Virus record (IMG/VR): IMGVR_UViG_3300031760_004705
Coordinates: 1-64,000 of that record
Strand: one strand, 5' to 3'
Source: a virus
Lineage: Duplodnaviria > Caudoviricetes
Length of the DNA stretch: 64,000 bases
Shown: one piece after another, positions 1-64,000 of the stretch
Layout of the letters: each line of letters begins with the position of its first letter
How positions within the stretch are numbered: the stretch's first letter is position 1
Made by a program: the position numbers and the translations under genes
Notes under the pieces: model-generated
Databases searched by the model: none
Seen by the model: the letters and a program-made list of their open reading frames with translations, nothing else
What the model was told of the DNA's origin: nothing

Positions 1-51
1 GTCATCGTAAAGATATTACACTTGAATTTACAATTAATTAACTTAATTTTT

Positions 52-106
52 AATCCCGTTGAGATTTATTTTAAATCTTGACGGGATTTTTTATTTATGG
101 TATAAT
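52..106 (+). promoter_or_regulatory. sigma70/sigmaA promoter (TTGACG 78-83, 17 nt, TGG-TATAAT 101-106) whose -35 lies in the 3' arm of a 17-bp hairpin (52-88), probably an upstream terminator
   Basis: Consensus hexamers with 17-nt spacer and extended -10; inverted repeat aatcccgttgagattta/taaatcttgacgggatt with G-U pairs followed by a T tract. Confidence 0.8.
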
Positions 107-130
107 TATAGTAGAATGAAAGGAGGGCTA

Positions 131-2023
131 ATGGATAACCTTTATAAAGAAGATAGTATTGAATCTTTGTCCCCTCGTGAACACGTACGTTTGCGGCCAG
201 GCATGTATGCTGGCGATACCAGTGATGCTACTCAACTTGCAATTGAGATTCTTGGTAATGCAATTGACGAATATAATATTGGTCATGGTAACACTATTGA
301 TGTTATTGTTAATAAAACTCTAGTGTCTATTATGGATCAAGGACAAGGATTCCCAATTAATGTTATGCGCGAAGATGGAGAGACTGTCCTGCAAGCATCC
401 TTTGATGTTATCAATACTTCTGGTAAATATCGTGATGATGGAGTATATGAAGGTACTGCAATTGGCTTAAATGGTATTGGTAGTAAACTTACTAACTTTT
501 TAAGTCACAATCTTTCTGTAGTCTCTTGGAATGCAAAAGGTGAATATGAAATGATTCACTTTTCTGAGGGAGAATTTGTTACACGAGAAACTGGAAAAGA
601 AAATCATCACAGTGGCACATTGGTAACTTTTTCTCCTAGTGAAGAGTTCTTTGATTCTCCACAGGTAAATCAAAAAAAGTTGCTTAACTTTTGTGAAGAT
701 ATTACTTGTCTATGTCCAGGGTTAACTATTAATTTTAATGGTACAGATATTAAACATGAAAATGGAATACAAGATCTACTAAAGAAGCATCTTGGAAAAG
801 AGATTGAGATTATCAATAATCCTCTAATTATCCAAGAGAAGAAAGATAAGCAAGCGATTTCTCTTGCTATGAGTTATACTACTCGTGGTAGTTCTACTAT
901 TGTTCCTTATGTTAATTGTGGACTTACATCCGCGGGACCTCATATTACTTCAATTAAGTCTACAATTACTCGTATACTTAATAAGTGGGCAAAAGAACAG
1001 AATATACTTAAAGCAAAAGATAAGAATCTTGATGGTGCATCTTTGCAAGAAGGTATGATACTTGTAGCTAACATTACTGCAGAAGGTGTATCATATGATG
1101 CACAGGTTAAATCTACTATTACAAAAATTGATACAAGTTTTATATCTTCTACTCTTGGAGAACAACTTGAAATTTGGCTTGACAATAATATTGAAGATGG
1201 AAAAAACATTATTGAAAAAGCTCTTGTTGCTCGCAAAGCTGCAGAAGCCGCAAAGAAAGCTCGAGAGCGTGTTAAGGCTAAAGCTGCGACTCCTGTAAAG
1301 GCTAAAGCAATTCAACTTCCTACTACTCTTACGGATTGTTGGAGTAAAAATCGTAGTCAATGTGAGCTATTTGTCTGCGAGGGTAAATCAGCAGCCGCGG
1401 GTTTGGTAGCTGGACGAGATAGTGAGACTCAAGCTATCTATGGTGTTCGTGGTAAAATGCTTTCTGTTCTTAAAACTGCTGCAAGTAATATTTATAAGAA
1501 TCAAGAGATTAATAATCTTGTTCAAGCTCTTGGACTTGACGTAGATGAAAAAACTTGTAAACTTGTATATGACGAAAAGAAACTTCGTTATGGTAAGATC
1601 ATTGCCGCGGCCGACGCAGATTTTGATGGTTTTGCAATTGAAAATCTTTTGTTTAATATTCTTTGGTATATGTGTCCAGAACTAATTACTAATGGTCATG
1701 TATATTCTGCAGTTCCTCCACTGTTCCGCGTAACTACTAAGAAGAACGAATATGTTTACTTGCGGGATGCAGAAGCTCTTGCGGCATATCAAAAGGAACA
1801 TGGAGCACAAGTTCAGTCCATCGGCCGCCTAAAGGGTCTTGGTGAGCAGGACAGTGACGAGCTTAGTTATTGTCTACTTGATCCTGAGACTCGCAATGTA
1901 CTTCAACTTAAAGTTGAAGATTATGGTAAGACCGATAAAATGTTCCAAGATCTATACGGTAAGCGAGTAGAACCTCGTGTTCAGTTCCTCGCACAACATC
2001 TAGAGGAGGCCCGAGTTGATTAA
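131..2023 (+). CDS. Type IIA DNA topoisomerase subunit B (GyrB/ParE-like)
   Basis: GHKL motifs (EILGNAIDE, DQGQGFP, GLNGIGSKLTN), TOPRIM motifs (EGKSA, DADFDG), KGLGE; SD AGGAGG before ATG 131; no TGA. Confidence 0.95.
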   Translation: MDNLYKEDSIESLSPREHVRLRPGMYAGDTSDATQLAIEILGNAIDEYNIGHGNTIDVIVNKTLVSIMDQGQGFPINVMREDGETVLQASFDVINTSGKYRDDGVYEGTAIGLNGIGSKLTNFLSHNLSVVSWNAKGEYEMIHFSEGEFVTRETGKENHHSGTLVTFSPSEEFFDSPQVNQKKLLNFCEDITCLCPGLTINFNGTDIKHENGIQDLLKKHLGKEIEIINNPLIIQEKKDKQAISLAMSYTTRGSSTIVPYVNCGLTSAGPHITSIKSTITRILNKWAKEQNILKAKDKNLDGASLQEGMILVANITAEGVSYDAQVKSTITKIDTSFISSTLGEQLEIWLDNNIEDGKNIIEKALVARKAAEAAKKARERVKAKAATPVKAKAIQLPTTLTDCWSKNRSQCELFVCEGKSAAAGLVAGRDSETQAIYGVRGKMLSVLKTAASNIYKNQEINNLVQALGLDVDEKTCKLVYDEKKLRYGKIIAAADADFDGFAIENLLFNILWYMCPELITNGHVYSAVPPLFRVTTKKNEYVYLRDAEALAAYQKEHGAQVQSIGRLKGLGEQDSDELSYCLLDPETRNVLQLKVEDYGKTDKMFQDLYGKRVEPRVQFLAQHLEEARVD

Positions 2024-4115
2024 TGAAATTGACATTATCAGTGAGGTTCAACAGAACTTTATTGATAGTAGTTATGATACTAATACCAATCGTGCATTCC
2101 CAGATATTCGCGATGGTTTAAAGCCTGGACAACGAGCTTGTCTTTGGGAAATGTATACTAAGAAATATACTAGCAAAAAGCCCCATGTAAAATCTGCGAA
2201 GATTTCTGGCGGAGTTGCAGCTCTATGGTGGCCACATGGTACTACTGCAATCTATGAGACTTTTGCTCGTATGTCCCAACCTTTTACAAATAATATACCG
2301 GAGGTAGATTTTCATGGATCAAATGGTAACATCATCCTCGGAGGGGATGCAATCGCCGCAGATCGATACACAGAAGCTCGACTCAGCCCAATTGTTGAAT
2401 GTGGAATGTTGTCTGGAATCAATAAGAGAGTGGTTCCAATGCAAGCCAATTTTAGTGAAGACGATGAGTGGCCGCGAGTTTTTCCAGCAGTATTCCCAAG
2501 ACTTCTCGTCAACGGAGCTCAAGGAATTGGAGTTTCTCTATCGAATGTGTGGCTCCCGCACTCCTTCAGTGAGTCCGCAGAATTGCTCCTTCGTTATATT
2601 AAAACAGGAGAACTAGATGAAGATAATTTTTATCCTGACTTCCCCACTGGTGGAACAATTATTAATAAAGATGAACTTGCCACAATTAATAAGACAGGTC
2701 GAGGTAAAGTTATAGTTGAAAGTAAGTTTACTGTTTCTGGGCAAGAAATTGATTTTTATGAATTACCTTATCAAGTCTTTATTGAGCCTGTAATTGATGA
2801 AATTAAAAAAGCCATTGACGAAGAAAAAGTCACTGGTGTTGCAGATGTTTATAATAAATCTGATAAAAAGCGTATCTCTCTTGTAGTTACATGTATACCA
2901 GGAGTTGAACCTTATAAAGTTGTTGCTCAATTATTTGCGGCTACCAATCTACGCAAACAATTTAATGCTAATCAAAATGGAATTATTAGTAAAACTCCTA
3001 TTATGATTACGTTAAAGAAATATGTTGATACATATATTGAGCATAATACTGGTTGTATTAAAAAAGAATATGAATATGATCTTGCGGCTGCACGTAAGAG
3101 AATCCATATTCTTGAAGGATTATCAATTGCTCTTGAGAATATTGATAATGTTCTTGCTCTTATTAAACAGAGTGAAAACAAAGCGATTGCCGCAGTTAAT
3201 CTTTGTGAAAAGTATCATCTAAGTAGAGAGCAAGCTGATGCTATTCTCGCTATGACTTTAAGCCGTCTTACTCATATGGATCAAATTGCTATTAACAAAG
3301 AACTCCAAGAGAAGAAAGAGTTGGCTTTAATCTGTCAAGAAGTAATTGAGTCTTATCAAAAACAAAAAGATATTCTCTCTGAGAGATTGCGGGATCTTGT
3401 TAAGAAATTTGGAGACAAGCGCCGCACAGCTGTAATTCAAAAAGATATTCCTAAAACATCTACGGCTCGCAAAGCTAAAGAGCTTATCATTGAAGATGTT
3501 ATTGTCACTCGTACAATGCAAGGATATTTGAAGAGCACTCCTGTAAAAGCTTATCGTGAAGCTAGAGTTAATATTGAAAAGGTCAAAGCCCGCACAGATG
3601 ATATACTTTTACTATTCTCTTCTCTTGGAAAATTATATCGTCTAAAAGTTAGTGAGATTAAACAATGTGCGGCGGGTGATAAAGGTACTGCTCTTGGAGC
3701 AATCCTTACTCTTGATCCAACTGAAAAGATTTTGTTTATGACCAATATGAATATTGATCAGAAACATCCTTATATCACGGGAGTAACAGAACAAGGTCTT
3801 GTAAAGAAATCAGATAAGACTATCTTTATTGGTAGCACCCAGAATAAACGTGGTATGAAATGCGCTGGACTTAATGAAGGAGATAAGTTTATTTGGTTTG
3901 GTGAGACTAATGGCGATCATATGGTTCTTTATACTGAAAATCATATGGGTATCCAATTTAAACTTGATGAAATTAATCCTGTAGGTAAAACAGCTAAAGG
4001 TGTTAAAGGTATTAATCTTGGAGATACAGATAAAATAGCTAGGGTCACTGTAGGGCCTGAGTCCAAGAAATTACCGGTACAGCATAGAGCTGGAAAAGGA
4101 ATTAAGCTCTCCTAA
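2016..4115 (+). CDS. Type IIA DNA topoisomerase subunit A (GyrA/ParC-like)
   Basis: RDGLKPGQR, HGT, catalytic-Tyr motif AADRYTEARL, NGAQGIGV, C-terminal pinwheel-like repeats; TTG start with SD GAGGAGG. Confidence 0.95.
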   Translation: MINEIDIISEVQQNFIDSSYDTNTNRAFPDIRDGLKPGQRACLWEMYTKKYTSKKPHVKSAKISGGVAALWWPHGTTAIYETFARMSQPFTNNIPEVDFHGSNGNIILGGDAIAADRYTEARLSPIVECGMLSGINKRVVPMQANFSEDDEWPRVFPAVFPRLLVNGAQGIGVSLSNVWLPHSFSESAELLLRYIKTGELDEDNFYPDFPTGGTIINKDELATINKTGRGKVIVESKFTVSGQEIDFYELPYQVFIEPVIDEIKKAIDEEKVTGVADVYNKSDKKRISLVVTCIPGVEPYKVVAQLFAATNLRKQFNANQNGIISKTPIMITLKKYVDTYIEHNTGCIKKEYEYDLAAARKRIHILEGLSIALENIDNVLALIKQSENKAIAAVNLCEKYHLSREQADAILAMTLSRLTHMDQIAINKELQEKKELALICQEVIESYQKQKDILSERLRDLVKKFGDKRRTAVIQKDIPKTSTARKAKELIIEDVIVTRTMQGYLKSTPVKAYREARVNIEKVKARTDDILLLFSSLGKLYRLKVSEIKQCAAGDKGTALGAILTLDPTEKILFMTNMNIDQKHPYITGVTEQGLVKKSDKTIFIGSTQNKRGMKCAGLNEGDKFIWFGETNGDHMVLYTENHMGIQFKLDEINPVGKTAKGVKGINLGDTDKIARVTVGPESKKLPVQHRAGKGIKLS

Positions 4116-4153
4116 AAAAGGGACTTTACAAGTCCCTTTTTTTATTATATAAT
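4114..4153 (+). terminator. Intrinsic terminator overlapping a promoter (TTTACA 4125-30 in the loop, 17 nt, TATAAT 4148-53)
   Basis: aaaaaagggact-ttaca-agtcccttttttt directly after the topoisomerase A stop. Confidence 0.8.
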
Positions 4154-4176
4154 ATTATTAAAAGAAAGGAGAATTT

Positions 4177-5304
4177 ATGAGTGAACTTTATCCTGGCAGC
4201 TATCAATTAGAGCCTATGAAATATAATGGTAAACCATCACAAGCTCTTATTGATGAAGCTTTTAAAGGTAATGGCAAATGGGTAGCCCAGCAGAAGTATG
4301 ATGGTGCTCTTTATATGCTAGAAAAAATTGATAATGATCATATTTATTTGTTCGCAAGAACTAAATCTCGTAAGACAGGTGAACTTGTTGAGAAAAGTGC
4401 TAATGTTCCGCATATAGTAGAATGGGCCAAATCTCTTCCAGATGATACCGTTTTGCTAGGAGAAATTTATGTTCCTGGTGGTAAGAGCAATGATGTAACA
4501 AAAATTATGGGATGTACTCCAACCAATGCTATTGCTAGACAAAAGGGCAAAGGCTATGGTGGATTTATACATTATTATGTTTTTGATTGCATTCGTTTTA
4601 ATGGCATTGATCTTTGCAATACTGGATTTGTAGCTCGTTTTAAAAAATTCCAAGACTGGTTCTATACTCAAGATATTAGTGTTTACGTAGAAATGTCTCA
4701 TGTTTATACTGAGAATTTTGAAGAAAGACTTCATAGTATTCTTGCTGATGGCGGCGAAGGTATGGTATTTAAAAAGTTTGATGCCGTATATGAGCCAGGC
4801 AAGCGTCCAACTCGTACTTATTTCAAAATGAAACAACATATGGATAGTCTTGATCTAGTGTGCATTGGACTTGAAGATCCAATCCGAATCTATACGGGCA
4901 AAGAAATTGAAACTTGGCAGTATTGGATTCAGCGTGGCGAACAAGATCAAAATGGTGCATATCAATGGCATGATTATTATGGTTATCATTATAAAGATTA
5001 TCAGTATAATCCGCATCTTTGGGAACCTGTAACCAAGCCTTGGTTCTTCGGCTGGAAAAATGCTATGACACTTGGTCTTTATAAAGACGGACAACTTGTA
5101 GAAATTGGTAGAGTAGCTTCTGGACTTACCGATGCTATACGTGAAGATATGGCAAATAATCCAAATAATTACATTGGACATGTTGTAGAAGTAGAATGCA
5201 TGTCTACTACTAAGGATGGAGCATTGCGGCATCCTGTGTTTATTCGCATGCGAGACGACAAAGCTCCTGAGGATTGTAAATATGAGGAGGTGTTTAATGT
5301 ATAA
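4177..5304 (+). CDS. lig: ATP-dependent DNA ligase
   Basis: KYDG adenylation motif, LLGE, FDC, EGMVFK, KMK, C-terminal OB fold LRHPVFIRMRDDK. Confidence 0.93.
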   Translation: MSELYPGSYQLEPMKYNGKPSQALIDEAFKGNGKWVAQQKYDGALYMLEKIDNDHIYLFARTKSRKTGELVEKSANVPHIVEWAKSLPDDTVLLGEIYVPGGKSNDVTKIMGCTPTNAIARQKGKGYGGFIHYYVFDCIRFNGIDLCNTGFVARFKKFQDWFYTQDISVYVEMSHVYTENFEERLHSILADGGEGMVFKKFDAVYEPGKRPTRTYFKMKQHMDSLDLVCIGLEDPIRIYTGKEIETWQYWIQRGEQDQNGAYQWHDYYGYHYKDYQYNPHLWEPVTKPWFFGWKNAMTLGLYKDGQLVEIGRVASGLTDAIREDMANNPNNYIGHVVEVECMSTTKDGALRHPVFIRMRDDKAPEDCKYEEVFNV

Positions 5305-5590
5305 CGTAGAAGAAGCCTATATGGCAACTATTAAATCTGGAAGTGAGCAATTTAAAAAACTTTTAACTTATACTAAAAAGCAGATTCAGTCAGCTATCAA
5401 AAAAGGTATTTTTGCAACCGCTCTTGATCTAGGGCATAATATTTATCCTGTGCATGACATTGATCGGCTACAAGAGTTTTTACTTTTCTTAGGATATAAA
5501 GTTGAACGCACAGAATATACTAATGATATTACTCGGCTTTATATTCAGTGGACAGAAACTGAGTTTAAAAAATATCTTGACAATCAATAA
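5297..5590 (+). CDS. Hypothetical protein (97 aa)
   Basis: SD GGAGG before ATG 5297 overlapping the ligase stop; open to TAA. Confidence 0.7.
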   Translation: MYNVEEAYMATIKSGSEQFKKLLTYTKKQIQSAIKKGIFATALDLGHNIYPVHDIDRLQEFLLFLGYKVERTEYTNDITRLYIQWTETEFKKYLDNQ

Positions 5591-5662
5591 AATAAATGAT
5601 ATAATTTAATTAAAGAAGTTAAGAAAAAAGTTCTTGACTTTTTATCAAATAAGTAGTATAAT
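5577..5662 (+). promoter_or_regulatory. Two tandem sigmaA promoters (TTGACA 5577/TATAAT 5600; TTGACT 5634/TATAAT 5657)
   Basis: Both have 17-nt spacers; the second -35 lies in an inverted repeat aagttaaga/tcttgactt. Confidence 0.8.
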
Positions 5663-5720
5663 ATATTAAGAAATAAAATAAAAGGAACAAAGTTCCAAAA
5701 GAGAGAAAAGGAGTCTCATT

Positions 5721-5969
5721 ATGGCTAAACTATTTTCTGATAAAGCTCAGGCAGTTCTCGGTTTCCTCCAGGCTCATGAGGGCGAGGATCTAACTTCTAA
5801 GGACATCGCAGCCGCTCTCGAGATCGAGGGTCGTTCTATTACAGGTGTTCTTAATGGTCTACAGCGCAAGGGTCTTGTTGTTCGTGAGGTTGTAGAGGGC
5901 CAGAAGGATAAGCTCATTCGTCTTACTGCTGATGGTGTTACTGCCGATCCCAATGCAGACAAAGAGTAA
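5721..5969 (+). CDS. Small winged-helix DNA-binding protein (MarR/HTH-like)
   Basis: LTSKDIAAALEIEGRSITGVLNGLQRKGLV helix-turn-helix plus wing; strong SD; codon bias of a highly expressed gene. Confidence 0.7.
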   Translation: MAKLFSDKAQAVLGFLQAHEGEDLTSKDIAAALEIEGRSITGVLNGLQRKGLVVREVVEGQKDKLIRLTADGVTADPNADKE

Positions 5970-5990
5970 TTAGATTATATAAAGAGATAA

Positions 5991-6037
5991 AAGGAGAGCG
6001 GAGGTAGGAGTAATCTTATCTCCGCTATTTTATTATG
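5991..6037 (+). promoter_or_regulatory. 13-bp GNRA-capped hairpin between SD (AAGGAG 5991-96) and ATG 6035
   Basis: agcggaggtagga-gtaa-tcttatctccgct (5997-6026), then 8 nt, then ATG. Confidence 0.55.
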
Positions 6038-7042
6038 AATTGAGATAATCTAATTCCCATTATTATTTTTATTTTATATGCACTTGTTGGATGATTCTGT
6101 TATTGACTTGGTTGTGAAACAGTTCAACCTATTGAAGATATTAATGATAGAATTTTAGAGAGAAGAAAAGAATTAGAAGATGATATTTTCTCTTTAAAAA
6201 ATGAAGAAAAAGAACGTATAGAACGTAATAATATTTTAGATGAAGAGTTTGATCAAATTGGTAAAAAATTAGCTGAAAAAAGAAATGAAAAAATTTTACT
6301 TGATAATGAATTACTTTTAAAACAGCAACAAAAAGAAGAAGTTCAAGATTTTATAGATCAGTCTGAAAAATTAGCTAATGAAAAAGCTGATGCTATATAT
6401 CAAAAAAGACTTTTAGAATTAGAAAAAGACTTTAAAGATTCAAAAGAATATTATACAACAACATTAAACACTTTAACAGAATATATTCAAACTGAAAAAG
6501 AACAATTGGAATCTTTAAAAGCAACACGTGCGGCCGCAATTGAAGCAGCTAAAAGAGAAAAAGAAATTCAAGAAGATAAAGATGATTATTGTCTTGTTCT
6601 TCCAATAGAATATAGGAATGATATAAAAATCTTACGAAGTGTAAGTGAACAAATTGCAAAACCTAGATCTATTTTAATGGCTATCTGACAAGCATATTAT
6701 GCACCTTTAGCTAAAAAGAAATTCCCACAAATATTAAATAAGACCGATGTATGCGGCATCTATAAAATTACAAATCAAGAAACCGGTGAATGTTATATAG
6801 GTCAAGCTGTTGACATACGCCGCAGATGAATGGATCACTGTAAAGCTGGATTGGGTATTGATACGCCGCAAGGTAATCAATTATATGCCGCAATGCTAGA
6901 ATATGGATTAGATTCTTTTTCCTTTGAACTTCTCTTGGAATGTGAATCTAGTCAATTAAATGAAAAAGAAAAATATTTTATTGAATTGTATAATTCAGAT
7001 GCTATTGGATATAATATGAATAAAGGAGTAAATAATGGTTAA
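6035..7042 (+). CDS. Membrane-anchored coiled-coil protein with C-terminal GIY-YIG nuclease domain (335 aa, 5 TGA=Trp)
   Basis: Track ORFs 6506 and 6830 are in frame with ATG 6035; N-terminal hydrophobic LIPIIIFILYALVG, long E/K coiled coil, CGIYKITNQETGECYIGQAVDIRRR[TGA]MDH. Confidence 0.8.
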
Positions 7043-7703
7043 TTTTCAAACAATAGAAGTTGCGGGATTTGCACCTGCAATTATGGGTATGCGTCATCCA
7101 TTAAAGTCTTATGATAAGGCAGATAGTTCTTATGATGAAGAAGGCATCCTTCATATTGGACAAAATGATTATGATTTAGCTAGACGACTTTGTCAAGCAG
7201 GAGGTCCTGAACATGCAAAGTTTCTTCGACAGATTGAAGTATGAGTAAATATTACAGCACCAAGATTTTGGTGGGTAGAAGAAGCAACTTATAAAATCGG
7301 TACAACTGAAAATTCTCAGTCTACAATGCATACTCTAATGCGCGATGGGGTTAAACCAGAAGATATTTATTTTATTTTTGGTGAAGATGAAATTGCTAAT
7401 AATGCTATGCTTACTTATATTCAAGCAATTAATGATCTTATTGACCTTTATAAACAGCTAGAACCTGGTGATATTAAAGAACAATATTTCGAGAAGATTA
7501 AAGCTATGCTTCCTGAAGGTTTTCTCCAGACTCGTATGGTAAGTCTTAATTATCAAGTTCTTCGTACTATGTATAATCAGCGCAAAGGTCATCGTCTCTC
7601 TGGATGGAATACTGATTTTGTAAATTGGGTTAAAACACTTCCAGTTTCTGAGTGGATTACAGGTGATTTTCCTGAGCCGGAAAATGTAGTTGACGGGCAA
7701 TAA
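7035..7703 (+). CDS. ThyX-fold-like phage protein (222 aa, 1 TGA=Trp)
   Basis: Track ORFs 7035 and 7326 join via TGA 7242-44: KFLRQIEV[W]VNITAPRFWWVEEATYKIGT..NSQSTMH, a recurrent phage family; lacks the RHRx7-8S ThyX motif. Confidence 0.6.
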
Positions 7704-7718
7704 AAAATATATTATAAT
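7690..7718 (+). promoter_or_regulatory. sigmaA promoter
   Basis: TTGACG-N17-TATAAT. Confidence 0.75.
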
Positions 7719-7759
7719 ATAATTGTAATAAAGAGACAAGAGAAAGAGAGAAATTTTAT

Positions 7760-8716
7760 ATGCGACAGAATAAGAATGTAGTTTATGTAGAGGGTTATGT
7801 TTATAATTATAGTCTCTTTGCAAACGTAGCAGGTCCGAATAGTAAGAATCCTGGTCAGGAGTATATCAACGGTACTGTTAACATTGCAACTGACGAGGAT
7901 GGTATTAATATCGTAAGTGTTCGTTATACTTATGTTATTCCGACTTGGAAGAGTGGTAAGGAGAATGAGACTTATACTATTCTTCAGGCTCTTCTAAATG
8001 GTGCTCCTACTTGGGAGAAGGATGGTAAGGACAAGGCGACTAAGCTTCGCATTCAGGGTGATGTAGAAGTTAATGATTTTATGGGTCGCGATGGTAACAT
8101 GGTTGAAACCAAGCAAGTTCGTGGTGGTTTCACTCATTATGCAAATGATGGATTCCGTGATAAGCGTAATAACTTTGAAACTGATATGCTTATTACAAGT
8201 GCAGTTCGTGTAGAAGTCGAAAATGGAAATGATTATATGAACCTTTCTGGTTATGTATTTAATTTCCGTAATGACTTTATTCCTGTAACTTATACTCTTA
8301 ATAACGAAGCTGGTATCAAGTATTTTGAGAGTCTTGATATTTCAATGAACACCCCTTATTATACTTATGTTTGGGGTAAGATTGTTTCTTCCACTCAGCG
8401 TATTGAGAAGCAGGTAGAGACTGCTTGGGGAGCTCCGCAAGTTGAATATACTACTCGTACTCTTCGTATGTGGGAAGTTGAAGGATGCTCACCTGAGTCT
8501 TACGAATTTGATGATGATTCTACAATTACTCTTGCAGAGTTTAAGCAGGGTCTTGCAAATCGTGAGCAGCAGAAGGCAGAAGCTAAAGCTCGTCAGGAAG
8601 CTCGTAATGCTTCTACCACCGGTAAATCTGGATTCCCCGCAACTACTGATGCGGATCTACCTTTCGGTGCTCCAACTTCTTCTTCTCCAACCGCAGCTTC
8701 TAACTTCAAGTTTTAG
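7760..8716 (+). CDS. Single-stranded DNA-binding protein-like (two OB-like halves)
   Basis: Beta-rich, flexible low-complexity tail ending in Phe, high-expression codon bias, lies next to a Sak4-like ATPase. Confidence 0.6.
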   Translation: MRQNKNVVYVEGYVYNYSLFANVAGPNSKNPGQEYINGTVNIATDEDGINIVSVRYTYVIPTWKSGKENETYTILQALLNGAPTWEKDGKDKATKLRIQGDVEVNDFMGRDGNMVETKQVRGGFTHYANDGFRDKRNNFETDMLITSAVRVEVENGNDYMNLSGYVFNFRNDFIPVTYTLNNEAGIKYFESLDISMNTPYYTYVWGKIVSSTQRIEKQVETAWGAPQVEYTTRTLRMWEVEGCSPESYEFDDDSTITLAEFKQGLANREQQKAEAKARQEARNASTTGKSGFPATTDADLPFGAPTSSSPTAASNFKF

Positions 8717-8729
8717 GAGGTAACCACAT

Positions 8730-9734
8730 ATGGCGATTGACATTTTTGCAATTAAACCACATGAGGTCAGTCGCGACCTCTGTGGTTACACTGTTCTTCT
8801 TTATGGTCAACCTAAGACCGGTAAAACTACAACCGCGGCTCAGTTCCCGCAAGCACTTCTTTGTGCATTTGAAACTGGTTATCTTGCTATTCCTGGTGTA
8901 ATGGCACAGCCAGTAAATAAATGGTCTGAGTTTAAGCAAATTCTAAAGCAGCTTGATTCAGATCAAGCACGTCAGCAATTTAAAAATGTAATTGTTGATA
9001 CTGTAGATATTGCATATGATCTTTGTGAGAAATATATTTGTAATCAAAATGGTGTTTCAACTGTAGGTGATCTTGCATATGGTAAAGGCTATGCTCTTGC
9101 AAAGAAAGAGTTTGATGAAGCTCTTCGCAAGATTCCTCAAATGGGATATGGTCTTGTAATGATTTCTCATGCGCAAGATAAGACTTTTAAGGATGAAAAT
9201 GGCGATGAATACCAGCAAATCGTTCCTACTCTTGCAAATCAGCCTCGTCTTGTAGTTGACCGTATGAGTGATATTATTGGTTATGCACATCCCTTCCAAG
9301 AGGAAGATGGAACTGTTCATACTACTCTATTTATGCGCGGTACCCCTCGGTTTGTAGCTGGTTCTCGATTCAAATATACACCTGATAGTATCGAGTTTAG
9401 TTATGATAACCTCGTTAATGCAATTGGTGATGCAATCGATCGGCAAGCAAAAGATTTCGGAGGACAATACGTAACCGATGCCCCTACTCAAGCTCATGTC
9501 GCAGAACCAGAACTTGATTTTGACGCGCTTATGGCTCAGTTCAATGAACTCGTATTTAAGATTCAAAATGCAACTGGTGGAGCATTTGGTACGACATGGG
9601 CACCTCGCATTGTAGCTATTACAGATAAGTATCTAGGTAAGGGCAAGAAAGTTTCTGAAATGTCTCGTGATCAGGTAGAACAACTTGTACTTATTGTAGA
9701 TGATCTTACGGAAGCTGTTGGTAATGGACTATAG
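8730..9734 (+). CDS. AAA_24/Sak4-like ATPase (ssDNA-annealing recombinase family)
   Basis: Walker A YGQPKTGKTT, Walker B VIVDTVD, ISHAQDK, typical context beside SSB. Confidence 0.8.
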   Translation: MAIDIFAIKPHEVSRDLCGYTVLLYGQPKTGKTTTAAQFPQALLCAFETGYLAIPGVMAQPVNKWSEFKQILKQLDSDQARQQFKNVIVDTVDIAYDLCEKYICNQNGVSTVGDLAYGKGYALAKKEFDEALRKIPQMGYGLVMISHAQDKTFKDENGDEYQQIVPTLANQPRLVVDRMSDIIGYAHPFQEEDGTVHTTLFMRGTPRFVAGSRFKYTPDSIEFSYDNLVNAIGDAIDRQAKDFGGQYVTDAPTQAHVAEPELDFDALMAQFNELVFKIQNATGGAFGTTWAPRIVAITDKYLGKGKKVSEMSRDQVEQLVLIVDDLTEAVGNGL

Positions 9735-9735
9735 A

Positions 9736-9942
9736 ATGAATGTTGGTAATGAGCTTGCTCAAATAAAAAATTGTAAAACTATAGATGAAATTAAAAAATT
9801 TCTTGAAGATCATAATTTAAAATTTGATCATTGGTATCTTGATACAAGCACTTCTGAGAATACAGATACAAAAGGATTATATGTAGTTGCTTATTATCAA
9901 GATATTGATGGAGTATTCATTCAAATTAGTTTTAATTTTTAG
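9736..9942 (+). CDS. Hypothetical protein (68 aa)
   Basis: ATG 9736 just after the upstream TAG; open frame. Confidence 0.55.
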   Translation: MNVGNELAQIKNCKTIDEIKKFLEDHNLKFDHWYLDTSTSENTDTKGLYVVAYYQDIDGVFIQISFNF

Positions 9943-10032
9943 GGGTAGACAACTAACGGGGAGTTAGGACCGCCTGCTAAGCGGATCGTACTCTGAAAAG
10001 AGTATTGGTGTCGGATACCAGTTGCCCCGCCA
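9942..10032 (+). tRNA. tRNA-Ser(GCT)-like, long variable arm, encoded CCA, non-canonical core
   Basis: GGGGTAG../TTGCCCC-G-CCA acceptor, G73, anticodon arm CCGC-CTGCTAA-GCGG, variable arm TACTCT-GAAA-AGAGTA, T arm TGGT-GTCGGAT-ACCA. Confidence 0.8.
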
Positions 10033-10041
10033 GATTATTTC

Positions 10042-10072
10042 AGCCGTTCTCTTCGGAGAGCGGCTTTTTTAT
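10042..10072 (+). terminator. Intrinsic terminator after the tRNA
   Basis: agccgttctc-ttcg-gagagcggct followed by a T tract. Confidence 0.9.
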
Positions 10073-10101
10073 TTGACAGAAACAAAAATATATGTTATAA
10101 T
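10073..10101 (+). promoter_or_regulatory. sigmaA promoter of the helicase/primase operon
   Basis: TTGACA-N17-TATAAT with TGn extension. Confidence 0.9.
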
Positions 10102-10133
10102 AAATTAATAAAAATATCTATGAAAGGAGTGTA

Positions 10134-10610
10134 ATGGCAAAATTAGCACCTGTTAAATGCCCTTATTGCGGCCAGTCCTTTCAGAGAGAAACTACAGAAT
10201 TTGTTCAGCTTGGCCGCAGATATGCTCATAAAGAATGTGTAGATATGGTAAAACAAATTCATGATTATATGCAACATAAATTGGGAGAAGGATATTCAAA
10301 AACAAAAGTTGAAACTCAAATTAAAAATTTTGTTTCAAAAGAAGGAATGAGTATTGATTCTATATATAAAACATTAATATATTGGTATGATGTTAAAAAA
10401 TCATCAACAGATCAAGCGAATGGTGGTATTGGTATTGTACCATATGTATATAGTGAATATTTAACTTATGCAAAAAATCAATATGAAAATTCTCAAATAA
10501 ATAAAAATAAACATATTGATGATTTTGTAGGAAAGACTCCAACAGAAATAACTGCTAAAGCAACTCCAATTAGAAAACCGCGACATGTCAAGTTTTATGA
10601 ACTTAGATAG
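10134..10610 (+). CDS. Zn-binding protein upstream of DnaB (possible helicase loader/initiator)
   Basis: CPYC...HKEC motif; position directly before the helicase (function is inference). Confidence 0.5.
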   Translation: MAKLAPVKCPYCGQSFQRETTEFVQLGRRYAHKECVDMVKQIHDYMQHKLGEGYSKTKVETQIKNFVSKEGMSIDSIYKTLIYWYDVKKSSTDQANGGIGIVPYVYSEYLTYAKNQYENSQINKNKHIDDFVGKTPTEITAKATPIRKPRHVKFYELR

Positions 10611-10621
10611 GAGGTATACGT

Positions 10622-12133
10622 TTGAATGAACTTAAATATGTAGATACTCCTGCTACAGTTCAAGTGCTTGGATGTATTATTAATAATCTTGATATATTGA
10701 ATGATTCAAGATATGAATTATTTGATGATGATTTTCCAAAAGGGTTTCATAGAACATTATTCTCTGCATTAAGTAATCTTGCGATGCTTGGTACAGAATA
10801 TATTACTCCGCAAACATTAGAAGATTATTTAAGTGATAAACCACAAAGTTATGCAGAGTATAAAGCAGGAGATGGTCCAAGGTTTGTTAAATCATGTATG
10901 GCAAATGCAGATTTTCAAAATTTTGATTATTATTATAATCGAATTAAAAAACTTACATTGATGCAAACATATTGGGATGTAGGATTAGATGTATCTTGGT
11001 TATATGATCCAGACGAATTAGATATATCCAAGAGAGAACAACAGAATAAATATTTTGATAGTTTATCTTTGACTCAAATTGCGGACGCCGTAGATAATCT
11101 AATGCTTAAAGTTAGAGCTGAATATGTAGATCATACTACAGATGAAAGCATGTCAGCTTCCGCAGGTATTGATGAACTATTTGATTCTCTTGGAAAAGAT
11201 CCAGATGTTGGACAACCAATGTATGGTAGTATGATTAATACAATTACACGAGGGATGAGACTTGGAAAATTTTATTTGCGGTCAGCCGCAACTGGTGTAG
11301 GTAAAACAAGAACAATGGTTGCAGATTTTTGTAATTGTGGATGTAATAAAATTTGGAAAGATGGAGAATGGGTAGACAATGGACTTGCATTTCCTTCGTT
11401 CTTTTTAAGTACAGAGCTCGAGCTCGATGAGATACAAACAATGATGGTAGCTTTTCTTGCAAATATTAATGAGGAAAATATTCTTAATAATACGCTTAGT
11501 TTTGAAGAAAGAGAAAGAATAAAAGTTGCAATAGAAATTATTAAAGAATCTCCATTGTATATTGAAGTTATACCAGATTTTAGTCTAAAAGATATTGAAA
11601 ATGCAATTAAAAGAAGTATTAGAATTTATTCTACTCAATACTTTTTTATTGATTATATTCATACTTCAATGAAAATTCTTGAAGAAATTACTAAAAGATC
11701 TGGTGGAGTGAGACTTCGAGAAGATAATATTCTTTTCTTATTAAGTGTAAAATTAAAAGAAATTGCAACAGAATATAATGTATTTATTTTAAGTAGTACG
11801 CAGTTAAATCAAGATTGGAAATCCGCAGATATTCCAGATCAAAATCTTCTTCGTGGTGCAAAGAGTATCGCAGATAAAATTGATACAGGTATGTTATTAT
11901 TAGATGTAACAGAAGAAGATAAAGAAAAATTACAAAGTGTAGTTGGTAACAACGGTATGGGGATGCCGAATGTAAAAATGTCTATTTACAAAAATCGTAG
12001 AGGTTCTTATAATAAATGTTATCTCTGGATGTATGCAGATAAATCTACATGTCGATTTGACGGAGCATTTTGTACAGATTATAATTATGAATTAATTCCA
12101 ATTACAGATACAAGAATCCATATGAGAGTGTAG
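10622..12133 (+). CDS. dnaB: Replicative DnaB-like helicase
   Basis: Walker A SAATGVGKT, STELE, FIDYIH, STQLN, LRGAKSIADKID, YKNRRG. Confidence 0.9.
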   Translation: MNELKYVDTPATVQVLGCIINNLDILNDSRYELFDDDFPKGFHRTLFSALSNLAMLGTEYITPQTLEDYLSDKPQSYAEYKAGDGPRFVKSCMANADFQNFDYYYNRIKKLTLMQTYWDVGLDVSWLYDPDELDISKREQQNKYFDSLSLTQIADAVDNLMLKVRAEYVDHTTDESMSASAGIDELFDSLGKDPDVGQPMYGSMINTITRGMRLGKFYLRSAATGVGKTRTMVADFCNCGCNKIWKDGEWVDNGLAFPSFFLSTELELDEIQTMMVAFLANINEENILNNTLSFEERERIKVAIEIIKESPLYIEVIPDFSLKDIENAIKRSIRIYSTQYFFIDYIHTSMKILEEITKRSGGVRLREDNILFLLSVKLKEIATEYNVFILSSTQLNQDWKSADIPDQNLLRGAKSIADKIDTGMLLLDVTEEDKEKLQSVVGNNGMGMPNVKMSIYKNRRGSYNKCYLWMYADKSTCRFDGAFCTDYNYELIPITDTRIHMRV

Positions 12134-12142
12134 GATAATAAT

Positions 12143-12403
12143 ATGATTGATACAAGATTATGTAAATCAGAAGAAGAATTACTATTAGCGATGCAATATG
12201 AAAAAGATAAAGTATTATTATCCCAACATCGATCTAAGTTATTTAAATTAAAAGCACAATTGCAAAATTTAGATTATTTAATTTTCTATGAACAATCAAC
12301 TATAAATAAGTTAGAAGAAGATATTAATAATTTTAAAAAACAATATGGCTATATGATAGTAAAAGAAGGAGGGGATGTATCATATCTTACGACAAAGAGT
12401 TAG
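12143..12403 (+). CDS. Hypothetical coiled-coil protein (86 aa)
   Basis: Open frame with SD, heptad pattern. Confidence 0.6.
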   Translation: MIDTRLCKSEEELLLAMQYEKDKVLLSQHRSKLFKLKAQLQNLDYLIFYEQSTINKLEEDINNFKKQYGYMIVKEGGDVSYLTTKS

Positions 12404-13455
12404 TTAAAGAACAAATTGAATTAGAAGATGTATATAATTTGTTAGACTTTTTTGATGCAGAACCTCAAATGTTTAATACTTATATTATCGCAAGAACAAT
12501 TTGTCATGGTGGCGATAGCCATAAACTTTATTATTATGAAAACACTCAATTATTTAAATGTTATAGTGATAGTTGTGGTAGTTTTGATATATTTGAATTA
12601 GTTCAAAAAGTAGAAGATATTAAAGATTTAAATGCCGCAGTATTTTATATAGTAAATTTCTTTAATCTTCAATCTAAAATTGATGAAGTAGATGAAGATT
12701 TTGATTTAGATACATCTAAATATATTGCACAAGTTACTAAATTAGCGCAATTAGATGGATATAAAAAAGATAAAGTTATATTACCAGAATTTCCTATGGA
12801 TATGTTAGATCATTATCCGCAACCAGAAATATTAAATTGGACTAGAGAAGGTATATCTCACGAAGTGTGTAATTATATGGGAATTAAATATGATCCTGTA
12901 AATGGAAATATTTTAATTCCTCATTATGATGAAGATAGTAGATTAGTTGGAATTAGACAACGTACATTAGTCCAAGAGCAAGAAATATATGGTAAATATA
13001 GACCCGCGCGAATACAAGGTAAACTTTGTAACCATCCTCTAGCATTTAATCTTTATGGTTTTAATCAAGCACGGCCGCAGATTAAACAAGCTCAATTAGC
13101 GATTATAGTTGAAGGTGAAAAATCAGTTTTGCAATATATGTCATACTTTGGAACAAAGTCAAATATATGTGTAGCTGTATGCGGCAGTTCAATATCTCAA
13201 TATCAATTTCAACTTCTCTTGGATGCAGGGGTTAAAGAAATTGTATTAGGATTTGATAAAGACTTTCAAGAAATGCGTGGAAAAGAATATGACGATGTTG
13301 TTAAAAAAATTGACAACATTTATAATAAATATAAAAATAGAATTACAATTAGTGTATTATTTGATAAATGGAATTTACTAGGATATAAAAATTCACCACT
13401 AGATTGCGGAAAGGAGGCTTTCTTATATCTATGGAGGAACAGAGTTATGTGTTAA
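12379..13455 (+). CDS. dnaG: DNA primase (DnaG-like); start probably non-canonical ATC 12379/ATA 12382 rather than TTG 12439
   Basis: Zn motif ICHG..LYYY..FKCYSDSC, IPHYD..LVGIRQR, TOPRIM IVEGEKS and LGFDKD; frame open back to TAA 12334 with SD GGAGG at 12368-72. Confidence 0.88.
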   Translation: MISYDKELVKEQIELEDVYNLLDFFDAEPQMFNTYIIARTICHGGDSHKLYYYENTQLFKCYSDSCGSFDIFELVQKVEDIKDLNAAVFYIVNFFNLQSKIDEVDEDFDLDTSKYIAQVTKLAQLDGYKKDKVILPEFPMDMLDHYPQPEILNWTREGISHEVCNYMGIKYDPVNGNILIPHYDEDSRLVGIRQRTLVQEQEIYGKYRPARIQGKLCNHPLAFNLYGFNQARPQIKQAQLAIIVEGEKSVLQYMSYFGTKSNICVAVCGSSISQYQFQLLLDAGVKEIVLGFDKDFQEMRGKEYDDVVKKIDNIYNKYKNRITISVLFDKWNLLGYKNSPLDCGKEAFLYLWRNRVMC

Positions 13456-13652
13456 AATATAGAGAGAAACATCCTCGTTGTAGGTATTGTAAATTTAAAA
13501 GGCATGTCTGTCCGCCCGCAGGAAATTGTTGCGGATATAATAAATGTATTCTTAAAGATAGACATTTAACAGAATGAGATTTTATATTTTGGATATGGCA
13601 AGGATGTTTTTGCAAATGGTTTAAACCAAGGGAGGATGACATTGATATATAA
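13449..13652 (+). CDS. Small Cys-rich protein (67 aa, 1 TGA=Trp)
   Basis: GTG start after SD; HPRCRYCKF..CPPAGNCCGYNKC..TE[W]DFIFWIWQGCFCKWF; fills the primase-RecJ gap. Confidence 0.6.
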
Positions 13653-15432
13653 ATTATTTAATGAACCTACTCAAGGAACAATGCGGCAGATTTTATATAA
13701 CCGTGGTATAAAAACTAAAGAAGATCAAGATAAATGGATTAATGCCAATTATTGAACAGATGTAAATTCTCCTTTTGCTTTTGGTGAAGATACTGTTATG
13801 AAAGCTGTTGAATTTATGCGTACTTATGTTATGCTTCATATGCCTATTACAGTAGTTGTAGATGCAGATGCAGATGGTTTTACAAGTGCCGCAATCTTTT
13901 TAAATTATATGTATGATTTATATTCTTATAATCAGAGTAAAGCAGAAACTCTTACTAAATTACATTATATTTTACATAGTGGAAAACAGCATGGACTAGA
14001 AGATGTTATAGATCAACTTTTAGAAGATGATTCAAGTCTTGTCGTAATTCCAGATGCAGGAACCAATGATGTTGAACAAATGCAAAAATTAATTGATGCT
14101 GGAAAAACCATCCTTTGTATGGATCATCACGAATCGGATAATTGGCTTAAACATGACAGATGTGTAATTATTAATAATCAAATTTGTGATTATCCAAATA
14201 AAGATTTATCTGGAGCTGGTGTAACTTGGCGTATTTGTCGAGCATATGATATGGTTATGGGATTAACTGATCTTGAGGGATGGCCTGGTGCTTTACAATA
14301 CGCTGACCTCGCGGCACTTGGTAATCTTTCTGACATGATGGATTATCGTAGTGTAGAAACTAAAGCTATTATTGATATGGGTTTACAAAATATTAAAAAT
14401 CCTTTCTTCTATTATATGTGCGAGAAAAATAAATTTAGTATTGATAAAATGGGCGGAATTAATTATATGTCAATGGCATTTTATGTCACTCCATTTATTA
14501 ATGCAATTGTTCGTTCTGGCACAATGGAGGAAAAAGATTTAGTTTTTAAATCAATGTTAAAATTTTATGCTTTTGATAAGATTGAGAGTGGTAAACGTGG
14601 TCACAAAGGAGAATTGGTACCAAGAGTTGAAGAAGCAGTTAGAATTGCAGCTAACGTCAAAGCTAGACAAACAAAGCTCCAAGATGCTGCAATGGATTTG
14701 CTCGAGCAACGAATTCAATCTGACAGATTGACAGAAAATGGTATTATCATCTGTTGCTGCGAACCCGGAGAAGTGGAAAAGAATCTCGCCGGACTTGTCG
14801 CCAATAAGATTCAAGCGAAATATCAGCACCCATGTCTCGTTCTCACAAGGTCAAAAGGGAAAGATGATAAAGAGTATTATTATAGAGGAAGTGCCAGAAA
14901 TTATTCTATGTCAGAAATAGAAGATATGCGGCAACTCTGTGAAAATACTGGCGATGTAGAATATGCGCAAGGTCACAGTTCTGCGTTTGGTATCTCTATT
15001 CCTGAATCTAAATTAAAAGATTTTATTAAAAAGACAAATGCAATCTATAGTGAAACCGCACAAGAGCCTGTATATTGGGTTGACTTTGAATGGTTTAATA
15101 AAGACATTGATAGTCAAAAAATCTTAACGATTGCTCAAGGAAAAGAATTTTGGGGTCAAGGTTTACCAGAACCTTATATTGCTATACGTGATATTCCATT
15201 AGAATCTGTTCAGCTTTTATCTCCAGATAAGCATCCTACACTCAAGATACACTTATCTAATGGAGTAGATATTATGAAATTTAAATCTTCATATGAAGAA
15301 TATGAGCAGTTTATTAAACCAAATATGTATTTAACTGCGGTTTGTAGATGTGCTAAAAATGAATGAGCTGGGCGTGTAACTGCACAACTTATTATTGAAG
15401 ATTTTTATATTAATGAGAAGTGAGTGTTTTAG
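13642..15432 (+). CDS. recJ: RecJ-like ssDNA exonuclease (DHH/DHHA1), 3 TGA=Trp
   Basis: DADADG, IPDAGT, MDHHES, DLSGAG, GNLSDMM, GSAR, QGHSSAFG; C-terminus KNE[W]AGRVTAQLIIEDF; SD GGAGG 6 nt before TTG 13642. Confidence 0.9.
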
Positions 15433-15435
15433 TAA

Positions 15436-15464
15436 TTGACAGAAGCAAAATAATATGGTATAAT
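15436..15464 (+). promoter_or_regulatory. sigmaA promoter of dnaE
   Basis: TTGACA-N17-TATAAT with TGn extension. Confidence 0.9.
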
Positions 15465-15497
15465 TAATTTAGAAAATTAAGAGAGAAAGAGGTTTAA

Positions 15498-18400
15498 ATG
15501 GCGCGATTTGAGATGCATAGTCATAGTGATATGAGTAATATTCGTCTTATTGATTGCATTAATACAGTTGACTCTCTTGTTGATTATGCCATTGAAATTG
15601 GTCTTGAAGGTATTTGTTTAACTGATCATGAAGCTCTTGGCAATTGGGTTAAACTTGATCAAAAGAGACAACAAGTTCAAAAAGATCATCCAGATTTTAA
15701 GATTGGATATGGAAATGAAATTTATCTTGTGGATGAACGTGGGGCTGATAATATTCACAATAATGGTGGAAAATATTTTCACTTCATCTTAATTGCTAAA
15801 GACCCAATAGGTGCTAAGATGTTGCGGAAACTCTCTTCAAATTCTTGGATGAATAGTTATTTTGATCGTGGTATGGAGAGAGTTCCCACTCTTAAAAGTG
15901 AAGTTGAAGCCTGTATTCGAGAATTTGGTAAAGGTCATCTTATTGCATCTACTGCTTGTCTAGGTAGTGAATTAGATTATTGTATTCTTGAAATGGATAA
16001 GGCTGAAAAGCTAAATAATCTTGAAGGTAAAATAGAATATTATAATAGAATTGTTGATTTTATTGAGTGGTGTGAATATTTCTTTGGTGATGATTTTTAT
16101 CTTGAAGTACAACCTGCTCAGAGTAAAGAGCAATTAATTGTTAATAAACGTATGAAAAGTATTGCAGATTACTTTGGATTAAAAGTTGTTGTAACAACCG
16201 ACGCACATTATCTTCGTAAAGAAGATAGAGAAGTTCATAAAGCTTTTCTTAATTCTAAACAAGGTGATCGAGAAGTTGATAGTTTTTATAGTTATGCGTA
16301 TCTTCAGACAACAGAAGAAGTAATTCAAAATCTTGAAGGAACAGGTTTTGATTATTATATGCTTGAGTTGAATACTCATGAAGTAAAAAATAAGATTCAA
16401 AATTTTGGTTTTGAACATAAGCAACAGGTTCCGCAAGTTCCAGTAAAAGATTATCCTAAAGTAATGTCTAAAATGGGATATAAAACTCTTGATTATCTTT
16501 ATTCAAGTGATAATCCGCAAGAAAGATATTGGGTAAATTATTGTTGCGATAAACTTAGAGAATTAAATCTTTTTAATGATATTTATCTTGCACGACTTGA
16601 AGAAGAAGCTGATATTCAAAAAGTAATTGGAGATAAACTTGGAACTTGCATGTTCGCATATCCAATCTTTTTGCAGCATTATATTGATTCATTCTGGGAA
16701 ATTGGATCTACAGTAGGTGCGGGACGAGGTTCTGCATGTTCTGGATTGAATCATTATCTTCTTGGTATTACTCAGCTTGATCCAATTAAATATAATCTTC
16801 CTTATTGGAGATATAGTAATAAGGAACGTATTGAGCTAGGTGATATTGATATTGATATTTGTCCATCAAAGAGAGAAGAAATTTTTGCTTCAATCCGAGA
16901 AGAAGTTGGACAGCTTGGATGTGTACAGGTTTGTACATACGGCACAGAAACAACACGTTCAGCAATTTCAACTGCTTGTCGTGGTTATCGTTCAAAAGAT
17001 TTTCCTGATGGAATTGATAACGATGTAGCTCAGTATATGACAAGTCTCGCTCCAAGTGAACGAGGATTTGTTTGGCCGGTACATGATTTGGTTTATGGTA
17101 ATGAAGAGAAAGATCGTAAGCCAGTTAAAAATTTCTTGGCAGAGGTTAGAAAATATCCAGGACTTCTTGAAATTATTGAGAAGATTGAAGGATTGATTAA
17201 TCATAGAGGTATTCATGCAAGTGGCGTAAACTTTTACATGGATGATCCTTTTGATAGTGCTTGTTTTATGAAAGCGACAAGTGGAGCAATTGTAACTCAA
17301 TTTTCTCTTCATGATGCAGAGTATTGCGGCGACGTTAAATTTGATTTTCTTGTTACAGAAATTCAAGATGTAATTGTTCAATGTCTTAATATGTTAAGTG
17401 AATATAATGAAGTTGATCAACATTTGACTCTGCGACAATTATATGATAAATATCTTCATCCAGATGTTCTTCCAATAGAAGATAACAAGATATGGGATAC
17501 TCTTGCAGAAGGTAAAGTATTAAAACTTTTTCAGTTTGATAGTCAAGTTGGAAGTCAAACTGTAAAGATGTTGCGGCCAAGGTCACCACGTGAAATGGCA
17601 AACTGTAATTCTGTAATGAGATTGATGGCTGCGGAAAAGGGTGGAGAAACTCCAACTGAGAGATATAAAAGAATGAAAGATAATATGTCTCAGTGGTATG
17701 ATGAAATGCGACGATGGAGGATTTCTTCATCAGATCAAAAGATTCTTGAAAAGTATTATCTTGAAACATATGCGACGCCCGCACAGCAAGAAGATATGAT
17801 GATGATTTTGATGGATGAAGATATTTGTAATTTTAGTCTTAAAGAAGCTAATGATGCCCGCAAGATTTGTGCAAAGAAACAAATGAATCGTATTGAAGAG
17901 TTGCATGAATTGGTTTTATCAAAAGCAACTTCAAGACAGCTTGGTGAATATGTTTGGGAAACTGCAATTAAGCCGCAAATGGGATACAGTTTTAGTCTTA
18001 TTCATAGTTTGGCATATAGTTTTGTAGGACTTCAAACAATTTATCTTGCAACATATTTTGATCCTGTCTATTGGAATACTGCATGTCTTAGAGTAGATGC
18101 AGGACTTGATGAAGATGCAAGTAGTAATTATGGTAAAATTGCAAAGGCAGTAGGTAATATTATTCATCGTGGTATTCCAATGTCATTAATTGATATTAAT
18201 AAGTCTGGATATATGTTTGAGCCAGATGTAGAAACTGGTAGTATTGTATATGGACTTAAAGGATTAAATGGTGTTGGTGGAGAGATTATTCAAGAAATTA
18301 TTGAAAATCGCCCATATGAAGGATTAGTTGATTTCCAAGAGAAAGTTAAAGTTAAAAAGCCAGTTTTGATTTCATTAATTAAGAGTGGTGCATTTGATAA

Positions 18401-19340
18401 ATTTGGAAATCGAGAAGATATAATGCGGGAATACGTTTGGTCAATTTGTGAACCAAAAAAGAGAATTACATTACAAAACTTCAATGGATTAATGGAAAGA
18501 AATCTTATTCCTGCAGAATTAACATTTGAAAAAAGATTATTCGTATTTAATAAGGCTCTTAGAAAATATTGTAGAGTTAATGATTATCTTTTGGTAAATG
18601 ATAACTTCTATGATTTTTATGAAGAGTTTTTCGATGTAGATTTGCTTGAACCTTTTGAAGAAGGATTAGCAATCAAAGAAACAACATGGAAAAAAATATA
18701 TACAAAAGGTATGGATAAAGCTCGTAATTATTTTAGAGAACATCAAGATGAATTGCTAAATCAGCTTAATCAAACTTTATTTAATGAAGTTTGGAATAAA
18801 TATGCGGCTGGTACATTAGCTACATGGGAAATGGATAGTCTAGGATTTTATTATCATGATCATCCATTGAAAAATCTTGATAAGTTAAGTTATAATGTAA
18901 TTCCATACAATCAACAACCGGATACTCCGCCAGTTGAAAGAACTTTTAAACGTAATGGTATTGATATTCCATTGTTTAAAACTTGTAGAATTGTGGGCGC
19001 GGTTGTTGCAAAAGAAGATAATAAATCTTGTATTAGTATTCTAACTCCTGAAAGTGGAGTAGTTACAGTTAAAATGAGTAGAGATTATTATGCAAGATTA
19101 AATCGACAAATGAGTCAAGTTCAACCAGATGGTACTAAAAAAGTAATGGAAAAAGGTTGGTTTACTCGTGGAACATTAGTAATGGTGAACGGATTTAAAC
19201 GTTCTGGAATGTTCTTCACAAAGTCATATCGTCATACGAAATCTCATCAGTGTTATCGTATCTTGACGGGAGTAAAAAATAATGGTAAAATAGATATGAC
19301 AGCATGGAGATGGGGAGAAGAAGGTGACGATGAAAACTAA
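15498..19340 (+). CDS. dnaE: DNA polymerase III alpha subunit (family C, PHP domain)
   Basis: PHP HSHSD/TDH/TDAHY, GAGRGSA, DIDID, GIHASG, KFDFL, GYSFSLIHS; about 19 Trp, all TGG. Confidence 0.95.
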   Translation: MARFEMHSHSDMSNIRLIDCINTVDSLVDYAIEIGLEGICLTDHEALGNWVKLDQKRQQVQKDHPDFKIGYGNEIYLVDERGADNIHNNGGKYFHFILIAKDPIGAKMLRKLSSNSWMNSYFDRGMERVPTLKSEVEACIREFGKGHLIASTACLGSELDYCILEMDKAEKLNNLEGKIEYYNRIVDFIEWCEYFFGDDFYLEVQPAQSKEQLIVNKRMKSIADYFGLKVVVTTDAHYLRKEDREVHKAFLNSKQGDREVDSFYSYAYLQTTEEVIQNLEGTGFDYYMLELNTHEVKNKIQNFGFEHKQQVPQVPVKDYPKVMSKMGYKTLDYLYSSDNPQERYWVNYCCDKLRELNLFNDIYLARLEEEADIQKVIGDKLGTCMFAYPIFLQHYIDSFWEIGSTVGAGRGSACSGLNHYLLGITQLDPIKYNLPYWRYSNKERIELGDIDIDICPSKREEIFASIREEVGQLGCVQVCTYGTETTRSAISTACRGYRSKDFPDGIDNDVAQYMTSLAPSERGFVWPVHDLVYGNEEKDRKPVKNFLAEVRKYPGLLEIIEKIEGLINHRGIHASGVNFYMDDPFDSACFMKATSGAIVTQFSLHDAEYCGDVKFDFLVTEIQDVIVQCLNMLSEYNEVDQHLTLRQLYDKYLHPDVLPIEDNKIWDTLAEGKVLKLFQFDSQVGSQTVKMLRPRSPREMANCNSVMRLMAAEKGGETPTERYKRMKDNMSQWYDEMRRWRISSSDQKILEKYYLETYATPAQQEDMMMILMDEDICNFSLKEANDARKICAKKQMNRIEELHELVLSKATSRQLGEYVWETAIKPQMGYSFSLIHSLAYSFVGLQTIYLATYFDPVYWNTACLRVDAGLDEDASSNYGKIAKAVGNIIHRGIPMSLIDINKSGYMFEPDVETGSIVYGLKGLNGVGGEIIQEIIENRPYEGLVDFQEKVKVKKPVLISLIKSGAFDKFGNREDIMREYVWSICEPKKRITLQNFNGLMERNLIPAELTFEKRLFVFNKALRKYCRVNDYLLVNDNFYDFYEEFFDVDLLEPFEEGLAIKETTWKKIYTKGMDKARNYFREHQDELLNQLNQTLFNEVWNKYAAGTLATWEMDSLGFYYHDHPLKNLDKLSYNVIPYNQQPDTPPVERTFKRNGIDIPLFKTCRIVGAVVAKEDNKSCISILTPESGVVTVKMSRDYYARLNRQMSQVQPDGTKKVMEKGWFTRGTLVMVNGFKRSGMFFTKSYRHTKSHQCYRILTGVKNNGKIDMTAWRWGEEGDDEN

Positions 19341-19683
19341 ATATTATGTAGGAGATCCTATGATTCCTTGGTGGGTTGAAAAATTGGCCCACCAAGGGCT
19401 TATTAAAGCTGTTAGAGAATCTGCCGCAATTACTTTCTTTATGGTTTATAAAGATAGCTTTGATGATACCGACGATCATTATCTTTATGATGGAGATTAT
19501 ATTGAATTAGATGAAGAAACTGGAGCTGTTACAATTGGTCACGCAGATTGGGAAAAAGCTCTTGCAGAAGATTTTCAAAAAGTAAATTGGGATAAATTTG
19601 TAAGTTCTTTAAGAAAGACAGTCAAAGATAAAGAACGGAAGGAAGAAAATGAAACCAATTATTATAGCAATTACTGGGCCTAG
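19330..19683 (+). CDS. Hypothetical protein
   Basis: Open frame overlapping the dnaE stop, SD AAGGTG. Confidence 0.6.
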   Translation: MKTKYYVGDPMIPWWVEKLAHQGLIKAVRESAAITFFMVYKDSFDDTDDHYLYDGDYIELDEETGAVTIGHADWEKALAEDFQKVNWDKFVSSLRKTVKDKERKEENETNYYSNYWA

Positions 19684-20239
19684 TTGCGCGGGTAAAGATA
19701 CTTTAATGCGGCAGTTATATTGAGAATTTTCCAAAGACTATGAAAAATTAGTTAATTATCCAGATGTATATTATATAGTTAGTTCAACTACTCGGCCGCC
19801 AAGAAAAAATGAAATCAATGATAGGGATTATCATTTTATCACTAACAAAGAATTTCTACATAAGATTATTAATAATGAAATGTTAGAATGGGCTCCTTTT
19901 CATAATTGGAAATATGGAACAGAAAAAAGATCAATTAGTGATAAACCTAAAGCAATTAATATTGGAGTTTTTAATCTCCAAGGAATTGATAGTTTAAATA
20001 ATCAAACTGATTTTAGAATTATTCCAATCTATCTTCAAGTTCCTTGGAAAGAAAGATTGCGGCGATCTATTAAACGTGAGGGACATTTAACTTTTGAAAT
20101 GATTCGTCGCTTGTTCACTGATTATAAAGATTTTAAAAACCCATGGGAAATTTTAAATAAGAGTGGTAATCTTTTAACTTATTCTGGAGATTATAATATA
20201 GATGATGTCATGCGCGATGTTCTGGGCAAAATTAAATAA
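19649..20239 (+). CDS. gmk: Guanylate kinase-like NMP kinase (196 aa, 1 TGA=Trp)
   Basis: P-loop GPSCAGKDT, STTRPPRKNEINDRDYHF, MLEW..WKYGT; ATG 19649 is in frame with track ORF 19880 through one TGA. Confidence 0.85.
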
Positions 20240-20306
20240 TATATATAAATAAAAATACATTTAATAAGTAAGGAAAAATCATTCGATATAAAATGATAGG
20301 AGATTT

Positions 20307-20540
20307 ATGTTAATATTATTTTCTACTGGTTGCCCTAAATGTCGAGTGTTAGAGCAAAAATTAAATAAACAAAATATTGCTTTTGAAATTTGTGATGATA
20401 TGCAAGAAGTAATAGATAAAGGTTTTATGTCTGCACCAATTCTTAAACTTGGAGACGATTATATGGATTTTGTAACAGCTGTTACTTGGTTAAATGAAGA
20501 AGCTGCTATGAAATCTGACTGTGATAGTTGCCAAATTTAA
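20307..20540 (+). CDS. nrdH: NrdH/glutaredoxin-like redoxin with an extra C-terminal CDSC tail
   Basis: STGCPKC, MSAPIL; first gene of the RNR cluster. Confidence 0.8.
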   Translation: MLILFSTGCPKCRVLEQKLNKQNIAFEICDDMQEVIDKGFMSAPILKLGDDYMDFVTAVTWLNEEAAMKSDCDSCQI

Positions 20541-20549
20541 GGAGTATAT

Positions 20550-22463
20550 ATGAAGCTTAATGTAAAATTAAATAAGAATTTTCAAACTCAATTTAATAGG
20601 ATGGTTGAAAAATATGGTGAAGAGTTTCTAAAACTTCAAGGTTTTGATGAAGCTACTCTTAGTTTTACAGATTTTATTGAAGGATTTATTGATTCTGATA
20701 ACGTAGCTAATACTTCTATTGATGCTAATGCTAATATTGCTCAGAAAGATATTGTAACTTTACTTTCTGAAATGTCTAAACCAGATCAAAAATTATTAGT
20801 CTTTAACAAACTTTATTATGAGATTAATAAAAAATATGGATATAAAATTGCCAATGAAGCTATGGAAGCTATGTGGTCGTATTCTCTTTATATGCACGAT
20901 TTTAATACTGCCACTTTAGTTCCATATTGTTTTGCATATGATATTAAACCAATAGCAGAAAAAGGACTATTCTTTATTCAAGGTTATAATGCTAAGCCTG
21001 CGAAACATTTAGATAGTTTTATTCAAATTTTAATGGAAGCAATTGCTTTCCTTAGCCGCAGACAATCAGGAGCTTGCGGCCTACCTAATTTAATTCCATA
21101 TCTTTACTACTATTGGAGTAGAGATGTAGCTCAAGGATATTATACCAAAGACCCAGAAACTTATAAGAAGCAACAAATCCAGGCTCTTATTCATCGTTTA
21201 AATCAGCCTTGGGTTCGTTCAGATCAAGCTGCATTTACTAACGTAAGTGTATTTGATCATCCTTATTTTGAAGCTATCTTTGGTGGCGGAGAGTTTCCTG
21301 ATGGTAGTTTTATGATTGATGAAGAAGATGAAATCATTGAATTTCAAAAAGATTTTATTAATGTCGTAAATGAAATTCGTGAAGAGAATGTATTTACATT
21401 CCCTGTTCTTACTGCATCTTTACTTTATCAGGATGGAAAATTTGTAGACGAAGAGTTTGCAAAATGGGCTTGCGAAGCATCCCGCAAATGGAATATTTTT
21501 AATTTCTTTACTGATTCTACAGTTAATAGTCTTTCTAATTGTTGCAGATTAAAGAGTGATATTACGGATCTTTATTTTAATTCAATTGGAGGAACAGCTC
21601 TTGAAGTTGGTTCTGCTAAAGTGTCTACTCTTAATATTGCACGTCTTGCTTATCAAAGTGAAAGCGAACAAGATTTCTTAGTTAAATTGCGCGATTTAAC
21701 TAAACTTAATTTAAAGATTCTAGATGTTCAACGTAATATTATTTATCGTAATGTAGAAAAAGGTTTGCTACCAAACATTTCTTGTGGTCTAATGAATCTT
21801 GATGCTATGTACTCTACAGTTGGAGTAAATGGTATTTTTGAAACAATGAAGACATTTGGATATACAGAAGTAGATGACTTTGGTAATTATAGCTACACAG
21901 ACCAAGCATACGATCTTGGACAGCGTATTTTTAAAGTAATTCAAAATTGCATTGATAACTTTGCTTTAGATAAAGATTATAAAATTAATATTGAGCAAGT
22001 TCCTGCAGAGCAGGCCGCAGTAAAACTTCAAAAAGCTGATGAATATTTATATCCCGATCAAGTTGTTAAAGATTTACCTTTATACGGTAATCAATGGATT
22101 CCTCTTGGAATTAAGGCTACTATCCAAGAGAGAACAAAAATCTGTGCGGCATTTGATAGTTATTGTAATGGTGGATCAATCGAACATATCAATGTAGATG
22201 CACCTTTTACTAATTTTGATCAAGCTTGATACATGTTAAATTGGGTTGCACAACAAGGTGTTACTTATTTCGCTTTTAATGGTAAAGTAGCTCAATGTAA
22301 AAATTATCACAGTTTCTATGGAAAAGTTTGTCCAATATGCGGCGAACCTGTAGAAACAGAATATACTCGTGTAGTTGGTTTTTATACTCCAACAAAGAGC
22401 TATTCTAAACAGCGTAAAGCAGAGTTTAACCTTCGTCAATGGGATAATTTAAATGAAAATTAA
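20550..22463 (+). CDS. nrdD: Class III anaerobic ribonucleotide reductase (637 aa, 1 TGA=Trp at 22227-29)
   Basis: NCCRL finger loop, EQVPAE, NGGSIEHIN; FDQA[W]YMLNW joins to the Zn and glycyl-radical domain (CPICG..TRVVGF). Confidence 0.92.
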
Positions 22464-22929
22464 AGGTATTATTTTTGAAGATTTTATTAATTACAAAAAA
22501 CCGTCTATGGTAATTGAGTTTCCATATTGTAATTTTAAATGTGATAAAGAATGTGGACAACAAGTATGTCAAAATTCTAAGTTAGCTAAAGCTCCTAATA
22601 AAGATGTTTCTATAACTAATCTTGTAAAAACATATATGAATAATAATATTACTGAAGCAATTGTTTTTCAAGGACTAGAACCTTTTGATTCAAAAGATGA
22701 TCTCTATCAATTAATAAAAGTATTTAGAGAATATACTAATAATGATATTGTTATTTATACAGGATATACTGAAACAGAACTTGATTATGAAATTGAAACA
22801 TTAAAACGCTTATTTAAAAATATTATTATTAAATTTGGCCGTTTTATTCCAGATCAACAATCTCGTTTTGATGAAATTTTAGGAGTAACATTAGCGAGTT
22901 CTAATCAATATGCTAAAAAGATTTGTTAG
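22453..22929 (+). CDS. nrdG: Anaerobic RNR activase (radical SAM)
   Basis: CNFKCDKEC..CQN, QGLEPF, IYTGY, KFGRF, SSNQYA. Confidence 0.88.
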   Translation: MKIKGIIFEDFINYKKPSMVIEFPYCNFKCDKECGQQVCQNSKLAKAPNKDVSITNLVKTYMNNNITEAIVFQGLEPFDSKDDLYQLIKVFREYTNNDIVIYTGYTETELDYEIETLKRLFKNIIIKFGRFIPDQQSRFDEILGVTLASSNQYAKKIC

Positions 22930-23120
22930 GAGTTTCTATGGTTTGTTGTTGTGCTTTAGCTGGAACAGCAGCTTGTAATAATTGTTTTAATAGGACAGGT
23001 AGCTATAGTTATTCAACTAATACAACTTTTCCTGATATTAAAAAAACTCAAAACAATCCTATTATTATTAATTACAATTATATAATCCAAGAACAAAAAA
23101 AGAAGAAGAAAAAGAAATAA
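22923..23120 (+). CDS. Small Cys-rich, Lys-tailed hypothetical protein
   Basis: CCCALAGTAACNNC; poly-Lys end before a terminator. Confidence 0.45.
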   Translation: MLGVSMVCCCALAGTAACNNCFNRTGSYSYSTNTTFPDIKKTQNNPIIINYNYIIQEQKKKKKKK

Positions 23121-23124
23121 TAAA

Positions 23125-23160
23125 AGGGTAGATATTTGAAATATCTACCCTCTATTTTTT
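23125..23160 (+). terminator. Intrinsic terminator
   Basis: agggtagatatt-tga-aatatctaccct followed by a T tract. Confidence 0.85.
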
Positions 23161-23166
23161 TATCTA

Positions 23167-23195
23167 TTGACAGAAAAAAATTTTTTTGTTATAAT
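23167..23195 (+). promoter_or_regulatory. sigmaA promoter
   Basis: TTGACA-N17-TATAAT with TGn extension. Confidence 0.9.
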
Positions 23196-23226
23196 ATATA
23201 TAGAAAATGATGAAAGGAGTGTTTTT

Positions 23227-23592
23227 ATGGCTGATGTAGCACTTGGTAATTTATATGAACTTAATAAGCAAGTTATGGCACAACTTCCACCGCAGAGCGA
23301 TGAAATTTTAAATCGCAATTGAACAATTATTGGAGATTGATTTGGTAGAGATCAAGATCGATGGTTCATGCTAATGTGTAAAGAACGTTCTGATTTTACT
23401 TTATTTCATATTACAGACCATCAATTTGTAAAAGCTATCCAAGAGTTGAAAGAAGTACTAGAAGAGCGTGGTCAAATCCTTGCAATTCAATATTTACATG
23501 GTGAAGATGCTTTTGAGATTTGAGTAAAAAATGATGAAGAAGTATTTATGTTTATGCTTTTCTCTGCGGGATGAATGGTAATTGAAATTTAA
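23227..23592 (+). CDS. Conserved-looking phage protein (121 aa, 4 TGA=Trp), absent from the ORF track
   Basis: SD AAGGAG, MADVALGNLYELNKQ..WFMLMCKERSDFTLF..FEI[W]V..MVIEI-TAA. Confidence 0.75.
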
Positions 23593-23605
23593 GAAGGTGA
23601 CTAAA

Positions 23606-23863
23606 ATGTACAAACTAGTTGTAATAGCAGATCCTTTACAGGAAACAGAAATTTATGAAGTTACTTCAATGGGAGATTTACATAAAATTTCTCAGTTAAA
23701 AGTTCCGCAGGAGTCTGTTGAATTTATTAAAAATTATTCTAACAGTGTTAAAGAAAAAGTAGATGTAACTTATGTAGGACCTACAGATTATATTCGTTAC
23801 TTTATAAGTCAAGCTAATAATCTTGAATATGTATATGCGCATATGAATGAAATTGGAGGATAA
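23606..23863 (+). CDS. Hypothetical protein
   Basis: SD AAGGTG, ATG 23606. Confidence 0.6.
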   Translation: MYKLVVIADPLQETEIYEVTSMGDLHKISQLKVPQESVEFIKNYSNSVKEKVDVTYVGPTDYIRYFISQANNLEYVYAHMNEIGG

Positions 23864-24163
23864 ATGATTAAATATCTAATTAAGAATACTGCAGAAATTC
23901 GTGTAGAGTCCGAAGAAGATGCCAATGCTCTTCATAAAGAATATGAAGATTTTGCTCGTGATAATGCTTATATTCTAAATTCTTGGTCGCAAACTTATCG
24001 TACTAAAAAGTCTGGCGGAGAAATTGTAGAAGAATGGTGGATTTGTAAAGTTGTTCTAATCTTTAACGATGCTAAGGCTCCTGATATTCCTCTTGATAAT
24101 ATTGATTTTAATATGCAAAAACTTATTTCTATGGATAATATTTCTCCTTGGGATGAGGCGTAA
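23864..24163 (+). CDS. Hypothetical protein (99 aa)
   Basis: SD GGAGG; abuts its neighbours. Confidence 0.65.
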   Translation: MIKYLIKNTAEIRVESEEDANALHKEYEDFARDNAYILNSWSQTYRTKKSGGEIVEEWWICKVVLIFNDAKAPDIPLDNIDFNMQKLISMDNISPWDEA

Positions 24164-24627
24164 TGAAATTTATGAGAATACATTGCACAGATAAATCTGA
24201 TGATTTTATTATAAATATTAAATATCTTCCAGGTGCGCATGAGCTCGAGCAGGTAGAGTGAGGTTCTTGAATTGATCTTTATACTTATGAAGAAACGAGT
24301 TTAAAGCAAGGTGATCAGAAATATATTAATCTTGGTATTGCAATGAAATTACCAGAAGGATATGAAGCAATTGTAGCTCCACGTTCTTCTACATTTAAAA
24401 ATTGGGGAATTACTCAGACCAATAGTATTGGAGTTATTGACTCTACTTATTGCGGAGATAATGACATTTGGATGTTTCCTGCTCATGCAACTAAAACAAT
24501 AACAATTCCCGCAGGAACACGTATTTGTCAATTCCGAATCCAAAAGGAACAACCTAAAATTACATTTAATAAAGTTGAGACTCTTGGAGAGAAAGACCGC
24601 GGCGGGCTAGGGAGCTCTGGTCTATAA
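24163..24627 (+). CDS. dut: Trimeric dUTPase (154 aa, 2 TGA=Trp)
   Basis: [W]GS[W]IDL (motif I), APRSS, GVIDSTYCG, RICQF, RGGLGSSG. Confidence 0.92.
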
Positions 24628-25121
24628 TGCGGCGAACATTAGCATTAGATCAAGCTAGTCGTGTCACTGGCTGAGCTATTTACGATAATAAGAATTTAGT
24701 TACAAGTGGTCATTTTTCAATTGCCGCAAATAAAACTATGCAACAAAGATTGTTATCTTTTATTGATCATTTAAATGAATTAATTGATAAATATAATGTA
24801 GAAAAAATTTATTATGAAGGTATTCAATATCAAAATAATATTGAAACATATAAAAAATTAGCATATATTCAAGCTATGATTATATATAATACTACTGTTC
24901 ATAATTTGCCTATCTTAGAATTAACTCCATCACATTGAAGAAGTCTTATTAAAGATAAACATGGAGTTAAATTTGGTCGTTCACGAACTGAACAAAAACA
25001 AAAAGCACAAGAATTTGTAAAAGAACATTTTAATATTAACGCTACTGAAGATGAAGCAGATGCGATTTGTTTGGGGTACGCAGGAATATTAGAGGACGAA
25101 AAAAATAAATCTGCTTTTTAA
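24627..25121 (+). CDS. ruvC: RuvC-like Holliday junction resolvase (164 aa, 2 TGA=Trp)
   Basis: LALDQASRVTG[W]AI, IYYEGIQ, TPSH[W]RS, DEADAICLG. Confidence 0.88.
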
Positions 25122-25130
25122 AGCTAATAA

Positions 25131-25170
25131 AAAAGAGGGGTATACTCGTAAGAGTATACCCCTTATTTTA
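25131..25170. terminator. Bidirectional terminator at the convergence of the two arms
   Basis: aaaaaga-ggggtatactc-gtaa-gagtatacccc-ttatttta. Confidence 0.9.
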
Positions 25171-26724
25171 TTTTCAAGGATTATTCTTAGAATTAAGAGA
25201 CTTTTGTAATCCTTTAACTGAATTAGGACCAAAATAACCATCAGCACCATCTGGGCCAACACTAAACTTATGTTTAATTAAAAATTCTTGAATCTTCTTA
25301 GAAGTATCTGGTCCCCAATATCCATCTACATCTGCACCGACTTTCTTTTGAATTGCTTTCACTAAAGCAGATCCAGTGCGTTCTCATGTAACAGATACAA
25401 TACCTTTAAAATATTCTTGATTACCTTTAAGCTGACCAGAGATAACACCATCTACAGGTGTTCCTAAAGATTTCTGTCAAGCTTTGATTGTTTCATATCC
25501 ACCAATACCATCTACTGCAAGTTTAGTAGAGGTTGTAGTCTTATTAGTGGTGGTAGAACTAGAAGTAGTTGTTTTAGCTCCGCCCGTAGTAGCACCTTGA
25601 TAACGAAGAATGCAATCCCATCCATGACTATAGGTATAAATATTCTTTACATTAGTCTCATTACCAGACTGGTCACCGGTTTGGCCACCAGTTGCGCGAC
25701 CACGTTCATCAATAGATGCCTGAGCAATTTTAGCGTTTCAACCATTTCCAGAAATAACTGCGGCAGTATGGTAATTGTCATTTAATAGAATATCACCGGG
25801 CTGTGCTTTAGATAAATCTGCGGGAATACGTTTCCATCCTCGAGCTGTAAGATTACTAGACATATTACCAGTATAACTTGCGCTTCCAGTATCAAATCCA
25901 GCCTTCTTTAAAGCTCAAATTACAAGGGAAGAACAATCACATTCTCCACCATCATAAATATTTTGACGCTGATATTGGTCATATCCAAGAGATCATACAG
26001 CACATGCAGTATACATTCATTCACAAAACTTAGTAAGTTTATCTGAATCTTTAACTCTCTGTTCATTCTTATCATTCTCTAATTTATTTTGTTTAGCTTT
26101 AATACGAGAAGGATAATTAATAACACATCAATTAAAATCTGTACAACCAGATACGTCATCATAATATAAAGCACCATCAGTTAAACGTTTAGTGCCTTGT
26201 TGTCACATACCAATGTCACCCGCGGCAGTTGGTCAATCACGCTGCCATCAAGCAATTCAATTAGCATATTCATCTAATTCATCTTTGTTAACATTATTTA
26301 ATCAAGCAGAACCCTGTATATAGAGTCCCGCATAATATCCAGCTTTAATAAGAGTATCGCAGAAAGTTTTAATTATTGCAGTTAGTGTGCTCTTGGATAA
26401 TTTAAATTGACGAGGATCTTCTACATCCATATAGATGGGCATATCAAAATCATGTCCTTTAAGTAATCCAATAATATGCTCTGCATCTTTCTTTGCTTCA
26501 GCTACAGAGGTGCATACAGTATAATAATACGCTCCAACATGTAGACCTGCGGCTTTAGCTTTTTTGTAATTAGTTTCGTATTGAGAATCGGTATAACGAC
26601 CTAATTTAGTTTCATTACCACCACATTTAACAATTACGCCTCATAGATTATGTTTTTTTATCCATAAGGCGTAATTTACATTACCGTCTCAATGAGAAAC
26701 ATCAATAACGGCTTTACGTTCCAT
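25168..26724 (-). CDS. Three-domain endolysin: GH25 muramidase + Cys/His amidase/peptidase + peptidoglycan-binding repeats (518 aa, about 15 TGA=Trp)
   Basis: IDVSH[W]DG..GLHVGAYYY..IYMDVE; LGYDQ..GECDCSSLVI[W]..GDILLNDNYHTA; VDGIGG..[W]QKSLGTPVDG, DGYWGPDT; single frame to TAA 25168. Confidence 0.9.
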
Positions 26725-26726
26725 TT

Positions 26727-27083
26727 TTACTCCTTTGTGAAATGTTTTCCTTGAAGGAAGTCATCTGTATCATCTACAGAATCGCCATATTGAATTTCTG
26801 GAATAGCCATTGCATCTGCATATGTTGCAGGAAGGCCAATCATATTCTTAAATGCTTCGTACATACCAGTAGAAGCAAGACCACTAATCATACCAGTAAC
26901 GATAGTTGGTAAGTCTAAAGTTCCAAAACTTCAAACAGCAGCTGCAACTCCAAGAATTGCAGAAATAATAGGAATAAAACTATTTAAAATTTTATTGTGT
27001 AAAGTATGTAAGGTATATCCAATACCTAAGCACGCAATTAAAATAATTGGTGATATATAATTAGTTATAGTTGAGAGGTCCAT
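26727..27083 (-). CDS. Holin (118 aa, TGA=Trp at codon 51)
   Basis: Three hydrophobic segments, FIPIISAILGVAAAV[W]..GMISGLASTGMYEAFKN, directly upstream of the lysin. Confidence 0.85.
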
Positions 27084-27086
27084 AAA

Positions 27087-27284
27087 CTACTCCTCTTCTG
27101 GTAAATCTTCTTCCTCTTCTACGGGAGTGATATATCCTTCTTCTTCAAGCTCTAGAAGCATCTGTGCACGCTGAGTGTCAGAAAGTTTAGGATAAGAATC
27201 AATTACATCAACAGCATTTTCACCATGCTTGATTCGAAGAATAACAGCTTTTTTAATAATCTTATAAGCAACAGCAGTTACCAT
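27087..27284 (-). CDS. Small tail-region protein (65 aa)
   Basis: AYKIIKKAVILRIKHGE..IDSYPKLS; SD. Confidence 0.65.
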   Translation of the reverse strand: MVTAVAYKIIKKAVILRIKHGENAVDVIDSYPKLSDTQRAQMLLELEEEGYITPVEEEEDLPEEE

Positions 27285-27304
27285 AATTATTACCTACCTT
27301 TCAT

Positions 27305-27814
27305 TTATAATGGAATTGATACAGTTGGATTTTGTAATATGTAAGCAGAAGCTCTAAAATAATAATTACTAGAAGTACTAGTCATAGGCTCTGATGTCTG
27401 TCAGTATAAATTAGGCGTTAATGGAGTTGAATCAGTATATGCAGTTCCTCCATGTAAATATGCTCTATCTGTTGTTTTACCTGTTGATATATCTATTTCA
27501 AAAATAGGAGCTACTATATCTGTACCAGTAGCTATCGTGACTGTTTGATTTGCAGTTGTTGGTTGGCTAATCTTTAATATAATAAAAAACATACCTAAAC
27601 AATTTCATCTTGCAAAACGAATTAAAGAAGGAGTAATACCAGAAGAAAAATTAAAAAATGTATTTGTTATACCAGTATCACTATTTTCATTAAAAAGAAC
27701 AAAATCATTTTTATCTTGTATGTTATTTAATTTATCTCGAGCAATAGCATCACATATATCATACGTAGTATCCCCTACTTGAATTTGAGAAATTTTATTT
27801 GTATTTTCAGCCAT
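27305..27814 (-). CDS. Docking-motif tail protein (169 aa, 2 TGA=Trp)
   Basis: KISQIQVGDTTYDICDAIAR; track ORFs 27605 and 27401 join. Confidence 0.75.
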
Positions 27815-27815
27815 T

Positions 27816-27872
27816 TTATTCAATCCTTCCTATGTATGGCGGCATCGTTCCATATATATTTAACATAGGCAT
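27816..27872 (-). CDS. Possible 18-aa mini-ORF MPMLNIYGTMPPYIGRIE
   Basis: Strong SD AAAGGAG upstream; TAA ends just before the next ATG. Confidence 0.3.
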   Translation of the reverse strand: MPMLNIYGTMPPYIGRIE

Positions 27873-27939
27873 TATTTTCTCCTTTTCTTTCTTTAGTTTT
27901 AATCTAAATCAAATTCTTTATTCTTAATGTTGAAATAAA

Positions 27940-28500
27940 TTAAATTTCTTCTTCGGCTCCACCTAAGAGATCGGCCATAACAAGTAGAATATCATCAAGA
28001 GTTTCTTGATTTTCTGCAACTCTATCTTCAATATCACTACCAGCGAGTTCTGCTACGACTTCAAATAAATCATTAGTGTCAGATTCTATTGTATTAAGTC
28101 GTTCAGGACCTTTTGCTAAAAAGACATTATCAGCTAATTCTTTTTCTGTATAAAGAATATAGCGAAGAATAATCTCTTCTTCTTCATATGCTTCAACTTT
28201 AGGTTGATCAATTACATATCGAATAGAAGCACTTTTTATTTGAATAGAAGGATCTTCTTTACTAGGGAGATATTTGAAAGCACCCGTTGTTTCATTGATT
28301 ATTTTAATGCGAGGATCATTTTCTTTTAAGAAAAGAGTTTCTCCTGTATTTAATTCAAGATAACTAACAAAATAATGACCTTTTTCAGGAACCATTTCAT
28401 GATAATGAATAATTTTTTCTTTTTCTAAGTGACCCAAATTTAAATCGGGATCAAAAATTTCATTTCCTTCATTATCTAAAATTCGATATTGATTATCCAT
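27940..28500 (-). CDS. Tail-associated protein X2 (possible fibre-assembly chaperone), paralog of 30101-30628
   Basis: ILDNEGNEIFDPDLNLGHL..YTEKELAD..DILLVMADLLGGAEE. Confidence 0.7.
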   Translation of the reverse strand: MDNQYRILDNEGNEIFDPDLNLGHLEKEKIIHYHEMVPEKGHYFVSYLELNTGETLFLKENDPRIKIINETTGAFKYLPSKEDPSIQIKSASIRYVIDQPKVEAYEEEEIILRYILYTEKELADNVFLAKGPERLNTIESDTNDLFEVVAELAGSDIEDRVAENQETLDDILLVMADLLGGAEEEI

Positions 28501-28533
28501 TGGAACTATTAACTCCTCTCTTTTGCTTTAATA

Positions 28534-29082
28534 TTAATCATCAGAAATATCAACTACTCTAGCAGTTGTCTTTCATAAAAGCATTCTAGCTCTTATTTGA
28601 AATGAATTAGGAGTTATTGTAGTAGATCTTAAATTATAAAAAGATAACACACATCCTCCACCAGTGGATCCTGATTCTGATGCATTGGCCATTTCTGTTA
28701 ATACTAAATCTGTAGGTGTACCTTCAATACCTACCACTCCTAATTGATGATATCCCTTTTTTAAATATTCGTCTTGAATATTTTTTGTATGATCCGAACT
28801 TAAAGTTCTTAAAGTAATACTGCTTGTTGTTTTACTAGGAAAATGAGTAGAACTAGAATAATTACAAACTCTAACTCATTTAAAAAGAGTCTGATTTACG
28901 GTACCTGTAAGATTGCCTATAGTAGCAGCATTAGTAGTTGCTGTATCAAGAGCTTCTGTTGCTTTGTCAAAAGTATCTGATATTGCCTCATTTAATTGTA
29001 CCATACTTGCACGAGCTCCTGCATCTTGTATATCGTAGGTTGTATTACCCACTTTAATTTGTGAAATCGTTGGATTAGCCAT
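28534..29082 (-). CDS. Docking-motif tail protein (182 aa, 2 TGA=Trp)
   Basis: TISQIKVGNTTYDIQDAGAR, short coiled coil, beta-rich C-terminus. Confidence 0.75.
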
Positions 29083-29085
29083 AAA

Positions 29086-30081
29086 TTAATAACCTCCTTC
29101 AATTAATATTAATTTTGTAGTGCCAGAAACGATACTACCATCATTAGTTGAATTAATTACTAATTTATAACTTGAAATATCTGGAGTATCAACTGTAGTA
29201 TCAAGATTAGTTATACTATTATTATTTTTATCATATCTATATAATTTTTCAATACGATCAATTACATGATTATGAGGAATGGTAAAATTAAATCTATGTA
29301 AATCAGCATGTTTAAAATATAATACATGCGCACTTGAAGTATCTTCTAAATAATTTTCTAAATCACTACTATAAGCAATAATACTGCCTTCTCTTGGAGG
29401 ATTATCTCCTATAATTAGTTGATCTTTTAAATAGGATACTTCAATGATTTGTATAGGATCTAATCTAGAATCTTCATTACCATCAATTAAATAATCTGAA
29501 TTTTTAACTTGATTTTGTAAAAATTCTAGTCTAGATGGACACCCTGTTTGAATTGCATTACTATATTGTGCCACGTCTTCTGTTGCATCAAGTAAATTTT
29601 TAAGATAAGTTTTTCAAAAAGATTCTACTAATCTTGCAACAGAACTTATTTTAGATGTGGTAATTATTTGATTCCAATTATATTGATATCACTTTGATCA
29701 AGCAAGATCTTTATTTATTGCATAAATTATATAAGTAACTCCTGCATCATTATATTCTAATGTATGTCATATTTGAATAACAAGATTATTATTTAATGTT
29801 ATATATGTAGTATATTCTTCAAAATTTGAACTTAATTTATAACCAGTATAATCTTCTACATGAGTTCCACCCATATCTAGCAAATATTCTCCCCTATCTT
29901 CCTCTACGGGAATTATATTACTATTTATAGTATACATAGGATTATTATTTTCATCAACAAGTAAATCTAAATCTAATAAAGCATCATTATTTTCACTTGG
30001 AGACGTAATTCCAAACCAAGTAGGAATATGTAATCTTGGGAGGGGTAAATCCCCTAATTGTTCATATGGAGTTGCTGTCAT
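29086..30081 (-). CDS. Hypothetical tail-region protein (331 aa, 4 TGA=Trp)
   Basis: Track ORFs 29767 and 29086 share a frame and join via TGA. Confidence 0.7.
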
Positions 30082-30100
30082 TTTTACCCCTCTCAATTAT

Positions 30101-30628
30101 TTATTCTTCTGATCCACCTAATAAATCAGCTATAACTAATAATAAATCTTCAATTGTTTCTTGAGCTTCAGCTAACGATGTGGGACCATTAGCTAAAAAT
30201 TCTTTATCTGAAAGTTCTTTTTCTGTATAAGGAACATATCTATAAAAAGTTTTTATTTCATCTCATGCGGGAACTAGAACGTTATCAATTACAGGAGCAA
30301 TAGTTTGACCAACAATAGTTCGTTCTGGTTCACCATCTAGGGATTGATAATTAAAAATTCCCTTTTGACTATCAATAATTTTAACATGAGGATCATTTTC
30401 ATTTTCAACTTTATAAACTTCTCCATCAGTAAATCTAAAAGAGACAACTTTATAATGTCATTGTTCTGGAATAGATTCGTGATGAATATTAAATTCTTCT
30501 TTTCTAAGATAGCCAAGTTTAAGATCTGGATCAGTAATTTCTTGGTTATCTTGATCTAAAATTGGATACTCATATGAAAAACCAGTGTCTTCTACTGATT
30601 CAATATTTTCTTCTAAGAGCTCGTCCAT
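30101..30628 (-). CDS. Tail-associated protein X1 (175 aa, 2 TGA=Trp), absent from the track
   Basis: ILDQDNQEITDPDLKLGYL..YTEKELSD..DLLLVIADLLGGSEE; SD AAGGAG. Confidence 0.75.
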
Positions 30629-30647
30629 TTATAGCTCCTTTCCTTAA

Positions 30648-31148
30648 CTATCCTAAAACTATAAAAGCTTCTCTACTTCATGTATTAGCACCATCAATAC
30701 TATATTCATTTGTTGCTAAATTTCTAATAAATAAATTCGTTTGAAAACCAGAACTATGAGTAATATACGTAACCATTACTGTATTTACAGTATGTCATCC
30801 TAATGTTCCTAATCAAACACCTTCCGTACTTTCTTCGTAATCTTCATCAAGAAGGTATCCCGAACCTGGTGGATAACATGCGACTTGTCTTTGTACCCCT
30901 ATTAAACCTGCAGTAGATACTCCTGGAAGAGGTGTAACTCCTGATGCAAGAAATTTATTAACAGATATTTTAAAATTATTTAATCTGGTAATAGCAGTAT
31001 CACTTTTTGTTTTTGCATTAGAAGCATTAGTTCTAATTGTAGACAAATCAGAAATAGTATTTTGTTTTCCAGCAAGAGAAGCTCGTGCAGTAACATCATG
31101 TATATTATAAACATTTTCACTTATTTGAAGTTGTTTAATATATGGCAT
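30648..31148 (-). CDS. Docking-motif tail protein, tandem paralog C (166 aa, 3 TGA=Trp)
   Basis: IKQLQISENVYNIHDVTAR..GKQNTISDLSTIRTNAS. Confidence 0.8.
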
Positions 31149-31162
31149 TTTACTTCTCCTTT

Positions 31163-31633
31163 TTATCCTAATTTAATATAAACATCTTTACTATTAGCAT
31201 CACCTATTGCTACTGTTACTGTTCCAGTTCCGACTTTTCTTGAATAAAGTATTGTATTACCGCCAGAATAATATACTCTTTGTACAATAAGAGAAGCAGC
31301 GCCAGGATTAAAACCAGTAGCTCCTAAAAAAGTATATCCAGATGGAGCTGTTTTATCATCTAAAGTTATAGTTTTTGCAGTTCCCAATCGTCCTGCAGCT
31401 GGACCTGCAGCAAAAGTTACTTGAGCACTATTTTTTGCAGCTTTATAGGTTATATCAAAATTATTTAATCTATTAATTGCAGTTGTAGCATTTGTAGCTC
31501 CAGTAGAAGCATTACTTCTAATTGTAGATAAATCAGAGATAGTATTTTGTTTTCCAGCAAGACTTGTACGACTGTCAGCGTCACAGATATCATATACTGT
31601 ATTACCTATTTGAAGTTGTTTAACATCTGCCAT
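31163..31633 (-). CDS. Docking-motif tail protein, tandem paralog B (156 aa)
   Basis: VKQLQIGNTVYDICDADSR..GKQNTISDLSTIRSNAS. Confidence 0.8.
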   Translation of the reverse strand: MADVKQLQIGNTVYDICDADSRTSLAGKQNTISDLSTIRSNASTGATNATTAINRLNNFDITYKAAKNSAQVTFAAGPAAGRLGTAKTITLDDKTAPSGYTFLGATGFNPGAASLIVQRVYYSGGNTILYSRKVGTGTVTVAIGDANSKDVYIKLG

Positions 31634-31647
31634 AATTCATCTCCTTT

Positions 31648-32118
31648 TTATCCCTTTTTAAAATATACATCTCTACAACTTGCATCACCTATTGCTACTG
31701 TTACAGCAGATGTAGTCATATTTCTACCATTTATATAACTAATACCGGCTAAATGATTTAACTTTGTAGTAATTATTGCTGGCGATCCAGGATATCATCC
31801 AGCAGTTCCTAAAAACTTATGCCCAGAAGGCGCGGTTTTAGTACTCATTGTTAATCTACTTTCAGCGCCTAATGCTCCTTGAGCACTAGAAGCAGCAAAA
31901 GTGATTTTACTTGCATTTGTTGCTGTTACGGCACTAAAACTAAAATTACCAATTCTAGTAATTGCTGTTGCTGCTTGAGTTTTACCTGTAGAAGCATTTG
32001 ATCTAATCGTAGATAAATCAGAGATAGTATTTTGTTTTCCTGAAAGACCTGATTGAACAGTGGCATCACAAAGATAATAATTCATATCACCTATTTTAAT
32101 TACTTGAATATCTGCCAT
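31648..32118 (-). CDS. Docking-motif tail protein, tandem paralog A (156 aa, 1 TGA=Trp)
   Basis: IQVIKIGDMNYYLCDATVQ..GKQNTISDLSTIRSNAS; reading through TGA gives the same length and C-terminus as paralog B. Confidence 0.8.
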
Positions 32119-32127
32119 TTTAACTCC

Positions 32128-32904
32128 TTATGAAATGCCAGTAACAACAGTTTTTTTAGTAACTCCGGTTACAACAGTTTTCTTTGAAATATTTGGAATT
32201 GTAAAAGCAGTACCCAAAGTTGGAGCAGATCCAACAGAAGTAACATTTGGAATAGATTTTGCAGTATAAGATAAACTTGGCAATGTACCAACTGCAGTCA
32301 CATTTGGAATTGACTTTGCTGTATAAGATAAACTTGGTAAAGTTCCAACTGCTGTAACATTTGGAATTGATTTTGCACTATATGATAAACTTGCAGCTGT
32401 GCCTGCAGTTACGGTAGCAGAAGCTCCATTTGTAACCTGGTCTTCTCCACCATTTAAAACATATTCAGGGAAAATTACTCTTTCATTTGTTGAATCATAA
32501 GTAATCTGTACTGCATTAACACCAGAGACTACTGTATTTGGAGTTACTGCAGTTGGGGTATTTGTAGTTCAACCTGTAATGTCATCCGCAGGGATTGCCG
32601 TTCCTAATGTTGGTAATGTACCTGCACTCCATGCAGTAATATCATCTGCAGGAATCGCAGTTCCAAGAGTTGGTAATGTACCTGCAGATCATGCTGTAAT
32701 ATCATCTGCGGGAATTGCTGTACCTAAAGTTGGAGCAGAACCTACAGATGTAACATTCGGTACTGTAAAAGCTGTACCAACTGTGACTGAATCGCCAGTA
32801 GTTACAGTAACAGAATCTCCTGTAGATACTGTACCATGTATTGCACTTGAATCTTTAATATTATAGGTAGTGCTACCTAATTTTATTTTTGAAACATCAG
32901 CCAA
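32128..32904 (-). CDS. Short repeat fibre with docking motif (258 aa, 2 TGA=Trp)
   Basis: VSKIKLGSTTYNIKD; 3x20-aa and 3x19-aa tandem repeats flanking a central segment; TTG start. Confidence 0.8.
32220..32395 (-). repeat. About 3 x 57-bp tandem repeat (SLSYTAKSIPNVTAVGTLP)
   Basis: ataaact anchors at 32271, 32328, 32385. Confidence 0.9.
32565..32745 (-). repeat. 3 x 60-bp tandem repeat (TLGTAIPADDITAWSAGTLP)
   Basis: Exact 60-nt period; the Trp position is TGA/TGG/TGA in the three copies. Confidence 0.9.
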
Positions 32905-32917
32905 TTAATCTCACCAC

Positions 32918-33490
32918 CTAAATATTCATTGTTATTGTATCACTTGCATAAGTGAATAAATTCTTTCAAGAAGGACTTCAATCTGTTGCTTTGTGTCCTT
33001 TTTCTAATTTTACATTTTTTATAGTAACAGTGGTTCCCGCAGTTGTATTACCACTTGCACCTAATCTTCCAGCAATACAATTTTTTAATGCGGCTGCACC
33101 ACTATTAAAAGTTCATGTTACTCAATATTTTTTATATTCAGTTGTTAAAGTAAAGGTAGAATTACCATCAGAAGATGTTCCTGTAATACCTTGATTATTA
33201 ACACAAGAAGCATTTTGAACAATACCAGATGCGTTATTATAAAAATAAGAAATCATTTTTGTATTTGCTACAGATGCTTTTGCTTCAAAAGACAAAGTTC
33301 AAACATCATTAGGTTGAACCGTTGCAATATTACTTCAAACTTTAAAATCAGAATAACCAGAAGAAGGTACTGTTCCAGTAAATTCACCTTTCGAAGCAGG
33401 TAAATAATTGTATCCACCTCATTTAGAAAATCTATCAACAATAGAATAAGTAGTACCATTAGTACCTTTAATAGCTTTAATATCTGCCAT
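32918..33490 (-). CDS. Docking motif + carbohydrate-binding-module-like jelly roll (190 aa, many TGA=Trp)
   Basis: IKAIKGTNGTTYSIVD..GGYNYL..[W]TLSFEAKA..YKKY[W]VT[W]T..VKLEKGHKATD[W]SP. Confidence 0.7.
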
Positions 33491-33505
33491 ATGTACTACT
33501 CCTTT

Positions 33506-34159
33506 CTATTGGAAAAATGTAATCGTCTCATTAGCATAAGTTGCTAGGTCATAATAAGATGGAGTTCAGTCTGTAGGTTTATTGCCTTTTTCTAATTTTG
33601 CATGAGCAAAACGGCAAGTTAAACCAGTACTATTTCCAGTCACGCACATGCCAATTAAAAATTCTCAATCAAGTTTAGCACTACTGCTTGGTTGGAATGT
33701 GAAACGATATTGTGTTCAAGTATTAGCTGGAATAGAAACATTATTTTGTGAAGTTCATCCAGTATATCCAGCTGTTGCAGACCCATTTCTTCAACCAGTA
33801 TGCATATGTGCAGTTGTTGCAAGGCTAGACTTTAATCAGCAAGTAAAAGTATAAATCTCTCCAGCTTCAATTGCCCCAGGTTTGGAACATCAAGAACATC
33901 CTCTATTTCCTGTACCTGTATCATTATTAAGAACTAAAGAATTACTACTATTATCATATTCCTCTAAAGTAAATAATGAAATGGGCGAATTATATCCAGC
34001 AGTCTGTCCAAAAGTAAATGCAGCAGACATTGTAGTTGCTGGAAGTACATAATTATTAGTAGCACCTAAGAGATTTTCATTTCCAAAAGTAGAAACTTTA
34101 TCTTGTAAATCATAAGTGACATTATTTAGTCCTTTAATCTGTGAAATTAAATCTGCCAT
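33506..34159 (-). CDS. Docking motif + CBM-like domain (217 aa, about 7 TGA=Trp)
   Basis: ISQIKGLNNVTYDLQD..NENLL..YTFTC[W]LK..[W]TQYRFTF..AKLEKGNKPTD[W]TP. Confidence 0.7.
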
Positions 34160-34167
34160 AATGTCAC

Positions 34168-34788
34168 CTACTCACTATATAATTCAATTGTTTCGTTACC
34201 AATAAATTTTGCAATATCTTCTGGCGCAGGACTTCAATCAGTTGGTTTATTACCTTTTTCTACTTTAACTTTTGCCATTCAAATTTCATCTGCGGTAGTT
34301 GTATTGCTACCAATCATTAAATTAAATCCTACACAATTTGCAGGAGCAGTGTATACAGGTGAAACATAATGGGCAGAAGTAGTAGTTAAAGCTGGAGAAA
34401 ATCAAACCTGAGAAATAATACTACCAGAAGAATTCATTCAATGTATTCCCGCACAACATTTTTGGCCAGCCGTTTTAGCATATGCATCAAAAGATACTAT
34501 AATTTGATCTCCTTCTGCAACATCCCCATATCCTCCACGGTGAACAGAATTTTGAGAATAGCCTTGATATTGAGTTGTGGTTGAAACAATGTGCATATAA
34601 TTAATTCCATTAATTGTTACAACTTCTCTAGTAGTAGGACTTCCTCAATTTACTCAAGGTGCAGGTGGAGTAGCACTTAAAAATCTAGTATTATAAACAA
34701 GATTGCGGCCGCCCCATATAGAATAATCGTCTCTGATATTGTAATTAACATTATCAGAGGTGGCTTTTATCTGAGAAATAACTGCCAT
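34168..34788 (-). CDS. Docking motif + CBM-like domain (206 aa, about 6 TGA=Trp)
   Basis: ISQIKATSDNVNYNIRD..WGGRNLVYN..VSFDAYA..VKVEKGNKPTD[W]SPAPED. Confidence 0.7.
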
Positions 34789-34806
34789 TTAAAAGCCACC
34801 ACCTTT

Positions 34807-37443
34807 CTATGCAGGAACACTAGTTGTTGCAGATGTTCCAGTAAATGTCGAAGTATAAGTCTTAGGTACTGCAATATTACCAGTAACAAGTCGTACTGCT
34901 GTACCTGTAAAGGTAGGAGCACTAACACTACCAGCAGGTGTATAACTGCCAGTAGAAGTTATCGTTGCAGCTGTACCAGTAAATGCAGGTGCAGAGTTCG
35001 TTCCAGCAGGAGTATAATCTTGAAGGACAAGTCGTTTACCTGTGCCCGTAAATGTAGGCTGAGAAACTGTTCCGGCTGGAGTATATGATCCGGTTGAAGT
35101 AATGGTTGCAGCTGTACCTGTAAATGTAGGCTGCGTAGATTGATAAGCTGCATCTCCAGTTTTAACGGTTGTATTAGATCCCTTAGTAGGTAGTGTACCA
35201 GCAGACCAACCAGAAGCAGAACCGTTAGTTGCAGTTGTAAATGACATTACTTCATTTGAAACTGAAGTTCCTGTAATAACTGTTTGATTTGTAACTGTTA
35301 AAGTAGGTAATGTTCCAACAGCAGTAATACTATTAACAGTTGTAGTTGTGCCCGCAGTTTTAACTGAAATAGTTGGGGTACTAACTGTACCAGCTGGGGT
35401 ATAAGATTTACTAACTGAAATCGTTGCAGCCGTACCACTAAATGTTGGTTGTGATACTGTACCTGCAGGAGTATATGTTGCAGTACCGCTACTTGCAGGA
35501 CTAACTGTTAAACCAGTAGCTTTTGTACCTGTAAATGTAGGTGCAGCAACACTACCTGCTGGAGTATATGATTTGCTAACTGAAATTGTAGCGGCCGTAC
35601 CTGTAAATGTTGGTGCACTATTCGTACCCGCAGGGGTATATGTGGTAGTTCCACTAGAGGCCGCACTAACTGTAGCAGTTTTATTTTCAGTTGTAGCAGT
35701 ACTAGTTGCAACCGTACCAGTTGCAGTTACAGTATGCTTATGATTTCCCTTAGCAGCAGTAGATGCCGTATTTCCAAGAGCAAGAGAAGCACTAATTTCT
35801 ACATACCCAGCAGTTGATCCACCATAACGATAAGTTTTATTTGTAGATACATCTACATAAATTTTATCTGCGGCAGCTGCAATTTCAGTAGTATGTGCAG
35901 ACTCTGCATAAAATTTATTGTTATATAAATATCCTTCTTTAATTTCATCAATTGAGCCTGGAAGGACTGATGTAGGAATTGTACCAGTTAATTTACTTGC
36001 ATTTAATGAACTAGATGAAGTTAAGAATCCTGTCACTGTATGAGTATGAGTTCCTGTTGCAGTAATATGGCCCTGAGCATCATATGTTACATAAGGTACT
36101 GCTAAAGTAGAACCACTAGTTGCAGAAGATGTACCTGCGGTTCCCGCAGTTACAGCATTAGTATGTTGAATAACTGTTCCATTTAATTTAATGCCAGTAT
36201 TAGCAGTATATGTTGTATTATTATCAGGTACGGTAACTGTACCAAGACTTTCACCATTTTTATTTTTTAAAGTAATAGTATGATCTGAAATACTAAAACT
36301 AGCTGCATAAGAAGTCTTAATATTATTACCAGATTCATCCTGAGTTGCTTTAGTCGCGGTAGATGCATTTCCATTTAAGGGACCATTAAATTGAGTAGAA
36401 GTAACTTGCGCAGGAAAACTAGCATTTTGAGAATTATCGTAGGAATATAAATGACCCTCTTTTGCCATATTAGAAGGAGTTATCCAGCCAACGCCGCCGA
36501 ATCCCATAATTCTTTGAACTGTTAAGCCATTATAATTAGTATTTCCACCATTTGCCTTAAAAATAAATCTTATACGGCCATATTGAGAACCAGCTGTATT
36601 TCCATAAGTGGCAATACCACTTGTATTAATTATATTATATCCACTTCAACCAGAGATTCCTATATCTTCTGTTTCATTTACAAAAGTTGTAGGAGTAGAT
36701 TGTAGTGCTTTTTGAATTTGTACGGTACAAGAACTACTGCCATTTGTTGAAATATAAATAACAAATTTATTTAAAACAGTATAAACAGAAGCGGCTCCTG
36801 TATCAATTGTTATTCTTAATTGATATTTATTTGTATTTGCAGTTGCTTTATTTGTGTTATCTGCTTTTCCAATTAAAAAACTTCCGCCTGTTCCAAAAAG
36901 AGTAGCATTAACGTTTGCTCCAGCTCCATAATCAGTTCAAGTTGATCCTCCGTCACGACTATATTCAATTGTTACAGAAGAGCCTTTTATAAAAGCTAAT
37001 CTATTAGCTCCTAAATTTGGAACCATTGCTGCATCAATAGGGCCATACGATGCCGCAAAATTTTTACCTCCTCAAGTTAAATAAGCTTCTGGATAACCAG
37101 TTAAAGTATGAGTATGAGTTCCAGATTTTGTGATATGTCCTTGTGAATCATAAGTAACATAAGGAATATCTATTGTCCCATTTACACTTGAGGTAGCACT
37201 TGATGCTCCTGCTGTCGCGGCAGTAACATTATTTGAATGGTTAAAAGTTGTACCCGAAAGGCTTAAACCACTACCAGCACTATATGTAGTATTATTATCT
37301 TGTTGTGTAAAGGTAAAAGTTGTACCATCTCGTCTAGTTGCTGTAAAGGTGGTACCATTTCTTGTAATATTAGCTATTGCACTTCCATCTTTAATATTAT
37401 AGCTACTATTATTAGGAAGTGTAATTTTTGAAATATCTGACAT
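34807..37443 (-). CDS. Long tail fibre with docking motif, HxH motifs and nested YTPAGT/PTFTGT repeats (878 aa, 3 TGA=Trp)
   Basis: Track ORFs 37072 and 34807 join in frame; ISKITLPNNSSYNIKD, duplicated PYVTYDxQGHITxxGTHTHTxTG, Thr/Gly/Ala repeats. Confidence 0.85.
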
Positions 37444-37490
37444 TAATATTATCACCCACCTTTAGTGTAATCACCTAATTTGTTTCATAT

Positions 37491-37532
37491 AAAATAAAAA
37501 GGGCAACTCTGTAATTATACAAAGTTGCCCTT
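37491..37532 (-). terminator. Intrinsic terminator (minus strand)
   Basis: gggcaactttgta-taat-tacagagttgccc then tttttatttt. Confidence 0.8.
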
Positions 37533-37543
37533 GAAAGCATTTA

Positions 37544-39181
37544 TTAACTATAAGTAACAGTAGCGTCAGTATTGTTTTGAGTAAGTGTAACGTTAATTGT
37601 TCCTTCAGGAGTAAAGGTTGTATCTCCACTAGTTGCTTTACTAACTGTAGTAGTTTTATTAGCAGTAGTTGCGGTAGAAGTAGCAACCGTACCAGCAGGA
37701 GTAAAGTTTCCACTAGCAGAAATTGATCCATCAGTAAATGTTGAAGTATAAGTCTTAGGTACTGCGATATTTCCAGTAACAAGACGCACTCCGGTACCAG
37801 AGAATGTAGGCTGAGACACGGTACCTTTAGGAGTACCTTTGACAGTAACAGTTGCTGAAGTGCCAGTAAAGCTGGGTGCAGTATTTGTACCAGCAGGAGT
37901 ATAAGTAACCTCACCACTTGAAGCTGCACTAACAGTAGTAGTCTTATTAGTATTGGTAAGACCAATAGTACCAGCAGGTGTATAACTTCCACTCGCGGAA
38001 ACTGCACCATTAGAGAATGTTGGCTGAGATACAGATCCTGCAGGGGTATAATCTTGTAAAACAAGACGCTTACCCGTACCTGTAAAGGTAGGTGCGCTCG
38101 CCGTAATAGTAACATCTGTAGTTGTAATTGAATTAGTTTTAGTTGCACCAATTTGATATAAACTCAATGTTTCACCTGAGACACTATAATAAGTAATTGC
38201 ATTCGCAGGAGCAGTCGCGCCAGGTGCAGCCGCAGCTAAAGCATTGACAACATTTACTGCTGTTGGATTTTTAATAGTAGTCGCAGAACCTCCACTTGTT
38301 ACTGAAATTGTAGGTGCGGTAACAGTACCTTGTGGAGTATATGTAGCGGTTCCGCTTGATGCAGGACTAACAGTTAAACCTGTAGCTTTTGTACCCGTAA
38401 AGGTAGGCTTAGAAACTGTACCTGTTGCAGTACCAGTAACACTAACTGTTTCAGCAGTACCAGTAAAACTTGCAGAAGTAGGAACTGGAATATCTCCAGT
38501 TACTAAACGTACACCCGTACCAGTAAATGTAGGTGCGGCAACCGTACCGGCAGGCTTGAATGAACCTGAAGAAGTAAGCTCTGATCCAGTAAATGTTGGT
38601 TGAGTTACTGTTCCCGTAGGCGTATATGTTGCCGTGCCACTTGAGGCAGGAGATACAGTAGCAGTTTTATTTTCAGTTGTAGCTGTTGTAGTAGAAACAG
38701 TACCACTTGCGGTACCACTAACTTCAACAGTACCTTCTGTTCCAGTAAAAGTAGAAGTATAAGTTGCGGGTACTGGGATATTTCCTGTCACTAAACGAAC
38801 AGCCGTACCAGTAAATGTTTTAGCACTAATACTGGCTTTATCATATTTAACATTAACCGTATTCTTAGTAGCTAAACTACCATAGCTATTAAGAGCATCA
38901 AGTAAATGCCATTTTTCACCATCATATAAGAATTCTTTAGTTGATGTATCTCCCGCAGTTGTTGGAGCAAAAATTAAATCGCCTTTAACAGGAGTATATG
39001 CACTACCATTTACTTGTATAGAAGATGTAGTAGCTCCATCTGTTAAAGCTGTAGTAGTAACACCAACTAATTTAACACCATTATCTATTGCTTCAAGAGT
39101 TTCAATTTGACCTCGAGCTCAAGAGTCTTTAATATTATAAGTATTACCATTAGGTAATGTAATCTTTGAAATATCTGCCAT
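37544..39181 (-). CDS. Tail fibre with docking motif and nested repeats (545 aa, 2 TGA=Trp)
   Basis: ISKITLPNGNTYNIKDS[W]AR; same repeat modules as 34807-37443. Confidence 0.85.
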
Positions 39182-39217
39182 TTAAGGAAATTCACCTTCC
39201 TCTCATTAAAATTCTAA

Positions 39218-39679
39218 TCATAATTCTCGACTAAGGACCAGAGTTTCTCCTAATTCTGATTGAGAAGAAGGTATATTTAATCTTTCTGCTTGTTTTTGAG
39301 CAGTAGTTAAATTTGAATATTCTGTCCCTAAATAAGCATTAACTTTATTTCTAATCGCATTTGTAACAGCAGTATAATTATAAACTGGTAAATCACCAAT
39401 GTATGCACTACCATCACCAACAGCAATTCCAATTTTATTTGGCTCTTGGAAAATATATACTTGTCCAAGAGTGGATGTTTTTCCAGACATAGTTGAATTA
39501 TAAGTTATTAATTCAGAATCAGGAATTATGTGGAGCCGTTTTCCATTATCCATGTCAACATACATGTCACCAAGACCATCTGTGCCAGCTCGTTCAATTA
39601 TAAAAATAGCACCGTCTTGCCGAGTTTCAGGTAAGGAGGTCCCTTGCGCTCCACGATAAAATTTAACTTTTCCAGCCAT
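39218..39679 (-). CDS. Tail/head fibre-associated protein (153 aa)
   Basis: VKFYRG..DGAIF..; NKIGIAVGDGSAYIGDLP, a motif typical of phage fibre proteins. Confidence 0.6.
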   Translation of the reverse strand: MAGKVKFYRGAQGTSLPETRQDGAIFIIERAGTDGLGDMYVDMDNGKRLHIIPDSELITYNSTMSGKTSTLGQVYIFQEPNKIGIAVGDGSAYIGDLPVYNYTAVTNAIRNKVNAYLGTEYSNLTTAQKQAERLNIPSSQSELGETLVLSREL

Positions 39680-39706
39680 GCGGCCCTCCTTTGTATATGA
39701 AGAAAC

Positions 39707-39731
39707 AGAGGGGTACTAAATGTACCCCTCT
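39707..39731 (-). terminator. Hairpin downstream of the abundant 39756 gene
   Basis: agaggggtac-taaat-gtacccctct; weak U tract. Confidence 0.55.
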
Positions 39732-39755
39732 ATAAAATTTTATGAACAATAGAAA

Positions 39756-41543
39756 TTAGGCTAAGCTACCCCAAGTAAGAGCAGCGTCAGTATAATCCTT
39801 AGCGGCCTGTTCTGCGGCAGCAGCTGCACCAGCAACTTCAACCTCAGTAGAATCAACTGCGGTAAGTTCACCATCAACCTGGGTTACGCCAGAGACAACA
39901 AATACACCAGCATGCTGTGCAGTACCAGTAGCATCAAGGTCAGCATCAAGGTCAGCAAGACCGCCAGAAACAACGCTATCAGCATAAGCCTTTGCACCAT
40001 AGACGGTTGCAGCATCAGCAGTATCAGAAGCAGAACCAATTACAGCATTCTTTGCACGAGTTGCAGCACCAGCGAGATCAACATCAATGCTATCAACAGC
40101 AGTAATCTCACCATCGACCTGAGTTACACCAGTAACAACAGCAACTTTCTCAGTATCGGTTACGGTTGCATCAGTAGTAGCATCAAGATCTGCATCAAGA
40201 TCTGCTACAACGCCATCAGCATATGCTTTAGCACCATAGATAGTGTCAGCACTACCAGCATCGCCAGACTGACCAATAATAGCAATCTTAGCACGAGTAG
40301 CGGCTCCAGCCTTATCAGCAGCTGCAGAATCAACAGCGGTGATAACGCCTTCAACCTCAGTAACACCACTTACAACTGCGATAGCTTCAGTATCAGTTTC
40401 GGTAGCTGCGAGAGTAGCATCAACATCAGCGTTAAGAGCAGCAACACCAGCACCAGTCTTCTCATCAACATAATCAACTACAGTAGTAGCAGTTGCAGTT
40501 GCAGGAATAGTTCCGATTGTATCAAGAGCAGCCTTAACAGTAGAAGCACCATAAGCAACATTCTGAGCAGTTAATGCAACTTCATCAATACCAGTGATAA
40601 CGCCATCAACCTCAGTGATACCAGTTACAACACTACCAGCAGTAGCATCGAGATCAGCATCAAGAGCTTCTACAGCATTTTGAATCTTCTGGTCGACTGT
40701 TCCGCCAGTTCCAACAGCAGACTCAAGGGCATTGATAGCCTCAGCTACAGTCTGCTTAGGATTAGCACCCTCAGCAGCCTTATAAACGATCTTAGAAGCG
40801 GCAATCTCACCAACAGTAGCCTCAATCTTATGATTAGTATCTGTTAAAGTGATTTCATTGTTGCTCTGTACTGAATTGTACTCAATAAGATCTGCTACAT
40901 TGATGTAGAATGGAGTACCATTAGCAATAGTCATCTTGATAAAAGTACCAGAATTTCCGCTACCATCTTGATCAACTAATTCACCATTAGTAGCAACAAG
41001 ATCTTTACTGATCTCAATCTCACCATTAGTAATAGGAGTTCCGCCTTGACTAAAGGTGTACTTAGAAACAAAACTATCGTTTGCTCCACCGACTGTCTTA
41101 GTAACAGTAACAGCACCAGCTTCTCCACCACTTTCAATCTTAGAAACTAATTCAGCAAGAGCGGCTTCAACATTAGTAGCATCAAGCTTACCAGCAGTAT
41201 CCGCAACGCTTACATCTGCGGCAGCTCCACTCTTAGCAACGGCCGCAAGGCTATTGTCAAGAGTAGTAACAGCGTTCATAACAGTTTCGTCACCTGCGGC
41301 AATGCTCTTATCAATGTAATCAATAAGATCAGTGTAATCGCCAGAAACAGGTAAAGTGCCAATGTAAGACTCGAGAGTAGCAAGGTCCGCAGCTACATTT
41401 GCAGCGCCACCATCATAGAGGGTAGAGCCTTTGTAGATCTGACGAGGATTGCCGATAAAGTAAATAGTATTACTATCAAACGCGGCAATTTGCTCTGGAG
41501 TTGCACTAGCAGCATATACAAATTTAACTAAATTAGCAGCCAT
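39756..41543 (-). CDS. Ala/Asp/Thr-rich repetitive structural fibre (595 aa), probably abundant
   Basis: Four LDADLDAT..VVxGVTxVDGxITAVD repeats alternating with helical segments; higher GC and distinct codon bias; ends LTWGSLA. Confidence 0.7.
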   Translation of the reverse strand: MAANLVKFVYAASATPEQIAAFDSNTIYFIGNPRQIYKGSTLYDGGAANVAADLATLESYIGTLPVSGDYTDLIDYIDKSIAAGDETVMNAVTTLDNSLAAVAKSGAAADVSVADTAGKLDATNVEAALAELVSKIESGGEAGAVTVTKTVGGANDSFVSKYTFSQGGTPITNGEIEISKDLVATNGELVDQDGSGNSGTFIKMTIANGTPFYINVADLIEYNSVQSNNEITLTDTNHKIEATVGEIAASKIVYKAAEGANPKQTVAEAINALESAVGTGGTVDQKIQNAVEALDADLDATAGSVVTGITEVDGVITGIDEVALTAQNVAYGASTVKAALDTIGTIPATATATTVVDYVDEKTGAGVAALNADVDATLAATETDTEAIAVVSGVTEVEGVITAVDSAAADKAGAATRAKIAIIGQSGDAGSADTIYGAKAYADGVVADLDADLDATTDATVTDTEKVAVVTGVTQVDGEITAVDSIDVDLAGAATRAKNAVIGSASDTADAATVYGAKAYADSVVSGGLADLDADLDATGTAQHAGVFVVSGVTQVDGELTAVDSTEVEVAGAAAAAEQAAKDYTDAALTWGSLA

Positions 41544-41567
41544 TACATCTTCCTTTCGTCGTAAGTG

Positions 41568-41996
41568 CTAAATACCCTCTCAGGTATTAGCGTTTGCAAT
41601 TAGATTATATGTATTCAATTGAGGTTTTCAATTGTAAATACCATTATCAGTATAATAAAGTATTCCTTCTTCTCCAAGAGTAGGAAATACTTCTTTTGTT
41701 TCTCCATAAACAATAGGAGAAGCATTTGTAGGAGTAACTTGACGCCATATACGATTTGCAGTTAAGCGTCAAATAATATTAGTTTCATCTACATAATAAA
41801 ACCCAGGTGCGGCAAATGCTGCATTTAAACGATCCGCATCTGTTTCAAATGTTCTAATGGTTTTATATGTAAAACGTTGACTCTTCATATCAAGAGCTAT
41901 GATATTATCATCAGGACAAAAAATAATCTGTCCATCAACAATATCTAAAGCATCTATTCTTTTAGAAGTAGTGTAAACTAATTTCATTTGTGCCAT
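41568..41996 (-). CDS. Small tail protein (142 aa, 4 TGA=Trp)
   Basis: Track ORF 41769 extends through TGAs to TAG: ..FPTLGEEGILYY..NT[W]EGI. Confidence 0.7.
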
Positions 41997-41999
41997 ATT

Positions 42000-43061
42000 C
42001 TATTCACCATCCCCTGAATAATCTACAAACTGCATAGCTGCTCAAAGTTCATCATGTTCTCCCTGAGCTTCTTCTACAGCAACTCTTAGTTTTTCATCTA
42101 CTTCTCCAAGAGTGGCATACTCTTGAATTTGGTCTTGTGTTACATATCCAGCCAATTGCTGAATTGTAGCATAGTTAGCTATTTGATCTTGTGTAACGTA
42201 ATTAGCCAATTCTTGTTCAATTAATTCAAGAACTTCATCTTCATCAAGGCCGCAATCACATTTAATATCACCAATTTTTTCTGCGACTTCTCTAACCGCG
42301 GCAGCTACGTCTGCAACGTTTTCCGCAATGTTATCGGTACGATTAATTGCATCATCGACTGCATCTCGAAGTTCTTGTATTGCTTCTTCATTAGCTTGTT
42401 CTTTCTCTTGGATTTCATGAGCTAAGGTTGTAAAATCCTCAATTGTCTCAAGAGCTTCTGTTGCTACTCCTAAAGCATTTTCAGAAATTTGTTTTGCTTC
42501 TTCGGCAATATCTTTAGCTTCATCCGCTACTTGACGAACATCTTCAAATGCAAGTTGCATATCTTCAAATTCATTACGCTGTGCTTGCATTTGAGCTTTA
42601 ACTTGATCTTCTAATGTAGTTAAACTAATAACAGCTTTTTGGAACTCAGAAAAATCATCTGTTTCTTCAAAGTCAGAACCGTCATTAGGATCAATTAATA
42701 CGTGAATTGTAAAGTTTACTGAAGTTGAAATACTTACTTCATCAACAATCTGAATACAAGCTAAAACATTACCTTCATATAGCATTGATTTAGGATATTT
42801 AATTTCTCAAGTAGGAGGAAAATCTTCATCATCTTCATCCGTTATTTCTGTAAAAACATTATATCCTTTAATGTTTTTCTCTTGATGATACCAAGAGAGA
42901 TAAACTTTTGTATTAGGAGTAAAACGTGCGGCAGCTTCTTGTGTAAAAATAATACGCAAAGCACGCCCCGCAGCTTCACCGGCGCCAACTACTACAGGGT
43001 CTGTAATATCCTGGCTTAGTGTTTTCATGTTAATAACTGTTGCTTTTAACTCGTTAGCCAC
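42000..43061 (-). CDS. BppU/DUF2479-like baseplate upper protein with coiled coil (353 aa, 2 TGA=Trp)
   Basis: Track ORFs 42807 and 42042 join; GAGEAAGRALRI..T[W]EIKYPKSMLYEGNVLACIQI..FSEFQKA; QDQIANYAT repeats. Confidence 0.6.
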
Positions 43062-43078
43062 TTTGAATATCCTCCCCT

Positions 43079-43618
43079 CTATTGGTCATTAGTTAGCGAC
43101 GATTTTTCATAATAACTGACCCGCGGTAACTCTCTAACCTCTTCCATTAAATGATCTATAAAAGTATCACCGCCTGCAGTCTTGTAATATAAATAGCGTC
43201 TCTCTATTGATTGTAAAGACAAATCATCAATTTTCTTAAATTCGTAACAGAACTTATGATGGGCATCTAATAAATCACTTCTTGAGTTCTCTTGGAGACG
43301 CTCTTGTACAAGAGCTAAAGACCGATCTAGCTGTATCTGATGTTCATGTGTCTGTTCGTTTTGTATTTTAAGTTCATCAACTTTGCCTGCAAGATTATCT
43401 ATATGGTTGTCAAGATTAGTTGTTAAATCATCTATTTTTTTATCTAGATTATTTCAACGTTCTTGTTGTTTATATTTTTTTCCTACATGAACATCAATTT
43501 TTTCTAATCAATATTCTGCAAGAGATCAAATAGCTTTACCTACAGCCAATAACCCTACAATCAATAATAATAATTCTGATAGAGGGTAGGATGATAATAA
43601 ATTATTTAATTCATTCAC
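43079..43618 (-). CDS. Single-TM holin-like/membrane protein (179 aa, 3 TGA=Trp), absent from the track
   Basis: N-terminal TM, coiled coil, RSDLLDAHHKF..RYLYYKTAGGDTFIDHLMEEVRELP; GTG start with SD. Confidence 0.6.
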
Positions 43619-43681
43619 ATCCTACTCCTTTCTGTCATTTATAAATATTGTTTATTTAATTATTATTATATGTTTTTGCCC

Positions 43682-43864
43682 TTATGCTATCCGGACTCAA
43701 CTAGTATAAGTTGTAGTTCCAACAGTAAGAGTTTCAGATTTCTGAATTCAAGTTCCTCCAAGTACAACTCCTGGAGTGTTTGCTGTATCACTTAAACAAT
43801 AATAAAGAGACCCTACTGGTCAAAGAATATCTAAAATATTAACTCATATTTTTGGTGTAACCAT
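43682..43864 (-). CDS. Mini baseplate-type protein (60 aa, 4 TGA=Trp)
   Basis: ILDIL[W]PVGSLY..PGVVLGGT[W]..S[W]VRIA resembles the YPVGSIY..FGGTW..WKRTA family. Confidence 0.7.
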
Positions 43865-43879
43865 TTAAGCCTCCTGTTC

Positions 43880-44056
43880 TTATTCTGTTGGACTTAATCT
43901 ATGTCATACTTGAAAAGTTTCTCCATCTTTAACAATGGTTCCAGAATTAGCTCATTCTCCTCCAAATAAATCTTTTGGCTCGAATCCTCATTTTTCAGAG
44001 GAAAAATAAACAGATCCAACCGGTCTAATAAGGTCTACTAAACTTGCAAAATTCAT
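43880..44056 (-). CDS. Mini baseplate-type protein paralog (58 aa, 3 TGA=Trp)
   Basis: LVDLIRPVGSVYFS..PKDLFGGE[W]..V[W]HRLS; SD GGAGG. Confidence 0.7.
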
Positions 44057-44066
44057 TTAGACCTCC

Positions 44067-45137
44067 TTAGATTTGAACTCAAATACCACAATGTTCATAG
44101 TCTCATTCATTTAAATCATTAGAATTTAAATTTGAGGATGTATATAAATCACCTATGTTTTCATTATAAGAAGGAGGTACATCATCAATTCAAACACCTA
44201 ATAATTTAGTATTAAGCTTATTACCAGAAATAGAATTTTCTTTAAGCTTCTTATCTAATTCTAATTCATTAGCCATATGATCTACAGTAACCTTTGCTCA
44301 ACCAGGATTTTGCTTTGAGTCAGTAAGTCATGCTTCTGAAGTATGATCAATACCTGCGGCAACTATACCTGCATTATTTATAGTATTAGTGCTTACTGCA
44401 TCGTTTACTGCTGTATTAAAATTTGTGATTTGAGTAACTGGAATATTTTCGATATTTTCAGCAGGAAGTTTAAATTTTTTTCCTGAATTTGGATTATTTG
44501 GATCATTAAGAGTTGTTAAATCTAAATTATCTAATATAATTGTATGATCTTCAATATCTCCAGTTTCTATTTTTCCTAGAGATAATTTTATTTCTGTTCC
44601 ATTATTAGCGACTTCTTTAAAAGATAATTTTCCTTGAGGCCTTATTGTTACAGTATCATTTCCAACTTTAAATTGAGCATTAGAAGTAACAATTTCTTGA
44701 TCGTTTTCTTTAATTTTTTCAAGATCAACAGTGAAAGCTATTTCTGCTCATTCACCTCTATCATTTAAAAAATGCTGTCCATCTGCATTATTTGCAGGAA
44801 GTTTAGCACCTTCACTAATACTACCATTTTCATTAGTGATTGCAATATGATTTCCTTCTGGCTCTATAATTGAAACATTTTTTTGAGTTTCAGTTTTATT
44901 GGGATCTTCAGCAGTTGGAGAAGTTACATTACTTATTTGAGTTACTGGAACAGTACCTGTTAATTTATCAGCTGGGATTTCTCAATTACTTGAAGGTGTA
45001 ATCACAACTGTTTCTTTAGTACGATTATTATTTTCATCAAAATTAGCTGAAACATCAGCAGATCAAATATCTAATCAACTATCAAGATTTTGTGGATTGC
45101 GAACTTTATGAGTTAATGTCGCGGTTTTATTTGCCAT
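44067..45137 (-). CDS. Tail-region protein (356 aa, about 9 TGA=Trp), absent from the track
   Basis: SD AGGAGG, MANKTATLTHKVRN.. one frame open apart from TGA, ending at TAA 44067. Confidence 0.7.
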
Positions 45138-45149
45138 TTAGTTACCTCC

Positions 45150-45494
45150 TTAGTCCGCGTTTTGTTCTTCATAACTTACATTTATAGTTAAATAAGGATC
45201 ACTGTATATTTTTTTTGAAGAAAAATAAACAGTAATTTTTTCTAAAGTTAAATTTGAAAATTCTAAAACATCTTTTTCTGTTAAAACATAATATTCTGAA
45301 CTGTCATTTATATTAAAAATACCAGGATATGTAACTTTATTATTAGCATCAACTTCATATTCAGAAATAGGAATAGAATGTGGATATTCTATTCCTATTT
45401 GAAGATACCTTAATTTTATTGGACCAGATGGTTCAAAAACTGTTGTATTGCTTTCAAATGGTCCTCGTTTTTGTACAAAAATCATAGTAATCAC
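45150..45494 (-). CDS. Hypothetical tail protein (about 111-114 aa)
   Basis: QKRGPF..LQIGIE..YVLTEKDVLEF. Confidence 0.65.
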   Translation of the reverse strand: MITMIFVQKRGPFESNTTVFEPSGPIKLRYLQIGIEYPHSIPISEYEVDANNKVTYPGIFNINDSSEYYVLTEKDVLEFSNLTLEKITVYFSSKKIYSDPYLTINVSYEEQNAD

Positions 45495-45497
45495 TTC

Positions 45498-47711
45498 CTA
45501 TGATGATGAACCATAATTTAGATTTTCATCTGGTAAAATTAATCCAGTTTCAATATTACTATTTTTATTAACAATAAAAGTAAAATCGGTAATAGAAGCT
45601 CTATCATTAGGAGCAGTTGGATTTTCACTATAAAATGCTCCAGAGCTTGAACTATCACCTAATGTTCCACCAACAACTCAATCTGTTCCATTATGGTATA
45701 TAATATAGTTTGTAGCAGGTGTTGTATTATTATCTGTTACTGTAACAAAACCTTTACCCATATCAGTATTACCATTTTCAATATGTCCATCTTCTCAAAG
45801 TGTCTTACCATCATCTGTTGGTTCACTATTACTAGAACTAAGTTGATTAAGTTTGTTTAAATATTCTTCAATATTGGAAATATTGTCAGCACCACCAAAA
45901 GAATCACTTGCAGATGGTCCAAAATTAGGAGTTGTTTTAACTAATCCTAAGTCTACTGGGTTTGTAGAATCATCATGATAATAAACAATTAAATGACCAT
46001 TATCTTCATTAATTTCCATTTCTTTAATATCATGAATTGGACCTATAGTTGTTTTAATATCTAAAGGGTCTCCAGTATAGGTAAATGTAATTTCACCACT
46101 GTTTTTATCATAACTTGATTCTTTAATTAAAGGTAAAGTTGCTATAACTGTCGATTCAGCATTAGTTTTTTTAGTACCATCACTATTAAAATCAGTATTT
46201 TTATAAATAGTAACTTTACCATAGGTATTGCTTGCTTGATCTGTGTCAATATCAATTTGTTTTGGATAAACAATATTGCCAGTAACAATATCATTCATTC
46301 CAGAATATTCAAAAGTAAATTTACCTGTGGAATCATTATATGTAGCATTTTTAACTAAATGTAAATTAGTTTTATATGTAGTACCATCACTATAATTGAC
46401 AGTGAAATCACCATATGTATTGCTATTTATAGTTGTATCAATAGTTATTGTATCAATATCTTTGTAAGCTCCGAGATATTGATAAACAGTTTCAGGAGTA
46501 ACGTTTCCAGTTCTTGGATTATGTAAGATTCATTCTGCGACTCAATAACTTTCTTCATTTGGGTCATATTCTTCCGTTTCATCAGGAATATAATAATTAT
46601 CAGCTGGAATCTTAATTGTTCCATCTTCATTATATATACCTTCGTAACTATAAGCAATAGTATTAGTATTGTATAAAGGAGAAGGTGCAGTTTCACCTTT
46701 TTTCTCTCTTATGCAAATAATTGATTTTGGACCTATGCCACGAGCTCCTCTTGGAATATTAAACTCATATTTTTTATAAAATGGATGATATTCCTCGTCT
46801 GTTGGTTTAGAGGAATTATTTACAAAAACTTCTCCATCGTATGTAAAGTTTTTTTCATAATGTTCTACTTCATAAAAAGTATAAGGAATTTCAAATCCTA
46901 AATAAATTCAAGCATCACTATCATTTCCATTGGTAAGTGTGCGGCGAACATTACATCAAGTATAACGAATTTTATCGTTATATCCATTGGCATCTTTACC
47001 AGGAACTAAAGTAATATTATTACTATCACCACTATCTAAAACGGCTATATATTCATAATCATGTTCACGATTTTGAGGTTCAGTTCCAATAGTATCACCA
47101 ATTACCCCCGATTGTGTAATTAAATTTTCTGTTGAAATTGAATTTGAATTAGTGCTATCTGGATAAGAATAATCTCAACCAGTAATATCTGCGGGAGTAG
47201 TTGTAGAAAATCCTTCATTTGGTAAAGTATTTTGTAATCCCGCAGCTTGTTTTCTTACATCATCAATTGAACCAAAACGAATATTTGGCACGCCGCCAGA
47301 TGGGCCAACTATTTGCCCCATATATTCTGCTCAATTAGTATCTCCTGCGTTAAGGACTGTATCGACTCTTTTTAAAGTACGTCTAAATAATTTACCATTA
47401 TTAGGATTCATTTTATTTTCTGTATCAATAATACAAAATTCACTATATCAAACGTCTCGATATTCTGTGTCTTTAAAACACTCGTCCATTGTAAAATACT
47501 TTAAATAAGGACCTCATGTTTGATTTTCATTATTTTCAGTTCACCCAGCTCGTTCTAACATAGCTTTTTCTTTAGGACTTAAATTAGTTGAGTCAATAGT
47601 CATATTGCTTTTTGCTTGATAAGCCGGATCTTGATCATTAATAAACTTAAAACTACTACGAATAACGGGGGAAATGCCAGGCTTCCCGCCATAAAAACTT
47701 TCTAAAGCCAT
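45498..47711 (-). CDS. Tail/baseplate protein (737 aa, multiple TGA=Trp)
   Basis: MALESFYGGKPG..IDTENKMNPNNGKLFRR; includes track ORF 45795-46298 in frame. Confidence 0.7.
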
Positions 47712-47726
47712 ACTTATTTCCCCCTT

Positions 47727-48896
47727 CTATGAAGTTACTCTATATTGATAATCCATAACAAATCTGTCTGAACCATCTTTTGCAACAATTCCTAAAGTTT
47801 TAATTACAAAATCATCTAATTCATAAAAATTAGTTTGACCAACTTTTATTTCTTCTCCATTAATAGCTAACATTAATTCAGGATGACTTCAAATAGCAAT
47901 ATGATTTAAAACTCCATCTTTACCTATTTTTATCGGAGCATCAAAAATACTATTTTCTTCTGGTAATAAATTTGTAATTTCTCAAAGCTCACCATTTATA
48001 TAATTTACATCCATATATGTGCCATAATAAGTATTTTTATCAACAACATATTGAATTTGTGTATGATGACTATCATTACGATCTATTTCTAATAAGATAT
48101 AAGGATAACCTGCTGTTAATTTATATTGTGGAGAAAAAACAATATCAAATTTAGCTATTGAAACACTACTAGATGCAGTTAACCATCTTTTTTCTAGTTC
48201 TCCTATAGAAAACTCAGTAATAATACGAGCTTTATATTTTTCTTGTTCAGCTTCTCCATAAACACCTGCTACCGCAGCACTAACATAAGTACTTAATAAT
48301 CCTTCTTCATTTTCTGTAGGTTCTTCTTCATCGCCTGCAGATAAATAATAAAAAATATCTCCATTTGCAGAAGTTCCTCGATAAACACTTTCTTTTATTC
48401 ATTTTGGAGAATTAATATTATTAGTAGAACCAGGTCATTCAAAGATTATATTGGCAAAATAAGGAAGATTTTTAGGATTTTGTTTTTCAGCAGGATCTGA
48501 ATATAATATTATTTCTTCTATAGCTTGATCTCCCTTAATAGGAGGTGCTGGAGGAATAATTAATTCTCTAATTTCTTGAAAGGCTGATGTATCAATATCT
48601 GAATTTTGTGCCTCAGCTGAATTTACTTGTGCACATAATTTTATTCTTACTTTTGTTTCATACTGAATGTGTTGAGGTAATTCTAAATGTAAGTAATAAC
48701 TTTTACCAGAATAAATAGGCGATTTTAAATCAATTTCTACATCTCGAAATACAATAACACTTCCTTTATTTATATATTTAGGCTTTATATCTTTATTATC
48801 CATACCAATAGTTTGATGTACTTCATTATTAGTAAGGTAATTAAAACTATTATCATAACGATATTGACCCATTCCTTGTCCAGAAGATACAGGCAT
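47727..48896 (-). CDS. Tail/baseplate protein (389 aa, TGA=Trp)
   Basis: MGQYRY..; C-terminal HIAI[W]SHPELMLAINGEEIKVGQTNFYEL. Confidence 0.7.
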
Positions 48897-48912
48897 ATTT
48901 TACGCACCTCCT

Positions 48913-51900
48913 TTATAATCTTTCAGAAACTTCGTTTAATGTAACAGCCATATTTGCGCCAGGCCCTAAAGTTAGACTAATATTCTGAATCATATAGTCT
49001 CCATATATATTTGTTGAGTAATCTTTTAAAGTTACTCTATTATTTGGTTCTAGATAATAAACTGGTAAAGCTGTTATTGAAACTACTTTTTGATATTTTA
49101 AATGCGCAAATAATTCATATTTTATTTGTTCATATGCATCACTTAAATATTTTCCAGTGACTAAACTATTAAATATTTCATCAGAAACTTGAACATATGG
49201 TTGACTATTATTAATACATTCTTGTCTCTGCTCTTCTAATTTATTAGTAATATCTTGAGCGCTTCTTAACTCTTGAATCATAACATTATCAGATCAATTA
49301 GCATCTGGATTATCCATATTTAAAAATACAATATCTGGAATTTCAGGCTCAAATAAACAGTTAATATTTTCATCATTAACTACATCAGTTCTTCTACCAA
49401 TATTTTTAACACTAAATTCTCCAAGAGGTGAAGCACTTGCGTCAATTATATCAAAGAAAAAATTACCATTTGTTAATTGTTTATATTGAACTTCTGTATC
49501 ACCATCTAATTCATCTATAAAACATTGTTTATCTCTATTTAAATTATATTCATAGGGTCAAAATGCTTCTAAATCATCGTAGTAAGGACCGGGATCCGTA
49601 CCCATATTATTAGCATATTGTCCATATAAGTAAAGATAAGTTCTTCAATCTAGTGTATAATATTCTCCTAGATATTTTCACTCTCCAGTCTCAGGATCAG
49701 GATATTGTACTCCAGAAAAATTACTATCACTATAAGGAATTGGTTTTAATTTAATTTTTCCATCTGTACTTTGATTAGTTAAAACTAATCTATTCTTTAA
49801 AGTATAATCTTTTATAATACTTTGTAAAGATACAAACAAAAAATTATAACAATCATAAAAATCTTCAATAGCTTCAATATTAGTGTTAATTGTTCATCGT
49901 AATTCTTCAAATTCTTCAATTAACGACTTGTGTGCTATTAAATTTTCTTTAATAACATCCGCACTAATAGTATCATTTTTAAGCTCTTCTGTAATTTGAT
50001 CTGAAATATTTAAAACATAATCTACACAAGAATTTCCTTTTTCATATAAATTCTTTAATGTATTCATATTTCTAGGCCATTCTTGAAGATGCTTTTCTAT
50101 ATTACCAATTTTTCCATCTCTTTCTGATTTTCAATTTTCTAAAATTTCTTCTATATCAGTTAAAAAGGTTCTATCTGCAATAGCTTTTTCCGCTGGAAAA
50201 TTTTGATAATATTGCAAATATTCAACTTTTCTTTTCATGCTTGCTTGAGATTGTTCTTCTTGTGATAAACTTGAATCTATTGGATGTTGTATATTATATT
50301 CAGTTTCAGATATAGGTTGTAATATTTCTTTATAAAAAGCAGATTCATGAGAAATTGTTACTATTTTATTTTGATAATTGTTTAAAATATTTTGTAATTG
50401 ATTATAAACATTATCTTTATTTTCTTTATCTTTTATATATACTTTGGGTAAACTATTATAATTATCAAATCTAAAAGGATTTAAAATATCTGTTTCCCCA
50501 ACTAAATAATTTAATAAAGATTCAATAGATTCATTAATAGAAGATTCTCCATTTCAATTTGTAATAGCATCTAAAATTATTTGATATACACTTAATGGAT
50601 CAACTGATTCTATAAATAAATTTTTAATAACTGAACCAATATAACTATCAACTTCTTCTTGATTTTTATAAACTGTAATATCTCCATCACAAAAATTTAA
50701 AAGACTACTTAATTTTAATAAAGTAGGATACCTCTTAAAGAAATCCTTGTCAGATAAATTTAACGGATAAGGTACATGTAATTCTTCTAAATTACTTTCC
50801 TCATTTATATATTCTTTATCTAAATATTGAATTAAACAATCTGCAATTTCTTCTTTTGTTTTTAATGATTCTATTTTATCTAATAATAAAGATTCTATCG
50901 CATCAATATCTAAATATAACGGTTTTACCGCATCTTCTTTATCTTCTTTAGATAATTTTTCATAATTTATAAAATCTATAATATTAGAAATTGGTAATGT
51001 ATTTGGATATTTTATAAAGAAATTCATCATTTCGTCTAAGGTTTTATTCTTATCTTTGTTTATTGCTTCTTGATAAGAATCATATTGGTTATTATTTATA
51101 TCGACAGTAAAACGTGGACCATCTAATCATCAAGTTCGATTTTGAATAAATCCAACCATTAACTCTAAATTTTTTATAATATCTGCTTTGCTTACGGTTT
51201 CTGAATTTTCTATATTCTCAACAACAGTATTTTCAACAAAAAGCATGTCTGGATTTTTTGAAGGATCTATATTTTCATCTATCAAATATAATTTATGGTA
51301 TCCATTACCGGTTCAAAGATAAAATACATTTTCGCCGTTTTCTATTACTCGATAAATTTGATCCATATTTCCAATAGCTGGATATACTAATTTTTCATAT
51401 TTAATATTACCATCAATATCTTGATATGAAACCGCATCTTCATCTGATTCATCCGCGGGAACTCAATTATCATATCAAAAGCCTAATTTATTGGTTTCTT
51501 TTACAATTTTACCTTCATAATATTCTGGATAAGTATAATATAAGACATTATTAAAACTACCATAATTACCTTTTAAAATATCCTCTCCATTTTCATTTAC
51601 TCCAGTTTTAATTCAGTTAACAATTTCCGGCTTTTCATCAATTACAAGTCTATAACGAACTAAGAAGTCTGTGTTACTGTTGTCACTATGTCGAATTCCA
51701 TCAACAATAAAATCATTTTTAATATTGTCATAATTTGGAGTAACAGATATTGAGGTAATGTTACGATCAGAATCAAAAGCATATACGTTTTTATCGTTAG
51801 TCGTTTCTATTAAATATTGCTTTTCAGAACCGCTATCTAATAAAAATTGACCCTCTTTAAGATTTATGTGTCTGCCTGGGTTAGAAGACTCTTGTAAAAG

Positions 51901-52863
51901 AATAGTTGATTGATTTATATTTAAATAATTTTTTATTTCTCTGAAATGAAAAATTCCAAATACATCATAAAAATATTCATAGTTTCCTAATTGATTTTTA
52001 ATTGTATCTAAAACAGTACAAACCGTATCTCCTGCGGCTCCTACTATTTCAGAAGTTGGAACAAAATCATCATAGACATATCCTACTCGATCTCCACGAG
52101 AATATTTATTTAATATTTCTCCTTCAACCGGTTCTGTATAAATTTGTCTAGCACCATTTTCATCTGATGGTCCAAAATATATATCTGTATCAGCATTTCA
52201 TTGCATAACTCTACGAATACGTAAAGGCACATCTTGAATAATAATATTATTTAAATCTTCTCCACCTCAATGGGTTAATAATTCTAAAATTATATTATAA
52301 TATAAAACAGTTTGATTTACGATTTCGCCATTTGTTAATTGAGTAGTTACTTTATCAAACTGAACTGTAATAGGTAAAGTACCACCTACATCACCGTTTA
52401 ATAAGCACATTTTGTCTTTTAAATTAATAGTTAAATTAACTGCAGATGAAGTCGCAGAATTTAAACTAAAAGAATTAATATAAAATACACCTTGCGGAAA
52501 TCAAAAAATAGGATACTTTGGATAGTATTCTGTTTCATTTTTTATACCGATTTCAATAAAAACTTTTTTATTTAAAGCGAAATCCATTTCCATTGAGTCA
52601 ATATCATATTCTTCTTTACTTACTGAGCAAGAAAGGGAGCAAGTGCGCCGCACGCTACTGCTCCCATCTTTTGAAATTGATCCAGAAGCAATTATTCCAT
52701 GAATTTCTTTTAAAGGATTTTCTTGCCAGTCTAATAAAATTATATTTACATATTGACGTTGATTAATAAAATCATCAATGAAACTTAAAATAGATCGTTT
52801 TTGTTGTTCTTCATTTAAATTATACACATAAGGCTCTTCAAGATATGGATACTTCTTTCTCAT
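48913..52863 (-). CDS. Large tail (hub-like) protein (1316 aa, many TGA=Trp)
   Basis: Track ORFs 52501, 50554 and 48913 share one frame; GSISKDGSSSVRRTCSL, [W]FPQGVF, KDKMCLLNG, PVYYLEPNNRV. Confidence 0.75.
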
Positions 52864-52884
52864 TTTAACTCCTATCTATTCTTA

Positions 52885-55800
52885 TTATGTATAATATTTC
52901 TTAATTAAACTACCTTTATAGTTAATCATTCCATTAACTGGTACTTTAGCAAGCATAGTAGTTTTGTCTTCATCTTCAAATTCAACATCGTATCAACCAC
53001 CATCTATATAATAAAGTTTATAACTCATTATACGATTTTCATCTATGACGCCGTATACAGTATTATATTGAGGCTCTTTAATTTCTTCTTCTTCAAAAAG
53101 AGTTTCTTCCATAGTACTTCAATCATCATATATAACTCTGAAATCATCTGGTTTTCATACAACATATCTTCAATCAATATCTTGAGATAAATCAGAACTT
53201 AAAAAAACTCTAACTAAAGCATCTGTTTCTTCATTAGTTTCTAATTGATACCAATAAAAAGATCCGCCAACTTTATCTTTGTTTCCAGGAGTTATTTCAT
53301 AAACAGATGGATCTAAAATATATTCTCACTCATCTAAATAAGGCTGTCTGTCTGCAGTAGTTTTAAACATGCGGCGACCAAGAATCGCACAGTTACTCAT
53401 AGGATAATCAGATCCTAATCGTAAAGTTCCAGTTCTACCAACTACAATTTTTTGAAGTCCTAGTCCAGAATTTATTTGTTTAATACTAAGTACAGTATAT
53501 GGAGTTAAATCAAAATCACTTGCTTTTCAATATTCTAATTCTTGCGTTTCACCGACATAAGTTGATGCAGTTTCATTAACATGCTGATAATAATATTTAT
53601 GATAAATTAATTCATTAATATTAGAATTTGGTTGCCATCAACCAGAAACTTGACCAACTATATCAGTACCTACTTCATATTTTGAAGGATCTTTTAAATC
53701 TTTATATGTAACATCTCATTGAACTAAATAATCAATTGTTGCTATTTGATCATCAAATAAATAAACATCTAAGACATTAATATCAGAAGGAATTTGATAA
53801 TATCCATGCTCATTTACAAAAACAGTTCTTTTTAAAGAAGCGGCTCCGCTATCATAAGGTGATACTAATTCAAGTACTAGTTTATAACCTAGTCCATAAT
53901 TATAAATTTCTTTAAGATTTGTTCTTTGTTCATCTATTAAAGAATATACTGCAGAAGCATAAGCTGAAACAATATCTTCTTTTGAAGATCCTTCAGACGA
54001 TGTATAATCTGAAGATTCTACAGATGGTGACGATGTATAATATCATTTATTTTCTTTTTCAATTTCTATTTTTGTTAAAATATTGCCATTTACTATTTCA
54101 GTTTCTCAAGCACTAAGATATTCTGTAAGAATATCTATTGCAGTCATAGCACTTTCAGTTCCATCTTCATTTACATAATAAAATGAATTACTTGATTTTA
54201 ATAAATATTCTCAAGAAATGCTATCTGTTACTACCGATGTTCCTTGTGAATTTCTTTCAATAATTTTTAATTTTATTTGTTCATCTGCATTAGATAATGA
54301 ATCTAAATTATATCATTGTGGAACAGATCCTTTAATTCTATCATCATGAAATTGAATTTTAACACTATTTAAAGAAACAGATTCAGGAATGATTTGATAT
54401 TTAGAACCCAATCCTTCATAATTCATTTCAATCTTTTTTATAATTTGATCTCTAATAGAGTATCCATTAGTTGTTCCTTGAACTCCATACTGTTGACCAA
54501 TTTGATAATTTGTAACAGCAATTTGTTGAGTAATACCACTTATTAAATTTTGATTATAATCATTTTGAATTGGATATAATCCAAGAGTATCAAGAACTTT
54601 TAATGAGTATCCATCTTCAACTTCATAAACTGTAGCAGAAAAATTTCAAGTGCGGCGACCTAATTGAGTATTTGGAGTTAAAGATATTCCATCAAACATG
54701 ACTACCATATTACCTTCAGTCATAGATCGCCAAAGTTTAGGCTCGCCATTATTTAATCATTTAAGAACTTTTTCTCTAAAGACTCTTTCTCACCATCAAT
54801 TTTCATATGGATATAAATCATGCAGAGTCATTGAACTACCATTTTTACCAATTTTAGTATTTCTAACTCGCTCTTTGGTAGGTGTATCTGGTTTATCTAT
54901 CCAATCATGATATGTTCCATAACTTCCAGATTCGTTTTCAAGAACTGTGTCATTACGAATTAAATATTTTCCATTCATATTATTATCATATGCAATTAAA
55001 TCTGCTTGATATTCTTTAGCCATTTCATTTAAAAATGTTCTATTAAAATCACTTTCCGCAGTAATTAAACCATTAATTGTAAATTGTTTATAATCTAATC
55101 GTGCATTTTCTGCAAATTTAGGATATTTTCCTCCTAAAGTATCAATTTTAACTCTGGTTTTTACCGGAGTCATAGAATTAACTTGAGCATTATAACGAAT
55201 AGCCAATTGTCTATCTTTATCTCTAACTAAAATATCATGAAAATTAGGATATACCTCTTGACTTTCAACTAATCTTGTTCAAGCATTTTTAAGAGTTTGA
55301 TATTGAACGGTATAAACATATCTTATTAAACTACCCACAGTATTGTCTGTAATTTCACAATATACATTTTGTGGATCGTTTGAATTTTCTTCTTCACCTT
55401 CTTTTGGATTTCCTCCTAAGAAGCCTTTGCAATAAATTAATTCAGAAGTTTGAAATCTGTCTAAACTACTTTTTCTTCGAACATATAAATAGCCGGGAGG
55501 AAGATCTCCGCATTCAATAGTAAAGTTAATAATTCCATCTTCTTCTGTAACAATTTCATTTGTCTCTAATCCATGATCTGGAATAGTTAATGTTTTAAAA
55601 TTCCAAATTGGAAGAAATTCTACTGCATAATCTATAAGAGAAAATTCATATGTTTTAGTAAAAGTATAATTATTATTTGTTGTAAAAATTATTTGAATAA
55701 AATAATTAGCATTTACTGGATATGTAGTATTATTTGAAACATCTAATAAATAGGTAAAACTATCTTTTTCAGCTAAAAGCGCTGTATATTGAGTTTCACT

Positions 55801-56541
55801 TTGAAATAATATTTGCCCTTTGCTATTTGAAGTTCTTATATAATAACTTTTAAGATATTCTCCATGATTGGTTGTGGTATTAGAGCTTCCATCTGTAAAA
55901 GTTAAAAAACCTGTTAAATTAATTGTACCAGGCAAATATTGTGGAATAGACTGCTCTTCGTTAGCAGAATCATTTACATCTCCACTATTCTCTGCTTGAC
56001 TTCAAGCAGTCGCATCACTAAAGTTTTTAAGGAAGCAATCTACTCTTGGAATGGCTTTTAATAAACAAATACTAGACCATTCTGAAAAATATACTCTGTT
56101 TCTAGTAAGATAATCTGCACTATTTATAACTGATTGATTTGAAGAACTATCAAAACGTAATTGTACTTTATAATAATAATCTATTGTAAAGACTTTATTA
56201 TCAGTATTGTTTTGATTTTTTAATAGCATTCTTGGAATAGTTAAGTGTCATAAATTATCTTTATCACAATGTAATATATCTTCTATTTCTCTAAAAGGTA
56301 ATATTCAAACACTATTAAGTAAAACACCTGCGGGAATAGCTTGTTTTAATCCTTTATTTGATCCTTCAAAAGCATTTTGATTAGTTTTTTGATTTACTAA
56401 AGAAACATGTAAAAAATTTATCATATTAGCCGTATTATAAGGAGAAATAGAGAACTCTATTGTTGGATCTCCATCATACGGAAAAGCTGGCATGAAGGTA
56501 TCAATTAAAGGAGGATAAAGAGTATTTAATACTGTTGCCAT
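52885..56541 (-). CDS. Large tail/baseplate protein (1218 aa, many TGA=Trp)
   Basis: Track ORFs 56305, 56002, 55279 and 54796 share one frame; LYPPLIDTFMPAF, KIDTLGGKYP, FREKVLK[W]LNNGEPKL[W]RSMTEGN. Confidence 0.75.
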
Positions 56542-56559
56542 TTTATCCTCCTTTCTTTT

Positions 56560-56847
56560 TTATACATTTTTAACGTTTTGATCTATACCATCACCAGTAA
56601 CACAATAATATTCCATAATAGTACTTCCATTTACAGGTGTTTCTATAGCACCATGAGGCCGAGCATATTTCATAAACATTGGCTGTTTAAAAAAATCTTG
56701 AATTTGAGTAAAAAAATCCGCTAAAGAATATCCAGTATTATTGTTGTTTTCGCTATTTCCTCTAAATACTTGGTCAAATCCAATATAAAGATTAATATCT
56801 TGTTTACTACCATTTATGGTTGCTATTATCTTACGCAATAAAGCCAT
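56560..56847 (-). CDS. Hypothetical protein (95 aa)
   Basis: ATG 56847 with SD GAGGAGG; TAA stop. Confidence 0.6.
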   Translation of the reverse strand: MALLRKIIATINGSKQDINLYIGFDQVFRGNSENNNNTGYSLADFFTQIQDFFKQPMFMKYARPHGAIETPVNGSTIMEYYCVTGDGIDQNVKNV

Positions 56848-57073
56848 TATCATCTTCCTCCTCTTTATTATGAGCGGAAGATGCGGCTGCCATTTCATAT
56901 GCTTTTTGTTGTTCTAAAAGATAGTCTTGCAAAGCCTTATCTTTTAAAGATAATAAAATTTTAGACATAGCATCTTCCATCATTGCTGCTGAAATATTAT
57001 ATTGACTCATAGTTGAATCAATTCATTGTTGTAATGAATATTGTAATTCAAAACGCAATTGTAAATTATTCAT
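56831..57073 (-). CDS. Hypothetical helical protein (80 aa, 1 TGA=Trp), absent from the track
   Basis: SD AAGGA; MNNLQLRFELQYSLQQ[W]IDSTMSQYNISAAMMEDAM.. Confidence 0.6.
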
Positions 57074-57103
57074 ATCCTTTTATCTCCTTAATTTTTTAAT
57101 TAA

Positions 57104-60100
57104 TTAGTCTGTTGAAGTGGTTGATGAAGGTATAGAAACAGTAACTTTATTGTTTGTAACGCTAAATTCTTTACTGTATGCATCAACTGTATGAGTATGA
57201 CCATGAGCTGCATAAGTTGTACTACCAATTTTATTTTTAATTCAAGTGCTTCAATCGGTCTTAGTATCGCCAGTAATCAATTTTTTAACTCAATCGCCTC
57301 ATCCAGTCGTAGTGTCGCCTTTAACCGCGAGTGCTACTTCTCCTGCAAATCCATTATCACCTCAAGAAATATCACTTTTACTTATTGTAAAAGTTTGATC
57401 TGATATTGCGCTAAAAACTGGTCGTTCATTTGTTAATGTTATGTTTGTTCCGTGAAGAGTAAATGTACCGTTATATTTACTAATTGAAAAAGAATTAGTA
57501 GTACCAGAAGCTGTATTTGTTACAGCAGTTCCATCTCCATGAAGTGTAGCACCCTTTATTGCGCCATCAGCAGTAATATCGCCACCAATACCGCCCGCTT
57601 TAGTTACAGTAATATTACCTTTATTTGTAGCAATATCACCCTCTTTAGTAGTAATATTACCCTTATTCGTAGTAATATTACCTTTTTTAGTAACAATATT
57701 ACCTTCTTTAGTAGTAATATTACCTTTTCTAACTAATATCTGTTTACCTACAGTTAAAGTACCGCCAAAAATAACATTCTTGTTAACAGACAAACCAACA
57801 CTTGGATTTTTAAGTAATCCTCCTTGAACACTTAAACCATTTGAATTATATTGAGGGGCTGTTACATAAAAATTTTCTCTGTATTGTCTTGTATCTCCAG
57901 CAGTATAATGTTCTGGATAAATACCAATTCTTGCAGTCGCCGTACGCACTTCAAATACTGGATAAGAACTTGCTGCTTTTTTAGGATTATTATTTTTAAA
58001 ATCTGCGTTATTACTTAAAGCTGATGCTCAGCCATTATTAGAAGAATTTAAAATTAATTCTGCAGATGTTCCTGAATTTCCAGTAATGGAAGGGCCAGCT
58101 TTTAATAAAATTTGTGGATTAGATTCTGTATAAAGATTTCCTTCTCCAAGACTAGAAACATTAACTTCAAAATTATCTTGCATTTTTAATAAAATATTAG
58201 ATTCTGCATTTAATCCAATATTAGACTGTGTCATAGACAAGCCATTATAATTATTAGTATCTATAAGAAAACCAGCAATTAATGATTGACCTTCAAGTTT
58301 ATAACCCTCATCTGTAAAAAATCCAAAACGACGATTAACTTTTTCATCTTCATTAATTGTTTGAAGTTGTACATCAAAATCTGTAAATGTTTTTGCTTGT
58401 GAAATAATAGATATTCCACCACCAGTAGAATTAAATAATTGTATACCATTAGAATCGCCTATTAATTCAATTATATCATCTTCGTATCCAATACTAGTAT
58501 TATTGTCATCAAAAAGTTCTGTACGATTTGTAACTATTTTTCCATAATACTTACCCGCATAAAAAGAATAATCTTTTTGAGATATAAAATTTTCTGTCGA
58601 TACATATTTTACAGATTCTATTGGTTCAATACTACCTGTTATTTGAACATATTGTCTTTTTTCTGAATCTTTATATATATATCCAGGATTTAATTCTGAA
58701 TATACTAAATCATTTTTATTTATATAATAAAAAACACCATTCATACCACGAACAACATTATATTCTTTTAATGAATCATCATATTTTTTCATTGATGAAC
58801 CAGTTCAAAAATATAATGATGAGGTATTTAAATTATTAGCTACAAATGTATCAATAAGTTCGTTATTATCAACTCTAACAACACTTCTATATTTAGCATC
58901 AGGGTTATTGTTACTATCTTTTTCAATTGCCGTTATCTTTATAAATTTCTCCTTAATATTATCATAAAAATATTGGTCTATTGCAATTGATTTTGTCGTA
59001 ATAACATAACTTTCTTCTCCAGTATCGCTTATTTCTAAATCATATGTTGGATCGTTTTCTGCAAGATATATACTATTATTTATTTTATAATATTTTATAT
59101 TTTGATTAGACACTAAACAATAGTAATTAGTATTATTATTATTATTATTTATTTGATAATAAAATGGTATCGTAGTAGCTTTTTTATAATCTGTGCTATT
59201 AATTTTTACATATAAATCATTTTTATCTCAAGAATCTTTTTCAGCATAAACAGTTGTAGAATTTCCATTTTCATCAGTACCTACTGTAATAGATATATAT
59301 ATTTTTGGATTTGATTGCATATTAACAGTTTTATTATTAGTAGTATAAATAACAATATTTTGTCCTGCTTTTTGCTCTAATCCTATGTTAGTTTTAAAAT
59401 TACCAGCAGACATTAAAGATGATTCATAATTATCGTCTTTAAAAAGATTAAAATGAGCTTTCTTTACTTGTATTTGTAGTCCATCTTTATTTTCAGAGTA
59501 ATCATTATCTGCTCCTAATAATAAATATGTATCAGTTTTTTTAGAATTTTTAGGATCTTCTGCTGAACTAAAAGTTGGATTAGATGCTAATTTAATATTT
59601 TTTCCATATATACCAATAGGTCGAGTATATTCATTATTATTACCTAAACCACCTGTTATAAATAAAGTAGAATCTCCTCCACTATTTGGATTTATTCCAT
59701 CATTAGAAACGAATAACTGCCCAATAGTATTAGATCCTATTTTTATTTTTAATCCTGTATGAGTTGGAAAATCCATTGGAATAGGAGGTGTTACATTTAA
59801 ATTTTTTGCAAAGTCGTCGAAAGCTCTAAAAGTATTTACTGAAAATTGAGTCGTATAAACTGAATCTTCATTTTCACCAATATTTACAATACTACTAACA
59901 GTATTGGCAACAAATTCTCCTTTACCATTAATACCAGCTAAATAAGTTCTAGAACCTTCTTCATAAATCGTTCTAGTTGTAATTTCTCCATTTGAATTAC
60001 GACTAGATTGAGTTCAATTAGTACCGTTATGTCTAAAAATTGTAAATAAAGTAGGAGTCTTAGGATCTAGTTGAATTTCTAATGAATCTTCTGGACGTAA

Positions 60101-63100
60101 ATATATACCTAAATCATCCGGAGCTATATCTGTTTCTAATAATTGCCGACCTTTAATAGAAATATAGGGATCTGTTCCAGAATGCAATAAAATTCCAGAA
60201 TCTTTATAATCTATATCTTTTTCATGATGACCGCTATAAGGATCTGAACCAATTTGAGTTATTTTTCCTGTTCTAATTTCTGGAACATAATCATTAGAAT
60301 AACGAGGTCCAATCTCACCACTCTGAGTATAATAAAGACTTCGATGCCCTAATCTTCATCCACCTATTTTACTTACTCCACCTGGTCTTAATTCTATTCT
60401 ACCTTCATTGTAATCATCATTTTTTAATCCTATATAATTACCTTTTTCATCTGTTTGAATAGAATTGCCATTAGGTAATCCAAAATCTGCATTGCCAGTT
60501 TTAGCATCTAAGAAAATAGATTGGATACCATAAGAATATCCAAATAAACCTATTTGATTTTCTTCAGAAGAACTGCCAGTATAAGTATTAGTTTTACCCA
60601 TTAAAATACCGGTAAAACGATTATTAGAATCTTTTTCTCCCGCACCTACTTGCGGAGCAAGTATTGCACCACGTTCATCATCAATACTAATACTATTACC
60701 ATCTCATGCATTCACAGAATCTAAACCAAAAGTATTTAATGTCATATTAATAGGAGCATATACAGTTGCATATAATTTTATTTCTTCATCTGAATCAGGA
60801 ATATAAATTTTTGCTTCTATTCGATTATTTGTTACAGATCCATCATATACATCATTAGGTAAAACATAGATCATAGCTTCATTTGTATCATCATTTAAAA
60901 TTTGAATATTAGCATCAATAATCGCTTCTTCATATGGAGAATAAACAGATTTAAAATAAGCTTCAGGAGTTAATGCAACATTTGCTTTTGTATAAATTGT
61001 CTTGTAAAAATAATCTTGTTCTCCTATTTCAGATTTTTCAAGAGCTACATATCCATATTCATTATCTTGTTCATTAACAATAACATATTTATATAAATTA
61101 TATAGTTCATTCTCTTTTTCTGACTCTGTAGTTAATTGATAACGCGATTCTTCTCAAATTGGTAAAGGATAATATTTTTCAATAAGTTGAGATTCACCTT
61201 GTTCATTTTCTACTTGTGTAGTAATTTTATAAAAATAATTTTTATAAACAGCTTGAGAATCTCATCATTCATTCACATTTTTAGAAAATCATCAACATTC
61301 GTTTAAAGGTTTATCTTCACGTTCTTTATCTCTAATATCATTTTCTGTAAGGTCCGTTCTATGAGGAAGTTCTTCTTCAATAAATTTATTAATAGCTTCT
61401 TTTTGTAAAATCCGTAATCTTTCTTCTTTGAATTTAGCTAATAATAATTCATTTTGAGATTGAACCTTTGCTATATAATTGTCATATAGTCCAGTTCCTC
61501 CAGTTATTACTTTATTACCTTCTTCATCAAGTATTTCATTACCTTGTTCATCAACAGCTAAAGTACAATATAACTTTAAATTTTCATCTTTTTCTTTTTC
61601 ATATACTTGTCTACGCTGCTCTTCTTCTTTTTCTAATGTACTTTTTCTTTGAGATATTAATTTAGAAAAAGTATTCTTAGTATTTTTTTCTAATCCAAGA
61701 GTAAAACTAGGTTCTAATTCAAAACATTCTTGAATAATATTAGAATTATTTGATTTATTTACATCTAATCCTCCACGAGCTTCCCAATAGATGATAGAAT
61801 TTTCAGGAAGGTTCGTTAATTTTAACCCTTGATTATGATTAAAAATAGGATTGCGGCCGTCCGCATTATAAACAACATCGTTTAAATATGTTTTTTTATC
61901 AATTGCAATACGTTGCATTGGTAATAATTCATTGACTAAAGTTGAATTATTTTCATATTCAATAATAGGTAAACTAAAGAAACTGTAGTAAGTTTGTTCT
62001 GATTCTTCTTCTGTAATAGCATCTTTATTTTTTATTAAAATTTCTGATCTAATGTTCTGAAGTAATAAACTTCTAGTATCATTATGATAATTAGGATTTC
62101 ATTTAATTTCATTAGCAGTTATTTCAAAATATTTGCCCAGTTCATTTCCTCTTGAGTTTCCTGCTAAAATTCATCTTGGGTATCCCGAGGCAAAATTTAC
62201 TGAATCAATTTCTTCACCTTTTTGATAAACATGAGCTTTTAATACAGAATTTTTATTTTCAGCATTTGTAACAATTGTTTGTTTATTTTTTAGTACATCA
62301 ATATCACCATCTGAATCTGCAACATTAAACATTGCTTGAGTTTCAGTTGTATTTTCATCTATTGGAACATTTTTTTGTACATATAATGTTAGTGGTTGTT
62401 CATGAAGAACAAAATATTTATCATTTCCATTATAACTAATTTTAGAAATCATATCTGTACCATTAGTACCATTACCACCTATTTTATTAAAATAAAAATT
62501 AGTATCAGCATAAAGATCTATATCGTTAAAATTAGCATGGCAAGTAATTTGATTATTTTGCGCATCAGGATTATATAATTTTTCAATATCAAAAGTGCAA
62601 TCTGGTCCTTTTAATAATTGCTCTTGTTGTGTTGCGGGATTTAATACTAGTCCATCTGGAGGAATAATTAAAGAATTTTCTAAATTAAAAATTCATTCAA
62701 AATTAATATTTGAACTAGAAACAGAAAAAGATAATCCGGTTGGGCCTAAAATTTTTGCATGTAAAGGTTTAATTTCTAAAGGATCTTTTGTTTTAGTAAG
62801 AGTTGGAGCATTTCCATATTCATCATATTGAAATACCTGATCTCCATTTTCAATTATAATTCTATAATTTGAAGAAGCTCCCATTTTTAAATTTGTAATT
62901 TCAATAGAATCTGTACCGATATCATAATAATTAGCAGTAGTTTCTGAAATAAAGATTTTTTGAACTGTACACTCAACAGTAAAACCTGAGCTAGATAAAG
63001 AAACAGGGTATTGAATTCTTGTTGCTCTATTAGGAATCTTTGTTTCAACTAATTCATTTGTAGTTCTATCCAAATATCACATTTTAATTTTAGAAACAAT

Positions 63101-64000
63101 ATTATCTTTTAAAATATTAGAAGTGTTTTTTGAAAAAGCATCTTCTAAAAATAAAACAGATGAATTAGCACTATCTGCTATGCTTCATTGATATTTATAT
63201 AATGGAGTTTCTATACTATCATTATATCCATATTCTTGATAATTGTCTAAGTTTTCATTATCTTCAACAGAAAGAGAGTTCTCTTGAATTAAACAACTAA
63301 TTGTAGGGCTTCCTTCTGAAAAAGTAAATTCAGTGCCTAAATCAGATTCTAATTTTATTTTTGTTGAAACTGCATTATTATAAACAGTAAATGTTGTTGA
63401 TAAAGTAACTGTTTCATCAGAAGTTTTATATAAAGCTATACATTTATATAAATTTTTGTATGCTCAATTTTCATTACCGGTAGTTTGAAAAATAAATCTA
63501 CTAGTATTTTTTAATCGTTTCCATCCTATTCCCGCATAATGATAATAATCTGGATGACTAGCATTAATTACTTGTGAACTTTGTTTTAATCAAATATATT
63601 CAACATTTGCATTAGAAGTTAATTCTTCTATTTGATTTCTATAAACGTGAGCATTAAATGTAACTTTATCATCTGCAGATAAACTAGATAAAACTCCAGT
63701 ACTATTCTCTGCACATTCAACCTTTAAAGAAAAATTGTTAGATTCCGCATCAGATTCTTTCAATAAAAATAATTGAATGTTTTGACAAAATATATCATAT
63801 CCAGTTCCTTCATCTTTAGGAGCGTCACTAGGTGGCCATAATTGTTCTTGTTCTGCATCTTGATTAAATCCATCTTTAAAAAATAAAATATTTTTTATAT
63901 ATTTAAAACGAGAAAATTCTAATTTTTGAGATGGAATTATATATTGACTATTTCAATTCTTAAATGCTAAAGGATTACCCATCATTGAATCTGAAGTTAA
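57104..64000 (-). CDS. Giant tail protein (central fibre/spike-like), 5' end outside the window, more than 2290 aa with many TGA=Trp
   Basis: Nine track ORFs from 57362 to 63073 share one frame ending at TAA 57104; IGLFGYSYGIQSIFLDAKTGNADFG..GRIELRPGG; C-terminal AHGHTH. Confidence 0.8.
57610..57740 (-). repeat. About 6 x 21-bp repeat encoding (K/E)GNI(T/V)T(K/N) heptads
   Basis: KGNITTKEGNIVTKKGNITTNKGNITTKEGDIATNKGNITV. Confidence 0.85.

Follow-up and report, generated by a model that had tools for sequence, protein, structure and literature searches.

Mirrored, complementary peptide modules in a phage tail-fibre family point to a fold-back shaft with paired arms

The window, i.e. the whole 64,000-nt stretch of DNA analysed here, is part of an 88,423-nt IMG/VR virus record (CheckV completeness 59%) and its GC content is approximately 30%. 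Translation of the fibre region with table 11 yields fragments, whereas genetic code 4 gives long minus-strand late-gene ORFs, and long late-gene ORFs were present in the window under code 4 only. Specifically, conserved genes carry in-frame TGA codons where their homologues carry Trp: codon 21 of the gene under study (fibre 2) is TGA, with Trp at this position in the homologues P0003, P0004 and P0008, and the ORF of a second fibre gene (fibre 1) was joined across three in-frame TGA codons. One related contig again showed the N-terminal truncation expected from an in-frame TGA. These features indicate that the phage, a large one, reads TGA as Trp (genetic code 4). Related contigs belong to MAG bins assigned to Lachnospiraceae, Ruminococcus, Clostridia and Bacillota, and in one case to Bacteroidales. 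A search for tRNA genes in the window gave none.

Fibre 2 is located in a tail-gene array between an endolysin gene and large tail/baseplate genes (Table 1). The earlier note had considered the span 37544-38850, which corresponds to residues 111-545 only; the gene extends to the ATG at 39181. Several genes of the array have an N-terminal peptide of approximately 19 aa in common, which in fibre 2 is presumed to be a docking tag. Residues 20-126, which follow this peptide, constitute the only part of fibre 2 modelled with high confidence, and according to the entropy profile they are also the most variable part of the family, with the tip domain being the most conserved. The combination of a conserved tip and a most variable N-terminal domain is unusual for a receptor-binding fibre.

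Table 1. Genes of the phage tail region and predicted parts of the fibre 2 protein (positions in the window)
Feature	Position	Strand	Remarks
Endolysin gene	25168-26724		
Fibre 3	32128-32904		nested 2,1,3 / 3,1,2 pattern built of other modules
Fibre 1	34807..37443	minus	~878 aa, three in-frame TGA
Fibre 2 gene	37544..39181	minus	545 aa + stop; ATG at 39181; one in-frame TGA (codon 21) read as Trp
N-terminal peptide, res 1-19	39125..39181	minus	common to neighbouring tail genes; 84% DNA identity with fibre 1 start
N-terminal helix and small beta domain, res 20-126	38804..39124	minus	pLDDT 87-94 for res 41-90
Layer 4 outgoing: P module (A', long tail), res 127-148	38738..38803	minus	opposite N module res 508-545
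Spacer layer 3 outgoing: b', res 149-169	38675..38737	minus	opposite b spacer res 485-507
Layer 3 outgoing: N module (A, long lead-in), res 170-200	38582..38674	minus	opposite long-tail P module res 464-484
Spacer layer 2 outgoing: b, res 201-222	38516..38581	minus	flipped with its partner in 76%-identical P0003
Layer 2 outgoing: P module (A', short tail), res 223-242	38456..38515	minus	opposite short-lead-in N module res 412-441
Spacer layer 1 outgoing: b', res 243-264	38390..38455	minus	
Layer 1 outgoing: N module subtype C ('KATGLTVS'), res 265-291	38309..38389	minus	
Tip (turn) domain, res 292-369	38075..38308	minus	YYSVSGETLSLY motif inside; pLDDT 76-85 for res 311-350
Layer 1 returning: P module subtype C' ('GKRLVLQD'), res 370-391	38009..38074	minus	
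Spacer layer 1 returning: b, res 392-411	37949..38008	minus	
Layer 2 returning: N module (A, short lead-in), res 412-441	37859..37948	minus	
Spacer layer 2 returning: b', res 442-463	37793..37858	minus	
Layer 3 returning: P module (A', long tail), res 464-484	37730..37792	minus	
Spacer layer 3 returning: b, res 485-507	37661..37729	minus	
Layer 4 returning: N module (A, long lead-in) and C-terminal end, res 508-545	37547..37660	minus	

The shaft modules fall into two classes. N-class modules consist of a 'TxTV[ST]' strand, a loop and '[YF]xPxG' (forms A, C, D, E and F), and P-class modules have an 'FxG[TN]' boundary followed by two residues, a basic/polar residue and then Leu/Ile (forms A', C', D', E' and F'). 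With TGA translated as Trp, the shaft of fibre 2 reads P-N-P-N, tip, P-N-P-N ('NKTxTVS' modules being N and 'GxRLV' modules P), which is exactly the module order given in the earlier note. From the tip outward an N-class module lies opposite a P-class module in every layer, with the C:C' pair flanking the tip, and the three spacer layers mirror as well, b being opposite b' in each (b':b, b:b', b':b). The statement that all layers pair C:C' or A:A' is thus correct, but it follows almost automatically from the alternation of the modules. Fibre 2 alone is weak evidence for a mirror rule because an alternating (P-N)x4 array that is cut mid-way is always self-complementary, and given the composition of fibre 2 one in six orders of the C arm would satisfy the rule. 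What lifts the pattern, as annotated here, above chance is the C:C' pair at the tip, the mirrored spacers and the family-wide rule documented below.

The strict (P-N)x4 alternation, for which a mirror order comes for free, also accommodates an origin through tandem P-N duplication, with the tip inserted mid-way and with no fold-back of the chain. Moreover, the module copies of fibres 1 and 2, compared within each gene and between the two, have only 60-77% DNA identity, as old duplicates would. This level of identity is therefore evidence against a recent cassette exchange between the two genes, and the suggestion in the earlier note that they share DNA-level modules does not hold as a recent event, although modules A, A', C and C' are common to both proteins. 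With respect to the mirror rule fibre 1 tells more than fibre 2 because its arms do not alternate: a second nested hairpin pattern is formed by its last 300 aa, which read N N, tip, P P (A, C / C', A') and in which the spacers are b2 and self-paired. An N N / P P order is not what tandem P-N duplication predicts.

A third fibre of the same phage is nested with other modules (Table 1), and P0266, which is 80% identical to it, has one repeat fewer on both arms. In the fibre 3 family W^nV^n patterns dominate, and repeat counts are equal in 49 of 101 members, a rough match given that these patterns are crude. The V and W modules also flank the fibre-1-type tip, where their orientation is reversed (V..W, n=22, versus W..V, n=64, in the fibre-3 family).

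Relatives of fibre 2 are abundant in metagenome protein collections, where clustering at 90% leaves more than 2000 and clustering at 50% leaves 752, none of them named and none having a Pfam domain. Comparison of fibres 1 and 2 with Pfam, PHROGs and NCBIfam gave no family. The PDB chains gave no match to the fibre 2 protein or to a 121-sequence profile (profile E≤1), and tblastn against a phage GenBank collection gave no match. A literature search on the fibre motifs returned nothing relevant.

To survey module order we used 122 proteins, i.e. fibres 1 and 2 of the window and 120 homologues. Modules were identified with a regular-expression parser, and the widest gap between the modules of a protein was taken as the point at which to split it; an HMM-based module parser was dropped since it performed worse and spacers cross-hit. 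Exact mirror complementarity was found in 95 of the 122 proteins by the automatic parser; shuffling of module labels within proteins gave 41 on average and 58 at most. All 27 parser failures were read, and 26 of these turned out to be misses or false hits that are complementary once corrected. In the survey of homologues, which the earlier note had proposed, mirror complementarity accordingly holds in 121 of 122 proteins. The sole real exception, P0022, corresponds to P0013 minus one N module; in P0013 itself one arm is a spacer short. Among the more distant representatives (P0123-P0263) the parser gave 48 full matches, 36 partial matches and 19 mismatches. Each of the 19 mismatches was read and holds unrecognised variant modules, and these proteins were not counted as a test because their other module vocabularies defeat the parser.

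At least 14 architectures follow the mirror rule and the number of layers varies from 1 to at least 5. The architectures range from N/P, P/N, PP/NN, PN/PN and NN/PP through NNNNN/PPPPP and also include NPN/PNP, PNN/PPN, PPN/PNN, PNPN/PNPN, NNPN/PNPP and NPPN/PNNP. Most family members are non-alternating (e.g. NNN/PPP, PPN/PNN, NNPN/PNPP and NPPN/PNNP) and yet obey the rule, by which an origin of the mirror order in tandem duplication is largely refuted; we give this explanation next to no probability. Our data strongly support that modules of the outgoing arm, as classified by their motifs, are matched position by position by complementary modules of the returning arm, whichever arm carries which.

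The matching extends to module subtypes. In mirrored layers A is paired with A' in 143 of 143 cases, C with C' in 12 of 12 and E with E' in 6 of 6, and D is mostly paired with D'; when layers were deliberately mis-registered within the same protein no subtype diagonal was seen. Lengths match in the same way. In A:A' layers the N module has a long or a short lead-in and the P module a long or a short tail (the long tail being two residues longer), and we counted 36 long:long, 67 short:short and no discordant pairs. The corresponding control, in which the partner was taken from another layer of the same protein, gave 63 discordant versus 47 concordant pairs. Both long:long and short:short pairs occur in both orientations and at several layers. 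For the spacers we found 109 b:b', 12 b':b, three b2:b2 and three none:none pairs, and b:b or b':b' were never seen in the spacer layers surveyed. Furthermore, rare odd module variants share one layer on both arms (P0048, P0100, P0035, P0063/P0079 and P0129).

Compensatory double changes are seen in close relatives of fibre 2. P0003 is 76% identical to fibre 2 and the differences are mainly confined to two non-contiguous patches, residues 181-210 and 421-450, which are the two halves of one spacer layer that has been flipped from b:b' to b':b; the layers inside and outside of it remain 75-93% identical. In P0004 one contiguous central block, residues 241-420, has been replaced, i.e. the tip together with the innermost layers. 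We also calculated phylogenetically independent contrasts on a tree built from the non-shaft parts (N-terminal domain and tip). P modules on the outgoing arm and N modules on the returning arm changed in the same direction in approximately 8 of 9 pairs (median p ~0.008), C and C' in 6.6 of 8 pairs (p ~0.016) and arm lengths in 7.3 of 9 pairs (p ~0.016), with no pair changing in the opposite direction in any of the three comparisons. Outgoing and returning arm lengths are correlated (r = 0.79). The contrasts support concerted change of the two arms and as such also speak against a mirror order left over from tandem duplication.

For residue covariation, APC-corrected mutual information was calculated from 59 NNN/PPP homologues in a homogeneous alignment, with P0038 as reference. 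The strongest long-range pairs lie almost wholly on one anti-diagonal: an i+j value of 540-570, a range that holds 17% of all pairs, is seen in each of the 25 highest-scoring cross-arm pairs and in 84 of the highest 100. Mean covariation scores are highest within approximately 6 residues of the antiparallel register and have fallen to baseline at offsets above 12. Going from tip to base, i+j declines from ~566 to ~542, which is the drift predicted for N units of 49 aa that face P units of 42 aa. In this register the 'KTATVS' strand is opposite 'RLVTGNI', the residue before 'NKT' is opposite x of 'NIxVP', the 'SQPTFTG' linkers are opposite each other and b is opposite b'. Between the arms, in-register residues covary as strongly as immediate neighbours in the sequence do, and the cross-arm signal decays similarly, the same-arm signal being gone by 16 residues. 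In the homologues the tip domain has its own internal antiparallel (hairpin) covariation, which is continuous with that of the arms. Since the anti-diagonal spans 100-300 residues it is a further point against tandem duplication as the source of the mirror order.

The arms could instead lie side by side in a folded-back chain for which equal length is all that matters, the cognate pairing and the covariation arising from co-inheritance when nested cassettes are exchanged. Symmetric exchange of nested cassettes could yield much of the cross-arm covariation with no direct contact: the cross-arm signal decays with register offset much as the same-arm signal decays with sequence distance, and P0001 and P0004 differ by just such a contiguous swap of a central cassette. 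However, P0003 differs at one middle layer on both arms, which a single nested swap cannot produce. The 103 to 0 agreement of lead-in and tail lengths, in both orientations and at several layers, the co-occurrence of unusual module variants at the same layer and the complete lack of b:b and b':b' spacer layers likewise argue for a match between partners. Symmetric exchange would, moreover, still need selection for matching arms, and it leaves the single-layer flips unexplained. We therefore consider this alternative unlikely.

No covariation was seen at one-repeat spacing (i,i+22) within an arm, and on this basis a structure in which each arm is its own monomeric beta-solenoid was set aside. 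The same observation bears on a shaft in which the chain runs one way as a trimeric beta-helix or beta-spiral, with the tip as an inserted knob and with N and P simply being N-proximal and C-proximal repeat types. Sub-units of ~21-22 aa with three hydrophobic positions each would suit such a shaft, as would the commonest architecture, in which all N modules precede the tip and all P modules follow it. Architectures with mixed arms nevertheless show exact mirror order, the covariation is antiparallel with no i,i+22 signal, and the AlphaFold models, in which the shafts are of low confidence, give long mirrored strands. Taken together, a one-way shaft is barely probable.

The AlphaFold2 monomer models are of low confidence overall (mean pLDDT 61 for fibre 2 and 65 for P0038; pTM 0.30 and 0.24, respectively). 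The N-terminal domain is confident and the fibre 2 tip fairly so, and the shafts have pLDDT values of 30-70. In these low-confidence shafts the strands occupy one-to-one mirror positions with the same i+j drift as in the covariation (P0038 sums 566, 558, 550 and 543); for example, in P0038 the strand at 196-220 has its mirror partner at 338-363 and that at 149-171 has its partner at 380-401. The two stretches of fibre 2 with low confidence (unmodelled), 209-273 and 376-442, lie at mirrored positions. The mirrored strands are consistent with the covariation, of which such predictions are not independent. With lengths of up to 26 residues, the predicted strands fit an extended ribbon or needle better than a beta-helix of short strands. 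Erroneous fold-back of trimeric fibre ends is a known fault of monomer predictors (PMC6851490). A Foldseek search against the PDB with the fibre 2 and P0038 models, the shafts of which have low confidence, gave nothing at E≤0.001, and a wide VIA-align search gave Z≤4.1, with matches on the N-terminal domain, several of them to tailspike N-terminal domains, and little coverage beyond it.

Considering these data, the best-supported reading, and in our judgement a probable one, is that fibre 2 is a fold-back fibre in which cognate module pairs, free in their orientation, keep the two arms in register. In this reading the tail-fibre protein begins with the short shared tag and the small N-terminal domain, after which the chain would run out to the conserved tip and return, such that the arms (residues 127-291 and 370-545) would be antiparallel and in register. 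The shaft would consist of stacked layers, in each of which an N-class segment ('NKTxTVS' strand, loop, 'YTPxG') is opposite a P-class segment ('FTGT-GxRLV...'), alternating with spacer layers of b:b' or b2:b2. The orientation of a layer would be free, and its partners would have to be cognate, i.e. A with A', C with C', D with D' and E with E', and a long lead-in with a long tail. We infer that A and A' partners are in physical contact, with the 'KTATVS' strand beta-paired to 'RLVTGNI'; three such chains might assemble into a thin beta needle of six strands, similar to that of T4 gp37. Folding may zip from the conserved tip to the base, and the tip with the inner layers would be exchangeable as one cassette because the inner hairpin is one contiguous stretch of the gene.

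Complementary arms might also pair between molecules, either between trimers or between fibre 1 and fibre 2, and so build a network or a double-ended fibre. The grammar reads the same for pairing within a chain, between chains and between trimers, and fibres 1 and 2 do have the A, A', C and C' modules in common. Each protein is, however, self-complementary on its own across at least 14 architectures with differing layer numbers, fibre 1 with two layers and fibre 2 with four mismatch in length, a double-ended fibre would have a docking tag at both ends, and the hairpin covariation internal to the tip runs on into the arms. Pairing between molecules has, in our view, only a slight chance of being correct.

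A more far-reaching proposal, which goes beyond the fold-back arrangement as such, is that the family uses a natural pairing code of beta-strand peptide modules (A:A', C:C', D:D', E:E', b:b', b2:b2 and V:W), each pair being orientation-free, and that this code determines the folding and register of a metal-free fold-back needle as well as its length, which would be tens of nanometres, with phages lengthening, shortening and re-tipping their fibres by concerted changes on both arms. We regard this as a serious candidate whose chances fall a little short of even. A complementarity code for peptide modules was the central idea of the earlier note. Fibre 2 alone did not demonstrate the position-by-position matching of complementary modules; strong support for it comes from the family-wide mirror grammar together with the cognate subtypes, the compensatory changes, the contrasts and the antiparallel covariation. 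Likewise, the idea that modules are shuffled to alter length and tip finds support in the shuffling of central cassettes, at the protein level, between family members, and fails for recent DNA sharing between fibres 1 and 2.

The bacteria within reach of a phage are determined by its fibres, and most fibre families of gut and rumen phages are without a name, a fold or known rules. For the present family the sequence alone provides a testable building plan, with complementary half-layers, a layer number that sets the length and a swappable cassette of tip and inner layers. Such a plan would explain how length and tip can change with no loss of register, and it can help annotators to recognise these proteins. 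For structural biologists and protein designers it offers a natural set of heterotypic beta-pairing modules, and the compensatory-change evidence presented here is of a kind normally confined to RNA helices. If the pairs are truly specific and portable, designers of beta-rich nanofibres would have a grammar that is ready to use, and the family would exemplify stem-like compensatory evolution in a protein.

At the genome level the phage resembles the stop-codon-recoded phages of gut and rumen, a likeness that does not concern the fibre architecture. TGA-to-Trp recoding in the late genes of large gut and rumen phages is already known (bioRxiv 10.1101/2021.08.26.457843). Common features are the large phage and the in-frame TGA codons in late, tail and lysis genes, and here the in-frame TGA falls at positions where the homologues have Trp.

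With respect to the fibre itself the closest comparison is with the receptor-binding needle of gp37, a protein of the T4 long tail fibre, which is six-stranded and antiparallel with a head domain at the turn (PMC9659904) and in which HxH motifs hold iron (PMC11705849). The common element is the topology, out to the tip and back with antiparallel arms, which for fibre 2 is suggested by sequence evidence, i.e. the grammar and the anti-diagonal covariation; in the gp37 trimer the chains run out and back and both chain ends are on the virion side. Fibre 2 and gp37 are alike in being thin phage fibres that are rich in Gly, Ser and Thr, and fibre 1 of this phage also has HxH motifs, three in number and upstream of its hairpin. 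Residues 116-545 of fibre 2, on the other hand, contain no His and hence no HxH iron sites, and neither gp37 nor PF03406 (phage tail fibre repeat) nor any fibre of solved structure shows sequence or profile similarity to fibre 2. The arms of the gp37 needle are roughly 50 aa long, and those of fibre 2, with 165-176 aa, are three to four times longer. Judged by the lack of shaft His, the lack of sequence similarity and the much longer arms, fibre 2 is not a member of the T4 gp37 family. The shaft of the fibre 2 family is furthermore modular, with two complementary classes that occur on either arm and with 1 to at least 5 layers; to our knowledge, a modular two-class shaft of this kind with a variable layer number has not been described for gp37.

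The triple beta-helix of T4 gp5C and gp12 (PMC3004832) and the triple beta-spiral of the adenovirus and reovirus fibres are, like the present family, repetitive Thr/Gly-rich beta fibres with short repeats, the number of which sets the length. In those one-way trimeric fibres the chain has a single kind of repeat, whereas the fibre 2 family has two kinds that are mirrored about the tip, and its covariation is antiparallel and crosses between the arms.

By analogy, the family also resembles RNA stem-loops, with nested complementarity about a loop, compensatory double changes and anti-diagonal covariation; even bulge-like (P0013) and mismatch-like (P0022) members are found. The difference is that RNA stem-loops pair single bases, whereas the fibres would pair peptide modules of 20-30 residues drawn from a small cognate alphabet.

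The repeats of fibre 3 (protein P0264) run in the order 2, 1, 3 ahead of a central turn and 3, 1, 2 past it, so that they are nested, and its modules are unlike those of fibre 2; in P0266, which shares 80% identity with P0264, both arms are shorter by one repeat. Taking 'ITAVGTLP' as the V module and 'WSAGTLP' as the W module, W^nV^n patterns (n = 1-5) predominate among the approximately 120 homologues of the fibre-3 family, and by crude pattern counting the repeat numbers were equal in only 49 of 101. The order W..V was found in 64 proteins of this family and V..W around the fibre-1-type tip in 22 proteins. V and W are one pair whose orientation is reversed between the two.

Features of the fibre and neighbouring tail genes
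Feature	Position	Strand	Remark
Fibre 3 (P0264)	32128-32904	minus	nested repeat pattern
Two small tail-protein genes	33506-34788	minus	both with shared N-terminal tag
Fibre-1 tip with V/W modules	34807-35400		V..W order
39-nt element encoding 'PTFTGT' linker, twelve copies	34885-38827		scattered across fibre 1 and fibre 2 genes
Fibre 1 HxH-type motifs, three	35900-37400 (residues ~100-560)		upstream of hairpin
P0265, fibre-like protein, 595 aa	39756-41543	minus	TGA-free

Two homologues of fibre 2 are naturally occurring departures from the module-pairing grammar. P0022, present on two contigs, lacks one N module in the outgoing arm, which puts its outer layers out of register, and P0013 lacks one spacer in one arm (a "bulge"). 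At the DNA level, the copies of the linker element share 62-77% identity, and about 15 nt at their core are conserved; recombination at the borders between modules could make use of them as brief stretches of homology.

The HxH-type motifs of fibre 1 read 'GTHTHT' (twice) and 'GNHKHT' (once), and two of the three lie in a 68-nt repeat (36029-36096 and 37097-37164; 76% identity). None was present within the hairpin region of fibre 1, and those upstream may be gp37-like metal sites.

Among the neighbouring genes, P0265 carries several copies of an acidic repeat ('DADLDAT ... VVTGVT.VDGE.TAVDS') and gave no match in the family search. For the two small tail proteins, the PHROG matches are to C-terminal portions of long proteins annotated as tail or host-range, and there is also a weak match, below the cut-off, to the carbohydrate-binding module CBM_4_9. 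In-frame TGA (read as Trp) is common in the lysis, tail and fibre genes of the minus-strand late region (25168-64000), and scarce or missing in the majority of early genes on the plus strand. The search for tRNA genes in the 64,000-nt window found none.

Finally, in the alignment of 59 fibre-2 homologues (reference P0038) the distal tip domain is the best conserved part, with a mean entropy of 0.6-1.0 bit, while the N-terminal domain is the most variable (1.4-1.7 bit). This trend, with a conserved tip and a variable N-terminal domain, is opposite to that usually seen in receptor-binding fibres.
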